Of a stretch of DNA of 64,000 nt, positions 1-64,000 are shown one piece after another. Below the pieces are notes generated by a model. That model was given only the letters and a program-made list of their open reading frames with translations, did no database searches and was not told the origin of the DNA. Source of the DNA: Escherichia phage N2; the sequence record ON645936.1. One strand, given 5' to 3'. Position numbers and translations under genes: made by a program. Within the stretch, counting starts at the first letter, position 1. Every line of letters starts with the position of its first letter.

Positions 1-2
1 CT

Positions 3-350
3 TGTCCACATTGCGGTAAGTCTGGATTAAGCGGGAATATGAATCGATGGCATTTTGATAACTGCCCAAATCACCCCAATCCTAAAGTTAGACCGCCAAT
101 GTCTAAAGAACACAGAAATAATATCTCAAACGGGCTTAAAGCAATCGTTCTTGAAGAAACATCCTGCGAATTCTGCGGAATGATAGGCAAGAAATGCGTT
201 ATCGCAGCGCATAGAAATTTCTGCAAGAAAAATCCAAATGGACGCAAGAAAACTGAAAAGACTGGTACTTGCGTCCATTGTGGTAAAGTTACCACTTTCG
301 GAAATTTATCAAGATGGCATAATGATAATTGTAAATATAAACCTAGCTAA
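3..350 (+). CDS. HNH-family homing endonuclease, C-terminal part (5' end lies outside the window)
   Basis: Frame 3 is open from base 3; repeated Cys/His modules (CPHCG...RWHFDNC, CEFCG, CVHCG...RWHNDNC) resemble the C-terminus of the HNH ORF at 62159-62971; opposite strand to flanking gene 46. Confidence 0.5.
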   Translation, partial: CPHCGKSGLSGNMNRWHFDNCPNHPNPKVRPPMSKEHRNNISNGLKAIVLEETSCEFCGMIGKKCVIAAHRNFCKKNPNGRKKTEKTGTCVHCGKVTTFGNLSRWHNDNCKYKPS

Positions 351-2031
351 TCTTAGCTAAACTAAATCTACCAACTTTTTCCATTTGAATGTGCTGACCA
401 TATTCCTGTGGGTCATGGTCTTTATGCGAAATTATGAAGAAGTTGGTATCCTTCAAACCATCTAAAATTTTAGCCACATTTTTAATACCTTCAGCATCAA
501 ATGCACCGTCATACACTTCATCAAGAAATAAACAACTTATTTTAACACCTGAAACTTTTTCAGCAATATCACGCCAAGTAAATAAAAGAGCAATATCAAT
601 TCGTGCTTTTTCACCTTGACTAAATGAAGCATAACTAAAATCTTCACGACCACGGGATTTAATTGTCTCATTAAATTCTTCATCTAATGTAAACACATAA
701 TCCGCTTCCATTATTTTAAGATAATGGTTAATCTGCTTATTAAATAATGGAATGTACTTTTTAATAATAGCGCCTTTAATACCAGAATCTTTGAGCATAT
801 CAGTCAAAATTCCTCTATGGTATTTTTCCATTACTAAATTAGTTTTTGTCTTAACAATTTTATCAAGTTCTTCTTGAAGCAGTGCTATTTCATCAGCATG
901 GTCAATAAACTCAGATGATGCTTTTTCTATAGCCGCTTTAACTTTTTTAGCTTTATCTACCGTCGTGATTAGAGATTGCTTTTTATTGCGAATATCATTC
1001 GCCAACGTCTGCTGGGTTTTAATATTATCTCGGTATTCGTCAACAAGAACTTTTAAATTATCACGATGTGTTGAAAGCTGTTCAAATGAATGCGTACATT
1101 CAGAAACTTTATCTTTAATTTTAGAAACAACTTTATCACCAGAACTTAATTGTGACAAACAGGTTGGACATAATCCACCTTCGTGATACATATTAATGAC
1201 TTTATTATACGAGTCAATTTTTGATTTAATTAAAAATGCTTCTTGACCGATTTTATTAAATGCATCAGTCGGGTCTTCATCCAAAACAATATTAACTAAT
1301 CTTTCATTAGCTTCTTCTATTTCCGATTTTAACGTTCTAGCTTCTTTCGCCAAATCATCATACATATTCTGCAGACGAGTAAGGTTATCACCAGTTAATT
1401 TTTTCTGGCGTTCAACGTTATCATTATATATTTTAATTTGTTGGATAATACTATCTTTTTTAACATCAAGCACTTGGTTTTGTGAATTTAATTCACGTAT
1501 TAGTGCTTTATTAAGCTTATCCATTTCAGCTAATGTTCCTACCTCAAGCAGGTCTTCCACAAGCTTTCTTCGCGCAGGGGTCGACAAACCCATGAAAGGG
1601 GTATACCCTGCTGTACCAAGGACAACAATCTGCTTGAAACTGGCATATGACATTCCGATAAGCTGTTCAAATTCTGCTTGGAAATCTTTACTGCTGGCAG
1701 ATTCATTAAGACGTGTACCGTTAACGGTGATTTCGAAAACGTTTGGTTTTTGTCCTCTTTTGATATAGTACTTTTTCTCATCATATTCCATCCACAGTTC
1801 AACTAAAAGTTCTTTCTTATTTGTGCTGTTTATTAATTGACCTTTCTTTACATCACGGAATGGCTTGCCAAAAAGCCCAAATGTGATGGCTTCTAACATA
1901 GTAGACTTACCACCGCCATTTCGTCCAGTAATAAGAGTTTTTTGAACCTTATCTAATTGAATGTCAACTCCATTTTGACCAACTGACATTATATTTTTAT
2001 ATTTTACTCTATTAAGTTTAAATGATTTCAT
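343..2031 (-). CDS. 46: recombination endonuclease subunit gp46 (Rad50/SbcC-like ATPase)
   Basis: 562 aa; Walker A GRNGGGKST; long coiled-coil; size and position match T4 gp46. Confidence 0.9.
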   Translation of the reverse strand: MKSFKLNRVKYKNIMSVGQNGVDIQLDKVQKTLITGRNGGGKSTMLEAITFGLFGKPFRDVKKGQLINSTNKKELLVELWMEYDEKKYYIKRGQKPNVFEITVNGTRLNESASSKDFQAEFEQLIGMSYASFKQIVVLGTAGYTPFMGLSTPARRKLVEDLLEVGTLAEMDKLNKALIRELNSQNQVLDVKKDSIIQQIKIYNDNVERQKKLTGDNLTRLQNMYDDLAKEARTLKSEIEEANERLVNIVLDEDPTDAFNKIGQEAFLIKSKIDSYNKVINMYHEGGLCPTCLSQLSSGDKVVSKIKDKVSECTHSFEQLSTHRDNLKVLVDEYRDNIKTQQTLANDIRNKKQSLITTVDKAKKVKAAIEKASSEFIDHADEIALLQEELDKIVKTKTNLVMEKYHRGILTDMLKDSGIKGAIIKKYIPLFNKQINHYLKIMEADYVFTLDEEFNETIKSRGREDFSYASFSQGEKARIDIALLFTWRDIAEKVSGVKISCLFLDEVYDGAFDAEGIKNVAKILDGLKDTNFFIISHKDHDPQEYGQHIQMEKVGRFSLAKIS

Positions 2032-2046
2032 TTTGTATCCAATTGT

Positions 2047-2901
2047 TCACAATGAAGAAAATTCTTTAACTAAAGCCTGTAATGAAGCCTCTATTGGATA
2101 TCCATTCTTAACTAACATTTTCCTAAACATCACATGTTTAGGACGATTATATGATATCCACAATTCATACAATTTATCTTTATTATCCCAATGATAGCCT
2201 TTTCGTCGAGATGCTATATGAGCTTTTCTAATCTCCGGATTTTTCCAACTAGCAGCTACTGAATTTGATATAGCTATTTTATATTCAGGTTTTGATAAAG
2301 CAGCGCGAACAGCCCTTTGGTGTTTAATTTTATTTTCTTCGTTATTAAACCATTCCCTTGAAGCCATTGAAATTTTTTGTTTTGTTTTAAAATTATTTAA
2401 TCTTTCTTTGTTATCTTTTCTATTTTTTGCTACTGAAAAATATTTTAATGCCCTTTCTCTAGCAGCATTTCTATTTTGCGGATTTGAATAATACTGTTGA
2501 AGCCTTTTTGATATTGTGTCACTTACATCTTGTTTTATAAAACTATATTCAGCAGCTATTAAATCAACTTCGGCTAAAGATAAATTTTTATATGTTTTTC
2601 CTGACATCATTCTATTTAAAGCATTTAGCATTTTTCCATTTTTACCTTTTGCTAATAAGAAATGTGCTTTGAAATGATTGAAATGACTTAAATTAACTAA
2701 ATTCCATGTAGATTTTAAATATTCAGGAAATATTGATTTAGGAAGCACGTGATGTGCTTCCGTTTTACCTGGAGTTTTAACAGTTGAATTCATAGAAATA
2801 AAATTAATGTAAGACTTGGCGTCTTCTTCGCTCAACACTAATTTTTCAACTAATTCCTTTATTAAAAATTCATCATTAATATCAAGTTTAAAATTCTTCA
2901 C
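2047..2901 (-). CDS. HNH homing endonuclease (Mob-like), inserted between genes 47 and 46
   Basis: 284 aa; GTG start with AAGGA 8 nt upstream; HNH motif EAHHVLPKS...N...H; C-terminal WKNPEIR-type repeats. Confidence 0.7.
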   Translation of the reverse strand: MKNFKLDINDEFLIKELVEKLVLSEEDAKSYINFISMNSTVKTPGKTEAHHVLPKSIFPEYLKSTWNLVNLSHFNHFKAHFLLAKGKNGKMLNALNRMMSGKTYKNLSLAEVDLIAAEYSFIKQDVSDTISKRLQQYYSNPQNRNAARERALKYFSVAKNRKDNKERLNNFKTKQKISMASREWFNNEENKIKHQRAVRAALSKPEYKIAISNSVAASWKNPEIRKAHIASRRKGYHWDNKDKLYELWISYNRPKHVMFRKMLVKNGYPIEASLQALVKEFSSL

Positions 2902-3104
2902 AAAAGATTCCTTTTAATGTATCTTTTAGACCATTCTATCATATCATCATAATCTAAAAAGTATTCATCAAATTCAGCCATGCAAACAACACCTTGTGCT
3001 GCTTTTGATGTGATATAAATTATTCCAACATATCTAGAATCTTCTTCGGTGTAATCAATATTTGCTATGAATTCATCGTTAATGTCAAATGTCGAAAACT
3101 TCAC
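2898..3104 (-). CDS. hypothetical small acidic protein
   Basis: ORF 2898-3161; likely GTG start at 3104 with AAGGA Shine-Dalgarno; N-terminus VKFSTFDINDEF mirrors the HNH N-terminus. Confidence 0.35.
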   Translation of the reverse strand: MKFSTFDINDEFIANIDYTEEDSRYVGIIYITSKAAQGVVCMAEFDEYFLDYDDMIEWSKRYIKRNLL

Positions 3105-3348
3105 AGTATGCATCCTTAATACAAGATACAGCCATATCTTGTAATGATTTAGGTGTGTCATTATCTAAAATGTTGAAGTTAAAAGATACAGCCCAGTCAG
3201 TGCAGACCGTGACCTTTTTAATACAATTATCTTCAACCTCTAACGGTTCAAACCAATATTCAATAATTTCTTTATGCCCAATATCATCTTTTACTTCACA
3301 TTCAAAATGCTGACTCATCATAACATTTTTAAATTCATCAAAAGTCAT
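3085..3348 (-). CDS. hypothetical protein
   Basis: 87-aa ORF; start overlaps gp47 stop (ATGA coupling). Confidence 0.4.
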   Translation of the reverse strand: MTFDEFKNVMMSQHFECEVKDDIGHKEIIEYWFEPLEVEDNCIKKVTVCTDWAVSFNFNILDNDTPKSLQDMAVSCIKDAYCEVFDI

Positions 3349-4364
3349 TGTGTTGCCTCTACATATAACTGATTTGCATATTGAATAAGTGCTTCGCGAT
3401 CAGAATCAGTGATGTCTGGAATTGCATTAATGTATTCTTCCATCAACGTCTGAAGAGATTGAACTTCAACTTCTTCGCTATCATCTGACTCGACAGAGTT
3501 ATCAATCTTTGACACAACTCGTAATGAATGCACAACTTTTTCTAGTTCAGATTCGAACTTCGTTAGATTTTTGTCTACCTCAGTTACTATAACACGCACT
3601 GATAGATTTGTAAAATCTTTATAGTCAATTTTTCCCTTAAATGGATACTGAATTCGACGATGCCAGGTAGTGTTGTTTGGAATAAATTCCATTCGTTCTG
3701 TTTCTGTATCAAACATCCAGAACCCACGAGAGTCATTCTCGTCACCTGCAGTTAGTGTCCATGGTGTCCCAATATATCTGACGTTAGCAGCCTCAGAGAT
3801 AGTATGGAAGTGACCAGACCACACCTCTTTATAAGTCTTAAGGAAATCAGGTTCAAGACCGTGAGATTTCATTCCTTTATAAAAATAAAATCCATTCAAC
3901 TCCCAGTGACCAACACAAAAAGAAGCAGATGAAGTTTTGATGTGTTCAAGAATTTCACCAGTATTTTCTTCGCACATCCAAGGAATTAAATCAATCAAAC
4001 ATCCGTCAAAATCTACTGTAGTAGGCTTATCATATACTTTAACATTAGGATATTTAGCCAAAAGCTCAGTAGAGGCATTTGGATGCATTACATTTTTATA
4101 GTGGAGATCGTGATTTCCTACAATAGTATGTAATGTGATTCCAACGTCATCAAGCATTTGAACTATTTCGCGAGCAAACTCCATAGTTTTATGCGTGATC
4201 GCTTTTCGCACATCAAAAATATCACCATATTGAATCCATACAGTAATTCCGTTTTTCTTAGAATATTCTATCGCTTGCTTAATTCCATCAATTTGAATAC
4301 CGCGAATCCACTCATCATCAGCTTTAACGCCTAAATGCCAATCACCTAAATTTAAAATTTTCAT
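3345..4364 (-). CDS. 47: recombination endonuclease subunit gp47 (Mre11/SbcD-like phosphoesterase)
   Basis: 339 aa; metallophosphatase motifs GDWHLG, GDIFD, GNHD; matches T4 gp47. Confidence 0.9.
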   Translation of the reverse strand: MKILNLGDWHLGVKADDEWIRGIQIDGIKQAIEYSKKNGITVWIQYGDIFDVRKAITHKTMEFAREIVQMLDDVGITLHTIVGNHDLHYKNVMHPNASTELLAKYPNVKVYDKPTTVDFDGCLIDLIPWMCEENTGEILEHIKTSSASFCVGHWELNGFYFYKGMKSHGLEPDFLKTYKEVWSGHFHTISEAANVRYIGTPWTLTAGDENDSRGFWMFDTETERMEFIPNNTTWHRRIQYPFKGKIDYKDFTNLSVRVIVTEVDKNLTKFESELEKVVHSLRVVSKIDNSVESDDSEEVEVQSLQTLMEEYINAIPDITDSDREALIQYANQLYVEATQ

Positions 4365-4527
4365 ATATCAAGAACCGTCATTGAAATGCAAAATAAAATT
4401 ATTGAAATAAATCCATCTGGAGTGCTAAAGAACCCAATCCAACATGCTCTAGTGAATAGATAAAATGCAAGAAAAAGTATCACATATCCAAGAAATATCA
4501 TTATATCAAACTCCGTATAAAGCTAAA

Positions 4528-4539
4528 GGGCCGAAGCCC
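4528..4539 (-). terminator. stem-loop GGGCUUCGGCCC (UUCG tetraloop) just after a-gt stop
   Basis: perfect 4-bp GC stem with UUCG loop on the minus strand; no clean U-tract. Confidence 0.4.
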
Positions 4540-4540
4540 T

Positions 4541-5743
4541 TTATTTTGTAATAATGTCAAACTGTTCTTTAAAGCAGAAGCTTGAATCTTGATGCTGATA
4601 CAAAAATTCATAAGCTTTTTCACGTTCACGGTCATAAAGAGCTCGGTCAGATGACAGTTCTTTAATACGTTCAAATGTTGATTCCATGTCATTTTCATCA
4701 AACCAAACGATACCGCTATCGTGTGAAATTAATGGAGTATTATCAACACGGAATTTTAAATTTTCGCCAGTAGATTTCCAAAATACCGGAATTGTTCCAC
4801 ATGCACCAAGCTCGAGATGAGTATATTCTAAAGAACGTTGTAGATATTTTTTGTCCAACTTACTCAGCTGATAACCAAATCCGGATTTACTCATGCGTTC
4901 AAGCATTTCGCTATTTACATAACGGTCGAGAATTTGCGTCGGCAAATTAGGAGCAATTTTAATTTGGTCTACTTGGTGAAGACGATAATACTCGTATGGA
5001 ATTCCTTTTTCTTTAATAGGAATGAACGCTGGAGAACGTTCCAGACCTTCCATAATAGTACTTAGTCCTGCAGGTTTAAGATGTTTTTCATGAAAATCAA
5101 ACATCTGATAAAAACCTTTCCATGTAGTCGTACGACCAATCCAACGGTTGATATTCATGTTAATTTCAGAAACATCTTTCCAGTAGGTTGACCGAACCTT
5201 CGCAATATCCATAGGAGGCTGAAAGTTATATACTGCCGGTGCTTCTTCAATATCATCAAACAGAGAAACTGTTTCAGGATACCATTCTTTCATCAGAACT
5301 TTATTAAAATCACCATTATCAGAATGGCTAAAAATAACATCAGCTCGACGAACAGTTTCTTCTAATCCCAAATTTCGGCGCAAAGAAAGAGAAGAATGGT
5401 CATGTTGATAAACTACAACACGAACAGAAGGTTTAATGTTATCAATAATTTTTTTATAGTTATTAATAGTGTCTTCTTCAACCGAAGTAGCAGGAACTGA
5501 ATTGATAATTAGAATATCACAATCATTTACCAGCTTAAGTGTTTTATCGTATTCTTTTGCCAATAAAACTGGAATTGAAAATGATTTATAATCATGCGCG
5601 CAATTACGAGTAAATGATTTATCTTTAGCATAAACCAAAGTCACTTCATGACCATTTTTAATAAACCAATCACGTTGCTCGAGTGAGAATTTTGTTACAC
5701 CACAACCTTCAAGACCTCGAGCCATAAAAATACATACTTTCAT
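4541..5743 (-). CDS. agt: DNA alpha-glucosyltransferase
   Basis: 400 aa; N-terminus (M)KVCIFMARGLEGCGVTKFSLEQRDWFIKNGHEVTLVYAKDKSFTR recognised as T4 AGT. Confidence 0.9.
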   Translation of the reverse strand: MKVCIFMARGLEGCGVTKFSLEQRDWFIKNGHEVTLVYAKDKSFTRNCAHDYKSFSIPVLLAKEYDKTLKLVNDCDILIINSVPATSVEEDTINNYKKIIDNIKPSVRVVVYQHDHSSLSLRRNLGLEETVRRADVIFSHSDNGDFNKVLMKEWYPETVSLFDDIEEAPAVYNFQPPMDIAKVRSTYWKDVSEINMNINRWIGRTTTWKGFYQMFDFHEKHLKPAGLSTIMEGLERSPAFIPIKEKGIPYEYYRLHQVDQIKIAPNLPTQILDRYVNSEMLERMSKSGFGYQLSKLDKKYLQRSLEYTHLELGACGTIPVFWKSTGENLKFRVDNTPLISHDSGIVWFDENDMESTFERIKELSSDRALYDREREKAYEFLYQHQDSSFCFKEQFDIITK

Positions 5744-5796
5744 TTAATATCCTCTTTGTTTTGGTTTATTTTACCAAAAATTTATAAAGCAATATA

Positions 5797-5810
5797 GGAG
5801 CCGAAGCTCC
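5797..5810 (-). terminator. stem-loop GGAGCUUCGGCUCC (UUCG tetraloop)
   Basis: perfect 5-bp stem, intergenic upstream of a-gt. Confidence 0.4.
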
Positions 5811-5980
5811 TATCCACATAATACGTCATACAGAGGCTCATTTGAACTTTTAAATCGAATGGGCTTGTACGTAATAGTTCCTTCGGCTTTAGCTTTATCA
5901 TAAGACTCTTTAAAACGTCTCATTCTTTCTGCTTTGCCTTTACGGATTTTATCGAAATTTTCAGAAGTCTGGGTGTTCAT
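5810..5980 (-). CDS. hypothetical small basic protein (56 aa, below the ORF-track cutoff)
   Basis: ATG at 5980; translation MNTQTSENFDKIRKGKAERMRRFKESYDKAKAEGTITYKPIRFKSSNEPLYDVLCG. Confidence 0.3.
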   Translation of the reverse strand: MNTQTSENFDKIRKGKAERMRRFKESYDKAKAEGTITYKPIRFKSSNEPLYDVLCG

Positions 5981-5983
5981 CTT

Positions 5984-6190
5984 TCACAGTTGCCACCATT
6001 TTTTGACTTGATAAGAATCAACCCACACTTTCATATTAGGGTCTGCTCTTACAATAGGAGGATTAACTTCTTTAATTGAACTATCATGGTATTCTTTTTC
6101 AGAAATTTTCACACAAAGATGACCGTTCAAAGATTCAGTAAATCCTGCATTAATTTTAAGACGCTTGAATTTTACGTGTGTAAGCATCAA
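5984..6190 (-). CDS. hypothetical protein
   Basis: 68-aa ORF; overlaps upstream ORF so true start uncertain. Confidence 0.3.
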   Translation of the reverse strand: MMLTHVKFKRLKINAGFTESLNGHLCVKISEKEYHDSSIKEVNPPIVRADPNMKVWVDSYQVKKWWQL

Positions 6191-6473
6191 TCATATCCTC
6201 AATCTGCGATCTAGTAGTCTTCCAAAGAATACTAATGAGTTCATCGTTATATGGCTGTTTTAGAATATCCCGACTTTTCTTGATAGCATATTCGTATTGA
6301 GCAAAATTATTGTTTTCGGCTGCAATCTGAGCATGTTTATAAAGACGGTTCAGTTCGCGTTTATTTTTAGACAATAACTTATTTGCTTTTCTTTCTGCTT
6401 CAAAACGGTTCTTTTCTTCAATAGAAGAAATAAGCTTTTCCACTTCATCATTAATTTCGGGTTTATCAGTCAT
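6156..6473 (-). CDS. hypothetical protein
   Basis: 105-aa ORF with charged helical composition. Confidence 0.45.
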   Translation of the reverse strand: MTDKPEINDEVEKLISSIEEKNRFEAERKANKLLSKNKRELNRLYKHAQIAAENNNFAQYEYAIKKSRDILKQPYNDELISILWKTTRSQIEDMIDAYTRKIQAS

Positions 6474-6474
6474 A

Positions 6475-6693
6475 TTATTTCTCTAATATAAAATAAAAAT
6501 CATCATCTGTTAAATGATACCGATAGTTTAATTCTACACCATTAGATTTAAAAGCGGTATCATACGGATTTTCTGGATCAATATCAATGTCAAGAGCTAA
6601 AACTTCCCTGAGATACATTTTAAGTAAATAGGGAATAGCTTCAACTTCAGGTATTTCTTCCAAGAATCCGGAGAGGTTAATCGTTAGCCTCAT
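6475..6693 (-). CDS. hypothetical protein
   Basis: 72-aa ORF tightly packed after gene 55. Confidence 0.45.
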
Positions 6694-7234
6694 ATAAAAA
6701 ATCCAAACTAGGAGAATCGTCTACAACACTTTTCTTTTCAGCCCCCGGTGTTCTATAGGTTGATTCTTCGTAATGCGTCATTTTATCGTAGATGTCTTGA
6801 ATAAAAGTTTCATCTACTAACGCAACCATATCGTCGTCACGGCTGTCATAGACATTGTGAACGAAGTAACTATATTTCTTTGCAACTTCCTTACGTTCTT
6901 TTTTAATACGCTGGACGAATGCATTAAAACAAGCTTGAGTTATATACGCATGTGGGTTTTTATATTTCGTTTCATCAAAATTATGAAGCCCCTTAATAGA
7001 AGCTTCTATACCATCTGCAATCATTTCTTGTTTCCAAGACTGGGTGTATCCTGAAAAGTTGAAACGTTTAGATAAGCCTTCTGCAATAAGCATAATGGCT
7101 AATCCGATAGTATCATTCTGACGAACTACTTTATTTGGGTCTTTATTATTTGCTAATTCTGTTTTCCAATCAATAATAGCTTGTAAAAGCTCTTTATTGT
7201 TTACGTAATTATATTTAGGCTTAGTTTCTGACAT
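6677..7234 (-). CDS. 55: late-transcription sigma factor gp55
   Basis: 185 aa from [17 protein letters not shown], recognised as T4 gp55 (ORF track starts 2 codons earlier at 7240). Confidence 0.9.
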
Positions 7235-7312
7235 TTTCACCTCTTAGCTCAATTCATAGATCTATTATATCATAATATTTGAAGATCTATCTTAAAGCAT
7301 AGAGGATATCAG

Positions 7313-7582
7313 TTATCTAAGTAAACAGTATGCTTGGAACACTTTCTCCATCATCTTTTTAAATTCATGAATATCTATGTAATGATCATTAATATCAGCA
7401 CGATATAAAAAGTCTAAAAACTTTTTATGGGTGTTAGAATATTTACTTTCATTTAATTCAGAAACATGGCTTTCCCAATATCCAACACCAATCTTATTTG
7501 GGAAAAATGAAATTTTCATGTATTGGTCAACATAGAAAATACCAAAATTTTCAATAGCAATAGAAATATTAATTAATTTCAT
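7313..7582 (-). CDS. hypothetical protein
   Basis: 89-aa ORF. Confidence 0.4.
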   Translation of the reverse strand: MKLINISIAIENFGIFYVDQYMKISFFPNKIGVGYWESHVSELNESKYSNTHKKFLDFLYRADINDHYIDIHEFKKMMEKVFQAYCLLR

Positions 7583-7794
7583 GCATTCATCAACTTAGCC
7601 GCTTCAAGAGCTGCATCTAGTGAATCAAATTGGTCAACGTATTCAATCAATTCGCCGTAATTAGCGTATAACCACCATTGGCTAAATTCATACTCAAGGA
7701 TGAATCCATTTCCTTCAATTTGAGTTAAACCAATACCGTTTGTATTTACTTCATATCCGGCAAGACGCAAATCGTTAATAAGAGCTTCGTTCAT
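7579..7794 (-). CDS. hypothetical protein
   Basis: 71-aa ORF, ATGA-coupled to neighbour. Confidence 0.4.
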   Translation of the reverse strand: MNEALINDLRLAGYEVNTNGIGLTQIEGNGFILEYEFSQWWLYANYGELIEYVDQFDSLDAALEAAKLMNA

Positions 7795-7796
7795 AA

Positions 7797-8123
7797 TTAT
7801 ACCTTAGCAATTTTCAGGTCTGCAAATTTTTTCTTGCGTTGATTTTTCATGCGACGAATAGTTTTATCGGAAATTTCATGCTTTTGATAAGCTTTAGATT
7901 CTACACCAAAAGCTTTAACATCAAATTCTGACAAGATATATTGAACCAACAATTCACGGACAGTATTGCGTCCAATCTTCTGATCATTCTGTTTCATCAT
8001 TTGATGAAGCTCTTTTTCCCATTTATCCAAAATTTGAGGAGTTACAATATCGCCTTTTTCTAGCAAAGAAACTACTTTATCATATGCGTAAGAATTAATG
8101 ACGTTTTTAATTTGAATAGTCAT
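7797..8123 (-). CDS. hypothetical protein
   Basis: 108-aa ORF. Confidence 0.45.
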   Translation of the reverse strand: MTIQIKNVINSYAYDKVVSLLEKGDIVTPQILDKWEKELHQMMKQNDQKIGRNTVRELLVQYILSEFDVKAFGVESKAYQKHEISDKTIRRMKNQRKKKFADLKIAKV

Positions 8124-8163
8124 ACATTATCCTCAATTACGTTAAAATTTTATTATCCAAAAA

Positions 8164-8175
8164 GGGCCGAAGCCC
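8164..8175 (-). terminator. stem-loop GGGCUUCGGCCC
   Basis: same tetraloop hairpin as at 4528. Confidence 0.35.
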
Positions 8176-8376
8176 TTAGCTAAACCGTTTGGCACCCTTC
8201 CAGCCTTCGTACATCATTGCGGCTGATATTAATATTGCTCCTGAGCAACTTGAATATTTGTGATTCCAAAACCAGTTTAGAAAAACTTCATCATCAATAC
8301 CTTGGGCTATCATATTTTCAAAGAACTGACGACGAGCTTCGGCAATTCGTTGTGATAATTTAGATTCAGGATTCAT
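8176..8376 (-). CDS. hypothetical protein
   Basis: 66-aa ORF. Confidence 0.4.
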   Translation of the reverse strand: MNPESKLSQRIAEARRQFFENMIAQGIDDEVFLNWFWNHKYSSCSGAILISAAMMYEGWKGAKRFS

Positions 8377-8510
8377 TTAAATTTTCCAGTTACCGTTTTC
8401 ATCAATAAATTTAATCCAGTCATTTACTGACCACTTAGTTGTATCACCTTTTGGAGTAACATTTAAAGTGTATAATCCTTGTTTAAAAAGCATTCGTTTG
8501 ATATTCATAT
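8377..8510 (-). CDS. hypothetical small protein
   Basis: ORF 8377-8592; probable internal start (MNIKRM) avoids overlap. Confidence 0.3.
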
Positions 8511-8515
8511 TTTCC

Positions 8516-8809
8516 TCAGCTGTAACGATAACACTCGTTTGATTTACGCTTAGCAACTCGTTGAGAAGTATTATAATCAAAATCATCGTCAATGTAAACT
8601 GATTTTTTCAACTTTCTTACTTCACTACGTAATTGACGATTTAGCTCATCTTTAACTTCTGAATCAATGCCTTTCATTCTACGCCATTTATCAGAGCGAA
8701 AAATGTTTTCAACCATATCTTTATGACTTACACCATCAGGAGCTTTGCGCTTTCCAAAATAGTCATAATCACGTACTTTTAAATCTTTACGACGATATGT
8801 TTTACCCAT
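8516..8809 (-). CDS. hypothetical basic protein
   Basis: ORF 8516-8854; probable internal start MGKTYRRK. Confidence 0.35.
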   Translation of the reverse strand: MGKTYRRKDLKVRDYDYFGKRKAPDGVSHKDMVENIFRSDKWRRMKGIDSEVKDELNRQLRSEVRKLKKSVYIDDDFDYNTSQRVAKRKSNECYRYS

Positions 8810-8984
8810 GGAGTTTAATTTCCTTAGCAACTGAACTAAATACAGCACGATCACAAATCATCTGTTTATGTAACTTGAGTATAAGATAATAAACTTCAAA
8901 ACCGTTTACGTAAGTAACACGAACAACATTACCATTAATAAAATAATATTGTCCCTTTTTAATTTCTTTATCAACCACAACCAT
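8802..8984 (-). CDS. hypothetical protein
   Basis: 60-aa ORF directly downstream of early promoter 9015-9044. Confidence 0.4.
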   Translation of the reverse strand: MVVVDKEIKKGQYYFINGNVVRVTYVNGFEVYYLILKLHKQMICDRAVFSSVAKEIKLHG

Positions 8985-9014
8985 ATCAAATCCTCAAAGG
9001 CAATTCATATGTTA

Positions 9015-9044
9015 ATAATACCACAGTTTGAACTTGTTGTAAAC
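9015..9044 (-). promoter_or_regulatory. T4-type early promoter (-35 GTTTAC, 18-nt spacer, -10 TATTAT)
   Basis: minus strand reads GTTTAC-N18-TATTAT with A/T-rich upstream region. Confidence 0.5.
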
Positions 9045-9122
9045 AACTTTGTGAAATTATTTTAGGGAATGATAAGAAGTGAATGATAGTTAGAATGGTA
9101 ATATACAGAATGTGAGAAAGAA

Positions 9123-9135
9123 AGGCCCAGAGGGC
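9123..9135 (-). terminator. GC-rich stem-loop followed by U-rich tract, downstream of nrdH
   Basis: GGCCC...GGGCC palindrome then T-rich run on minus strand. Confidence 0.4.
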
Positions 9136-9140
9136 CCGTC

Positions 9141-9512
9141 TTAGTCTTCTATGATATCTCTATCATATCCAAGTGAAATGAGAGTTTCTTTGAAGTGTTT
9201 AATGTTCTTTTGTCTAGAATCATTAATGAAAATGACTGGATAACGAATGTTAAGAGATGTGAATCCAGCTCGTTTAGCAAGAGATACAATCAGTGGACGA
9301 TCATACTCAATCTTACCATTATTTGTAAGAACTTTATAGAAAGTAAAAGGAGCATTGAGCTCCTTTAGAAGTTTTGTAACTGATTGACATCCAGGACAAC
9401 GACCTACTTCATCTGGAATTCCATAGACTTCAATCTTATTCTTTAAGTTCGAGTTTTGTTCCACGAGAAATAATTCCTTGATAAGCCCAGTATGGCGGGT
9501 TAACAGAATCAT
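9141..9512 (-). CDS. nrdH: glutaredoxin-like protein NrdH
   Basis: CPGC redox motif in a glutaredoxin-like fold; sits next to nrdG as in T4; start uncertain (ATG 9512 or GTG 9464). Confidence 0.6.
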   Translation of the reverse strand: MILLTRHTGLIKELFLVEQNSNLKNKIEVYGIPDEVGRCPGCQSVTKLLKELNAPFTFYKVLTNNGKIEYDRPLIVSLAKRAGFTSLNIRYPVIFINDSRQKNIKHFKETLISLGYDRDIIED

Positions 9513-9747
9513 CGCCAGAATTTTCTTCAGGAAAATAAACCTGGATAACAAATCCAGATGCATCAAAGGTAAAATAAACCGTAGGCAGTTCACCTAACAA
9601 TTCAGCACGAGCATTAATTTCTTCGAGATCTCGTTCACGTCCAGCCCAAAAACTAGGATTTAGACTACATTCATAGAAATAATAGTCATTACCAAACATA
9701 TCAAACCCCTTCCAACTCTCTACCACATACTGCTCAAAACTAATCAT
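9436..9747 (-). CDS. hypothetical protein
   Basis: 103-aa ORF. Confidence 0.45.
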   Translation of the reverse strand: MISFEQYVVESWKGFDMFGNDYYFYECSLNPSFWAGRERDLEEINARAELLGELPTVYFTFDASGFVIQVYFPEENSGDDSVNPPYWAYQGIISRGTKLELKE

Positions 9748-9749
9748 AA

Positions 9750-9989
9750 TTAAGCCTTTTTATCAAGAACAGCATTAAGCTTGTTAGTAATTTTATCCAG
9801 ACGCTCATTGAACTCGCTAGAAGATAAGCCTTTTTCTGGAGAAATTAAGCTAATTACGAAAAATATAGCAATAAAAGGAATAAGAAAAATAGCACCAACT
9901 GCCATAAACAAAAAGAACGTTACAGTTGTAAGAAAATCAGCTAAACCTTTACGAAATTTATACATATTTACCCTTAATTGATTAACCAA
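9750..9989 (-). CDS. hypothetical small membrane protein
   Basis: 79 aa with one long hydrophobic segment (TVTFFLFMAVGAIFLIPFIAIFFVISLI). Confidence 0.45.
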   Translation of the reverse strand: MVNQLRVNMYKFRKGLADFLTTVTFFLFMAVGAIFLIPFIAIFFVISLISPEKGLSSSEFNERLDKITNKLNAVLDKKA

Positions 9990-10079
9990 GCATTGATAAG
10001 TACTAAACTATACTGCGAATAAAATTCTGGACCAAAATGAAAAATCATATCATTTATAGTATCAATAATATAATTCAGT

Positions 10080-10571
10080 TTAATCATGTTTCCACACCCC
10101 ATCGGTATTTGACCAAAGTCGCTGATTATCTGAACCTCGCCACAGCTTTTTGGTTGGAAGATTTTTCTCATACTTCCCATCAATAATAACATCAACATAT
10201 TTAAGCATTTCTAGTTGTTTAATATCTTCAAACTTGTACCCTGTCCACAACCAAATGCTTTTATTTGGATAAAGATTTTTTACAGTTTGAACAATGCAAT
10301 GAACATCATCTCGGTTATCAGGATAAAGAGGGTCACCTCCAGTTATAGTTAATCCTTCTATATAATCATTATTCAAACATTCAATTAATTGTTCTAGTGT
10401 TTCACCAGTAAATGGAACGCCATTTCTAGCATTCCATGTTGATTTATTATAACACCCTTCGCATTTATGCAAACAACCTGTAACGAAAAGAACTGTCCTG
10501 CATCCAGGACCATTAACAAAGCAGCACGGGTATATTCTGTCATAATTCATAATAATATCCAATTTTTCCAA
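10080..10571 (-). CDS. nrdG: anaerobic ribonucleotide reductase activating protein NrdG (radical SAM)
   Basis: CLHKCEGC radical-SAM cysteine cluster; adjacent to nrdD. Confidence 0.85.
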   Translation of the reverse strand: MEKLDIIMNYDRIYPCCFVNGPGCRTVLFVTGCLHKCEGCYNKSTWNARNGVPFTGETLEQLIECLNNDYIEGLTITGGDPLYPDNRDDVHCIVQTVKNLYPNKSIWLWTGYKFEDIKQLEMLKYVDVIIDGKYEKNLPTKKLWRGSDNQRLWSNTDGVWKHD

Positions 10572-11377
10572 GCTTCATCAGTAGAATTACAGCGTTTTAG
10601 TATAAGATGTCTAGAAACTTTTATGGCATTTGAGCACTTTTTAATTGAATCATATTTAATACCGTCAACTGAAACGGTTTTGCTAGTTGGAGAAATTTTT
10701 CCATACATTGGATTTTTTGAACCAACTTGAAGTCCTTTTAAAGCTTTTGAAAGCTTTTGTCTAGATTCCAATGACATGGGAGAATTCTTTTTACCTTCAA
10801 TAATTCGCTTGCGATGAAGTTCGCGTTCTTCTTCACTCAAAGAATTGTAATATTTTTTAACACCGTTTGATATAGATAATTTATCTTTCTCAGACCGCTC
10901 TCCAGCTAATTTACTTCTAACATCTTTTCGCTTCATAGCTATGCTTACGGCTTTATTTAAATTTGCTTGATGCTCTGGCGTACGTTTATATTTCTTTAAA
11001 GCACGTGAAATAGCTATTTTAGTTTCTTCTGTTCTCTTTTTACCTTTATTTGCTAAACTATTTTTGCGGCGATGTTCAAGTGTCTGTTCATAGGCAGTTC
11101 CACCTTTTCCACCAGGTTTAATATTATATGTATTTTCTTTTAGACAATACTCTTCGGTTACAAGTTCAGCTTCTTTATCATACATTTGTTTTTCATTATC
11201 AAAAACATGTAAAATTTCTTTATTAAAATTTTTTCTACCATATTTTAATAAAGCGGCACGAATCAATGTTCCTGACCCCATATAACCGTCATTTATGTTA
11301 TCGGTGCTATGCGCACCGATATATTCCTTTGAATTAATTATATTTGTTATTTTATAAATTATATAATACCTATGCAT
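10547..11377 (-). CDS. GIY-YIG homing endonuclease (Seg-like), free-standing between nrdD and nrdG
   Basis: 276 aa; YIIYKITN...KEYIG...GYMGSG GIY-YIG module; basic C-terminal DNA-binding region; overlaps both neighbours by a few nt. Confidence 0.7.
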   Translation of the reverse strand: MHRYYIIYKITNIINSKEYIGAHSTDNINDGYMGSGTLIRAALLKYGRKNFNKEILHVFDNEKQMYDKEAELVTEEYCLKENTYNIKPGGKGGTAYEQTLEHRRKNSLANKGKKRTEETKIAISRALKKYKRTPEHQANLNKAVSIAMKRKDVRSKLAGERSEKDKLSISNGVKKYYNSLSEEERELHRKRIIEGKKNSPMSLESRQKLSKALKGLQVGSKNPMYGKISPTSKTVSVDGIKYDSIKKCSNAIKVSRHLILKRCNSTDEAWKNWILL

Positions 11378-12714
11378 GTTTTACTCGTTTTACCATTTCT
11401 TTCATTTTACCTAAATTCCATGGAACAACGCTAGGAGTTCCAAGATATCCGCATGTTCTTCTTATTGTGTTCATCTTTTTAGGATCAGTTTCTCCACAAA
11501 TAGAACAAACAAATCCGTTTTCAGTAGGAGTCATTTCATGGGTACTTCCACATGTAAAACATTTATCTACTGGCATATTAACACCAAAATAATCTAAATG
11601 TTGTGCAGCATAATCCCATACAGCCTCAAGACCTTTTAGGTTATTTTTCATATCAGGAAGTTCAACATAAGAAATGTGACCACCTGTCGCAATGAAATGA
11701 TACGGGGCTTCGCGAGAAATCTTTTCAAACGGAGTAATATTTTCTTCTACTGAAACGTGGAAACTGTTAGTATACCAGCCTTTATCGGTAACATCTTTTA
11801 CACTTCCATATTTCTCAGTATCAAGTTTACAGAAGCGATAGCACAGGTTTTCAGCAGGAGTAGAATACAAACTAAAAGCAAATCCGGTTCTTTCAGTCCA
11901 CTGCTTAAGACGAGCATTCATTTTAGTTAAAATTTCTTGTCCAATATCACGACCGACAAGAATATTCAATTCGTGAATACCAATGTATCCTAAGGACACT
12001 GAACTTCTACCGTTTTTAAATAACTCAATTATATCGTCATCAGGTTTAAGACGAACCCCGAATGCACCTTCTTGGTAAAGAATAGGAGCAACAGTCGCTT
12101 TAACTCCTTTTAAGGAACTAATTCTACACATCAAAGCTTCAAAACATAAATCCATTCGTTCATTGAACAATTCGGCAAATTTCTGTTCATTGAACTGTGT
12201 TCCAATATAAGAATCTAACGCAATACGAGGAAGATTCAGTGTTACAACGCCAAGATTATTACGTCCATCAAGAATTTCATTACCAGTGGAATCTTTCCAT
12301 ACGCCCAAGAAACTACGACAACCCATTGGAGAAACAGGAATAGATGAACCTGTGATAGCTTTATTGTTCTTAGCTGAAATAATATCAGGATACATCCTTT
12401 TGCTTGCGCACTCTAAAGCAAGCTGCTTAATATCATAGTTCGGATCGTCTTTATAAAGATTAACACCCTCTTCAACGAACATAACAAGCTTAGGGAAAAT
12501 AGGAGTTATCCCATCACGACCGAGACCTTTAATACGATTTTTCAGAATTGCTTTCTGAATCATTCGTTCAGTCCAGTCAGTTCCCGTGCCAAACGTAATT
12601 GTTACAAAAGGCGTTTGTCCATTAGAGCTGAAAAGTGTATTTACTTCATCATTATATTCAGCATGAGTCGCAAATTCATGCCCGTTTATATGAAACAACA
12701 AAATTTGGATAGTC
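11370..12714 (-). CDS. nrdD: anaerobic ribonucleotide reductase NrdD, exon 2 (3' splice site approximate)
   Basis: 443-aa open frame ending at the same stop as class III RNR; upstream end of the frame runs into the intron. Confidence 0.8.
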
Positions 12715-13446
12715 CATAGATATGCAACGTTCTTTTATAGTGCTAGGATGAAAATTTAGCGCTTTAGCTGCTTCTATATAAGACGTATACTTAATACCGT
12801 CAACAACCACATATTCAGGAACTTTATGAATAGTAGTCTTAATACTCAAAACAAGAGGATGAGTTTCGACTTCACTTTCAGTGCAATTTAAATATTCCGC
12901 TGCTTTTTTAAAACTTCTAAAAGTTTTATTTTTAAGCTTTATCGATACTTGTTTTTTACTTTTTCGACTATTGATATTATTTTGCACATGTTCCTTAGAT
13001 CTTCCGTTTTTAGCATAATATTCAGCTACAGAAGATTTTATATTGTTTTTATGAGATTCGGATAACACTTTACCCTTATGAGCATCTCTTAATTTTTGAA
13101 TATGTTCTTCAGTATCCGGATGCTTATAAAACTTTTTACCGCCTATGGATTTATTTAAACATTTTTTGCTATAAAAATATTTACGTATGACCTCTTCTTC
13201 ATGTTTTAATGCATCTTTATAACTATCAAATGTTTTTAAAATTATCCATTTAGTAGGTGTATCAGTTTTTAAGCGTTCATTTATATACTTAGATGACGTT
13301 GTGTAAGTTTTCCAGTTTGTGGGCTTGTTTTTAATTGTTCTAAATTTTTTATAACCGATATAAATGTCGCCATTAGAAAACTTAACTAAGTATGTAAATG
13401 CGTCTTTATCTTTTATTTTAGTACAACGTCTTTTTATCCATTTCAT
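12676..13446 (-). CDS. intron-encoded homing endonuclease (I-TevII-like)
   Basis: 256-aa ORF inside the nrdD intron; GDIYIGY motif; T4 nrdD intron encodes I-TevII. Confidence 0.75.
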   Translation of the reverse strand: MKWIKRRCTKIKDKDAFTYLVKFSNGDIYIGYKKFRTIKNKPTNWKTYTTSSKYINERLKTDTPTKWIILKTFDSYKDALKHEEEVIRKYFYSKKCLNKSIGGKKFYKHPDTEEHIQKLRDAHKGKVLSESHKNNIKSSVAEYYAKNGRSKEHVQNNINSRKSKKQVSIKLKNKTFRSFKKAAEYLNCTESEVETHPLVLSIKTTIHKVPEYVVVDGIKYTSYIEAAKALNFHPSTIKERCISMDYPNFVVSYKRA

Positions 13447-13694
13447 TGTTTCACCTCGTATTCATAAGATAATCTTATTTATACAAGATGACTGCTGCAT
13501 GTCGCCATGCAGATTAGACTATATCTTCATCTTTCGATGCCGGCCGTTTCGAATAGCATTAGCTTCTATTCTACACCGCTACATTCATCACGGTTAGTCG
13601 TTAGGCATTTAGTTCAAAAGAACATTTAGCACGGGATTGTCTACTAGAGAGGTTCCCCGTTTAGACCGGTTTTACATGAGCCTGAATTAAATTA
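12715..13694 (-). other. group I self-splicing intron in nrdD (boundaries within a few nt)
   Basis: conserved core ACGGGGAACCUCUCUAGUAGACAAUCCCGUGCUAAAU on minus strand at 13621-13663; P1 pairing UAUGAGU(exon)/GCUCAUG(guide) at the exon 1 end; contains an endonuclease ORF. Confidence 0.8.
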
Positions 13695-14232
13695 ACTCAT
13701 ACGCCTGGAATGCATCGTATACGTCTTTTTCTGTTTTAGATTGGGCATAATTCAATGCATCTGCGATTTGCCATTTTTCCGCGTCCTCAATATGTTTTGC
13801 ATAGGTGCGTTTAACATAAGGAGAAAGTACTTTATCTACATTCGCAAAAGTCGTTCCACCATATTGATGGGAAGCAACCTGTGCAGTAATTTGTGCCATA
13901 ATTGCAGTAGCAACGCCAATTGATTTAGGAGTTTCAATTTGAGCATTGCCTAATTTAAATCCATTCTCAAGCATCCCCTTTAAATCGACTAAACAGCAAT
14001 TAGTAAATGGAAGAGCAGGGGAATAATCAATATCGTGCACGTGAATAATTCCGCTTTCATGCGCTTTCATAATAAAAGACGGGACCATATTTTTGGCAAT
14101 GTGCTTAGACACAATACCAGCCATAAGGTCCCGTTGAGTTGGAAAAACACGAGAATCTTTATTAGCATTCTCGTTTAAAAGGTCTTTATTAGTTTTATGA
14201 ATCAATCCTTCAATTTCTTTTTCAATTGTCAT
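13687..14232 (-). CDS. nrdD: anaerobic ribonucleotide reductase NrdD, exon 1 (in-frame stop at 13687 lies in the intron)
   Basis: 181-aa N-terminal segment followed directly by group I intron core. Confidence 0.8.
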   Translation of the reverse strand: MTIEKEIEGLIHKTNKDLLNENANKDSRVFPTQRDLMAGIVSKHIAKNMVPSFIMKAHESGIIHVHDIDYSPALPFTNCCLVDLKGMLENGFKLGNAQIETPKSIGVATAIMAQITAQVASHQYGGTTFANVDKVLSPYVKRTYAKHIEDAEKWQIADALNYAQSKTEKDVYDAFQAYELI

Positions 14233-14702
14233 TTTAAACTCTTTCTAAGCTGCTTCTTAAATGAAGCTATTAATTGTGTTTTAGTGTCAGATTCATTATA
14301 TTCAAATCCTCTTTGAAGCATCTCAGCCATCATTTCCTCTTTTCCTAAACGAGAAAATTCCTTTGATTTATCTCCAACAAAGTTAGGGTGAATATTATTT
14401 TGGGTGTAATCGGATTTTAAATAAGTAAGTAAATTTTCTAACCATTCAAGATAATCAACACCTTGTCCCTTTAAACCAGAACGATTAAATTTGTGTTTCA
14501 TTTGACCTTCTGCTGCATTGCAGAGATTACAAAGCAATCCACGTACCTTTCCTGCTTTTGGTCCATTTAATTCATGGTCATGGTCAAGGTGATTAGCTTG
14601 AACATCAGGATTTAGTTCTCGTTGGCAAATTAAGCATTTACCGTTTTGTGCATTATAAAATTTTTGTTTTTCTTCTTTGTATAATTTGCCAGTCAATAAC
14701 AT
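14229..14702 (-). CDS. 49: endonuclease VII (Holliday-junction resolvase) gp49
   Basis: 157 aa; MLLTGKLYKEEKQKF...CLICQRELNPDVQANHLDHDHELNGPKAGKVRGLLCNLCN recognised as T4 endo VII. Confidence 0.95.
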   Translation of the reverse strand: MLLTGKLYKEEKQKFYNAQNGKCLICQRELNPDVQANHLDHDHELNGPKAGKVRGLLCNLCNAAEGQMKHKFNRSGLKGQGVDYLEWLENLLTYLKSDYTQNNIHPNFVGDKSKEFSRLGKEEMMAEMLQRGFEYNESDTKTQLIASFKKQLRKSLK

Positions 14703-14751
14703 AATAAAACCCTTACCTTAAATAGATAAGGGTATTTATTATTTTCAAGTA

Positions 14752-15216
14752 TTAAAATGCTCGGTCAGAAAAAGAAATTTGAGTTTCAAGCCATTCAATA
14801 TATTCTGCCGCAGCTTGCATCAAATTTCCTTCATAACCATCGTTATTTTCTTGTGCAGCTAATTTAGCTAATGCATATGAAATACGTTCACCTTGAAAAG
14901 CGGCTTTAGGTTTATGAATAGCTTGATCAACTCGTTCTACGACTTCTTCAATTTCGCCATTTTCTACCGATTCAGTATTCCATAAGCACCAATACGTAAT
15001 TGGCTTATCGTAGATGTTAATAATCTTTCCATCAGAAAGTTCAATTTCAATAATTCCAATATCAGGTTCTATATCATCTTCACATTCTTTTACAAGTTCA
15101 CGAACTTTAAATACAGTACCTGCACTAAGTTCCGGCCAGTAATTACACAGCTCTTTATCAGCACGATTAATTCTAAACCACTTATCTACTGTAATCATGT
15201 CCCATCTCCGTATCAA
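14752..15216 (-). CDS. hypothetical protein (position corresponds to T4 pin / 49.x)
   Basis: 154-aa acidic ORF upstream of gene 49. Confidence 0.45.
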   Translation of the reverse strand: MIRRWDMITVDKWFRINRADKELCNYWPELSAGTVFKVRELVKECEDDIEPDIGIIEIELSDGKIINIYDKPITYWCLWNTESVENGEIEEVVERVDQAIHKPKAAFQGERISYALAKLAAQENNDGYEGNLMQAAAEYIEWLETQISFSDRAF

Positions 15217-15321
15217 TTAAGTCATTTATCGTTGGTTCATTATATACTGTTTCTTCATCAGTGTAAACCGGTTCTTCCGGCTCTGGCTCTACAGTTTCCC
15301 ATCTAACCGCCCACCAGGGTT

Positions 15322-15630
15322 TTATAGCGTAATCCATTCTCGTATTGTCTGAGTTACTACACGTTCACGGGGCTCGACTAATTCAACAGTCGGAACTGCA
15401 TAATACCAGTCAGAATGGTAAGAACCTGAACGGCATTCATTTACGGAAACATGTACATTATGTTTTTGGCTAAAATAAACACACTGCCGATATTGGCATT
15501 TACCATCTTGCACCCAGTCTTCTATTTCGATAGGTTTAAGATAATCCGAAAAATCGAAATCATAATTTTCAGAAAATGCATCATGGTCTTCGATTATTTC
15601 ACTCAAAACTGCATCAACATCGTAAATCAT
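15322..15630 (-). CDS. hypothetical protein
   Basis: 102-aa ORF. Confidence 0.45.
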   Translation of the reverse strand: MIYDVDAVLSEIIEDHDAFSENYDFDFSDYLKPIEIEDWVQDGKCQYRQCVYFSQKHNVHVSVNECRSGSYHSDWYYAVPTVELVEPRERVVTQTIREWITL

Positions 15631-15632
15631 AT

Positions 15633-15848
15633 TTACCCCAGTTTAACCATGCAATCGCCATATTTCCATTTAGAAATAGACTTTTCACCATTAGAATAAT
15701 AAACTTCGAGTTTAGCACGGCCATTTTTAATTTGAATAACCTTTGCTGTCATCAAAGTTCCATACCCATAATAAACTGCAACCTCATCACCCACATATAC
15801 CGCGCTTCCGCGGTAGTCATGGATATAATCAGTTCCTTCAAGCATCAT
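15633..15848 (-). CDS. hypothetical protein
   Basis: 71-aa ORF, ATGA-coupled to nrdC. Confidence 0.45.
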   Translation of the reverse strand: MMLEGTDYIHDYRGSAVYVGDEVAVYYGYGTLMTAKVIQIKNGRAKLEVYYSNGEKSISKWKYGDCMVKLG

Positions 15849-16108
15849 TTAAAGTATTCCCGCAATTGGTCAAATCCACCAATATGACTTCCATCAGGAG
15901 CAAATACTTGTGGCATCGTCAGTCCAATTTGAGTATCACGACCAAGTTTAGTCAGAAGCTCAGCGATTTTCTCATCATCAAAAACACCTTTTTCCGGCAT
16001 AATGTTGATAAATTCAAACGGCTGTTTCTTCACAGTCAAAAGACGTTTTGCATTATCACAATATACACATTTATGGATGTTGCTATCATAACCATATACT
16101 TTAAACAT
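15845..16108 (-). CDS. nrdC: thioredoxin NrdC
   Basis: 87 aa; MFKVYGYDSNIHKCVYCDNAKRLL with CVYC active site, recognised as T4 thioredoxin. Confidence 0.95.
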   Translation of the reverse strand: MFKVYGYDSNIHKCVYCDNAKRLLTVKKQPFEFINIMPEKGVFDDEKIAELLTKLGRDTQIGLTMPQVFAPDGSHIGGFDQLREYFK

Positions 16109-16109
16109 A

Positions 16110-16331
16110 TTATTCCTTAATTCCTAGTACTTGTTTAAAAGTCTCGTCGTAATCAAGACTTTGGCCCGTTTGTTCTTTATGTTTGTATATAATATCACTT
16201 ACTTCTGATAGCATATTTTTATATGAACGAGTTAAAGCAGATTTAAGAACGCTATATCTATCAGGAAATTTACCGTGTTCATTATAATAAGCTATTGCTA
16301 ATTCACGGACTGCTTTTTCAGCAATCTCCAT
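16110..16331 (-). CDS. hypothetical protein
   Basis: ORF 16110-16400; internal start chosen to avoid overlap. Confidence 0.35.
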
Positions 16332-16338
16332 ATATTCT

Positions 16339-16656
16339 TTACGCTTGGTCATTTTCTTCTCTCTCAAATCGGTGTTTGCAATGACGGCATTTATATTCAA
16401 GTTCCGGTTTACGCCAGTTAATCAATTGGACCTGTTCAGTACCGCATTTTGGGCAGTTCGGAACATTCTTAGAAGCCCTTTCGCGGCGTTCAACCATAAC
16501 CATAATGGCATCCCAAGCAGGAGGTTTAAAGTCTAGATCGTCACAACCATGAATCTTTCCACGCATTTCTAGATCGTCTTCTTCACCAGCCATAATAGTT
16601 TTAATTAGACTAGAATTACTTGAAGCTGCAATATCTTCTAATAAGCGCTTTTTCAT
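16339..16656 (-). CDS. hypothetical protein with C-terminal zinc-ribbon (CPKCG...CRHC)
   Basis: 105-aa ORF with two CxxC pairs. Confidence 0.45.
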
Positions 16657-17582
16657 TTCAATACCTCAATAGCATTACGTAAACCATTTGCTTTTGCATT
16701 AAGAGCTTTTAACAATTTAGTGTGTTCGGCAATCTGGGCTTCAACTTCAATCAAACGAGCATTGAGATATTCGCGTTCTTCGCTCAGGTTATCAACCTTT
16801 TCTACTTTAGGTTCTTTTACAACTGGCTTATATGTATTAGGATTCTTCAGTTTAATTAGAATGCGTGAACTGTATAACATTGAACCATTATCTTCGGTTT
16901 CGTCATACATTTCCACTACGTCCATCATCTCCACCATCGTGCAGAGTTTATAAGACAACGAACGAATAGTTTTGTTATGCTTATTAATTTCTCTAGCTGT
17001 CATGGTGCCGAGATTACGTGAGTAATAATAAGGAACCTGGATATTAATTAATACTGATGAACCACCTGGCTTGTGTGTTACTTCATCAGCAATAACCCAG
17101 TCCTTAACATGAACTGTATTTGTACGGTCATCGCCCGCAGTAAATAGTTTACGAGCATGCTTAAAAAGCATATTCACTTGGTCATTGAATTGACAAGCAA
17201 ATTTATCAGCAAATTTAGTTTCAGGAATGGTAGATAACCAATCAGCTAAATGGGTCTTTTTAACATCGTTAACAATAGTAAATTCAACCAAATCGGTTAT
17301 AGATGTCGCAGATTTAATGAAGCTCGGCTTCATAAAGTTTTTAATGTTATCACTAGCTACAGTAGAAGATAACAGACGAGAACGTTTAAACCATTGAAGC
17401 AAATTGCCTAACGAATGAGAATAAGCGTTTTGAGTATCTTTACAGATATGATTTTCCTGGCCAACATATTGAAAGAAATCACGAAGAATATTATTGATTA
17501 CTGCTCTGTGCCCAATCTGATAATTACGGTGTTTAGTAATAAGACTATCAAAATAATCAATATAATGTTTACGAGTTTTCAT
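16653..17582 (-). CDS. hypothetical protein with C-terminal coiled-coil
   Basis: 309-aa ORF. Confidence 0.5.
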   Translation of the reverse strand: MKTRKHYIDYFDSLITKHRNYQIGHRAVINNILRDFFQYVGQENHICKDTQNAYSHSLGNLLQWFKRSRLLSSTVASDNIKNFMKPSFIKSATSITDLVEFTIVNDVKKTHLADWLSTIPETKFADKFACQFNDQVNMLFKHARKLFTAGDDRTNTVHVKDWVIADEVTHKPGGSSVLINIQVPYYYSRNLGTMTAREINKHNKTIRSLSYKLCTMVEMMDVVEMYDETEDNGSMLYSSRILIKLKNPNTYKPVVKEPKVEKVDNLSEEREYLNARLIEVEAQIAEHTKLLKALNAKANGLRNAIEVLK

Positions 17583-17590
17583 GGTGTTCC

Positions 17591-18479
17591 TTAAGATTTA
17601 AGTAAATCAACAATTTTAATTAACTTTTCACGCTCAGATTTAGCTTTACTACTCAATCCAGATAGTCTGAAAATTTCATCATCATATTGTTGAATAGAAA
17701 TATTCAGCTCTTCAATTTGCTTATTAAAATAATCAATTTGTTCAGAATGTTTTTCATTACTATGAACCGGTACAGGTTTTGTAGGCAATTTAGTTGAACT
17801 GGATTCATCCGGGCGATAAATTAAAATACAACTTGAACCAATCGGACATTTAGCACCAGACACATATTCTAATGTTCCGGCTTCTTTTAAAATTTCAAAA
17901 GCTAAACAGAGATGATGCCCCATATTAACATAATCTGTAGAGCGAGCTCTGACGTAATAATCATCTCCATGAGTACTAAATTTAAAGCATTTAAGGTCTT
18001 CTGTATTATTAGTTTTAAAAATCATTTGTTTATCTAGACCTTTAGCTAATCGAGCGCCCAATGCTAATAATCGTCGTTGATTTTCCCACAAATCTGCGAT
18101 CATTTGGTCAAATGATAATTTCGGCATTAGTCGACCATAAAGGTCATATCCTTTATTATAATTGCGAAGAATTTCACTCGCGTTAATGCGAGACAACGCT
18201 CCAATTTTATTAAGGGCTTTCATGATGCGATTAGATAAAAGCATTCCAGACCCGTTTGTTCGTTGTAAATGTTTTTCTAATCCAAATCCAATATCAACTT
18301 TAAACTTATCTAAAATTTCGGCGTGAACATCTTTATCAATAACATTTAAATTTAGTACTGGGTTAAATTTATGAAAAAATTTATCTGACTCGTCGTGTTG
18401 AAGTACAGTCCATTCATTTGATTTTTTTATTAACTAAAGATTTAATTACTGCATTGACATTATTAATTGCTACTGACAT
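17591..18479 (-). pseudogene. hypothetical gene interrupted by a +1 frameshift in an A7 run (or sequencing error)
   Basis: ATG at 18479 sits 8 nt after the upstream stop and reads 21 codons to a stop; the 78 codons upstream of the 217-aa ORF are open and protein-like with no start; the frames join if the A7 tract (18422-18428) loses one A. Confidence 0.45.
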
Positions 18480-18486
18480 ATTTTCC

Positions 18487-18894
18487 TCACTCAATTTCAA
18501 TTTTACTAAATACACAGAATATGATTGAACAGACTACATAAGCACCGCACACAGATTGAACTAATACCATCCCAAAGAACCAAACAATATTATCAAACAG
18601 TGTCTGTTTTACGTCGAAAGGACGTAAACTTACAGTAATATTATCACCTTTTTCTATTGAAGAATACATCTCTGGGGAAATATATTCACTAAATCTATAA
18701 CCGTCTTTGAGTTCATATACAGCAATAAACGATAAACTAGACCCTTTTCCTTGTGTTCCTGTGATAGTATTAACTACAGTAACATCATAATCTTTATAAT
18801 GCATATAATCATTAATTGCGTAATAACCGTATGCAATTGCTATACATAAACAACATATCAATAAATTCAATCTTTTAATTATCAACTGTTTCAT
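18487..18894 (-). CDS. hypothetical membrane protein
   Basis: 135 aa; hydrophobic segments at both N- and C-terminus. Confidence 0.5.
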   Translation of the reverse strand: MKQLIIKRLNLLICCLCIAIAYGYYAINDYMHYKDYDVTVVNTITGTQGKGSSLSFIAVYELKDGYRFSEYISPEMYSSIEKGDNITVSLRPFDVKQTLFDNIVWFFGMVLVQSVCGAYVVCSIIFCVFSKIEIE

Positions 18895-18949
18895 AATAAT
18901 CTCAATTAAAAGGGCTTAGAACCATTATACCATCCTTGGTATAAAGCAG

Positions 18950-19477
18950 TTATGCGAGTACCGTCTTTAACCGTTCTTCAAACTTCCGAAGAGTATTTTG
19001 GCGTTCAGCTCTTTGCTTTTTGTAAGTTTCAATACGCTCTGAAATGAGAGTGTATCGTTCATTTACTGATTCTTTCATAAAATCAGGAATTTCACGAGAA
19101 GCTTTAATCTCATCAAATTTATCAATAACAGCTTGCTCTTCAGCAATTAAATTATCATACATTAAAATATCTTTCTTGATGAACTCAATATCTTCTTGAG
19201 TTACACGAGACATTTTAGATGCTTTATCCTTTTTGTAATGTTCGTTAGTATCACGAGACCAGTGTAATGTACGATTTTTATTCGTATTTTTGTAAATTTC
19301 TACAATACCAATCTCATCGATAATAACGATCCAATTCCAACGGGATTTGTAAATTTGTCCTCCATCAACCGTGATTTCACCTCCGATTGAGATGTCGTTA
19401 AAGAACTTGCTTTGTGCTTCAGATTTAAATTTACCATCGTTGTAATTTACCAAGTTGAAAATATCTTTAGCGTTCAT
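18950..19477 (-). CDS. hypothetical protein
   Basis: 175-aa ORF with GGAGG Shine-Dalgarno, downstream of early promoter 19505-19535. Confidence 0.5.
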   Translation of the reverse strand: MNAKDIFNLVNYNDGKFKSEAQSKFFNDISIGGEITVDGGQIYKSRWNWIVIIDEIGIVEIYKNTNKNRTLHWSRDTNEHYKKDKASKMSRVTQEDIEFIKKDILMYDNLIAEEQAVIDKFDEIKASREIPDFMKESVNERYTLISERIETYKKQRAERQNTLRKFEERLKTVLA

Positions 19478-19504
19478 TTTCTGTTCCTCCGTAGTTGATA
19501 GTTG

Positions 19505-19535
19505 TATAGTACCACAGAGGAACAGTCTTGTAAAC
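19505..19535 (-). promoter_or_regulatory. T4-type early promoter (GTTTAC-N18-TACTATA)
   Basis: minus strand GTTTAC...TGGTACTATACAACTATCAAC motif shared with several other sites. Confidence 0.5.
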
Positions 19536-19537
19536 CA

Positions 19538-19852
19538 CTAAAAGAAACTTCTTTCACAATTTTTTCCACTGAACCATGCGCTCACTGCTTTCTTAGTCTC
19601 AGGAGCAGTGTTATCCATAAACCATTCAAAGGCAGCCTTTTTATGATTCTGGAGGGCTTCTCGGGCTTTAATCTGCTCACGGTCTATTAACACTAACATA
19701 TGAGCCTTTCTTGTCACCATGGGCTTCTTATGATTTTTTGAATACTCCCAGTCATTTGTCCATCGCATTGTCGTTGCGAATTGAAATACAGCTTCTTTAA
19801 TCTTAGTTTCGTAAATTTCACGAGCCTTTGAGTATAACATCACTACCTCCAT
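19538..19852 (-). CDS. hypothetical protein
   Basis: 104-aa ORF. Confidence 0.45.
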   Translation of the reverse strand: MEVVMLYSKAREIYETKIKEAVFQFATTMRWTNDWEYSKNHKKPMVTRKAHMLVLIDREQIKAREALQNHKKAAFEWFMDNTAPETKKAVSAWFSGKNCERSFF

Positions 19853-19921
19853 TCACCAGTTTAATTCTAGTCATCTTTTTGATGGCAGTCCATATAATCT
19901 ATTTCTGAACTGCCTTTTGTC

Positions 19922-20641
19922 TTAGGATTCTTCTAAATGTCTTTTCTGAAAAGTTGATACCATACTACGATACGGTTCATTTGGATATCCGTGTTTTATA
20001 GCTTCCTTTGTAAATTTTCTCCATCCATATTTAGTTTCTTTCCAAAGCTCGAATAATTCATCTTCATACTGCCATATAGTTAAATGAGAACGCTTTGCAG
20101 CTTTAATTCCATTAATATGCTTTTCTTTTACTGCAGGATTGCTTAGTTTCTTTTTAATAATATTACTAACTTTTCTAACAAAAACTGGGTCCTTATATCG
20201 TTGCGAAGTTTTTATTGAAGTGTTTAATTTAGCTTCCGGCGTGGATGTAACCTCTTTCATCTTTTTCTTCATATGCTGTATATGATTAGGATTTTTCCAT
20301 AAATTTATAGAATGCTTTTTGCATTTTATCCTAGTTTCATCTGCAACCTTTCCTCCTTCACCCCCGTATGACAGGTTAACACAGTTTTTTCCATATTTCA
20401 ATTTACCTGCCATGATATATAATATTTCAGCTTGTACCATTTTATCATAATTATCAAAAACTTCTAAAACCGTTTTTGATAATATGTGGTCATTTGACAC
20501 TTTTACACGTTCTATATAATTTCCACTACCAACATACGAATCATTGATGTTATTAGTTATATGTCGACCATAATAGTATTTCTTAATACCTGTCTTTAAA
20601 TTTAATATTTCAGTTTTATAGATAGTAAAATATTTTTTCAT
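19922..20641 (-). CDS. GIY-YIG homing endonuclease (Seg-like)
   Basis: 239 aa; YFTIYKTEIL...YYGRH...YVGSG GIY-YIG-like N-terminus and basic C-terminus; 4-nt overlap with the upstream ATPase. Confidence 0.6.
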   Translation of the reverse strand: MKKYFTIYKTEILNLKTGIKKYYYGRHITNNINDSYVGSGNYIERVKVSNDHILSKTVLEVFDNYDKMVQAEILYIMAGKLKYGKNCVNLSYGGEGGKVADETRIKCKKHSINLWKNPNHIQHMKKKMKEVTSTPEAKLNTSIKTSQRYKDPVFVRKVSNIIKKKLSNPAVKEKHINGIKAAKRSHLTIWQYEDELFELWKETKYGWRKFTKEAIKHGYPNEPYRSMVSTFQKRHLEES

Positions 20642-21618
20642 TTTAATAATACCGTTTCAGCAATTTCTTCCCAATGATTTTTGTCGGTCATAATAAAGTC
20701 AGCAAGATAAAGAGCAGTACGCAGTGAAACATTGCGTAAACGATTAACATTGACTTTCATCCATGATAATGCTTTATAAGTTTCTTCATCAGAAAGACCG
20801 CGCTTTTGCATCATGTCGGTTGAAAGAATAACATCTTCAACCCTGACCATAATTTCTTCATTAGTGTGAACACCCAAATCCAAATAAACTGAGCGGGACA
20901 CTAATGCCTGTAAATGTGGAGCAAGTTTAGTACCACGGTCTAATTCGCGGTCAATGTCAACGTTTGTGATAAAAACAATCGTTCCTTTAAATTCAAACTC
21001 ACGCTCAATGCCTTTTTCTTCTAAGTAAGAAGATGCAGTGCTCCAGCAGACTTTACGGGTTTCTCCGGTGTCCAGAGCGGCTTTTAGAAGATTAAGAATG
21101 TCCATATCAGAGAAAACATCCACATCATCAATCAAAAGGACAGAATTCTCTTCACGATTATTCCAAAGCTGTTCATAAAGACCAATACCAGAGATTTTAC
21201 CATTAATGCTTTTATATTCAATGTATCCAATATCATTTGCTTTATTTAAAGCTTTATCTAAAGAATACGTTTTACCAATACCTGCTGCGCCAGAGATAAT
21301 TAATGAACGAATATTTCCATTAATAATACCGTTCGTCATCATTCCCATAACATTAAATCTTTTATTAATGCGGGTTTTCATATCTTCATATGATTCTTTA
21401 ACTTCTTCAACTTTTACACCATCATATGAAATATCTGATTTGTAAACCCAAACACCGCGACGTTTACCGTCAATTTCAACAAAAACTTTACCATCTCCTT
21501 GTGCATCTACCGGAGCATTATCTGGGAACCATTCGCCTAAGAGCTCAAAAGTTCCAGAGATTTCTTTACCAAAGTAGATACCCTTATTGATAGTTACAGT
21601 TTTCATTTTATTCTCCAA
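20638..21618 (-). CDS. AAA+/P-loop ATPase
   Basis: 326 aa; Walker A GAAGIGKT, Walker B VLLIDDVD, sensor-like TIVFITN. Confidence 0.6.
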   Translation of the reverse strand: MENKMKTVTINKGIYFGKEISGTFELLGEWFPDNAPVDAQGDGKVFVEIDGKRRGVWVYKSDISYDGVKVEEVKESYEDMKTRINKRFNVMGMMTNGIINGNIRSLIISGAAGIGKTYSLDKALNKANDIGYIEYKSINGKISGIGLYEQLWNNREENSVLLIDDVDVFSDMDILNLLKAALDTGETRKVCWSTASSYLEEKGIEREFEFKGTIVFITNVDIDRELDRGTKLAPHLQALVSRSVYLDLGVHTNEEIMVRVEDVILSTDMMQKRGLSDEETYKALSWMKVNVNRLRNVSLRTALYLADFIMTDKNHWEEIAETVLLK

Positions 21619-21642
21619 ATCTGTATCAGTAGTTGATAGTTG

Positions 21643-21673
21643 TATAGTACCATAAAGCTTTATGCTTGTAAAC
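21643..21673 (-). promoter_or_regulatory. T4-type early promoter
   Basis: GTTTAC-N18-TACTATA on minus strand, upstream of ATPase gene. Confidence 0.5.
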
Positions 21674-21702
21674 TGTTTTGTGAAAAAATTTTTGAAATAA
21701 AA

Positions 21703-21724
21703 AGGGGACCTTTAGGGCCCCTTT
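21703..21724 (-). terminator. GC stem-loop followed by U-tract
   Basis: GGGG...CCCC hairpin then T-run on minus strand after the 21733 gene. Confidence 0.4.
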
Positions 21725-21732
21725 GTGTTGAT

Positions 21733-22218
21733 TTATTCCATTTCTACTATATGCATGTTCTTTTTGCTATCAAAATATATGTTTTTAACTATTAACTCAG
21801 AATTAATTGGCAGTAAAAACTCTCTTTCATAATCTACCATACAAAGATTATCATAAAGCTTGTTAAGCTTATCATCGTCAGTTTGGCCAGATTCTTCAAT
21901 TGCGATTAAATTTTCTAAAATGTCAATCATGGCAGTCGAATAGTCGAAAACGTTTGCATTTTTTAACACTACTAAAACATTAGTCATATAGCGTTCTGCC
22001 GCAAACGTTTCAGCTATATGAGACTCACTGCTAAAGGAAGTTATTCTTTTAAATTTGATTCTCCTATTAACTTCAAACTTATAAGATAGCACTTCCTCTA
22101 TTGTAAGTCCTCTAAAAAGTATGTCTTTAATCTCAAGTTTGTCTTTAATGTAATCATTAACACGCTTATGATTAAAATCATTAATTTTGTTGCCAAGGCA
22201 TTGCATTAAAATATGCAT
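21733..22218 (-). CDS. candidate ADP-ribosyltransferase (R-S-E class)
   Basis: 161 aa; ordered motifs F-R-G (res ~35), S-F-S-S (~61), E-R-E-F-L-L-P (~131) match the ART signature aromatic-R / S-T-S / ExE-hydrophobic-LLP. Confidence 0.45.
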   Translation of the reverse strand: MHILMQCLGNKINDFNHKRVNDYIKDKLEIKDILFRGLTIEEVLSYKFEVNRRIKFKRITSFSSESHIAETFAAERYMTNVLVVLKNANVFDYSTAMIDILENLIAIEESGQTDDDKLNKLYDNLCMVDYEREFLLPINSELIVKNIYFDSKKNMHIVEME

Positions 22219-22264
22219 TGTATTCTCCTCAATTTTTAAAGAGCAATTAATTAACTACACATAT

Positions 22265-22294
22265 ATTATAATATGCTTTGTGATAGAAGTAAAC
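22265..22294 (-). promoter_or_regulatory. T4-type early promoter (GTTTAC-N18-TATAAT)
   Basis: canonical -35/-10 on minus strand upstream of 21733-22218. Confidence 0.55.
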
Positions 22295-22323
22295 AACTTT
22301 GTGACGTCATTTTAAACAAAAAA

Positions 22324-22341
22324 AGGGAGCCCGAAGGCTCC
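22324..22341 (-). terminator. rho-independent terminator (GGGAGCC-UUCG-GGCUCCC + U-tract)
   Basis: 7-bp GC stem, UUCG loop, followed by Ts on minus strand; directly after the 22345 stop. Confidence 0.6.
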
Positions 22342-22344
22342 CTA

Positions 22345-23358
22345 TCATTTATAATAACTTCGGTAGTTTTCAAGATAAACCCTCTCAAGGAAGTCATCCC
22401 AAAAACCCATGTCTACTTTTTGCTGCATACCGTTCTTAGAAGCTTCAATGGATGCTGCTTCTACTTGATCGACCACATCTTCCAAAAACTCTTGAACAGT
22501 TTTAAATGGGTGTTTACCCAGCTTCACGTCGAGAATAAATGGAGCGTCTTGAAGTGGATAAACCAAGTCACCAGTTTTGTAAATTTCCAATAGTTGGAGT
22601 CCACCACGACAAGCATGACTTAGAGCTTTCCAGTCAATGCCCTCATTCGCTTCAGCCTTACGAGCACGTTCGCCATATTCAGCATCAAGTTTATTCAAAG
22701 ACTGCTTAAGCTCAATAAGAGAAAGTGTTGTCTGATATTTACGACCCAACACGGTATAGAACATTTGCGGGCCTGTTTTCTCATGGTTATGGAATACCCA
22801 TTCACAGAACTCGTTTTCAGGGAGTCTGTGTTTGATATCTTCTACCTTAGTACGACGAAGTCTATCAGGGATTCCTTCTTGATAGTCGACCCACTGGTCA
22901 GGGATTTGATTAACTACTTTCAATACATCACGTAATGCGGCCAAACGAGAACCCTTGACACCGTATTTAGAAGCTTGCTTGCGGACATATCCTAAATAGG
23001 ATTTCATGTTAGTTGTATAAAACCGTGAACGATTGTCTTGGATAAATTTCCATACATCAGGCAAATCAGATTTAACCACTAGTTCAGGCGGAGTGTGAAG
23101 CATATCCAATGCTACAGTTTCACCATCTGCTGCTAATTTAAAGAAATACTTAAGACTGTACAGTTCATGGTCAATATCATCTTTGGTGTTTTTAGATGAT
23201 GTGTTGTTAGTGTTTTTACTCATATGCTCTTTAACATTTCCGATAAGAATATCGCGAGCAGGAGGAACAAAGATTTCTTTAAAATCTACATCAGATTCTG
23301 GAGTAGAAGTTCCATAAAGATGACTACCAAAATAGCTTTTCATTACTGTTTTCATCAT
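22345..23358 (-). CDS. Pol-beta superfamily nucleotidyltransferase (Cid1/PAP/OAS/CD-NTase-like motif)
   Basis: 337 aa; N-terminal FGSHLYGTSTPESDVDF fits hG[GS]-x10-DhD; downstream LDMLH could supply the third acidic residue. Confidence 0.55.
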   Translation of the reverse strand: MMKTVMKSYFGSHLYGTSTPESDVDFKEIFVPPARDILIGNVKEHMSKNTNNTSSKNTKDDIDHELYSLKYFFKLAADGETVALDMLHTPPELVVKSDLPDVWKFIQDNRSRFYTTNMKSYLGYVRKQASKYGVKGSRLAALRDVLKVVNQIPDQWVDYQEGIPDRLRRTKVEDIKHRLPENEFCEWVFHNHEKTGPQMFYTVLGRKYQTTLSLIELKQSLNKLDAEYGERARKAEANEGIDWKALSHACRGGLQLLEIYKTGDLVYPLQDAPFILDVKLGKHPFKTVQEFLEDVVDQVEAASIEASKNGMQQKVDMGFWDDFLERVYLENYRSYYK

Positions 23359-23816
23359 TCAGCCTTATATTCAATAACAGGACATACTTTAGCTTTACGC
23401 GCTTTTAAAAATTCGACGATAATAGATTTCTTGGGTTGAATAGGAGGTAAACCTTTATACGCCCTATCAATATTTTCTACATGTAAAGCATAATCCTTTT
23501 TCCATTTATAATCTTTATATTTTTCATGCAATTGTGCAGGAATAACAAATGAACCGATAATAAGTAAAACAAGCAAAATGGCAAGTATAAATGCTGCTGG
23601 AATAAGAGTCCATAAACTACCAAAAATAAGCCATTTCTGTATGATTTCTGCACAGATGATAGTTAGACCTGCGAGTATAGTACATCCGAAAAAAGAAACG
23701 AAAAATGTAGGAATAACAATAGACCAAAAATACGCGCATAGTGTCTTAGGTCGTTTCCATTCATCATTAAACATTTTGAATAATTTATAGTGCCAAGAGC
23801 TTTCATTAATAATCAT
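23355..23816 (-). CDS. small 2-TM membrane protein, translationally coupled to the nucleotidyltransferase
   Basis: 153 aa; two long hydrophobic helices (res ~27-48, ~57-90); stop overlaps NTase start (ATGA). Confidence 0.5.
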   Translation of the reverse strand: MIINESSWHYKLFKMFNDEWKRPKTLCAYFWSIVIPTFFVSFFGCTILAGLTIICAEIIQKWLIFGSLWTLIPAAFILAILLVLLIIGSFVIPAQLHEKYKDYKWKKDYALHVENIDRAYKGLPPIQPKKSIIVEFLKARKAKVCPVIEYKAE

Positions 23817-23818
23817 AA

Positions 23819-24340
23819 TTATCCTTTCATTGAAGGTGTAACAGTTGTTAAATACTTAATCATAGCTTCAGCTTCTGATTTTGATAATGAAATTTCTCCA
23901 TTGTTTTGACGAATAGAAATAAAATCCGGATGACGGTCACCACCAGCTTTCAAAACACACATATAAGTATCAGTTTCATCTTCAATATTTGAAATGATTG
24001 AAGCAGTTCCACATGAATGTGGTTTTTGATAAATCAATGCAGCTTTTCTTCCACCGTTTGACTGTTCATAAACTTTTAACACATCAAACAAATCACTTCT
24101 TTTATCAATAGCTAAGATGTTGTTTTCATCTTCAATGTTAAATCCTTCGGATACTTCATAAAGTGTCACCCATAAATCGCCTATATCGATAGTAGCATTT
24201 CCTTTTCCACAACTTTCAAGAGCATGACAAATTTTCTTGATTTCGTCATAACTCATTTTAATAATATCATCTCCTTGAATAAGGAAGATGTCATTTTTAA
24301 ATTCAACATGAATTAAACCACTTTCACTTGAAATAAACAT
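23819..24340 (-). CDS. hypothetical protein, paralog of 24347-24904
   Basis: 173 aa; C-terminus SKSEAEAMIKYLTTVTPSM aligns with DEAIALKTYLDSVIPTM of the neighbour. Confidence 0.5.
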   Translation of the reverse strand: MFISSESGLIHVEFKNDIFLIQGDDIIKMSYDEIKKICHALESCGKGNATIDIGDLWVTLYEVSEGFNIEDENNILAIDKRSDLFDVLKVYEQSNGGRKAALIYQKPHSCGTASIISNIEDETDTYMCVLKAGGDRHPDFISIRQNNGEISLSKSEAEAMIKYLTTVTPSMKG

Positions 24341-24346
24341 ATTTCC

Positions 24347-24904
24347 TCACTTTGAAATCATAGTTGGAATGACAGAATCAAGATAAGTCTTTAGCGCAAT
24401 AGCTTCGTCTTTGGTAAATGTGACAATATGTGATCGAAAATCATCAATTTGACGAATAGTTAAGACATCTCCCTCTTCATAACATTTTGATACATTTAAA
24501 AGAGTTTCATCATTCTGATTGCAATCGTTAGTAATAATAGCATTGCAATTTTTGAGCCATTTTAAACTATGTTTTCTTTCATTAGAATAATAAAAATATT
24601 TAATCTTATCTATAAAACTATCCCAATGAATAACTGATAAACACATTGACTCACTTTTAATATTAAATCCTGGGCATGAAGAATAAAAATGAATTTTGTG
24701 CTCATCATTGATGCTTACTATTTTATCAGTATAAGGATATTCAATTTGGATTAAATGAATGATTTCACTAGGCGTAAAATATAGCATATCGTCTTCTTGC
24801 GTCAAACGATACATATTATTTACTTTTTCTATAGCCAATTCACCAAAAAGCGGACTAACTTCTAATACTAATCGTTTCATATTGATTCTCTTCGACTCAC
24901 TCAC
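24347..24904 (-). CDS. hypothetical protein, paralog of 23819-24340
   Basis: 185 aa; GTG start with AAAGGAG upstream. Confidence 0.5.
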   Translation of the reverse strand: MSESKRINMKRLVLEVSPLFGELAIEKVNNMYRLTQEDDMLYFTPSEIIHLIQIEYPYTDKIVSINDEHKIHFYSSCPGFNIKSESMCLSVIHWDSFIDKIKYFYYSNERKHSLKWLKNCNAIITNDCNQNDETLLNVSKCYEEGDVLTIRQIDDFRSHIVTFTKDEAIALKTYLDSVIPTMISK

Positions 24905-25234
24905 AATTACATACTCCTTTGAATAATATCAATAATGTTGTTCACTAGATTATAAGTAAACATTGGGTAATTATATTGAATCATCACATACACAGCAAAC
25001 AAAACTTTCATTCTCTTCTCCTTGGCAGTTGGCAAGATTACTATACCATAACCTTGCCAACTTGTAAACCATTAAATGACGTTTTCAATAAAATTCTGGA
25101 GTTTTGTGTGAGCATCAACCATGATTTTCATTTCTTCCTTTGCGAAAGCTATGCCTCTTTCCCGAGAAGAACACTCATAGTCAGAAACTGCATTAGCATA
25201 TTCTTCAATTAGCTTCATTAAAAACATCTGCTTT

Positions 25235-25429
25235 TCAGTTTTCATTATTCCACCTAATCATTTCAAGATATTGAACTAACTTAGCTTTAGATTTATCCAA
25301 ATCCTTTTTAGCTGCTGCTATACCTTCGTATGAATATCCTTCACAGTGCTCAACTGCTAATTGATATGAATCTATTTCAATATCACGTGCTAATTTAATG
25401 ATTTTTTCAAACTGTTCACGTGTCAGCAT
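25235..25429 (-). CDS. hypothetical protein
   Basis: 64-aa ORF. Confidence 0.4.
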   Translation of the reverse strand: MLTREQFEKIIKLARDIEIDSYQLAVEHCEGYSYEGIAAAKKDLDKSKAKLVQYLEMIRWNNEN

Positions 25430-25431
25430 AC

Positions 25432-25614
25432 TTAAACTCTCGTATTATGATCGATAATTTCATCAAGAAACATATCTAAAGCTTCTAAAGCATTATCAAC
25501 TTTAGCTTCAAATTCTTCAATACTTGATAAGGCAAAGTTAATGCGTTCCTCATCTGCTTTGCGAATTAAAGCTACCAATTCTTTAATTTTATCTGCTTGT
25601 TCGATACTAATCAT
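25432..25614 (-). CDS. hypothetical protein
   Basis: ORF 25432-25650; probable start MISIEQ at 25614. Confidence 0.35.
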   Translation of the reverse strand: MISIEQADKIKELVALIRKADEERINFALSSIEEFEAKVDNALEALDMFLDEIIDHNTRV

Positions 25615-25802
25615 TATTCCACCACATATGAAAGAGAGAACATTGCACACGCCATATGAGTTGCAGCTTCATCACACATATCATAACGTTTCTTAAGAAG
25701 TTCTACAAGTTCTTCACTAGTAACTTCATCCATGTCGACGAAAAAATCACCATTAATGATAACGTAGATATTTCCTTCTTGATTAAGTGCTTCAATTTTC
25801 AT
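25614..25802 (-). CDS. hypothetical protein
   Basis: ORF 25614-25847; GAGGAG Shine-Dalgarno precedes ATG at 25802; longer ORF would overlap the promoter. Confidence 0.4.
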
Positions 25803-25829
25803 GATGTTCTCCTCTTTATCCGATAGTTG

Positions 25830-25860
25830 TATAGTACCACGGCTCAAACGAAAAGTAAAC
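25830..25860 (-). promoter_or_regulatory. T4-type early promoter
   Basis: GTTTAC-N18-TACTATA on minus strand. Confidence 0.5.
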
Positions 25861-25875
25861 CGGTAAAATGAAAAA

Positions 25876-25893
25876 AGTCTCCCGAAGGAGACT
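25876..25893 (-). terminator. rho-independent terminator (GUCUCC-UUCG-GGAGAC + U-tract)
   Basis: perfect stem, UUCG loop, TTTTTT downstream on minus strand. Confidence 0.55.
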
Positions 25894-25897
25894 AATG

Positions 25898-26284
25898 TTA
25901 TTCGAGGGAAAGAAGATATTTACTCTGGTAAAACATTCCAGTAATATCATCTATCGTGCTTTGGATGGCTGGAGGCATTTCTTTATAAATGCTGTTAGAT
26001 TGGTCTAGTATGCGATCAATCATTTTAATTGTGTCGGTAGGAAGTTTACTGGCATCTGGAATTGAAGGCGTGTATTTTCTACCAGAATACCCCAAATACT
26101 GCTCACCAAATTTATCAATCAAATCTGGCAACTCAGAGAAAATAAAATCGTATGCTTTGTGTCTAGCATAACTTTTAGTTTCAAAATGTGCAGAATGAAA
26201 ATAAGCTTGTGCAGCCATTAATAAACCTAAGTATTCATCTGCCTTTGAAGGTTTTCCACTTTGTGAAAAGTCGCTGAATTTCAT
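25898..26284 (-). CDS. hypothetical protein (rI.-1 position)
   Basis: 128-aa ORF immediately downstream of rI. Confidence 0.5.
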
Positions 26285-26574
26285 TCAGTCTCCAATTTAA
26301 TGTTCATAATTCTAGCGTATGATTGTGCCATCTCCGCGCCTCGCTCTATACATTCAAAATCGGAAGAGCACGGGTCATTTTTATAAGTCGTTCGCATAAA
26401 ACTATAGAACTGTTCAGATGATTCTACGCTTTTATTTTCAAAAAGCATATAAACATGTCTAATACCAGATTCCATAAATTTATCAAAATGAGGATCGACA
26501 TTTGCTTCAATTGGTGGAGATAAAGCAAACGCTAATCCTAGCATGGCAAATAGTGCCGTTGCTTTTAAGGCCAT
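26281..26574 (-). CDS. rI: lysis-inhibition regulator RI (secreted/periplasmic)
   Basis: 97 aa; signal peptide MALKATALFAMLGLAFALSPPIEA; recognised as T4 RI. Confidence 0.85.
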   Translation of the reverse strand: MALKATALFAMLGLAFALSPPIEANVDPHFDKFMESGIRHVYMLFENKSVESSEQFYSFMRTTYKNDPCSSDFECIERGAEMAQSYARIMNIKLETE

Positions 26575-26586
26575 AAAGGCCTCCTA

Positions 26587-26799
26587 TCATTTTTGTCCTG
26601 TATTTACTTTATGCCGGTGCACGGCCTTAACTTTATCAAGGTATTTTTCAAAATTTCGCAATCTAGTATAGTCTGCCGGAGATTGGTTGAGTGATACTTC
26701 TCGACGCAAAGCTGAAATGATATTTCCAACTTCCCTACGAATTTCATCTAATTGAAGAACAGTAAGATTGCGAAGTTGCTTTTCAGTTAATTGTAGCAT
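26587..26799 (-). CDS. hypothetical protein (rI.1 position)
   Basis: 70-aa ORF. Confidence 0.45.
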
Positions 26800-26841
26800 A
26801 TATACCCCTTTAGTTAGATAAACCTATTTATAACTTTTACA

Positions 26842-27423
26842 CTAACCGAGCTTTTTAGTTAATTCATTCCAGTGTTTTCTACACAAAGAAACATAAATTT
26901 CATCACCAATACAGATTTGATTACCTTCTTTAACTGGTGTTCCATCTTCCATTAATCGAGCTGTCATAATAGCTTTTTTACCACAATGACAAACTGCTTT
27001 TAGTTCAATAAGTTTATCTGCAATCGCCAAAAGTTCTTTAGAACCTTCAAATAATTTTCCAGCGAAATCAGTCCTTAGACCATAAGCCATAACAGGAACA
27101 TTATATGTATCAACAATTCGGCTTAATTGATGCACCTGTTCAGTTTTTAAAAACTGGGCTTCATCTACAAATACACAATGAATATCTTTTTGTGCTTCAG
27201 CCCATTTATAGAACTCAAAAATATCCATATCATCCGTAATAATATTCGCTTCCTGTTTAATTCCAATGCGAGAAACGACTTCACAGACAGAATCGCGAGT
27301 ATCAATAGCAGGCTTAAGAACTAATACACCCATTCCGCGTTCTTTATAATTATGCGCAGCAGTCAAAAGAGAAGCAGATTTTCCAGCATTCATTGCTGCA
27401 TACGTAAAAATTAAACTCGCCAT
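26842..27423 (-). CDS. tk: thymidine kinase
   Basis: 193 aa; P-loop AAMNAGKS and C-terminal Cys zinc site; matches T4 Tk. Confidence 0.9.
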   Translation of the reverse strand: MASLIFTYAAMNAGKSASLLTAAHNYKERGMGVLVLKPAIDTRDSVCEVVSRIGIKQEANIITDDMDIFEFYKWAEAQKDIHCVFVDEAQFLKTEQVHQLSRIVDTYNVPVMAYGLRTDFAGKLFEGSKELLAIADKLIELKAVCHCGKKAIMTARLMEDGTPVKEGNQICIGDEIYVSLCRKHWNELTKKLG

Positions 27424-27432
27424 ATCACCTTC

Positions 27433-27639
27433 TTAAAGCGTATTCACATAAGCTATTAATTCATTTTCTTTCTTATCAAACCGATCAGCAAATTCTTCCT
27501 GTTGTTCGGGAGATAGCGGGCCGTATTCATCATAAAAGGTGTTTGCTTCTGTATGCTCATCTAGAAGTTCATGGATAAGCTCAAACAATTTATCTTTTTG
27601 TTCTTTACTCAGACTCATAACCATTGCACCTTTAAGCAA
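27433..27639 (-). CDS. hypothetical protein
   Basis: 68-aa acidic ORF. Confidence 0.4.
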   Translation of the reverse strand: MLKGAMVMSLSKEQKDKLFELIHELLDEHTEANTFYDEYGPLSPEQQEEFADRFDKKENELIAYVNTL

Positions 27640-27827
27640 TATTCTTCTACATGCTGTTTACGTTTATTTTTATCTATAAAAGTATATTCAACATATTCAC
27701 CGATATACCATTTATCAGTGTTGTGTTGACTTTTTATAGGACATTTGGTTACTCGAGTTTCGGTCCAGCGTCGAATAATTTCCGCTTTGTTTTTAGGGTC
27801 AAACGGATGCGGGTAATGTGCTTTCAT
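27615..27827 (-). CDS. hypothetical protein
   Basis: 70-aa ORF. Confidence 0.4.
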   Translation of the reverse strand: MKAHYPHPFDPKNKAEIIRRWTETRVTKCPIKSQHNTDKWYIGEYVEYTFIDKNKRKQHVEEYCLKVQWL

Positions 27828-28278
27828 AATCCACCACTATTAAATCAATATCAGGAGTAAACATGTCGATTAATTTAGAAACCTTATCCCAATCGCCGCC
27901 AGCAATACCACAACCTATGCGTGGAATATAAATTACTGGTTTAAACAAAAGGGTCTCTGCCTGTAGATTTAATTCTATCATGCAGTTTACTAAAGCACCA
28001 TAATCAAGATTAGGACCTGGTTCGTATTGCGTATACAGGTTATAGCATATACCAAATCCTGTAGGATTATGTTTAAAAACAATAGACATATCGCCTAATT
28101 TATCACGAGAACCGTACTCAGTAGTGGTTTTATCTATTTCTAAAATTTTAGGATAGGCCCTTGCTAATTGACCTGCTACACCTGAACCCATAGTATGAAA
28201 ACAATTGCACCCGTGCGCAATAATATTACCTTGAAGAAATAGGGCGACAATATCGCCCTTGATATATTTTACAATCAT
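27799..28278 (-). CDS. macro-domain protein (ADP-ribose binding / hydrolase fold)
   Basis: 159 aa; GDIVAL, NIIAHGCNC, MGSGVAGQL and IPRIGCGIAGGDW match macro-domain signature regions. Confidence 0.65.
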   Translation of the reverse strand: MIVKYIKGDIVALFLQGNIIAHGCNCFHTMGSGVAGQLARAYPKILEIDKTTTEYGSRDKLGDMSIVFKHNPTGFGICYNLYTQYEPGPNLDYGALVNCMIELNLQAETLLFKPVIYIPRIGCGIAGGDWDKVSKLIDMFTPDIDLIVVDYESTLPASV

Positions 28279-28616
28279 CTAGTACTCAATCCTCGATTAT
28301 AAGAATCTACCAAACGGTCAACCATTGAATGACAAGCGGCTTTATCTTTCTCCTCCGCAACTGAACATTCTAAGGTATTCCACTTTTTAGCATATCGTTT
28401 TAATAAAGTATCATTTTTGTATCTGCTTGATTTATCTCTTTCTCCGTCTTTATATGCATATATTAATTTCTGCGCAAATTCAGCTTGGCATGCTTTATTT
28501 TTCCCACAATAATCCGCGGCAGTACGGTTTACATACTCTCTAATTTCAGTGTATGATGTATTTGCTAACACAGAAAATGAAATTAATCCTACACATAAAA
28601 CCAAAATTTTAGTCAT
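28275..28616 (-). CDS. secreted hypothetical protein (vs position)
   Basis: 113 aa with N-terminal signal peptide and several Cys. Confidence 0.45.
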   Translation of the reverse strand: MTKILVLCVGLISFSVLANTSYTEIREYVNRTAADYCGKNKACQAEFAQKLIYAYKDGERDKSSRYKNDTLLKRYAKKWNTLECSVAEEKDKAACHSMVDRLVDSYNRGLSTR

Positions 28617-29154
28617 TTACTATTTCCAACAGTTTATTATTTTTAAGGTAGTTAGCCTTTTCTAGGACTTCAGAAGCATATTTAGAACCTGCTTTAACAT
28701 TCCATCCCGAATTATAAGAGGATATTGCCTTTCTTATATCGCCCTTATGTATATTTAACCAATAAGAAAGTTCAATGTACGCCCAGGAAGCTGAATTGGA
28801 CCGTTTATTCAACATTCTTTTTATTTCGGCATCGGTCATATTATAACCAAGTTCCTTAACTCTTGCTCGCATAGTTGGCAAATAATTTTGGAACATTCCG
28901 TAGGCATGATGCTTTGGTTTAGATTTTAAATTAACTCCGGCAGAGCTTTCTTGCCACAAAATAGCAGCCATTATATGACCCAATCCGCTCTTGTGGATGT
29001 TTTTGTGTGTTTTATATTTTCCATCCTTAGAAAATTGTTCCCCGAATTGATATGCGTAGCGCATGTTATCGAGTTGGACATTACTGAAAGTATGCTCGGA
29101 GCTATGTGCCATCATTGAAATGGCCAATAGACCAGCGAGTAGTGCTTTTCTCAT
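28609..29154 (-). CDS. secreted lytic-transglycosylase-like protein
   Basis: 181 aa; signal peptide; WQESSAG...AYGMFQ resembles the SLT catalytic ES...GLMQ motif. Confidence 0.5.
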   Translation of the reverse strand: MRKALLAGLLAISMMAHSSEHTFSNVQLDNMRYAYQFGEQFSKDGKYKTHKNIHKSGLGHIMAAILWQESSAGVNLKSKPKHHAYGMFQNYLPTMRARVKELGYNMTDAEIKRMLNKRSNSASWAYIELSYWLNIHKGDIRKAISSYNSGWNVKAGSKYASEVLEKANYLKNNKLLEIVND

Positions 29155-29161
29155 GCTTACC

Positions 29162-29623
29162 TCATTGAGTTTTAATTACTGCTTTAGAAGCCTTTCCTGG
29201 TAAACGACGACTGTTGATAATTGCCATCCTACATTGAAGCGACGGGTCTTTGAACTTCGCATTAGGTTTACAAACTGTGAATCCAAGCCAAAGATTTCCA
29301 TCTGTGATTTCTAAACGTCCAGGGCGATATTCAACCCCATCAATAAAATCCTCGTCAATGTCAGGACGCGGAGGCATACTCAGGAATTCATTAACTTCTA
29401 AAACATGGTCTTTTATTTTGTGGAATAATTCAAAAACATATGTCTCATCAATCTCCCGTTGAATTGCACGATCAAGAAGATGCTGAGAATATTTTAGATG
29501 AAACGATGAGACCCCTGCTGCTTTTGATGCCTCACGAATCTCATTGTTAATTTGACGAAACTCCGACTCAAAGTGACGACGAAGCTTATTTCGACGGATA
29601 AAAACTTCTGTGTTGATAGTCAT
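29162..29623 (-). CDS. regB: endoribonuclease RegB
   Basis: 153 aa; MTINTEVFIRRNKLRRHFESEFRQINNEIREASKAAG recognised as T4 RegB. Confidence 0.95.
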   Translation of the reverse strand: MTINTEVFIRRNKLRRHFESEFRQINNEIREASKAAGVSSFHLKYSQHLLDRAIQREIDETYVFELFHKIKDHVLEVNEFLSMPPRPDIDEDFIDGVEYRPGRLEITDGNLWLGFTVCKPNAKFKDPSLQCRMAIINSRRLPGKASKAVIKTQ

Positions 29624-29650
29624 GTTATTCTCCTCTTAACTGATAGAAAA

Positions 29651-29680
29651 ATTATACCACAGTCAAGAGGAAAAGTAAAC
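29651..29680 (-). promoter_or_regulatory. T4-type early promoter (GTTTAC-N18-TATAAT) upstream of regB
   Basis: canonical hexamers with 18-nt spacer on minus strand. Confidence 0.55.
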
Positions 29681-29682
29681 AG

Positions 29683-30003
29683 TTATTCTTTAAATCTAAT
29701 CAATTTATTCATAGACTTTGAAACTTCTGCACGAACCTCATGTAGGTTTTTAAGCTGTTCAAGACGTTGCTCATAGTAAGCAATTTCATCTTCTTCGAGA
29801 CAGTCCTGTGAATCTTCTTTAAGATAACGTGCGTAGTCCTGGAAAGCTTTACGGACTACTTCTTGGAAGTCATCAAGACTTTGAATTTTCTTAGGAGCAA
29901 CAGATACACGACGAGGGGCAGTATAATACTCATAACCAAACCCTGCGCTTAATTGAGCCATTAATATTTTTCCTCTGGTTGGAACACTGCGCGACAAGCC
30001 CAC
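29683..30003 (-). CDS. hypothetical protein (vs.3 position)
   Basis: 106-aa ORF; real start may be internal (MAQLS). Confidence 0.4.
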
Positions 30004-30227
30004 ATACTGGCTTCTTTGAGTTTCGTTTTAGCAATAGTTAACTGATCGAGGCTTTCGGCGTAATTCTTCGCAAGTTCATCATCTTCACAGCTATCAAATG
30101 CTTCCCAAAATTCATCGTATAAAGCATCAAAGATAAGTCCTAAACGAACTTCAGCGTCTTTGATGGCATTCACTTTACCGATTTTCTTTTCAGTATGTGG
30201 CTTATAACCCTTAATATCTTCAATCAT
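29961..30227 (-). CDS. hypothetical protein at the vs.4 position (candidate Acb2-like cyclic-nucleotide sponge)
   Basis: 88-aa ORF, second gene upstream of regB; assignment is positional and by size only. Confidence 0.35.
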
Positions 30228-30441
30228 ATTTTACTTCCTCGCCAGTACCCAAATCATATTCAACTAAACGAATAGGTTCATGAATGCCATATCCCTGAAC
30301 AGAAATTTCTGTCGTAGGATAAATTCCATCAATATCACCCATATTCCATGCTTCATTAAATTGCTGTTCGCCTGAATTACTAAACCACTCGGCGAAAGCA
30401 TTTAGCACATCTTCAGAACCTTCAATAATTATCTTTGCCAT
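30220..30441 (-). CDS. hypothetical protein
   Basis: 73-aa ORF. Confidence 0.4.
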   Translation of the reverse strand: MAKIIIEGSEDVLNAFAEWFSNSGEQQFNEAWNMGDIDGIYPTTEISVQGYGIHEPIRLVEYDLGTGEEVKYD

Positions 30442-30803
30442 TACAGACTCTCAGTAAAGGTACGAGCGATAACGTCGCGCTGCTGTTCCGGAGTCAGAGA
30501 GTTAAAGCGAACTGCATAACCGGATACACGGATGGTCAGCTGCGGATATTTTTCCGGATGCTTAACTGCATCTTCCAGAGTTTCACGACGCAGAACGTTA
30601 ACGTTCAGGTGTTGACCACCTTCAATTTTAACTGTAGGCTGTTGCTCAATTTCAATTTCACGGGCATGCAAACCGTAGAAAATTTCTGGGTCTACAAAAG
30701 AGTCCTCTTTAAAGGTTTTAGAAACAATAATTCGTGCTTGAATACCATCTTCAAAATAAATAGTACCTTTATGTGTGCCTTCAAGAATTTGATATGCTTT
30801 CAT
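30441..30803 (-). CDS. autonomous glycyl-radical cofactor (GrcA/YfiD-like)
   Basis: 120 aa; C-terminal [13 protein letters not shown] glycyl-radical signature. Confidence 0.7.
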
Positions 30804-30809
30804 ATAACC

Positions 30810-31190
30810 TCAATTAGAAAATAAATTTATCCAAGATTGTTCTTTAATTAAAAATGGCTCAGAATCATATGCCATTAAACTTTGGGTGATTAGTCCTTTA
30901 AAAGGCCCATCAATAAATTCCATGGTAAAATATGGAATTTTATTCATTAACTTTGCATTAGGAGCAGTGCACAAAACTCTGCATCCTTTGAATACACCTT
31001 TTTGTAATTTGTATTGCTTAGGATAAAATTCGCTCAAGACGTTGTTATTTGCCAAAATTTCAAAATGATTCACCAATTTATTTTTAATAGTTTTTGGCGA
31101 AAAATAAAGATATTCGAAAAGTTGCGTATCTGTCATCATTGCATTCCAATTACGAAAAACTGCGGACGAGTAATACCACCAATGCAGCAT
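30810..31190 (-). CDS. hypothetical protein
   Basis: 126-aa ORF; start probably internal near 31139. Confidence 0.4.
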   Translation of the reverse strand: MLHWWYYSSAVFRNWNAMMTDTQLFEYLYFSPKTIKNKLVNHFEILANNNVLSEFYPKQYKLQKGVFKGCRVLCTAPNAKLMNKIPYFTMEFIDGPFKGLITQSLMAYDSEPFLIKEQSWINLFSN

Positions 31191-31726
31191 TTACTATTGC
31201 AGCAGTGTTGCACAGTTTCAATATGAATATCGTAAATTTTATCCATATCAGGAGATTTAACAGGCTCATCGATTATATACAAAATTCGAGAAAGCGATAA
31301 ACCTCTGAACTTGCTACCTCTATTACCAACAAAACTACGGACAGAATCAGTAAATAAACGGAATCGAATATCATCGCTAGAATAACGAGAAAATTCTTTT
31401 TTAATGCGGCCCGCAGAAATTTTAGCGTAAGCTGAAGTATTAGAAAGAACAATAACTGTTCCACCGTCATACAACCAATTAGCGGCAAAATTAGTTACTG
31501 CAGTTGATTTACCAGATTGTCTGCCACCATCTAAACGAAGTGTACAATATTCTTTAAATAAATGCGACGAATCAGGTACATAAAATCCACTATTACAAAT
31601 TTCTTCTACTCTAGCATCAGAATGGTGTGTAAAAGCATTCATCAGGGATAGATAAGGACCAGTTAAAAATGTTCTCATTTTATTCTCTCTAAATTTGGGC
31701 CATTCCATGGCGCATGAATTGTCCAT
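31136..31726 (-). CDS. small P-loop NTPase
   Basis: 196-aa ORF; Walker A GGRQSGKST, Walker B ILYIIDEP. Confidence 0.5.
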   Translation of the reverse strand: MDNSCAMEWPKFRENKMRTFLTGPYLSLMNAFTHHSDARVEEICNSGFYVPDSSHLFKEYCTLRLDGGRQSGKSTAVTNFAANWLYDGGTVIVLSNTSAYAKISAGRIKKEFSRYSSDDIRFRLFTDSVRSFVGNRGSKFRGLSLSRILYIIDEPVKSPDMDKIYDIHIETVQHCCNSKCCIGGITRPQFFVIGMQ

Positions 31727-31821
31727 TTCTGTATTTACCCATTACCGCACTTGGGCTCGACCTTATTACAGGTTGGCGGGAATCCCTCATAGAATCATGA
31801 GGTCCAGGTTGTTCCCATGTT

Positions 31822-31892
31822 ATTTGAATGTAAATATTTTTGCCTTAATACTTATACCAGTGTGGCTTCATTAAAATTTTTTCATCGAGTCA
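31822..31892 (-). pseudogene. denV remnant (start codon fused to a diverged copy of the last ~70 nt of denV)
   Basis: minus strand ATGACTCGATGAAAAAATTTTAATGAAGCCACACTGGTATAAG... aligns with the denV start plus the denV 3' end at 32263-32335; reads M-T-R-stop. Confidence 0.5.
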
Positions 31893-31918
31893 TTTTACCT
31901 CTCTAAGTAATTATGAAT

Positions 31919-31948
31919 ATACTATCACAATTTTAGGAGAAAGTAAAC
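31919..31948 (-). promoter_or_regulatory. T4-type early promoter (GTTTAC-N18-TAGTAT); near-identical copy of the denV promoter
   Basis: sequence at 31913-31948 is ~90% identical to 32701-32737. Confidence 0.5.
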
Positions 31949-31950
31949 TG

Positions 31951-32253
31951 TTATTTACCTTTAATTACTTTAGCTGCTTCGATAGCCGCTTGCTGAAGGT
32001 CATCCATAGACATACCGAATTTAGAAGCAAAGTTATCAATTTTCTTTTCGACAGCATTCAAAGGCTTGGCCTGTTTACCTTCATTAGCACCAGGAAGAGC
32101 GAGAATACGCTCTTTGTCAATATAAAGGCTTACAAGTTTCTTACGGTCTTTATCGGACAAATCGTGAAATGAATGGGCCTTTTTATTTATAGCGGCTTCT
32201 AATTTACCTGCACTCACTCGCGCTTCAGTAATAAATTCTTGATATGTTTTCAT
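31951..32253 (-). CDS. ipII: internal protein II (packaged head protein with capsid-targeting sequence)
   Basis: 100 aa; N-terminus MKTYQEFITEA is the T4 IP capsid-targeting sequence with an IxE prohead-protease site. Confidence 0.8.
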   Translation of the reverse strand: MKTYQEFITEARVSAGKLEAAINKKAHSFHDLSDKDRKKLVSLYIDKERILALPGANEGKQAKPLNAVEKKIDNFASKFGMSMDDLQQAAIEAAKVIKGK

Positions 32254-32262
32254 ATGTTTCCT

Positions 32263-32679
32263 TTAAATGTAAATATTTTTACCGTAGTATTTATACCAGT
32301 ATGGTTTCATTAAAATTTTTTCGTTGAGTCGCTGTTGACTCAATTTAATAGCTGATTTGCATGGATTATAATCATTTTTCCATTCTGTTGGAATATCGCT
32401 TATGTCAGGAACTTCAGTGTCTTTTATACTGAACCCGCGTTTTAAGCATTCCATTATAATGTCTGATTGACGCTTTCGCAAAAATTCTAACTTGTCGTAA
32501 AAGAACGTAACATGACCAGAACCTAAAATAAACTCGGAAGATATTTTAAAATCTTTAACCCGCTTGCCATTTGCCACGTGTTTACGAACTATACCAAAAA
32601 CACGTGGCAATTCACGGTATTCTGCAATTAAATGTTGATCAGCAAGTTCAGATACTAAAGTCAAATTAATACGAGTCAT
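32263..32679 (-). CDS. denV: endonuclease V (pyrimidine-dimer glycosylase)
   Basis: 138 aa; [17 protein letters not shown]...WYKYYGK recognised as T4 DenV. Confidence 0.95.
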
Positions 32680-32704
32680 TTTATCCCTCCAAGTAACTGT
32701 GAAT

Positions 32705-32734
32705 ATACTATCACAGTTCTAGGAGAAAGTAAAC
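32705..32734 (-). promoter_or_regulatory. T4-type early promoter upstream of denV
   Basis: GTTTAC-N18-TAGTAT on minus strand. Confidence 0.5.
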
Positions 32735-32738
32735 AACT

Positions 32739-33269
<531 letters not shown>

Positions 33270-33725
33270 TTAAAAGAGGCTGTTCATTATTCGGTAAAGT
33301 GAAGGACCCATCACATATTGCCACTGAGTACGAGGAATAAGAGCAAAAGCATCCATCTCTGGAATCATAACACCATCTTTATTTTCAAAATAAGACTCGC
33401 AATGGCAATTTCTAAACATCTCATGCTCTACTGGAATCGTATAATAAAATAACTGTAAGTCTTTATTACTAGAATATTTAAATACACCTAGGTCTTCTAG
33501 AAGGTCTGGATTATAATTGCTAAAACCAGTCTCTTCTAAACATTCTCTTCGTGCTGCATCTAGTGCGCTTAAATCAGAACTTTCTACACGACCCTTTGGA
33601 ATATCCCAGCGATGGGCCATCATTCCAGGCTTACGAGAACCGGTAACCCGACCCATAAATAAATCTTTATCTTCTGTCATAAAGATAATACCAGCTGATA
33701 ATGTTTTCATTTTAATTTCCTGCAT
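33270..33725 (-). CDS. nudE: Nudix hydrolase NudE
   Basis: 151 aa; Nudix box GRVESSDLSALDAARRECLEETGF. Confidence 0.85.
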   Translation of the reverse strand: MQEIKMKTLSAGIIFMTEDKDLFMGRVTGSRKPGMMAHRWDIPKGRVESSDLSALDAARRECLEETGFSNYNPDLLEDLGVFKYSSNKDLQLFYYTIPVEHEMFRNCHCESYFENKDGVMIPEMDAFALIPRTQWQYVMGPSLYRIMNSLF

Positions 33726-33898
33726 TCAGTAATAAAGTTATTTAAATTTTGAGTATATTTCTTTTCATCAAAAATCTTTTGTTGTCTGCGTAGCCGCCAT
33801 GGCATTTCAATGAACGTGTACCATATCCCAGATAATATTGCTGCTGTAAAAATATTAACAAGTATGGTTAAAAGAATCCAATCTCCTATTCTGTCCAT
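33707..33898 (-). CDS. hypothetical small membrane protein
   Basis: 63 aa with one hydrophobic helix. Confidence 0.4.
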   Translation of the reverse strand: MDRIGDWILLTILVNIFTAAILSGIWYTFIEMPWRLRRQQKIFDEKKYTQNLNNFITECRKLK

Positions 33899-34196
33899 TG
33901 GATTTTTTATAAAAAAAGTAAAATACGAATGATGTCACAGGAAGACTAATAATATACCACAGAATCATAATTTTATCTGTGAACCAATCAGCGTTCGTTA
34001 ACTTAGCGCGACCATTATGAATACACACGAATTTATCATCTGTTGCAGTAGATGGCTTAACTGGTTGATATCCCATTCTAAACTCCCTAATCAGCAAATT
34101 TTTCATATCTTCGGAACAGCCATTCCAGTCAACTCTATCAACTGGAATGCCATCATCCCCATCATCTAAATCATACCAGCGAGTTTTTAAAATCAT
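33855..34196 (-). CDS. hypothetical protein
   Basis: 113-aa ORF. Confidence 0.4.
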   Translation of the reverse strand: MILKTRWYDLDDGDDGIPVDRVDWNGCSEDMKNLLIREFRMGYQPVKPSTATDDKFVCIHNGRAKLTNADWFTDKIMILWYIISLPVTSFVFYFFYKKSNGQNRRLDSFNHTC

Positions 34197-34567
34197 CTGA
34201 TTTTCCTACAATCACTCACAAACTCTTTCATTGATTCATTTTCAATATAAGACATGTAGTTATTATATTCTTTTAATTGTATTTTGTAATCCTTTTTTCT
34301 TTGCCAATTTATTTTAAAATTATCATAATGAAAATATAAAATAATACCAAAGAATGAAAATAATGAAATCGCTATAGTATAATGAAGTTCACTCCAAACT
34401 TCTATTATATCTACTATACCAGTGACGTTACTATTGATGTTTAAAATAAAACAATCAATTAACAGTCCAATAAGACTACCCGCAAGAGCTGCAAATACTG
34501 ATACGGCAAGAATTAATAGTGCCTCAGGAAACGAATATTTGACTTTATTTAGTTTTGGCTTTTGCAT
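34193..34567 (-). CDS. hypothetical membrane protein
   Basis: 124 aa, two hydrophobic segments. Confidence 0.45.
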   Translation of the reverse strand: MQKPKLNKVKYSFPEALLILAVSVFAALAGSLIGLLIDCFILNINSNVTGIVDIIEVWSELHYTIAISLFSFFGIILYFHYDNFKINWQRKKDYKIQLKEYNNYMSYIENESMKEFVSDCRKIR

Positions 34568-34962
34568 CGTGATTCCTTAACAAATTTCATAATTTCGTTA
34601 AATTCATACGCAGCGAGTTTAAGCTGGTGTTCCTTTTTAATCTTTTTACACTGAGCTTTCCATTCACGTACGCGTTTACGATAATGTCTTCCTTGATACC
34701 AGTATCCTACCCAATTTACAGGTACTAATAAAAGCGGAATTATTAATGGAAGAATTAGCGTTGCTCCAAATATTACACCGGATTCAATATCAGTCATAAC
34801 GTCTATAACCATTCCAGCAATCAGCAGAATCACAAATGATACAGCTACCACAGGACCCATTAATACATCAGTAGAAATTATCTGGCGCTTTAGTTCATAC
34901 TTCAAAGGTTTACTTGGAAGGTATAGTGATGGCTTTGACATATTCTCTACATTCCTTAACAA
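34549..34962 (-). CDS. hypothetical membrane protein
   Basis: 137 aa, two hydrophobic segments. Confidence 0.45.
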   Translation of the reverse strand: MLRNVENMSKPSLYLPSKPLKYELKRQIISTDVLMGPVVAVSFVILLIAGMVIDVMTDIESGVIFGATLILPLIIPLLLVPVNWVGYWYQGRHYRKRVREWKAQCKKIKKEHQLKLAAYEFNEIMKFVKESRCKSQN

Positions 34963-35518
34963 ATTTTTCTAATAATAAATCGCTTTCAAAATTAGGATTT
35001 TCTACGAATTTATCAAAAAGATCATCAACAATAGTAAAGATATTCTTTTTACTAAGAATACGCTTATTTTCATATTTTGTTTCAGAGTCAACTATAAGAG
35101 TAAAGAAATATTTCTTTCCCTGAAATTTTACTGTAGTATCAATATAAAATAAATTTGACTTTTGTAAATTACGTCTAAACCCCGCGTCACTTAAACTATA
35201 AACGCCAAGATAATCATAATCGTCGTTTAAATAACAAACTGTCCATTCAGGAGAAATGAAATCAGTAAATTCAACATCAAAATCACATGTCAATGAATGA
35301 ATTGATTCAATACTGTTAATAAGTATTCCAGGACGTATTAAAGACTTTTTACCTCTAGAAAATCTTCCAGAAAGGCTTTCATCAGTTTCATACGAAGACC
35401 CCCAATAGTAATTACGTCCTTCTGCCATACGTTTAAGAGCATTTAGTAATTGGTCTGGAACATCAACCTGTCTTTGGAACTCTTCAAACATTGAATTGAA
35501 ATCATTTTGCATTTTCAT
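34910..35518 (-). CDS. hypothetical protein
   Basis: 202-aa ORF. Confidence 0.45.
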   Translation of the reverse strand: MKMQNDFNSMFEEFQRQVDVPDQLLNALKRMAEGRNYYWGSSYETDESLSGRFSRGKKSLIRPGILINSIESIHSLTCDFDVEFTDFISPEWTVCYLNDDYDYLGVYSLSDAGFRRNLQKSNLFYIDTTVKFQGKKYFFTLIVDSETKYENKRILSKKNIFTIVDDLFDKFVENPNFESDLLLEKFVKECREYVKAITIPSK

Positions 35519-35539
35519 TCCTATTTACTCCAAGTAATA

Positions 35540-35553
35540 GGGGCCGAAGCCCC
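35540..35553 (-). terminator. stem-loop GGGGCUUCGGCCCC between genes
   Basis: perfect 5-bp GC stem with UUCG loop just upstream of the 35518 start. Confidence 0.4.
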
Positions 35554-35559
35554 TTATCA

Positions 35560-36153
35560 TTATTTCAGAGAATTAATATATTCCTGAATATCGGCAGAGG
35601 TGGTTTCAACCCCAGAAATATTACCGTTAAAGGTTTCAACTCGAGCAAGAGTATCTTCAATATCAACCTTAGTTAGCGCTGCGATTTCAACTACATCATC
35701 AGCAGTACTAATTCCAAGGGCATTTGCCGCACGAGTTTCACGGATATATTCCAATTTAACTGCAAGTTCTTGGCGAGCATCATCTAACTCAACTACTTTC
35801 TTGGCGATTTCAATTCGCATTTCAGCATAACCATCAGCTTTAGTAGTCAACTGCTCAGCTGTTCGACGATATAGCAAACCGAGTTTAGCGTGCATTGTTA
35901 CATCTTGACCTTCGGAAAGAAGTTTACGAATTTCACGCTCTTTTGATTCAGCCTGTCTATTCTTTTCGACAATAAGTTCACGAATACGTTTTTCTTCATT
36001 AATAGATTTAACAGAAGCAGTTTTTAAGTCTTTAATTTTATCAAGTAGTTTTGCTGCTGCAGCAGTATACTGTTCTTCAACAGATAGATTTTTAGCCATA
36101 GCAGAACCAAGTTTAGTGCGAATAAACTCAACAATTTTCTTCAGTGTGTTCAT
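35560..36153 (-). CDS. hypothetical coiled-coil protein (possibly PspA/IM30-like)
   Basis: 197 aa, strongly helical charged repeats; family assignment is a guess. Confidence 0.4.
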
Positions 36154-36195
36154 AGTATTTCCTTAGGTTGATTAAAAATTAAAATCTGTGGAAGA

Positions 36196-36225
36196 ATTAT
36201 ATCATGCTATTTAAGAGATGTAAAC
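36196..36225 (-). promoter_or_regulatory. T4-type early promoter (GTTTAC-N18-TATAAT)
   Basis: canonical hexamers on minus strand. Confidence 0.55.
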
Positions 36226-36727
36226 TATTTTTAATTTTACAAATTCGTTCAGCTTCTTCAACAGCGGCGGCGATAATGCTTTTAGCTATAGGAGTACTAA
36301 TACTAGTAGCTTTTACACTTAACACGATTTCTTTATCTTTACCAGGCCAACCCCACGATTTTTCACCGTGAGTGCCTTTAATTACAGCAGACACCTCAAG
36401 TGAGCATCCATTATCATATGTTTTTACATTAACAACCCAAGGGTCACTTTTCTCAATCGGTTTCTCAATCGGTTTATCCCAGTAAATATTAAGAATACGT
36501 GGGATATCAAATTTGGCAGGACAAATCTTAACCGTAAGACCTTCGCTTTCTAGCCAATTAATAAGAGGGCGTTCATACAGACGACGATGTGGGCTTGGGA
36601 TTCGACAAGCCTTATGTCCGTTGCTTGCGGCTTCACTAAGCTGTTCTAATACCTGCTTTTGCATTATTGATAAGATACTATCAAAAGATTTTTCGGAAGT
36701 TTCATTCAGTTCGGTATAAAGAGACAT
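36197..36727 (-). CDS. hypothetical protein
   Basis: 176-aa ORF. Confidence 0.45.
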   Translation of the reverse strand: MSLYTELNETSEKSFDSILSIMQKQVLEQLSEAASNGHKACRIPSPHRRLYERPLINWLESEGLTVKICPAKFDIPRILNIYWDKPIEKPIEKSDPWVVNVKTYDNGCSLEVSAVIKGTHGEKSWGWPGKDKEIVLSVKATSISTPIAKSIIAAAVEEAERICKIKNSLHLLNSMI

Positions 36728-36782
36728 AACAGTTTCCTCAAATTATAGGCTCATAATATCTCAATCATGAGCCTATGTAAAC

Positions 36783-37058
36783 TTATTTCATATTATTGAA
36801 ATATTCTTCTGCGATTTCGTCGTTATCATGGTAAACTTTAGAAGACAGTTTAACATAACCTTCTGCTGTGAACATGTTAATCACAACTTTTACAGTATAC
36901 CATTGACCATCTTCATTACCCATTACTGCGTAAGTTTCAAACATCGGATGGTCAGGACCGATGACTTTAATATCATTCACTGTACGACCGAAATCTTCTG
37001 AAACGCATTTCATAAAGAAGTTGAACAGTTCGCCGTAATTATCCATTTTATTCTCCAA
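36783..37058 (-). CDS. hypothetical protein
   Basis: 91-aa ORF downstream of promoter 37089-37119. Confidence 0.45.
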   Translation of the reverse strand: MENKMDNYGELFNFFMKCVSEDFGRTVNDIKVIGPDHPMFETYAVMGNEDGQWYTVKVVINMFTAEGYVKLSSKVYHDNDEIAEEYFNNMK

Positions 37059-37088
37059 GTTGTTTTCTGTATCAGTAGTTGATATTGA

Positions 37089-37119
37089 TATAGTACCATG
37101 GAAGAACAGGGATGTAAAC
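37089..37119 (-). promoter_or_regulatory. T4-type early promoter
   Basis: GTTTAC-N18-TACTATA on minus strand. Confidence 0.5.
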
Positions 37120-37258
37120 CATTTTGTGAAAAAATTTTTTTAAAAGTTTTAGGGAATTCTAGGGCAGGGAGGGGCAATTAAAGGATAGGATAATATATTA
37201 TAAAGGGTAGAAACTAAATGATGCCTAGAGAGGTCCAAAAAGGCCTAGATACTAAAAA

Positions 37259-37280
37259 GCCCCAACCTTTCGGCTGGGGC
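37259..37280 (-). terminator. rho-independent terminator at the end of the tRNA/small-RNA region
   Basis: 9-bp stem GCCCCAGCC...GGUUGGGGC with GAAA loop then UUUUU on minus strand. Confidence 0.55.
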
Positions 37281-37332
37281 TAAGCCTTGCGGCAACCTTG
37301 TCGGGGTTCCACCTGCTAAGGCAAGTGTTTGT

Positions 37333-37423
37333 ACGAAACGCCGGGATTCGAACCCGGTTATTGAGCAGTTGACGCTACTCAATATTTTAAAAGGCCATAT
37401 CTCGACCATATCCGAACGTTCCG
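37333..37423 (-). ncRNA. tRNA-like structured small RNA (possible rnaC/rnaD-type stable RNA)
   Basis: canonical T-arm CCGGG-UUCGAAU-CCCGG with a 7-bp acceptor-like stem (CGGAACG/CGUUUCG) but ~91 nt and no clean anticodon arm. Confidence 0.3.
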
Positions 37424-37596
37424 TCAAAAACGCTACTCGGTTTACGGCAAAGATATTTCCTCGAATCGATAATTCGGTGCGCCGTTTCTGCTGTGATGTA
37501 AGGGGGCATTAACCGATCGTAAAGATTTGTTAACACAATTCCTTACCCAGGGAACATCAGTCCGACGACTTACCGGTAGCGACCCGGTTTCTCATT

Positions 37597-37673
37597 TGGT
37601 CGAGGCAGAAGGATTCTAACCTTCAACCAACGGATTAGAAATCCGTTGCTCTATACAATTGAGCTATGCCCCG
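37597..37673 (-). tRNA. tRNA-Arg (anticodon UCU), CCA encoded
   Basis: manual fold: acceptor CGGGGCA/UGCCUCG, anticodon stem ACGGA/UCCGU, loop UUUCUAA, T-arm GAAGG-UUAGAAU-CCUUC. Confidence 0.75.
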
Positions 37674-37676
37674 TAA

Positions 37677-38342
37677 TTAAAATTTCATTTTTCGACCTTT
37701 AAACCATCCTTCTGGAATTGGGTCAGTTTTCTTAATACGTTTAGAAACTTTTTCATCTAATGAATGAATCCACATCATACCGAATTGGGAATTCTTTTCA
37801 CCTTGTTGGTGTTTATTTCTGGCGTGAGATTCTTTCATTTTATTAATAGTTTCAGGAGTATGATGCTTATTTAAAAATCTGCTATTATTTAAAAATTTTT
37901 CCCTGTATTCAGGAGTTGACCACAAGCGTTTAAATACATTTGAACCATGTTTACGATATTTTTCTTGAAGTAAAATATCATTTTTAAAACGTGACTTAAA
38001 CGATTTAGCTCCTTTTAAACTAGCGTCTTTCTTCTGATTTAGCATCTCAGGAATATTTAAATGGTCCCATCCACCTTCACCGCCAAGTTTTAAATTATAC
38101 ACATCTGGTCTATTTAAAAACTCTTCTGTGACAATATTTTTCTCGGCTTCAAGCATAGATTCTTTATCATCAAAATACTCTAATATTTCTTTAGAGAAAT
38201 TTTCTATACCATACTTGTCTTGGGCTCTTTTTAATAATTTACCAGAACCCATATATCCATCATCTAAATTTTCGGTAGAATGCACGCCAATATAAATTTT
38301 ATTATTAATTTTATTTGTTATTTTATAAGTGTAATGGAACAT
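37677..38342 (-). CDS. segB: GIY-YIG homing endonuclease SegB
   Basis: 221 aa; YTYKITNKINNKIYIGVH...GYMGSG; located inside the tRNA cluster as T4 segB. Confidence 0.85.
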   Translation of the reverse strand: MFHYTYKITNKINNKIYIGVHSTENLDDGYMGSGKLLKRAQDKYGIENFSKEILEYFDDKESMLEAEKNIVTEEFLNRPDVYNLKLGGEGGWDHLNIPEMLNQKKDASLKGAKSFKSRFKNDILLQEKYRKHGSNVFKRLWSTPEYREKFLNNSRFLNKHHTPETINKMKESHARNKHQQGEKNSQFGMMWIHSLDEKVSKRIKKTDPIPEGWFKGRKMKF

Positions 38343-38383
38343 AAATATCTCCTATTTCTAAGAGTATTTATGTTCCCAAAATA

Positions 38384-38455
38384 TGGCCCTGGGTGGAATT
38401 GAACCACCATCTGGCGATTATGAGTCGCTTGCTTGAACCTTCCAGCTACAGGGCC
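38384..38455 (-). tRNA. tRNA with CAU anticodon (Ile2/Met-type)
   Basis: manual fold: acceptor GGCCCUG/CAGGGCC, anticodon loop CUCAUAA, T-arm GGUGG-UUCAAUU-CCACC. Confidence 0.75.
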
Positions 38456-38456
38456 T

Positions 38457-38532
38457 TGGTGCTGATTGACGGAATCGAACCGCCGACCTTCTCATTACAA
38501 GTGAGTTGCTCTACCTACTGAGCTAAATCAGC
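38457..38532 (-). tRNA. tRNA-Thr (UGU), CCA encoded
   Basis: acceptor GCUGAUU/AAUCAGC, anticodon loop CUUGUAA, T-arm GGCGG-UUCGAUU-CCGUC. Confidence 0.8.
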
Positions 38533-38539
38533 GAAATTA

Positions 38540-38626
38540 CGGAGGCGATAGGATTCGAACCTATGAGTCGCCGGAGCGACTGCCGGTTTTCAAGACCGGT
38601 GCATTAAACCACTCTGCCACGCCTCC
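38540..38626 (-). tRNA. tRNA-Ser (UGA), long variable arm
   Basis: acceptor GGAGGCG/CGCCUCC, anticodon stem-loop CCGGU-CUUGAAA-ACCGG, 87 nt. Confidence 0.8.
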
Positions 38627-38628
38627 AG

Positions 38629-38702
38629 TCTCCATACAAGGATTTGAACCTTGGACCTCCTGATCCCAAATCAGGCGCTCTACCAAACTGAGCTACACGG
38701 AG
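38629..38702 (-). tRNA. tRNA-Pro (UGG)
   Basis: acceptor CUCCGUG/UAUGGAG (two G-U pairs), anticodon loop UUUGGGA, T-arm CAAGG-UUCAAAU-CCUUG. Confidence 0.75.
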
Positions 38703-38712
38703 TAAATTAAAT

Positions 38713-38786
<74 letters not shown>

Positions 38787-38791
38787 AAATT

Positions 38792-38878
38792 TGGTGCGAG
38801 AAGTGGGACTCGAACCCACAAGGAAATCATTCCGCAGCATTTTAAGTGCTGTGCCTTTACCAATTTGACCATTCTCGC
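38792..38878 (-). tRNA. tRNA-Leu (UAA), long variable arm, CCA encoded
   Basis: acceptor GCGAGAA/UUCUCGC, anticodon stem-loop CAGCA-CUUAAAA-UGCUG, 87 nt. Confidence 0.8.
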
Positions 38879-38879
38879 G

Positions 38880-38952
38880 CTGGGAATAAAGGACTCGAAC
38901 CTTTGCATCCTGGAATCAAAATCCAGTGCCTTACCAACTTGGCTAATTCCCA
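38880..38952 (-). tRNA. tRNA-Gln (UUG)
   Basis: acceptor UGGGAAU/AUUCCCA, anticodon stem-loop CUGGA-UUUUGAU-UCCAG. Confidence 0.8.
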
Positions 38953-39038
38953 ATTATTAACAAAGGCTCTCAGGCAAGAACCCTTGATGATAGAGGGTAT
39001 TAATCAATGCGATATGAGTTAATAATAACAAATAATTC

Positions 39039-39554
39039 TTAAAGCAAATCAACCATTTTAACAGTCGGCAAAACAATTTCTTCTTCGATATAAGCAAATT
39101 CTACATGTTCAACTACACGCAAGAAATCATATTCATAGTATTCAGAAGCATGACCAAGAATATCAATGAGGCCTTCAGATATCTTATTACCATTCACAAA
39201 GAATAAGTCAAATACACGTTCTTCATCTTCTTCAGATTTATTACCAAGGTCAACTTCTATATCAAAGACCTTTTTAATGAATTCTGGATAAAGTTGGTCT
39301 GAGAACAGTCCTTCAACCAAATATTCATATATAAAAAGCTCTTGCTCGCTGAACAAACCATTACCACAATAACGGTCAGCTTTAGTGCTAGAATGACGAC
39401 TCTTAAATTTCTTTAAAAGATATTTAAATTGTTGGAGCTCATGCTCTTCTACGCCAAACAGTGTTTTGGTTTTATAGTTGTCACCATCATTTTCGCAGGT
39501 AGTGACATCAATTACGTAGCCCTTAGGAATTGTGCTGCCTAAACGAATATACAT
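39039..39554 (-). CDS. hypothetical acidic protein
   Basis: 171-aa ORF. Confidence 0.45.
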   Translation of the reverse strand: MYIRLGSTIPKGYVIDVTTCENDGDNYKTKTLFGVEEHELQQFKYLLKKFKSRHSSTKADRYCGNGLFSEQELFIYEYLVEGLFSDQLYPEFIKKVFDIEVDLGNKSEEDEERVFDLFFVNGNKISEGLIDILGHASEYYEYDFLRVVEHVEFAYIEEEIVLPTVKMVDLL

Positions 39555-39844
39555 TTGCTCACCATGTTAATGTAAGTATATTTAATACATTCAAGACCCA
39601 AAGGATTCTTGAAAATATCATATTCAAGAGGACCTTTTTCTGTTTCAATAAAAAAATCAAAATTTACTGTGTTAAATTTACGGTCTTCCTTAACTAATTT
39701 AACCTGAGAAGATGAACGGTCAATGTAAACCTTTTCAACTTCAAAACATGATAAAATGCCATAATCATCAATCAAGGCTTTAGCCGCGTCTTGATCATAT
39801 TTATATCCATTTTCAATGGACGATACTTTCGCATAAAGAATCAT
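39539..39844 (-). CDS. hypothetical protein
   Basis: 101-aa ORF. Confidence 0.45.
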   Translation of the reverse strand: MILYAKVSSIENGYKYDQDAAKALIDDYGILSCFEVEKVYIDRSSSQVKLVKEDRKFNTVNFDFFIETEKGPLEYDIFKNPLGLECIKYTYINMVSKCIFV

Positions 39845-39846
39845 TA

Positions 39847-40257
39847 TTAACCTCTATCAACGATAGCATGAGTATGAGCATTTACAATTTGCCACCAGTC
39901 GAAACGATTGGAACCATAATCTGGTTTATTTTCATTTTCTTTAATGATATCACGTAGTTTATCTTCTGTTTCAGCATACGCAATTAAATCATCATATCCA
40001 CCGCAAGGATAATAATTATCACCTGCGAATAAAAGAAAATTTACCTTAGATGGATTTACGTAATAACAGTCTTTAGGATATTTAGTTCCTCTCCAATCAG
40101 TTACTTCAACATAACGGTAAGAAAATCCATTTTTGCTTTCAATCCAACTCCACGCTTCAAAAGGAGTATTAAAAACTTTATCAGGTATTAAATTACCTTC
40201 AAAATGAGAAGGATTTGCATAATCCCCAGCATAAACATAATATTCGTTAATACTCAT
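39847..40257 (-). CDS. hypothetical protein
   Basis: 136-aa ORF. Confidence 0.45.
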   Translation of the reverse strand: MSINEYYVYAGDYANPSHFEGNLIPDKVFNTPFEAWSWIESKNGFSYRYVEVTDWRGTKYPKDCYYVNPSKVNFLLFAGDNYYPCGGYDDLIAYAETEDKLRDIIKENENKPDYGSNRFDWWQIVNAHTHAIVDRG

Positions 40258-40482
40258 TTATTCACCTTTAGAAATTTTATCCATAACAATAGCGATTAAA
40301 CCAATTAAAAATGCTACTACAAGTGAAAACACATTTTCTGCTGTAGTCAATAATCCGCATATAAATCCAACAAACATTGAAAAACTAAATGCAGAAGCAG
40401 AAATTGCAATAGCAACATTTCGAATTAATTCACAGCGTTTCATTTTTATTCTCCTCAGTAGTTGATAGGGTAATAATATCAC
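40258..40482 (-). CDS. hypothetical small membrane protein
   Basis: 74 aa with two hydrophobic segments; downstream of promoter 40473-40502. Confidence 0.45.
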   Translation of the reverse strand: MILLPYQLLRRIKMKRCELIRNVAIAISASAFSFSMFVGFICGLLTTAENVFSLVVAFLIGLIAIVMDKISKGE

Positions 40483-40502
40483 TACCCCATCTAAAAGTAA
40501 AC
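40473..40502 (-). promoter_or_regulatory. T4-type early promoter (GTTTAC-N18-TATTAT)
   Basis: minus-strand hexamers with 18-nt spacer. Confidence 0.5.
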
Positions 40503-40514
40503 TGTTTTTATAAA

Positions 40515-40823
40515 CTATTTTATTCCGCGTGATGCAATTGTATTCTGTCGTTTAGCACCAGTTTGTTTAAAGTCATGATTGTCGATTTGATCGGTACGAG
40601 CAACTCCGAATGATGATTTAATCTTAGCTTTAGATCCTTTAGTTATAGAAATAAACATCTCGGAAGCCCCTTTCTTAAAGTCCGAAGCAATTACTTCAAC
40701 ACCGTTCTTAGCAAGTGACTTCAGAATTGCCTCCGCGTACTCATCATCAAGACTCGCTTGAGTATTAATAACGAATGTCTTTGGCGCAGCCGCTTCATTG
40801 ATAAATTCTTTAAATGTTTTCAT
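40515..40823 (-). CDS. internal-protein-like packaged protein (IPI-type) with capsid-targeting sequence
   Basis: 102 aa; N-terminus MKTFKEFINEA (CTS with I-N-E cleavage motif); basic. Confidence 0.6.
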   Translation of the reverse strand: MKTFKEFINEAAAPKTFVINTQASLDDEYAEAILKSLAKNGVEVIASDFKKGASEMFISITKGSKAKIKSSFGVARTDQIDNHDFKQTGAKRQNTIASRGIK

Positions 40824-40853
40824 TTTATTTTCCTAATTAATTTTGATGAGATA

Positions 40854-40883
40854 ATAGTACCACAACCCTATTTAAAAGTAAAC
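40854..40883 (-). promoter_or_regulatory. T4-type early promoter
   Basis: GTTTAC-N18-TACTAT on minus strand. Confidence 0.5.
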
Positions 40884-41156
40884 TCATTTTAAATAAATTG
40901 CGTATTTTTTATAACCCGCTGACTCATGACGAAGACCCTTATCATTAGCAAAACGCTCAATGTTGTTAATTTGATTCTGGTCAAGTTCAGAGATGTCAAA
41001 CACGAAAAAGTTACGTTTGTTACCAACTGTTACATAGTCAGTTAAATCAATATCATATAGGTAATTGATGTCAGCAATCAAAGTCTTGACAGCTTTGCTA
41101 ATTTTTACTTTTTCGTTAAAAGTAGCTTCATTGATAAATTCTTTAAATGTTTTCAT
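40884..41156 (-). CDS. second internal-protein-like packaged protein with capsid-targeting sequence
   Basis: ORF 40884-41168; start taken at MKTFKEFINEA to match the CTS. Confidence 0.55.
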   Translation of the reverse strand: MKTFKEFINEATFNEKVKISKAVKTLIADINYLYDIDLTDYVTVGNKRNFFVFDISELDQNQINNIERFANDKGLRHESAGYKKYAIYLK

Positions 41157-41192
41157 TTTATTCTCCAATCACCCATTTATTTTGATAGGGTA

Positions 41193-41222
41193 ATAGTATC
41201 ACAACTAAAACCCCGTGTAAAT
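41193..41222 (-). promoter_or_regulatory. T4-type early promoter (ATTTAC variant)
   Basis: ATTTAC-N18-TACTAT on minus strand. Confidence 0.4.
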
Positions 41223-41234
41223 AACTTTGTGAAA

Positions 41235-41931
<697 letters not shown>

Positions 41932-41932
<1 letters not shown>

Positions 41933-42657
41933 TATAGTACCTTTAGTGTATTTTTAATTTTAGAAAAAAGTTCTTCAAGAGAACCATCGTTTGTAATTAC
42001 TAAATCGCCATCACGAATTGGCAATCCAGCTTCTGTAATATGAGTATCATTGGATTTTTGACCAGGACGAACTACATGAATTACTGTAGCACCCATCGCC
42101 CTAGCCGCATCCATTTCATGATCTTGACGAGTATCAGGAACGATATAATAATCATAACCTGAGTTAAATTTATCAAGATAATCTAAAGCAAATAATTTTA
42201 CCCAATACATGCGGTCGAAGTTATTAACAATCAAATCCGTACCTAGGGCTTGCATCAGACGACGGACTGACCATTGATCTTCAATATTATTTATAACGTC
42301 AGCAATCTTGTTAAATGCTACGAAAGTAACTGATTCTTTTCCTTCGTCATCAAAAACAAGCACACCTTTAATTGGGCTTTTACTATTAAGATAGCAAAAT
42401 GCTTGTTCCATAATCGTAATTACTTCTAATTTAGTCAGATTTAAATTAGTTTCACGATCATAGTCAATTCCTTCAAACTCTTTACGAGTTAAACAAGGAT
42501 AGTCGGTGTTTGCTGCAAATACACCCCATGCATATGCCAATGCATCCTTAATAGGACCAGCAAGTTGATATTTAACTGCAGAATAATTTTCCATGATAAA
42601 ATCTGCAGTAGTATCTTTTCCACTGCGCTTTACACCACTTAAAAAGATTAGTTTCAT
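41932..42657 (-). CDS. 1: deoxynucleoside monophosphate kinase gp1
   Basis: 241 aa; P-loop GVKRSGKDT; matches T4 gp1. Confidence 0.9.
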
Positions 42658-42706
42658 ATGTTTCTCCTCAAATTTAGTTAAGATTATAACACATGAAACT
42701 GAAGCA

Positions 42707-43237
42707 TTAAACTTCTGCTATAATTTTGCCATCTTTTTCTACTTGAAAATACGTATAAGGAATCGTTGCTGTGCATACTAAAGCTGGGTCTGAATCTTCC
42801 GTGTAGCTAAATTCTACTTCAGACAGGTCAGAAACCCAAGGCTTATAAAAATTTATTGACATCACGATTTCAGTTTTACTGTTATCTAAAATGTAAAGCG
42901 TAATGTATTCAGGACCTGTTTTTTGGGCAGTATTTTCGCCTGTAAGATAGTTACTAGTTCCTAGCATCCATTCATACATTCCTATCCACGACTTAAGCTC
43001 TTCATCAACTATAAATCTCACGATGAGTGGATCGTACTCAAATGTAACTCCTGGACGCTGTGCTCGGCCTAGTCCAAACGGCCCAGTCACGGTATCGGTA
43101 ACAGGTATTCTAATTCCTGGAATAGGAACTGACTGAGCATTTAAAGTAAAAGCAGATGTAGTATTACTATGCGGTATTGATACTACAAAGTTAGTTGTAT
43201 TTGCTTGGTTAAAAATTTGTTGCAGAGCTTGTGACAT
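42707..43237 (-). CDS. 3: tail completion / sheath stabiliser gp3
   Basis: ORF 42707-43318; start at MSQALQQIF gives 176 aa as in T4 gp3. Confidence 0.8.
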   Translation of the reverse strand: MSQALQQIFNQANTTNFVVSIPHSNTTSAFTLNAQSVPIPGIRIPVTDTVTGPFGLGRAQRPGVTFEYDPLIVRFIVDEELKSWIGMYEWMLGTSNYLTGENTAQKTGPEYITLYILDNSKTEIVMSINFYKPWVSDLSEVEFSYTEDSDPALVCTATIPYTYFQVEKDGKIIAEV

Positions 43238-43343
43238 ATATTCCTCATAATGCTTTATAAATGTTGGTGGTATAATGGGTCTAAGTCCCTTCCATTCAAT
43301 TCCAATTAGAACAAACAATAGAAAAGAATGGAAGATAATAGAA

Positions 43344-44168
43344 TTAGATATTTGACCAGACTTTGTTTGCAGAGAAACGTTTTCCTTTTGAAACGAACTG
43401 CTGAAGTGGCATTAACACAACGTTCGCCCAGTCTTTCGGGGCGATTTCAACTAGGCTACCCATAATATTACCAGGTATATATGCCTTAATCATTTGGTCT
43501 GCACCCCTAAATCCTTTCACTTGACTCCAATCAATTTTTAATTTCGTTTTATTAGTAATAGTAGGTGTATTCGAATATTGCTTTAAAAGCTCTTCTAGAA
43601 ATTGCTGACGAGCTTTAGGTGGAATATAGTGCAAGTTCAATCCGTACATTAAATTGTGTTTACCTAAACCGAGGTAAATTATCAAAGGAAATTTATCCCA
43701 ATAAGGAAGAGTTTCTTTGTGTTTAGCATCGTAAGCAAAAGCATATATTCGTCCCGGCTGCGGGCGAACAACTTTATGTCCTTTTACTTGCTTAATAGTT
43801 TCAGCAAACCACTTTCTGGTTTTATTATTAATTGCTGCACCTTCATTACGAATTTTATCACGCAATGTTTGTCTGAATGAATTTATCATAAGCAGTTGTC
43901 TTTCTTGCTTATTGAGTTTATTCATTGGTTTTGATTCAAGCTTTTGAATCTTTTCAGCCGTTTTAATTCCTGAAGCATATTTTGACATTGCCGAAGTAAA
44001 CGTAGAATATTTAATTCCTCTTTCTTCAGCAAATTGCTTTCCTGTCATTCCTTTTGCTTTGGCCTTTTTGTATTCAAGACCTATCTGAATCCATTTCTTT
44101 TCGTTTAATGATTGCTTAACCTTTGGAACTTGGGGAGTGCTTTCATTAATTATTTGAAAAATAGCCAT
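43344..44168 (-). CDS. 2: DNA end-protector protein gp2
   Basis: 274 aa; size and position match T4 gp2. Confidence 0.85.
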
Positions 44169-44620
44169 TATGCCCCCTTAAAGCCAAGAGCTCTTAATCC
44201 ATCTTCTGTTAGAATTCTAAATTTTATTCCACGCTTTTCAGCTAAAGCTTGCGCTGCTTTCCATTTGTCAGTATTAACGGAATATGTATAAATTTCATTC
44301 ATAAATCTTTTCTTCGCTGCAGTTGTTAGATGTGCTGGTTTAACCGGCGGTTGTGTTTCTTTTTTAGGTTTTATTTCAATAAAAAATTCTTGTCCAGAAG
44401 AATCTTTCATCCAAATATCCATGAAGTATCTACGTTTTTTCCCTTCTGCATTACAAAAATAAGGAATTACTGCTGTTTCACTACCCCATGCAATAATTTC
44501 TGGATTTTTATCTAACCATTCAAAAAAGAATTTTTCCCAATTTGATCTATACGTAATTTTTTTAGGGTCACCTCTATATTTTGATATATTTTTAGGAACC
44601 CATTTTCCAGAATATGCCAT
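44168..44620 (-). CDS. 4: head completion protein gp4
   Basis: 150 aa; size and position match T4 gp4. Confidence 0.85.
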
Positions 44621-44631
44621 TGGATTCTCCT

Positions 44632-44639
44632 TATAAATA
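44632..44639 (+). promoter_or_regulatory. late promoter TATAAATA for gene 53
   Basis: exact TATAAATA 29 nt upstream of the 53 start, followed by AGGAGGG Shine-Dalgarno. Confidence 0.6.
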
Positions 44640-44646
44640 GATAATA

Positions 44647-44654
44647 TATTTATA
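44647..44654 (-). promoter_or_regulatory. divergent late promoter TATAAATA for genes 4-2-3
   Basis: exact TATAAATA on minus strand in the 4/53 intergenic region. Confidence 0.55.
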
Positions 44655-44667
44655 AACAGGAGGGCCC

Positions 44668-45258
44668 ATGCTCTTTACATTTTTTGATCCGATTGAATAT
44701 GCGGCCAAAACGGTGAATAAAAACGCGCCGACTATTCCTATGACAGATATTTTTAGAAACTATAAAGACTATTTCAAACGTGCTCTTGCGGGATACCGTT
44801 TACGCACTTATTATATTAAAGGTTCACCACGCCCGGAAGAATTAGCAAATGCTATATATGGAAATCCGCAGTTGTATTGGGTTTTATTGATGTGTAATGA
44901 TAATTATGATCCGTATTATGGATGGATTACTTCGCAAGAAGCTGCTTATCAAGCATCTATACAAAAATACAAAAACGTAGGTGGAGACCAAATAGTATAT
45001 CATGTGAATGAGAATGGTGAAAAATTTTATAATTTAATATCATACGATGATAATCCGTATGTTTGGTATGACAAAGGCGATAAAGCCAGAAAATATCCTC
45101 AATATGAAGGAGCACTTGCTGCGGTCGATACGTATGAAGCTGCTGTTCTTGAAAATGAAAAACTTCGTCAAATAAAAATAATAGCAAAATCAGACATTAA
45201 TTCATTTATGAACGACCTTATACGTATAATGGAGAAATCTTATGGAAATGATAAGTAA
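44668..45258 (+). CDS. 53: baseplate wedge subunit gp53
   Basis: 196 aa; size and order match T4. Confidence 0.9.
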   Translation: MLFTFFDPIEYAAKTVNKNAPTIPMTDIFRNYKDYFKRALAGYRLRTYYIKGSPRPEELANAIYGNPQLYWVLLMCNDNYDPYYGWITSQEAAYQASIQKYKNVGGDQIVYHVNENGEKFYNLISYDDNPYVWYDKGDKARKYPQYEGALAAVDTYEAAVLENEKLRQIKIIAKSDINSFMNDLIRIMEKSYGNDK

Positions 45259-46972
45259 TAACCTCAACTGGTTTGTTGGTGTTGTTGAAGATAGAATGGA
45301 CCCATTAAAATTAGGTCGTGTTCGTGTTCGTGTGGTTGGTCTGCATCCACCCCAAAGAGCGCAAGGCGATGTAATGGGTATTCCAACCGATAAATTGCCA
45401 TGGATGTCAGTTATTCAACCGATAACTTCTGCAGCAATGTCTGGAATTGGAGGTTCTGTTACAGGACCAGTAGAAGGAACTAGAGTTTATGGTCATTTTT
45501 TAGACAAATGGAAAACTAACGGAATTGTCCTTGGCACGTATGGTGGGATAGTTCGCGAAAAACCTAATAGACTTGAAGGATTTTCTGACCCAACTGGGCA
45601 GTATCCTAGACGTCTAGGAAATGATACTAACGTATTAAACCAAGGCGGAGAAGTAGGATATGATTCGTCTTCTAACATTATCCAAGATAGCAATCTAGAC
45701 ACTGCGATAAATCCTGATGATAGACCGCTATCAGAGATTCCAACTGATGATAATCCAAATATGTCAATGGCTGAAATGCTTCGCCGTGATGAAGGATTAA
45801 GACTAAAAGTTTATTGGGATACAGAAGGATATCCGACAATTGGTATTGGTCATCTTATCATGAAGCAGCCAGTTCGTGATATGGCCCAAATTAATAAAGT
45901 TTTATCAAAACAAGTTGGTCGTGAAATTACCGGAAATCCAGGTTCTATTACAATGGAAGAAGCGGTAACTTTATTTGAACGTGATTTGGCTGATATGCAA
46001 CGTGACATTAAATTACATTCTAAAGTTGGCCCAGTTTGGCAGGCAGTTAATCGTTCTCGTCAAATGGCATTAGAAAATATGGCATTTCAGATGGGCGTCG
46101 GCGGTGTAGCTAAATTTAACACAATGTTAACTGCTATGTTAGCCGGAGATTGGGAAAAAGCATACAAAGCCGGTCGTGATTCATTATGGTATCAACAAAC
46201 AAAAGGCCGTGCATCCCGTGTTACCATGATTATTCTTACAGGGAATTTGGAATCATACGGTATTGAAGTGAAAACTCCAGCTAGGTCTTTATCAGCAATG
46301 GCTGCTACTGTAGCAAAGTCTTCTGACCCGGCTGACCCTCCTATTCCGAATGATTCGAGAATTTTATTCAAAGAACCTGTTTCTTCATATAAAGGTGAAT
46401 ATCCGTATGTTCACACAATGGAAACTGAAAGCGGTCATATTCAGGAATTTGATGATACCCCTGGGCAAGAACGATACAGATTAGTTCATCCGACTGGAAC
46501 GTATGAGGAAGTATCACCATCAGGAAGAAGAACAAGAAAAACTGTTGATAATTTGTATGATATAACAAATGCTGATGGTAATTTTTTAGTAGCCGGCGAT
46601 AAAAAGACTAACGTCGGTGGATCAGAAATTTATTACAACATGGATAATCGTCTTCACCAAATAGATGGAAGCAACACAATATTTGTGCGTGGCGATGAAA
46701 CTAAGACAGTTGAAGGTAATGGAACTATCCTAGTCAAAGGTAATGTTACTATTGTAGTTGAAGGTAATGCTGACATTACAGTTAAAGGAGATGCTACTAC
46801 TTTAGTTGAAGGAAATCAGACTAATACAGTAAATGGAAATCTTTCTTGGAAAGTTGCTGGGACAGTTGATTGGGACGTTGGTGGCGATTGGACAGAAAAA
46901 ATGGCATCTATGAGTTCTATTTCATCTGGTCAATACACAATTGATGGTAGCCGTATAGACGTAGGTTTATAA
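45242..46972 (+). CDS. 5: baseplate hub / tail lysozyme gp5
   Basis: 576 aa; internal lysozyme domain EGLRLKVYWDTEGYPTIGIGHL; C-terminal beta-helix VxGxxxxx repeats. Confidence 0.95.
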   Translation: MEMISNNLNWFVGVVEDRMDPLKLGRVRVRVVGLHPPQRAQGDVMGIPTDKLPWMSVIQPITSAAMSGIGGSVTGPVEGTRVYGHFLDKWKTNGIVLGTYGGIVREKPNRLEGFSDPTGQYPRRLGNDTNVLNQGGEVGYDSSSNIIQDSNLDTAINPDDRPLSEIPTDDNPNMSMAEMLRRDEGLRLKVYWDTEGYPTIGIGHLIMKQPVRDMAQINKVLSKQVGREITGNPGSITMEEAVTLFERDLADMQRDIKLHSKVGPVWQAVNRSRQMALENMAFQMGVGGVAKFNTMLTAMLAGDWEKAYKAGRDSLWYQQTKGRASRVTMIILTGNLESYGIEVKTPARSLSAMAATVAKSSDPADPPIPNDSRILFKEPVSSYKGEYPYVHTMETESGHIQEFDDTPGQERYRLVHPTGTYEEVSPSGRRTRKTVDNLYDITNADGNFLVAGDKKTNVGGSEIYYNMDNRLHQIDGSNTIFVRGDETKTVEGNGTILVKGNVTIVVEGNADITVKGDATTLVEGNQTNTVNGNLSWKVAGTVDWDVGGDWTEKMASMSSISSGQYTIDGSRIDVGL

Positions 46973-46975
46973 ATA
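46968..46975 (+). promoter_or_regulatory. late promoter TATAAATA overlapping the gene 5 stop
   Basis: exact TATAAATA 16 nt upstream of the Seg-like ORF. Confidence 0.5.
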
Positions 46976-46990
46976 ATTCAGAGGTGAATT

Positions 46991-47857
46991 ATGAAAAAAT
47001 CTAACACTGTTCAATTTAGATACATATATAAAACAACCGTTACTAATCCGAAAGGATTAGTACGTGTTTATATTGGTAAACATGAATCTAGATATTTTGA
47101 TTTAGAAAATGACAAGTATATAGGTTCCGGTGATTATATTAAAAAGATACGCAATAAACCTGGTTATAAAATAGATTTTGAAATAATTGAATTTGTTTCT
47201 ACTTATGAAATTCTTAATTTAAGAGAAAGGTATTGGATTTCGAAATATAAATCATCTGACATTCTATGTACCAATATAAAATCCGGCGGTGATGGTTTTT
47301 CATCCGAAGATTTGAAGAGAATGTGGTCTAATCCTGAATATAGGAAAGCTCAATTGAAGGCATTAGCTAAATCAACGTCAACTAAAGAATTTTCAGAGAA
47401 AATATCTAAAATAAACAAAGAAAGATGCGCATCACCAGAATATCGAAAGAAAATGAGTAATGCGATGAAAACTGCTTTTGAAAATGACCCAACATTAAAA
47501 ATTCGTATTTCTAATACCGTTAAATCTTTATGGAAATCCGATGAATACAGAAATAAATTAATCAATCATCCAGGAAAAATAGAAGGAACGAAACAATCAT
47601 GGAATGATCCTTTGATAAGAAAATCGAGATTAGATGCTAGAAATAAAAAACTAAGATCAGTTGAACCTTGGATTAGTATAGAAAAAGTCAAAAAACTTTG
47701 GGAGGATTTGGGAAAACCACATCCACAGAAATACAAATGGTTTAGAGAAAAAGCAATTGAACATGACCTCCCGGATGTAAGTTATAACGCAATTTTAAAA
47801 GCTTTGAAAAAATGTGATTATAAATTTACATCATTAGAGAATTCAACAATTGGCTAA
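46991..47857 (+). CDS. GIY-YIG homing endonuclease (Seg-like) inserted after gene 5
   Basis: 288 aa; YIYKTTVTN...VRVYIGKH...YIGSG; three WxNPEYR-type DNA-binding repeats. Confidence 0.75.
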   Translation: MKKSNTVQFRYIYKTTVTNPKGLVRVYIGKHESRYFDLENDKYIGSGDYIKKIRNKPGYKIDFEIIEFVSTYEILNLRERYWISKYKSSDILCTNIKSGGDGFSSEDLKRMWSNPEYRKAQLKALAKSTSTKEFSEKISKINKERCASPEYRKKMSNAMKTAFENDPTLKIRISNTVKSLWKSDEYRNKLINHPGKIEGTKQSWNDPLIRKSRLDARNKKLRSVEPWISIEKVKKLWEDLGKPHPQKYKWFREKAIEHDLPDVSYNAILKALKKCDYKFTSLENSTIG

Positions 47858-48386
47858 TATACTTCCAATGAGCGCTGATTTAGGAGAATCCATGGAAGGT
47901 TCTTCTATCGACGTCACCTTTACCGCTCAATTAGAAACGGGTGAAACGTTAGTATCTATAAATATAACTAGTTACGAAGAAACTCCTGGGGTTTTAGTAG
48001 AAGAAAATCGTTTATATGGAACGTATGAATCTGTATTTGGATTTGGAAATGATGCGCTGAAATATCGTTTAGATAATGAATTTAAAACTGCTTCTTCATG
48101 GGAAGACCTTCCAACTGATTCTAATACTCAGTTATATTTATGGAAAGCTCCTCAAAACCTCCAGAAGACATTCACTTACGAAGTAACATTAATATATGAC
48201 TACCAAGAACAAGGTGAATCTGGAGGTTCTAGCAGTAATTCTAGGTCATCTTCTGATACTACTGAACCAACGAATCCTCCAGCTCCAATAAGAAAAACCC
48301 TTGTTAAAAATTATACAAAAACTATAGTTGGAAATTGGAGTCGTTGGGCTAATAAATTGAGAAGCTACGTGTATGAGAGGCCATAA
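47850..48386 (+). CDS. hypothetical protein (5.1 position)
   Basis: 178-aa ORF between the Seg-like gene and 5.4. Confidence 0.5.
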
Positions 48387-48680
48387 ATGTCAGGATTAAG
48401 TTATGATAAGTGTGTTACTGCTGGCCATGAAGCATGGCCTCCAACAGTTGTGAATGCTACACAAAGTAAAGTATTCACTGGAGGAATTGCTGTTCTCGTA
48501 GCAGGTGATCCAATTACAGAACATACAGAAATTAAAAAGCCATATGAAACACATGGCGGAGTGACACAACCTAGAACTTCTAAGGTATATGTCACTGGAA
48601 AGAAAGCTGTTCAAATGGCTGATCCAATATCATGCGGTGATACTGTGGCTCAGGCATCATCTAAAGTATTCATTAAATAG
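48387..48680 (+). CDS. 5.4: baseplate spike tip PAAR-like protein gp5.4
   Basis: 97 aa; size and position match T4 gp5.4. Confidence 0.8.
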
Positions 48681-48688
48681 GATTCAAA

Positions 48689-50671
48689 ATGGCAAATACC
48701 CCTGTAAATTATCAATTAACAAGAACAGCAAATGCTATTCCCGAGATATTCGTCGGGGGTACATTTGCTGAAATAAAACAAAACCTCATTGAATGGCTTA
48801 ATGGTCAAAATGAATTTTTGGATTATGATTTTGAAGGATCAAGATTAAACGTTCTGTGTGACCTTTTAGCTTATAATACATTATACATTCAGCAGTTTGG
48901 TAATGCTGCCGTATATGAAAGCTTTATGCGTACTGCTAACTTACGTAGTTCAGTAGTTCAAGCTGCACAAGATAATGGATATTTACCTACTTCAAAATCA
49001 GCTGCTCAAACTGAAATTATGCTAACTTGTACAGACGCATTGAATAGAAATTACATTACTATTCCTCGTGGTACTCGCTTTTTAGCATATGCAAAGGATA
49101 CTTCTGTTAATCCTTATAACTTTGTCTCTACCGAAGATGTTATTGCTATTCGCGATAAAAATAACCAATATTTTCCGCGTTTAAAATTGGCCCAGGGACG
49201 TATAGTAAGAACTGAAATCATTTATGATAAATTAACACCTATTATCATTTATGACAAAAATATAGATAGAAACCAAGTTAAGCTGTATGTTGATGGAGCA
49301 GAATGGATTAACTGGACAAGAAAGTCAATGGTTCATGCTGGTTCTACATCAACAATTTACTACATGCGTGAAACTATTGATGGAAATACTGAATTTTATT
49401 TTGGTGAAGGTGAGATTTCCGTTAATGCGGCAGAAGGAGCATTGACTGCTAATTATATTGGAGGTCTTAAACCTACTCAGAACTCTACGATTGTTATTGA
49501 GTATATCAGTACTAACGGTGCAGATGCGAATGGTGCAGTCGGATTTTCATACGCAGATACATTAACAAATATAACTGTCATCAATATTAACGAAAATCCA
49601 AATGATGACCCAGATTTTGTTGGGGCAGATGGCGGCGGCGATCCAGAAGATATTGAGCGTATTCGCGAATTGGGTACTATTAAACGCGAAACCCAGCAAC
49701 GCTGCGTAACTGCAACCGACTATGATACATTCGTCTCAGAAAGATTCGGTTCTATTATTCAAGCGGTTCAGACTTTCACTGATTCTACTAAACCTGGTTA
49801 TGCATTTATTGCTGCTAAACCTAAATCAGGACTATATTTAACTACTGTACAACGCGAAGATATTAAAAATTATCTCAAAGATTATAATTTAGCTCCTATT
49901 ACACCATCAATTATTTCTCCTAATTATCTTTTTGTTAAGACTAATTTAAAAGTCACATATGCTTTAAATAAGCTGCAAGAATCAGAACAGTGGCTAGAAG
50001 GTCAAATAATTGATAAAATTGATCGTTATTATACCGAAGACGTAGAAATTTTTAATTCATCTTTCGCTAAATCTAAGATGTTGACATATGTAGATGATGC
50101 AGATCATTCTATCATTGGCTCATCAGCGACAATTCAGATGGTACGTGAAGTACAAAACTTCTATAAAACGCCTGAAGCAGGTATTAAATACAATAATCAA
50201 ATAAAAGATCGTTCTATGGAATCTAATACGTTTTCATTTAATTCTGGACGAAAGGTTGTAAATCCTGATACTGGCTTAGAAGAAGATGTATTATATGACG
50301 TTCGTATAGTATCAACAGACCGAGATTCTAAAGGAATTGGTAAAGTTATTATTGGTCCATTTGCTTCGGGTGATGTTACAGAAAATGAAAACATTCAGCC
50401 ATATACAGGCAATGATTTTAATAAATTAGCAAGTTCCGATGGACGTGACAAATACTATGTTATCGGTGAAATAAATTATCCAGCTGATGTGATTTATTGG
50501 AATATCGCTAAAATTAATTTAACATCTGAAAAATTTGAAGTTCAGACTATTGAATTATATTCTGACCCAACCGATGATGTTATCTTTACTCGCGATGGTT
50601 CACTGATTGTATTTGAAAATGACTTACGTCCACAATACTTAACTATCGATTTGGAGCCTATATCACAATGA
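48689..50671 (+). CDS. 6: baseplate wedge subunit gp6
   Basis: 660 aa, as T4 gp6. Confidence 0.9.
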   Translation: MANTPVNYQLTRTANAIPEIFVGGTFAEIKQNLIEWLNGQNEFLDYDFEGSRLNVLCDLLAYNTLYIQQFGNAAVYESFMRTANLRSSVVQAAQDNGYLPTSKSAAQTEIMLTCTDALNRNYITIPRGTRFLAYAKDTSVNPYNFVSTEDVIAIRDKNNQYFPRLKLAQGRIVRTEIIYDKLTPIIIYDKNIDRNQVKLYVDGAEWINWTRKSMVHAGSTSTIYYMRETIDGNTEFYFGEGEISVNAAEGALTANYIGGLKPTQNSTIVIEYISTNGADANGAVGFSYADTLTNITVININENPNDDPDFVGADGGGDPEDIERIRELGTIKRETQQRCVTATDYDTFVSERFGSIIQAVQTFTDSTKPGYAFIAAKPKSGLYLTTVQREDIKNYLKDYNLAPITPSIISPNYLFVKTNLKVTYALNKLQESEQWLEGQIIDKIDRYYTEDVEIFNSSFAKSKMLTYVDDADHSIIGSSATIQMVREVQNFYKTPEAGIKYNNQIKDRSMESNTFSFNSGRKVVNPDTGLEEDVLYDVRIVSTDRDSKGIGKVIIGPFASGDVTENENIQPYTGNDFNKLASSDGRDKYYVIGEINYPADVIYWNIAKINLTSEKFEVQTIELYSDPTDDVIFTRDGSLIVFENDLRPQYLTIDLEPISQ

Positions 50672-53600
50672 CAGTAAAAGCACCTTCAGTCACTAGTCTC
50701 AGAATTTCCAAGTTATCCGCAAATCAGGTGCAAGTACGCTGGGATGACGTTGGTGCTAATTTCTACTATTTTGTAGAAATCGCTGAGACAAAAACAGACT
50801 CGGGGGAAAATCTCCCGAGTAATCAATACAAATGGATTAACTTAGGATATACTGCAAATAACAGCTTCTTTTTTGATGATGCTGATCCGTTAACATCATA
50901 CATTATTAGAGTAGCTACAGCTGCACAAGATTTTGAGCAGTCTGATTGGATTTATACCGAAGAGTTTGAAACTTTTGCTACAAACGCTTATACATTTCAA
51001 AACATGATTGAAATGCAATTAGCTAATAAATTCATTCAGGAAAAATTTACTCTTAATAATTCTGACTATGTCAATTTTAACAATGACACTATAATGGCTG
51101 CATTGATGAATGAATCGTTTCAATTCAGCCCATCATATGTTGATGTTTCATCAATAAGTAATTTTATTATTGGTGAAAATGAGTATCATGAAATACAAGG
51201 TTCTATTCAGCAAGTATGTAAGGATATTAATCGAGTTTATTTGATGGAATCAGAAGGGATTCTATATCTTTTTGAGCGCTATCAGCCTGTAGTTAAAGTA
51301 TCCAATGATAAAGGACAAACCTGGAAAGCTGTAAAGCTCTTCAATGACCGTGTAGGATATCCTTTATCTAAGACAGTATATTACCAATCTGCAAACACAA
51401 CATACGTTCTAGGATACGACAAGATTTTCTATGGCCGCAAATCTACTGATGTTAGATGGTCAGCTGATGATGTCAGATTTAGTTCGCAGGATATAACATT
51501 CGCTAAACTCGGTGACCAATTACATCTAGGATTTGATGTAGAAATTTTTGCCACTTACGCGACTTTACCAGCTAATGTATACCGTATTGCAGAAGCTATT
51601 ACTTGCACCGATGATTACATTTACGTTGTCGCCAGAGACAAAGTTAGATACATAAAAACGAGTAATGCACCTATAGATTCTGATCCATTATCTCCGACAT
51701 ATTCGGAAAGACTTTTTGAACCTGATACAATGACTATAACCGGAAATCCTAAAGCAGTATGCTATAAAATGGATTCTGTCGGTGATAAAGTTTTTGCTCT
51801 TATTATTGGTGAAGTTGAAACATTAAATGCTAATCCTAGAACATCAAAAATAATTGATTCTGTTGATAAAGGAATATATGTTTTAAATCATGACACAAAA
51901 ACGTGGAAAAGAGTTTTTGGCAACACTGAAGAAGAAAGAAGACGTATTCAACCAGGGTATGCGAATATGTCAACTGATGGTAAATTAGTTTCTTTATCAT
52001 CGAGTAATTTTAAATTTTTAAGTGATAACGTTGTTAATGACCCTGAAACTGTGGTGAAATATCAGTTAATCGGTGCTGTTAAATATGAATTTCCTCGTGA
52101 ATGGCTAGCTGATAAGCATTATCATATGATGGCATTTATAGCAGATGAAAAGTCTGATTGGGAAACTTTTACTCCTCAGCCGATGAAATACTACGCTGAA
52201 CCATTCTTTAACTGGTCTAAAAAATCTAACACACGTTGTTGGATAAACAACTCTGATAGGGTTGTAGTAGTTTATGCTGATTTAAAATATACTAAAGTTA
52301 TAGAAAACATTCCTGAAACATCACCAGATAGATTAGTTCATGAATACTGGGATGATGGCGATTGTACGATAGTAATGCCAAATGTTAAATTCACGGGATT
52401 TAAAAAATACGCATCTGGGATGCTTTTTTATAAGTCTTCTGGTGAAATAATTTCTTACTATGATTTTAACTATCGAGTGAGAGACACGGTTGAAATAATT
52501 TGGAAGCCAACTGAAATATTTTTAAAAGCATTTTTACAAAACCAAGAGCGTGAAACTCCTTGGTCCCCGGAAGAAGAGCATGGATTAGCTGATCCTGATT
52601 TAAGACCATTGATTGGCACAATGATGCCTGATTCTTATTTGCTACAGGATTCGAATTTTGAGGCATTTTGCGAAGCATATATTCAGTATCTTTCTGATGG
52701 ATATGGAACTCAGTATAACAATTTACGAAATTTAATTCGTAACAAATATCCACGAGAAGAGCATGCATGGGAATATTTGTGGTCAGAGATATATAAAAGA
52801 AACATTTATTTAAATGCTGACAAACGCGATGCTGTTGCAAGATTTTTCGAATCACGTAGCTATGATTTTTATTCTACTAAAGGAATTGAAGCATCATACA
52901 AATTTCTTTTTAAAGTTCTTTATAATGAAGAGGTTGAAATTGAAATTGAGTCTGGGGCTGGTACTGAATATGATATAATCGTTCAATCTGATTCTTTGAC
53001 TGAAGATTTAGTAGGACAAACGATTTATACAGCTACAGGAAGATGTAATGTTACTTATATAGAAAGAAGCTATTCCAATGGCAAATTGCAATGGACCGTA
53101 ACTATTCATAATCTTTTGGGAAGATTAATTGCCGGTCAAGAAGTTAAAGCAGAAAGACTCCCTAGTTTCGAAGGTGAAATTATTCGCGGGGTTAAAGGAA
53201 AGGATTTGCTTCAAAATAATATAGACTATATTAATAGAAGTAGATCATATTATGTAATGAAAATTAAATCCAATTTACCTTCTTCCCGCTGGAAATCTGA
53301 CGTTATTCGTTTTGTTCATCCAGTAGGATTTGGATTTATAGCAATTACCCTTTTAACAATGTTTATTAATGTTGGTTTAACTCTTAAACACACAGAGACT
53401 ATAATTAATAAATACAAAAACTATAAATGGGATTCTGGATTGCCTACTGAATATGCTGATAGAGTAGCCAAATTGACTCCAACCGGTGAAATTGAGCATG
53501 ATTCAGTAACAGGCGAAGCAATTTATGAACCTGGCCCAATGGCTGGTGTAGAATATCCTCTTCCTGATGACTATAATGCTGAAAATAATAATTCAATATT

Positions 53601-53766
53601 TCAAGGTCAATTGCCATCTGAACGACGTAAATTAATGAGTCCTCTATTTGATGCATCTGGAACAACATTTGCACAATTTAGGGATTTAGTTAATAAACGC
53701 CTAAAAGATAATATAGGAAATCCAAGAGACCCTGAAAATCCAACACAGGTTAAAATAGATGAATGA
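50668..53766 (+). CDS. 7: baseplate wedge subunit gp7
   Basis: 1032 aa, as T4 gp7. Confidence 0.9.
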   Translation: MTVKAPSVTSLRISKLSANQVQVRWDDVGANFYYFVEIAETKTDSGENLPSNQYKWINLGYTANNSFFFDDADPLTSYIIRVATAAQDFEQSDWIYTEEFETFATNAYTFQNMIEMQLANKFIQEKFTLNNSDYVNFNNDTIMAALMNESFQFSPSYVDVSSISNFIIGENEYHEIQGSIQQVCKDINRVYLMESEGILYLFERYQPVVKVSNDKGQTWKAVKLFNDRVGYPLSKTVYYQSANTTYVLGYDKIFYGRKSTDVRWSADDVRFSSQDITFAKLGDQLHLGFDVEIFATYATLPANVYRIAEAITCTDDYIYVVARDKVRYIKTSNAPIDSDPLSPTYSERLFEPDTMTITGNPKAVCYKMDSVGDKVFALIIGEVETLNANPRTSKIIDSVDKGIYVLNHDTKTWKRVFGNTEEERRRIQPGYANMSTDGKLVSLSSSNFKFLSDNVVNDPETVVKYQLIGAVKYEFPREWLADKHYHMMAFIADEKSDWETFTPQPMKYYAEPFFNWSKKSNTRCWINNSDRVVVVYADLKYTKVIENIPETSPDRLVHEYWDDGDCTIVMPNVKFTGFKKYASGMLFYKSSGEIISYYDFNYRVRDTVEIIWKPTEIFLKAFLQNQERETPWSPEEEHGLADPDLRPLIGTMMPDSYLLQDSNFEAFCEAYIQYLSDGYGTQYNNLRNLIRNKYPREEHAWEYLWSEIYKRNIYLNADKRDAVARFFESRSYDFYSTKGIEASYKFLFKVLYNEEVEIEIESGAGTEYDIIVQSDSLTEDLVGQTIYTATGRCNVTYIERSYSNGKLQWTVTIHNLLGRLIAGQEVKAERLPSFEGEIIRGVKGKDLLQNNIDYINRSRSYYVMKIKSNLPSSRWKSDVIRFVHPVGFGFIAITLLTMFINVGLTLKHTETIINKYKNYKWDSGLPTEYADRVAKLTPTGEIEHDSVTGEAIYEPGPMAGVEYPLPDDYNAENNNSIFQGQLPSERRKLMSPLFDASGTTFAQFRDLVNKRLKDNIGNPRDPENPTQVKIDE

Positions 53767-54763
53767 TTCAAGTGTTATCTATCGTGCGATAGTTACTTCA
53801 AAATTTAGAACAGAAAAAATGTTGAATTTTTATAATTCAATTGGAAGTGGTCCGGATAAAAACACTATCTTTATTACATTTGGAAGATCAGAACCGTGGT
53901 CATCAAACGAAAATGAGGTGGGATTTGCCCCACCTTATCCCACCGATTCTGTGTTAGGTGTAACTGACATGTGGACTCATATGATGGGAACCGTGAAGGT
54001 TCTTCCATCTATGCTTGATGCAGTTATTCCTCGTCGAGATTGGGGAGATACTAGATATCCGGATCCATACACATTTAGAATTAACGATATTGTAGTGTGT
54101 AACTCAGCTCCTTACAACGCTACCGAATCAGGCGCAGGCTGGTTAGTATATCGTTGTTTAGATGTTCCTGATACTGGAATGTGCTCAATTGAGTCTTTAA
54201 CTAATAAGGATGAATGCCTTAAGCTAGGTGGAAAATGGACTCCTTCTGTTAGGTCAATGACTCCTCCTGAAGGTCGAGGAGACGCGGAAGGAACAATCGA
54301 ACCTGGAGACGGGTATGTATGGGAATATCTTTTTGAGATTCCGCCTGATGTATCTATAAACAGATGCACGAATGAATATATCGTGGTTCCTTGGCCTGAG
54401 GAATTAAAAGAAGATCCGACTAGATGGGGGTATGAAGATAACCTCACTTGGCAGCAAGATGATTTTGGATTAATTTACCGGGTTAAGGCAAATACTATTC
54501 GTTTTAAAGCATACTTAGATTCAGTTTATTTTCCTGAAGCTGCATTGCCAGGAAATAAAGGATTTAGACAAATATCGATAATCACAAATCCTCTTGAAGC
54601 TAAAGTTCATCCAAATGACCCAAACGTTAAAGCTGAAAAGGATTACTATGATCCGGAAGATTTAATGAGGCATTCGGGCGAAATGATTTATATGGAAAAT
54701 AGGCCACCTATTATTATGGCAATGGATCAAACAGAAGAAATCAATATTCTGTTTACATTTTAA
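53759..54763 (+). CDS. 8: baseplate wedge subunit gp8
   Basis: 334 aa, as T4 gp8. Confidence 0.9.
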   Translation: MNDSSVIYRAIVTSKFRTEKMLNFYNSIGSGPDKNTIFITFGRSEPWSSNENEVGFAPPYPTDSVLGVTDMWTHMMGTVKVLPSMLDAVIPRRDWGDTRYPDPYTFRINDIVVCNSAPYNATESGAGWLVYRCLDVPDTGMCSIESLTNKDECLKLGGKWTPSVRSMTPPEGRGDAEGTIEPGDGYVWEYLFEIPPDVSINRCTNEYIVVPWPEELKEDPTRWGYEDNLTWQQDDFGLIYRVKANTIRFKAYLDSVYFPEAALPGNKGFRQISIITNPLEAKVHPNDPNVKAEKDYYDPEDLMRHSGEMIYMENRPPIIMAMDQTEEINILFTF

Positions 54764-54768
54764 ATTAA

Positions 54769-54786
54769 GGGAGCCCATGGGCTCCC
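54769..54786 (+). terminator. rho-independent terminator after gene 8
   Basis: GGGAGCCC-AU-GGGCUCCC hairpin followed by UUUUU. Confidence 0.6.
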
Positions 54787-54794
54787 TTTTTCTT

Positions 54795-54802
54795 TATAAA
54801 TA
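54795..54802 (+). promoter_or_regulatory. late promoter TATAAATA for gene 9
   Basis: exact TATAAATA 25 nt upstream of the gene 9 start. Confidence 0.6.
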
Positions 54803-54826
54803 CTATAAACTCATAAGGAAACCGCT

Positions 54827-55693
54827 ATGTTCATTCAAGAACCAAAGAAATTGATTGATACCGGCGAAATTGGTAACGCTTCTACTGGTGATATCTTATT
54901 CGACGGTGGTAATAAAATTAATAGTGATTTTAACGCAATTTATAACGCGTTTGGTGATCAGCGTAAAATGGCAGTAGCAAATGGCACTGGCGCTGACGGC
55001 CAAATTATCCATGCTACTGGATATTATCAAAAGCATTCTATCACAGAGTACGCAACTCCGGTGAAAGTTGGTACTAGACATGATATTGATACCTCTACTG
55101 TTGGTGTTAAAGTTATCATTGAAAGAGGCGAACTTGGTGACTGCGTTGAATTTATTAACTCAAATGGATCAATATCAGTTACTAATCCTTTAACAATTCA
55201 AGCCATTGATTCAATTAAAGGTGTTTCAGGTAATTTAGTAGTAACTAGCCCATATAGTAAAGTAACTTTACGTTGTATTTCATCTGATAATTCTACATCG
55301 GTGTGGAATTATTCTATTGAAAGTATGTTTGGTCAAAAGGAATCACCAGCTGAAGGTACATGGAATATTTCTACATCCGGATCAGTTGATATTCCACTAT
55401 TTCATCGTACTGAATATAACATGGCTAAGTTGTTAGTTACATGCCAATCAGTAGATGGAAGAAAAATTAAAACGGCAGAAATAAATATTCTTGTGGATAC
55501 TGTTAATTCAGAGGTCATTTCTTCTGAATATGCTGTCATGCGAGTTGGGAATGAAACCGAAGAAGACGAAATCGCTAATATTGCATTTAGTATTAAAGAA
55601 AATTATGTAACGGCGACTATAAGTTCTTCAACTGTCGGTATGAGAGCAGCAGTTAAAGTTATCGCTACGCAGAAAATCGGGGTGGCTCAATAA
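54827..55693 (+). CDS. 9: baseplate wedge / long tail fibre socket gp9
   Basis: 288 aa, as T4 gp9. Confidence 0.9.
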   Translation: MFIQEPKKLIDTGEIGNASTGDILFDGGNKINSDFNAIYNAFGDQRKMAVANGTGADGQIIHATGYYQKHSITEYATPVKVGTRHDIDTSTVGVKVIIERGELGDCVEFINSNGSISVTNPLTIQAIDSIKGVSGNLVVTSPYSKVTLRCISSDNSTSVWNYSIESMFGQKESPAEGTWNISTSGSVDIPLFHRTEYNMAKLLVTCQSVDGRKIKTAEINILVDTVNSEVISSEYAVMRVGNETEEDEIANIAFSIKENYVTATISSSTVGMRAAVKVIATQKIGVAQ

Positions 55694-57501
55694 TGAAACA
55701 AAATATTAATATCGGTAATGTTGTTGATGATGGTACCGGTGACTACCTGCGTAAAGGTGGTATAAAAATAAATGAAAACTTTGATGAGCTTTATTATGAG
55801 CTCGGTGATGGAGATGTTCCATATTCAGCCGGTGCCTGGAAAACTTATGATGCTTCATCTGGCCAAACACTAAAAGCCGAATGGGGAAAATCATACGCTA
55901 TTAATACCTCTTCTGGAAGAGTAACTATAAATCTTCCAAAAGGAACTGTCAATGATTACAACAAGGTAATTAGAGCTAGAGACGTATTTGCTACATGGAA
56001 CGTCAACCCAGTTACACTAGTAGCTGCTTCCGGCGATACGATTAAAGGGTCTGCAGTACCAGTTGAAATTAATGTTCAATTCAGCGATTTAGAATTAGTG
56101 TATTGCGCCCCAGGACGTTGGGAATATGTCAAAAATAAGCAAATTGACAAAATTACCAGTTCAGACATTAGTAATGTAGCTCGTAAAGAATTTTTAGTCG
56201 AAGTCCAAGGACAAACAGACTTTTTAGATGTTTTCCGTGGAACTAGTTATAATGTAAATAACATCCGAGTAAAACATCGTGGTAACGAATTGTATTACGG
56301 CGATGTATTTAGTGAAAACAGCGATTTTGGCTCTCCGGGAGAAAATGAAGGTGAATTAGTTCCTCTTGATGGATTTAATATTCGATTAAGACAGCCTTGT
56401 AATATTGGTGACACTGTTCAAATTGAAACATTTATGGATGGTGTATCACAATGGAGAAGTTCATATACAAGACGCCAAATTAGACTGTTAGATTCAAAAT
56501 TAACGTCAAAGACTTCTTTAGAAGGAAGCATTTACGTTACTGATTTATCAACAATGAAATCAATTCCGTTTTCAGCTTTTGGATTAATTCCAGGTGAACC
56601 TATTAATCCTAATTCTCTTGAGGTCCGTTTTAATGGAATTTTACAAGAATTGGCTGGAACAGTTGGAATGCCATTATTTCATTGTGTTGGTGCCGATTCA
56701 GACGATGAAGTAGAATGCTCTGTTTTAGGTGGAACTTGGGAACAGTCTCATACAGACTATTCAGTTGAAACTGATGAAAACGGCATACCAGAAATTTTAC
56801 ATTTCGATAGAGTATTTGAGCATGGCGACATTATCAATATCACCTGGTTTAATAATGATTTAGGCACATTATTAACAAAAGATGAGATTATTGATGAAAC
56901 TGATAATCTCTATGTATCGCAAGGACCAGGAGTAGATATTTCCGGTGATGTAAATTTAACAGACTTCGATAAAATTGGTTGGCCAAATGTAGAAGCAGTT
57001 CAATCTTATCAACGTGAATTTAATGCTGTTTCAAATATCTTTGATACGATTTATCCTATTGGAACTATATATGAAAACGCTGTTAATCCAAATAACCCTG
57101 TTACATATATGGGATTCGGCTCATGGAAATTATTTGGGCAAGGAAAAGTTTTAGTTGGATGGAATGAAGATATTTCGGACCCTAACTTTGCTCTAAATAA
57201 CAACGATTTAGATTCGGGTGGAAATCCTTCACATACTGCGGGCGGAACAGGTGGTTCTACTTCTGTTACATTGGAAAATGCTAATCTTCCTGCAACCGAA
57301 ACAGATGAAGAAGTTCTAATAGTTGATGAAAATGGATCAGTCATTGTTGGTGGATGTCAATACGATCCAGATGAATCCGGTCCAGTTTACACGAAATACC
57401 GTGAAGCTAAAGCATCTACTAACTCTACTCACACTCCGCCAACATCAATAACTAACATTCAACCATATATTACAGTTTATCGTTGGATAAGGATTGCATA
57501 A
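55693..57501 (+). CDS. 10: baseplate wedge / tail pin gp10
   Basis: 602 aa, as T4 gp10. Confidence 0.9.
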
Positions 57502-58160
57502 TGAGTTTACTTAATAATAAAGCGGGAGTTATTTCCCGCTTAGCCGATTTTCTTGGTTTTAGACCTAAAACTGGCGACATCGATGTAATGAATCGTCAAT
57601 CAGTTGGGTCAGTGACAATTTCTCAACTAGCGAAAGGATTTTATGAACCAAACGTAGAATCAGCTATTAATGATGTTCATAATTTTTCTATAAAAGACGT
57701 TGGTACAATTATTACTAATAAAACTGGTGTTTCTCCTGAGGGTGTTTCTCAAACTGATTATTGGGCGTTTTCGGGAACTGTAACAGATGATTCGCTTCCT
57801 CCTGGTTCTCCTGTTACTGTATTAGTATTCGGTCTTCCAGTTTCAGCAACAACCGGAATGACAGCTATTGAGTTTGTCGCCAAAGTTCGTGTTGCTCTAC
57901 AAGAAGCTATTGCGTCATTTACTGCTATCAATTCATATAAAGACCATCCAACCGATGGTAGTAAATTAGAAGTTACTTATTTAGATAATCAGAAACATGT
58001 ATTAAGCACATATTCCACATATGGAATAACTATTTCCCAAGAAATTATTTCAGAATCTAAGCCTGGATATGGCACATGGAATTTGCTTGGTGCACAAACT
58101 GTAACTTTAGATAATCAGCAAACTCCAATAGTACTTTATCATTTTGAGAGAACAGCATGA
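57501..58160 (+). CDS. 11: baseplate wedge / short tail fibre connector gp11
   Basis: start at [20 protein letters not shown] (219 aa); ATG overlaps gp10 stop. Confidence 0.9.
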
Positions 58161-59740
58161 GTAATAATACATATCAACACGTTTCTAATGAATCTCGCTA
58201 TGTAAAATTTGATCCAACTGGTACAAATTTTCCGGCAGAGATTACTGATGTTCAGGCTGCTATAGCAGCCATTTCTCCTGCTGGTGTAAATGGAGTTCCT
58301 GATGCATCATCAACAACAAAAGGAATTTTATTTCTTGCCACTGAACAGGAAGTTATCGACGGAACTGATAATACCAAAGCAGTTACACCAGCAACGTTGG
58401 CAACAAGATTATCTTATCCAAACGCAACTGAAACTGTTTATGGATTAACAAGATATTCAACCAATGATGAAGCAATTGCCGGAGTTAATAATGAATCTTC
58501 TATAACTCCCGCTAAATTTACTGTTGCCCTTAATAATGCCTTTGAAACACGAGTTTCAACTGAATCATCAAATGGAGTTATTAAAATTTCATCTCTACCG
58601 CAAGCATTAGCTGGCGCAGATGATACTACTGCGATGACTCCGTTAAAAACGCAGCAGTTAGCTATTAAACTAATTGCGCAAATCGCTCCTTCTGAAACCA
58701 CAGCTACCGAATCGGACCAAGGTGTTGTTCAATTAGCGACAGTAGCTCAAGTTCGTCAAGGAACCTTAAGAGAAGGCTATGCAATTTCTCCTTATACGTT
58801 CATGAATTCTACTGCTACTGAAGAATATAAAGGCGTAATTAAATTAGGAACACAATCAGAAGTTAACTCGAATAATGCTTCTGTTGCGGTTACTGGTGCA
58901 ACTCTTAATGGTCGTGGTTCTACAACGTCAATGAGAGGCGTAGTTAAATTAACTACAACTGCCGGCTCACAGAGTGGAGGCGATGCTTCATCAGCATTAG
59001 CTTGGAATGCTGATGTTATCCACCAAAGAGGTGGTCAAACGATTAATGGAACACTTCGCATTAATAATACGCTCACAATAGCTTCAGGCGGAGCAAATAT
59101 TACCGGAACAGTTAACATGACCGGTGGTTATATTCAGGGTAAGCGTGTTGTAACGCAGAATGAAATAGATAGAACTATTCCTGTCGGAGCTATTATGATG
59201 TGGGCGGCTGATAGTCTTCCTAGTGATGCTTGGCGTTTTTGTCACGGTGGAACTGTTTCAGCGTCAGATTGTCCATTATATGCTTCTAGAATTGGAACAA
59301 GATACGGCGGAAGCTCATCAAATCCTGGATTACCTGATATGCGTGGTCTTTTTGTTCGTGGCTCTGGTCGTGGCTCTCACTTAACAAATCCAAATGTTAA
59401 TGGTAATGACCAATTCGGTAAACCTAGATTAGGTGTAGGTTGTACCGGTGGATATGTTGGTGAAGTACAAAAACAACAGATGTCTTATCATAAACACGCT
59501 GGCGGATTTGGTGAGCATGATGATTCTGGAGCATTCGGTAATACCCGTAGATCAAATTTTGTTGGTACACGTAAAGGACTTGACTGGGATAACCGTTCAT
59601 ACTTCACCAATGATGGATATGAAATTGACCCAGCATCACAACGAAATTCCAAATATACATTAAATCGTCCTGAATTAATTGGAAATGAAACACGTCCATG
59701 GAACATTTCTTTAAACTACATAATTAAGGTAAAAGAATGA
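58157..59740 (+). CDS. 12: short tail fibre gp12
   Basis: 527 aa, as T4 gp12. Confidence 0.9.
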
Positions 59741-61200
59741 CAGATATTGTACTGAATGACTTACCATTCGTTGACGGCCCTCCTGCAGAGGGCCAGAGCC
59801 GCATTTCCTGGATTAAAAACGGCGAAGAAATATTAGGAGCTGACACACAGTATGGAAGCGAAGGTTCAATGAATAGACCTACAGTTTCTGTACTAAGAAA
59901 TGTTGAAGTTCTTGATAAAAACATTGGAATACTTAAAACATCTTTAGAAACCGCAAATAGTGATATTAAAACAATTCAGGGCATCTTAGATGTATCTGGT
60001 GATATTGAAGCTTTGGCCCAAATAAGTATCAATAAAAAGGATATTTCTGACCTTAAAACGCTAACCAGTGAACATACAGAAATATTAAATGGGACTAATA
60101 GTACGGTTGACAGCATTCTTGCTGATATTGGTCCATTTAACTCCGAGGCCAACTCTGTATACAGAACGATCAGAAATGATTTACTGTGGATAAAGCGTGA
60201 ACTTGGACAATACACGGGTCAAGATATTAATGGTCTTCCTGTTGTAGGAAATCCTAGCACAGGAATGAAGCATCGCATTATTAATAATACTGATGTCATC
60301 ACTTCACAGGGAATACGTTTAAGCGAATTAGAAACAAAATTTATTGAATCTGATGTAGGTTCTTTAACTATTGAAGTTGGTAATCTTCGCGAAGAGCTTG
60401 GACCTAAACCACCGTCATTTTCACAAAACATCTACAGTCGTTTAAATGAAATTGACACTAAACAGACAACAGTTGAGTCTGACATTAGTGCTATTAAGAC
60501 CTCAATAGGATATCCAGGAAATAATTCGATTATCACGAGTGTTAATACAAACACTGATAATATTGCATCTATTAATTTAGAGCTAAATCAAAGTGGAGGT
60601 ATTAAACAACGTTTAACCGTTATTGAAACTTCTATTGGTTCAGATGATATTCCTTCGAGTATTAAAGGTCAAATCAAAGATAATACGACTTCAATTGAAG
60701 CTCTAAATGGAATCGTCGGTGAAAACACTTCATCCGGTTTAAGAGCGAATGTTTCGTGGTTAAACCAAATTGTTGGAACTGATTCTAGCGGTGGACAACC
60801 TTCTCCTCCTGGGTCTCTTTTAAACCGAGTTTCTACAATTGAAACTTCTGTTTCAAGCTTGAACAACGATGTTCAGAACCTACAAGTAGAGATTGGTAAT
60901 AACAGCACAGGAATTAAAGGGCAAGTTGTAGCGTTAAATACTTTAGTAAATGGAACTAATCCAAACGGTTCAACTGTCGAAGAACGTGGATTAACCAATT
61001 CAATAAAAGCTAACGAAACCAACATTGCATCAGTTACACAAGAAGTGAATACAGCCAAAGGTAGTATATCTTCTCTGCAAGGTGATGTTCAAGCTCTACA
61101 AGAAGCAGGTTATATTCCTGAAGCTCCAAAAGATGGTCAAGCTTACGTTCGTAAAGACGGCGAATGGGTATTACTTTCTACCTTTTTATCACCAGCATAA
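59737..61200 (+). CDS. wac: fibritin (whisker) Wac
   Basis: 487 aa; coiled-coil heptads; C-terminal foldon [27 protein letters not shown]. Confidence 0.95.
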
Positions 61201-61203
61201 CAT

Positions 61204-61219
61204 GGGGCCGCAAGGCCCC
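61204..61219 (+). terminator. stem-loop GGGGCC-GCAA-GGCCCC after wac
   Basis: 6-bp GC stem with GNRA loop; weak U-tract. Confidence 0.45.
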
Positions 61220-61232
61220 AAAGGATTTTTAA

Positions 61233-63743
<2,511 letters not shown>

Positions 63744-63784
63744 TAAATATTATAAACTAATTAAAGCCCAGATTAGGAGAAATC

Positions 63785-64000
63785 ATGTTTGGTTATTTTT
63801 ATAATTCGTCTTTTAGACGATATGCTACCTTGATGGGCGATTTGTTTTCAAATATCCAAATCAAACGTCAGTTAGAATCTGGTGATAAGTTTATACGTGT
63901 TCCTATTACGTATGCATCAAAGGAACACTTCATGATGAAATTAAATAAATGGACGTCGATAAATTCACAAGAAGATGTAGCTAAAGTTGAAACTATTCTA
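63785..64000 (+). CDS. 15: tail sheath stabiliser / tail terminator gp15 (3' end outside the window)
   Basis: N-terminus MFGYFYNSSFRRYATLMGDLFSNIQIKRQ; open to the window end. Confidence 0.85.
   Translation, partial: MFGYFYNSSFRRYATLMGDLFSNIQIKRQLESGDKFIRVPITYASKEHFMMKLNKWTSINSQEDVAKVETIL

Follow-up and report, generated by a model that had tools for sequence, protein, structure and literature searches.

The 64,000-nucleotide stretch of DNA analysed here (Escherichia phage N2, ON645936.1; called the window throughout, at its full length) is a segment of a Tequatrovirus (T4-like) genome in which two tandem genes encode the internal proteins (IPs) Ip9 and Ip7. They form two cassettes in a hyperplastic locus bounded by 57B and trna.4, the place of ipI in T4. 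Their products would very probably be packaged by way of a capsid-targeting sequence (CTS) and, by analogy, injected to counter host defence. In each cassette an early-promoter-like module and an RBS precede the 11 codons of the CTS, which are followed by an unrelated cargo of ~9–10 kDa. Ip7, Ip9, their CTS, the locus and the promoter/CTS-mediated shuffling of its genes are already in the literature and in GenBank annotation, to which the finding adds nothing new.

Identity and location of the two genes

The genes of the window run on the minus strand. Upstream of the two ORFs in that direction lie gene 1, 57A and 57B, and downstream lie trna.4, then trna.3/trna.2-like ORFs and the tRNA cluster. 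The genes that matter here, with the evidence for each, are the following.

41235..41690, minus strand: 57B homolog, Acb1 anti-CBASS phosphodiesterase (Pfam PF23474 Acb1, E 2.6e-60; collinear with T4 57B)
40884..41156, minus strand: Ip9 gene, 90 aa from ATG (ORF listing, six-frame motif scan, tblastn, PHROG 7673)
40515..40823, minus strand: Ip7 gene, 102 aa (ORF listing, six-frame motif scan, tblastn, PHROG 2667)
40258..40443, minus strand: trna.4 homolog, a hydrophobic small protein of 61 aa (PHROG 1692, E 6e-35; collinear with T4 trna.4)
31951..32253, minus strand: IPII-like gene, 100 aa, CTS MKTYQEFITEA (six-frame motif scan; alignment to T4 IPII)

A first-pass annotation of this DNA had described two tandem ORFs that both begin MKTFKEFINEA and whose mature parts are unrelated. 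Both observations hold: the ORFs lie on the minus strand, encode 90 and 102 aa, and have mature parts that fall into different PHROG families and give no BLASTP alignment at E ≤ 100. In T4, ipI is a single gene between 57B and trna.4; because the two ORFs are flanked by the same neighbours, they occupy the ipI slot, with 57B as the conserved upstream anchor and trna.4 as the conserved downstream anchor of a variable IP locus. Both thus lie in one of the variable loci (57B–trna.4 or denV–e) that characterise T4-type internal proteins. The third CTS-bearing gene of the window, the IPII-like gene, belongs to the phage's second IP locus, and the IP set of this phage accordingly consists of Ip2-like, Ip7 and Ip9, without Ip1 or Ip3. 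A megablast search with positions 40200–41700 returned 640 phage records, the best being Escherichia phage 132 with 98.5% identity over the full length, and 38 phage records (at least 80% of that query covered) have the same Ip9–Ip7 arrangement.

The suggestion that the two proteins might be new does not survive comparison with public records, in which both genes already bear names. Mature Ip7 is 100% identical to Ip7 of RB32 and 98.9% identical to 'internal head protein 7' of T2; as a tblastn query it found 283 phage records, and the protein matches PHROG 2667, described as 'internal head protein' (E 2e-41). Mature Ip9 found 193 phage records by tblastn, with the label ip9 in VR7, VR20 and IME08. 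The window's Ip9 is 92–94% identical to Ip9 of RB15 and RB33 (92% to RB15 Q38376 in a large protein collection), the corresponding gene is called Ip9 in the RB32 record, and the protein matches PHROG 7673, again described as 'internal head protein' (E 1e-54). Through RB32 and T2 for Ip7, RB15 and VR7 for Ip9, and the two PHROG families, both proteins belong to named IP families, and on sequence identity we assign 40884..41156 to Ip9 and 40515..40823 to Ip7 of T4-like phages. The mature regions are not those of T4 IPI: the Pfam profile IPI_T4 (PF11634) matches T4 IPI (E 7e-54) and neither window ORF, both of which fall outside that family.

The names themselves are old. The RB32 GenBank record (2006) annotates the order 57B-Ip5-Ip9-Ip7-tRNA.4 and describes Ip9 and Ip7 as 'similar to RB15 and K3' and 'flanked by 43 bp direct repeat'; Ip7 and Ip9 appear by name in the RB32, T2, RB15 and K3 records, and 'internal head protein' is used in many GenBank genomes. 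As cited in PMC2839356, the names go back to work on T-even polymorphism (Repoila et al. 1994, EMBO J 13:4181).

The capsid-targeting sequence

In T4, the 10 N-terminal residues of IPIII are enough for packaging; residues 4 and 7 of the CTS are important in targeting and 8 and 10 in processing, gp21 cleaving after Glu in L/I-x-E (PMC9026906). The earlier reading of the shared N-terminus as a T4-type CTS with an IxE site is borne out, in that F4, F7, I8 and E10, followed by Ala, are kept in both proteins, and both ORFs accordingly carry a CTS as defined by residues 4, 7, 8 and Glu10. The sequence MKTFKEFINE↓A (the arrow marks the cleavage site) is encoded at 41124–41156 in Ip9 and at 40791–40823 in Ip7, and combines the first seven residues of the IPI type with the I-x-E↓A site of the IPII/III type. 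Cleavage there would leave mature proteins of 92 aa and pI 9.7 (Ip7) and 80 aa and pI 8.2 (Ip9), both small and basic and resembling IPII and IPI*.

Loci were compared from 36 IMG/VR sequences anchored on 57B, together with T4, T2, RB32, VR7, G4498 and F25. In a set of 76 CTS ORFs drawn from 41 loci, M1 is invariant (76/76), an aromatic residue stands at position 4 in 74 and F7 in 72, position 8 is I, L or M in 66, and E10 is present in 69. Positions 5 and 9 are free to vary, and the 33-nt coding segment exists in 54 distinct versions. Because the residues for targeting and cleavage are kept while other positions and codons vary, this pattern of sequence conservation points to selection on the peptide, besides any on the DNA.

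The gene for the protease lies outside the window. By T4 gene order, gene 21 (gp21) is presumably located just beyond the window's end, and in the close relative G4498, which is 96% identical across the locus, a head maturation protease is encoded where gene 21 would be expected.

Repeat and promoter modules

The sequence elements in front of and within the two genes are listed below, in the order in which they are met on the minus strand within each type.

41125..41166, minus strand: 42-nt direct repeat, copy 1, RBS spacer plus CTS codons (repeat search, 98% identity)
40792..40833, minus strand: 42-nt direct repeat, copy 2 (repeat search, 98% identity)
41193..41221, minus strand: early-promoter-like site before Ip9, TTTACA, 17-nt spacer, TACTAT, TG before the -10 (promoter scan, repeat family, T4 ipI alignment)
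40854..40882, minus strand: early-promoter-like site before Ip7, TTTACT, 17-nt spacer, TACTAT (read from the sequence, repeat family, alignment)
40473..40501, minus strand: early-promoter-like site before trna.4, TTTACT, 17-nt spacer, TATTAT, TG before the -10 (promoter scan, repeat family)

The first-pass annotation had called the CTS codons and the upstream promoter region near-identical between the two genes. This is correct for the spacer between RBS and ATG and the 11 CTS codons, which together form the direct repeat and agree at 41 of 42 positions, and does not extend to the promoter modules, which are 65–80% alike. The 32 coding nucleotides of the repeat occur in exactly two copies in the 64-kb window, against 0.00 expected (100 shuffles, 3 mismatches allowed).

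Each gene nevertheless stands, as had been proposed, behind its own copy of a duplicated module with a T4-early-promoter-like motif, and a third copy precedes trna.4. The copies span 41182–41230 (Ip9), 40843–40891 (Ip7) and 40462–40510 (trna.4), are 65–80% identical to the reference copy and have in common the -35 TTTAC and a GTG(A/G)TACTATTA -10 block; each has a TTTAC(A/T) -35 and a TG-extended TA(C/T)TAT -10, separated by 17 nt. A generic sigma-70 scan detected two of the three, the site before Ip7 matching 8 of 12 consensus positions and falling just below the scan threshold. Since the scan found 12 promoters against 12.8 expected in shuffled sequence, and hence no enrichment, the promoters are called from their positional homology with the sequence in front of T4 ipI and not from statistics. 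The module before trna.4 is at the same time the right-hand junction of the cassette array, at which homology to T4 and G4498 resumes.

Two of the three window modules fold better than shuffled sequence. At the -10 region the trna.4 module has a stem-loop of -16.5 kcal/mol (z -2.25) and the Ip9 module a weak one (z -2.3); no stable stem-loop is predicted for the Ip7 module (z +1.15), and that of T4 ipI is strong (z -5.0). These strengths fit the published description of IP-associated elements as 'weaker, AT-rich' (PMC2839356). A late promoter (TATAAATA) was found in none of the intergenic regions, the nearest one upstream on the minus strand being at 42288–42295, which counts against a sufficient supply of the two proteins during prohead assembly; no MotA box was found directly upstream of Ip9 or Ip7, and a terminator scan of 39000–42000 returned no terminators.

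Cassette shuffling

Across the 41 loci, the interval between 57B and trna.4 holds 0–5 CTS ORFs and at least 18 unrelated cargo families. The commonest cargos are Ip9, in 17 loci, and Ip7, in 12. They occur together seven times, Ip7 alone five times and Ip9 alone ten times, with one case of reversed order. An obligate pairing of Ip7 and Ip9 was considered and rejected, as the two are apart in 15 loci and together in 7. In other T4-like phages the same cargos are found behind different CTS variants, in a different order, on their own or in the second IP locus.

The conserved 5' module had been proposed to act as a recombination handle for the exchange of cargos, and the breakpoints support this: in blastn comparisons with RB32, T2, T4, G4498 and the IMG/VR phage L034, all insertion, deletion and replacement junctions lie inside the modules, in the promoter -10 block or in the CTS, and a nucleotide alignment shows the same at the level of single bases. 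Relative to RB32, the window lacks the Ip5 cassette, and the homology blocks overlap at 41250..41136; L034 lacks the Ip9 cassette, with the junction within the repeat. Homology to T4 breaks off at 41135, after 22 nt of the CTS, and is picked up again at 40482, in the -10 of the trna.4 promoter. G4498 has an extra cassette inserted at 40485–40462. In T2, an Ip9-type promoter is joined to the RBS, CTS and cargo of Ip7 within the -10 block. Modular shuffling of IP genes through promoter and CTS elements has already been published (PMC3012670; Arbiol 2010, PMC2839356; and Repoila 1994 as cited in PMC2839356).

The origin of the repeat can be approached in the same way. The Ip9 ORFs of the window and of G4498 differ at 8 of 276 positions, and seven of these eight differences lie in nt 8–33, where the window's Ip9 matches its own Ip7 CTS exactly; the same Ip9 cargo in G4498, RB32 and the loci L027 and L020 carries MKTYQEFIxEA. 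By this comparison, the Ip9 CTS in the lineage of the window has been overwritten by a gene conversion of ~25 nt from Ip7, an event that gave rise to the 42-nt repeat.

The Ip9 cargo beyond T4-like phages

The Ip9 cargo family is small and extends outside the T4-like phages; at 50% identity it accounts for 26 clusters in a set of 1.84 billion representatives. CTS-less members of 72 aa (MNKATA...), one of them at L043:2504–2722, are encoded in Kagunavirus-like siphophages of 41–45 kb, in which the gene is the first after a divergent intergenic region of ~480 nt and heads a block of small accessory ORFs. A member of 74 aa, likewise CTS-less, is found among small ORFs in Seuratvirus KS_S4, and in Kuttervirus aagejoakim the Ip9 domain forms the C-terminal residues 678–737 of a 755-aa protein (PHROG 3867). 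More distant members carry CTS-like leaders, such as MKSFKEYLTES and MKTFQEFLNEA.

This distribution suggests that the CTS locus captures free-standing phage effector domains. Tentatively, the Ip9 cargo could be a pre-existing and widely travelled effector domain that recombination behind a CTS turned, in T4-like phages, into a pre-loaded, injected weapon, although we hold this less likely than not. If it were true, the target of Ip9 would be a host function or defence common to the hosts of phages with different DNA chemistry, and not a glc-hmC-specific GmrSD, and the IP loci would be a 'capture and pre-deliver' platform open to anti-defence proteins of the cytoplasm in general. The CTS-less relatives also offer a practical route to function, as they can be assayed as plain cytoplasmic proteins.

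Predicted function of Ip7 and Ip9

Pfam searches of both ORFs gave sub-threshold noise only, and a PDB sequence search with the Ip7 and Ip9 family profiles gave nothing below E 0.6. The AF2 model of Ip9 has a pLDDT of 87. That of Ip7 has 64 overall, with 72–85 in the core, which is predicted to be beta-alpha-beta-beta, and less than 50 for residues 76–102; this C-terminal tail is basic and predicted to be disordered, yet its sequence is invariant. Neither protein has a significant fold match: Foldseek comparison of the Ip7 model with the PDB yielded generic ACT/RRM-like beta-alpha-beta matches only (best E 0.058), and no IPI* structure is among the fold matches listed.

Searchable papers yielded neither virion proteomics nor N-terminal data on Ip7 or Ip9, and we infer their packaging and cleavage from the biology of T4. 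Through the CTS both proteins would attach to the scaffolding core of the prohead; gp21, the prohead protease, would cut after Glu10 (I-N-E↓A), and the mature, basic proteins would remain in the head, probably in hundreds of copies, to be ejected with the DNA. By analogy with Ip1–3, they would then disarm a first-response defence of the host ahead of all phage gene expression. T4 Ip1, Ip2 and Ip3 are inhibitors of GmrSD type IV restriction enzymes, a different one in each case (PMC12373910), whereas Ip4–10 are without a known partner, and plasmid-borne IPIII is functional even when it lacks its CTS (PMC9391042). An injected counter-defence role, argued from these analogues, is the best-supported inference for Ip7 and Ip9.

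Within such a role the target need not be of the GmrSD type. That Ip7 and Ip9 are injected against another early-acting system or a shared host function is a possibility that deserves attention, even if we hold it to be the less probable one. The Ip9 cargo has homologs in phages of the Kagunavirus, Seuratvirus and Kuttervirus groups, which are not known to carry glucosyl-hmC DNA. Furthermore, ip4–10 gave no reproducible inhibition of 15 GmrSD groups, an apparent signal of ip7 with CLS_011 not being repeated (PMC12373910, Supplementary Fig. 9). On the other hand, the diversity of GmrSD is very large and representatives only were assayed (PMC12373910), and the three characterised IPs all act on the GmrSD family.

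It appears improbable that Ip7 and Ip9, although packaged, chiefly serve the virion itself, through DNA charge neutralisation, core filling or faster head assembly, and not counter-defence. The small size and basic character of both mature proteins would suit such a role, and the T4 IPs, present at ~300 copies each, are thought to contact DNA. IPIII mutants, in addition, build heads more slowly and have a reduced burst size (PMC9026906; PMC3012670). Head filling, however, leaves the stand-alone Ip9 cargo of siphophages unexplained, and because that cargo occurs CTS-less outside the T4-like phages, a purely head-structural role for Ip9 is argued against; 0–5 unrelated cargos per locus in close relatives amount to the turnover typical of arms-race genes, and defence targets have now been assigned to all three T4 IPs (PMC12373910).

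Finally, we give hardly any credence to the reading of the shared 5' sequence as an element acting only at the DNA or RNA level, in translation initiation or recombination, with the proteins early, cytoplasmic and unpackaged: early-type promoters do precede both genes and a late promoter is absent directly upstream, but the amino acids for targeting and cleavage are kept across the many nucleotide versions of the segment, the same class of peptide is sufficient for packaging in T4 experiments (PMC9026906), and the Ip9-cargo homologs outside the T4-like phages simply do without the peptide, which makes the CTS a protein-level add-on.

From the IP set of a therapeutic T4-like phage, it could in time become possible to predict its host range on wild E. 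coli.

Comparison with known systems

The closest counterparts of the window genes are Ip7 and Ip9 of K3, RB15, RB32 and T2, with which they share the locus, the order (Ip9 then Ip7) and the cassette architecture. RB32 differs in having an extra Ip5 cassette upstream and an Ip9 CTS that reads MKTYQEFISEA. Its annotated 43-bp repeat was considered as a match for the repeat of the window and rejected: the former is a promoter–RBS block around the Ip9+Ip7 pair (L040:1096-1139 and 1807-1850), and the latter is the RBS+CTS block of the two genes.

T4 IPI (Ip1; a GmrSD inhibitor, PF11634) occupies the same slot between 57B and trna.4 and is likewise a small basic protein. Its homology to the window genes covers the first 22 nt of the ORF (MKTFKEF) as well as the promoter region in front of it; its propeptide, however, has 19 residues (MKTFKEFTSTT...ITE↓A) as against 10, and its mature part is unrelated to Ip7 and Ip9. 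T4 IPII and IPIII resemble the window proteins in the 10-residue CTS with its (I)-x-E↓A site (MKTYQEFIAE↓A versus MKTFKEFINE↓A) and in the promoter-embedded inverted repeat upstream. They differ in their position, at the other IP locus near denV and e, in their cargos, which are unrelated to Ip7 and Ip9, and in having known targets (the GmrSD of ECOR21 and ECOR17), none being known for Ip7 and Ip9.

At the level of the cassettes, the nearest parallel is provided by the PeSLs, the mobile promoter/stem-loop cassettes of RB49/phi1-type phages (Arbiol et al. 2010, PMC2839356; PMC4122927). In both systems small non-essential ORFs lie between short, conserved modules of regulatory sequence, at which insertions, deletions and replacements are joined. 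The IP-associated elements, with T4 early promoters and weaker AT-rich stems, have been described as analogs, not homologs, of the PeSLs (PMC2839356), and the IP cassettes possess in the coding CTS a second handle, which the PeSLs lack.

Ip7 and Ip9 cargo beyond the tandem locus

The cargo domain of Ip9, the mature part behind the N-terminal capsid-targeting sequence (CTS), belongs to PHROG 7673, a family that also occurs beyond the T4-like phages, at the following loci.

L043, carrier of a 72-aa Kagunavirus homolog: 2504-2722
L045: 1992-2216
L044: 467-2734
L047-L050: 4001-4219

Kagunavirus-like and Seuratvirus siphophages encode the cargo as a stand-alone gene of 72-74 aa devoid of a CTS, which in the Kagunavirus-like phages follows a divergent intergenic region and heads a block of small accessory ORFs. 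The domain is also present in one Kuttervirus phage, as the C-terminal end of a 755-aa PHROG 3867 protein. The 'ip7 protein' of Escherichia phage OLB35 (P0014, 77 aa) is a chimera, likewise lacking the CTS, in which Ip7 residues ~29-68 are joined to Ip9 residues ~58-90. Reversed gene order, with an Ip7-like gene preceding an Ip9-like one, is found in an IMG/VR phage (L007:4034-4670), and a fusion of the OLB35 type could have arisen by a deletion within such an arrangement.

Within Ip7, the C-terminal tail (residues 76-102, ~27 residues; window 40515-40592) is predicted to be disordered, with pLDDT <50, and is basic (pI 9.7 for the predicted mature protein). Since its sequence, HDFKQTG.KRQNTIASRGIK, is nonetheless almost unchanged across homologs down to 68% identity, the tail suggests a binding motif.

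Neighbourhood and expression signals

Directly upstream of the internal protein (IP) cassettes lies 57B (41235-41690), the anti-CBASS phosphodiesterase Acb1 (PF23474, E 2.6e-60), and with it the locus would form a small counter-defence neighbourhood. In many GenBank records 57B still carries the label 'RNA ligase' or 'hypothetical'.

GGAG, annotated in T4 as the motif of the endoribonuclease RegB, is found in the Shine-Dalgarno regions of both Ip9 (41160-41170) and trna.4 (40447-40456), whereas the Ip7 region (40827-40836) reads GGAA. Judging by these motifs, the tandem genes may differ in the stability of their early mRNAs.

Comparison with T4 and RB32

A tRNA-free gap of ~700 nt separates tRNA-Arg (37597-37673) from tRNA-Met/Ile2 (38384-38455); in T4, the homing endonuclease gene segB occupies the matching place. 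ARAGORN also reports a tRNA-Lys(ttt) of 94 nt at 37331-37424, an unusual length for a tRNA other than Ser, Leu or Tyr.

The second IP locus of the window consists, in the direction of transcription, of three genes.

32739..33233, minus strand: e
32263..32679, minus strand: denV
31951..32253, minus strand: IPII-like gene

The T4 order, in contrast, is e, ipIII, ipII, denV. A late-promoter motif, TATAAATA, is located directly 5' of the IPII-like gene, within the 3' end of denV. Given that the IPII-like gene is present and ipIII is absent from this locus (31951-33233), the injected set of this phage appears to comprise Ip2-like, Ip7 and Ip9 proteins, without Ip1 or Ip3.

In phage RB32, the Ip9 and Ip7 pair is flanked by both copies of an annotated '43 bp direct repeat', in fact a 100% identical 44-nt block (L040:1096-1139 and 1807-1850) that starts at the -10, takes in the RBS and ends with ATGAAA. 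This repeat pair differs from that of the window, which consists of the RBS spacer and CTS codons, indicating that different parts of the same module have been homogenised in different lineages.
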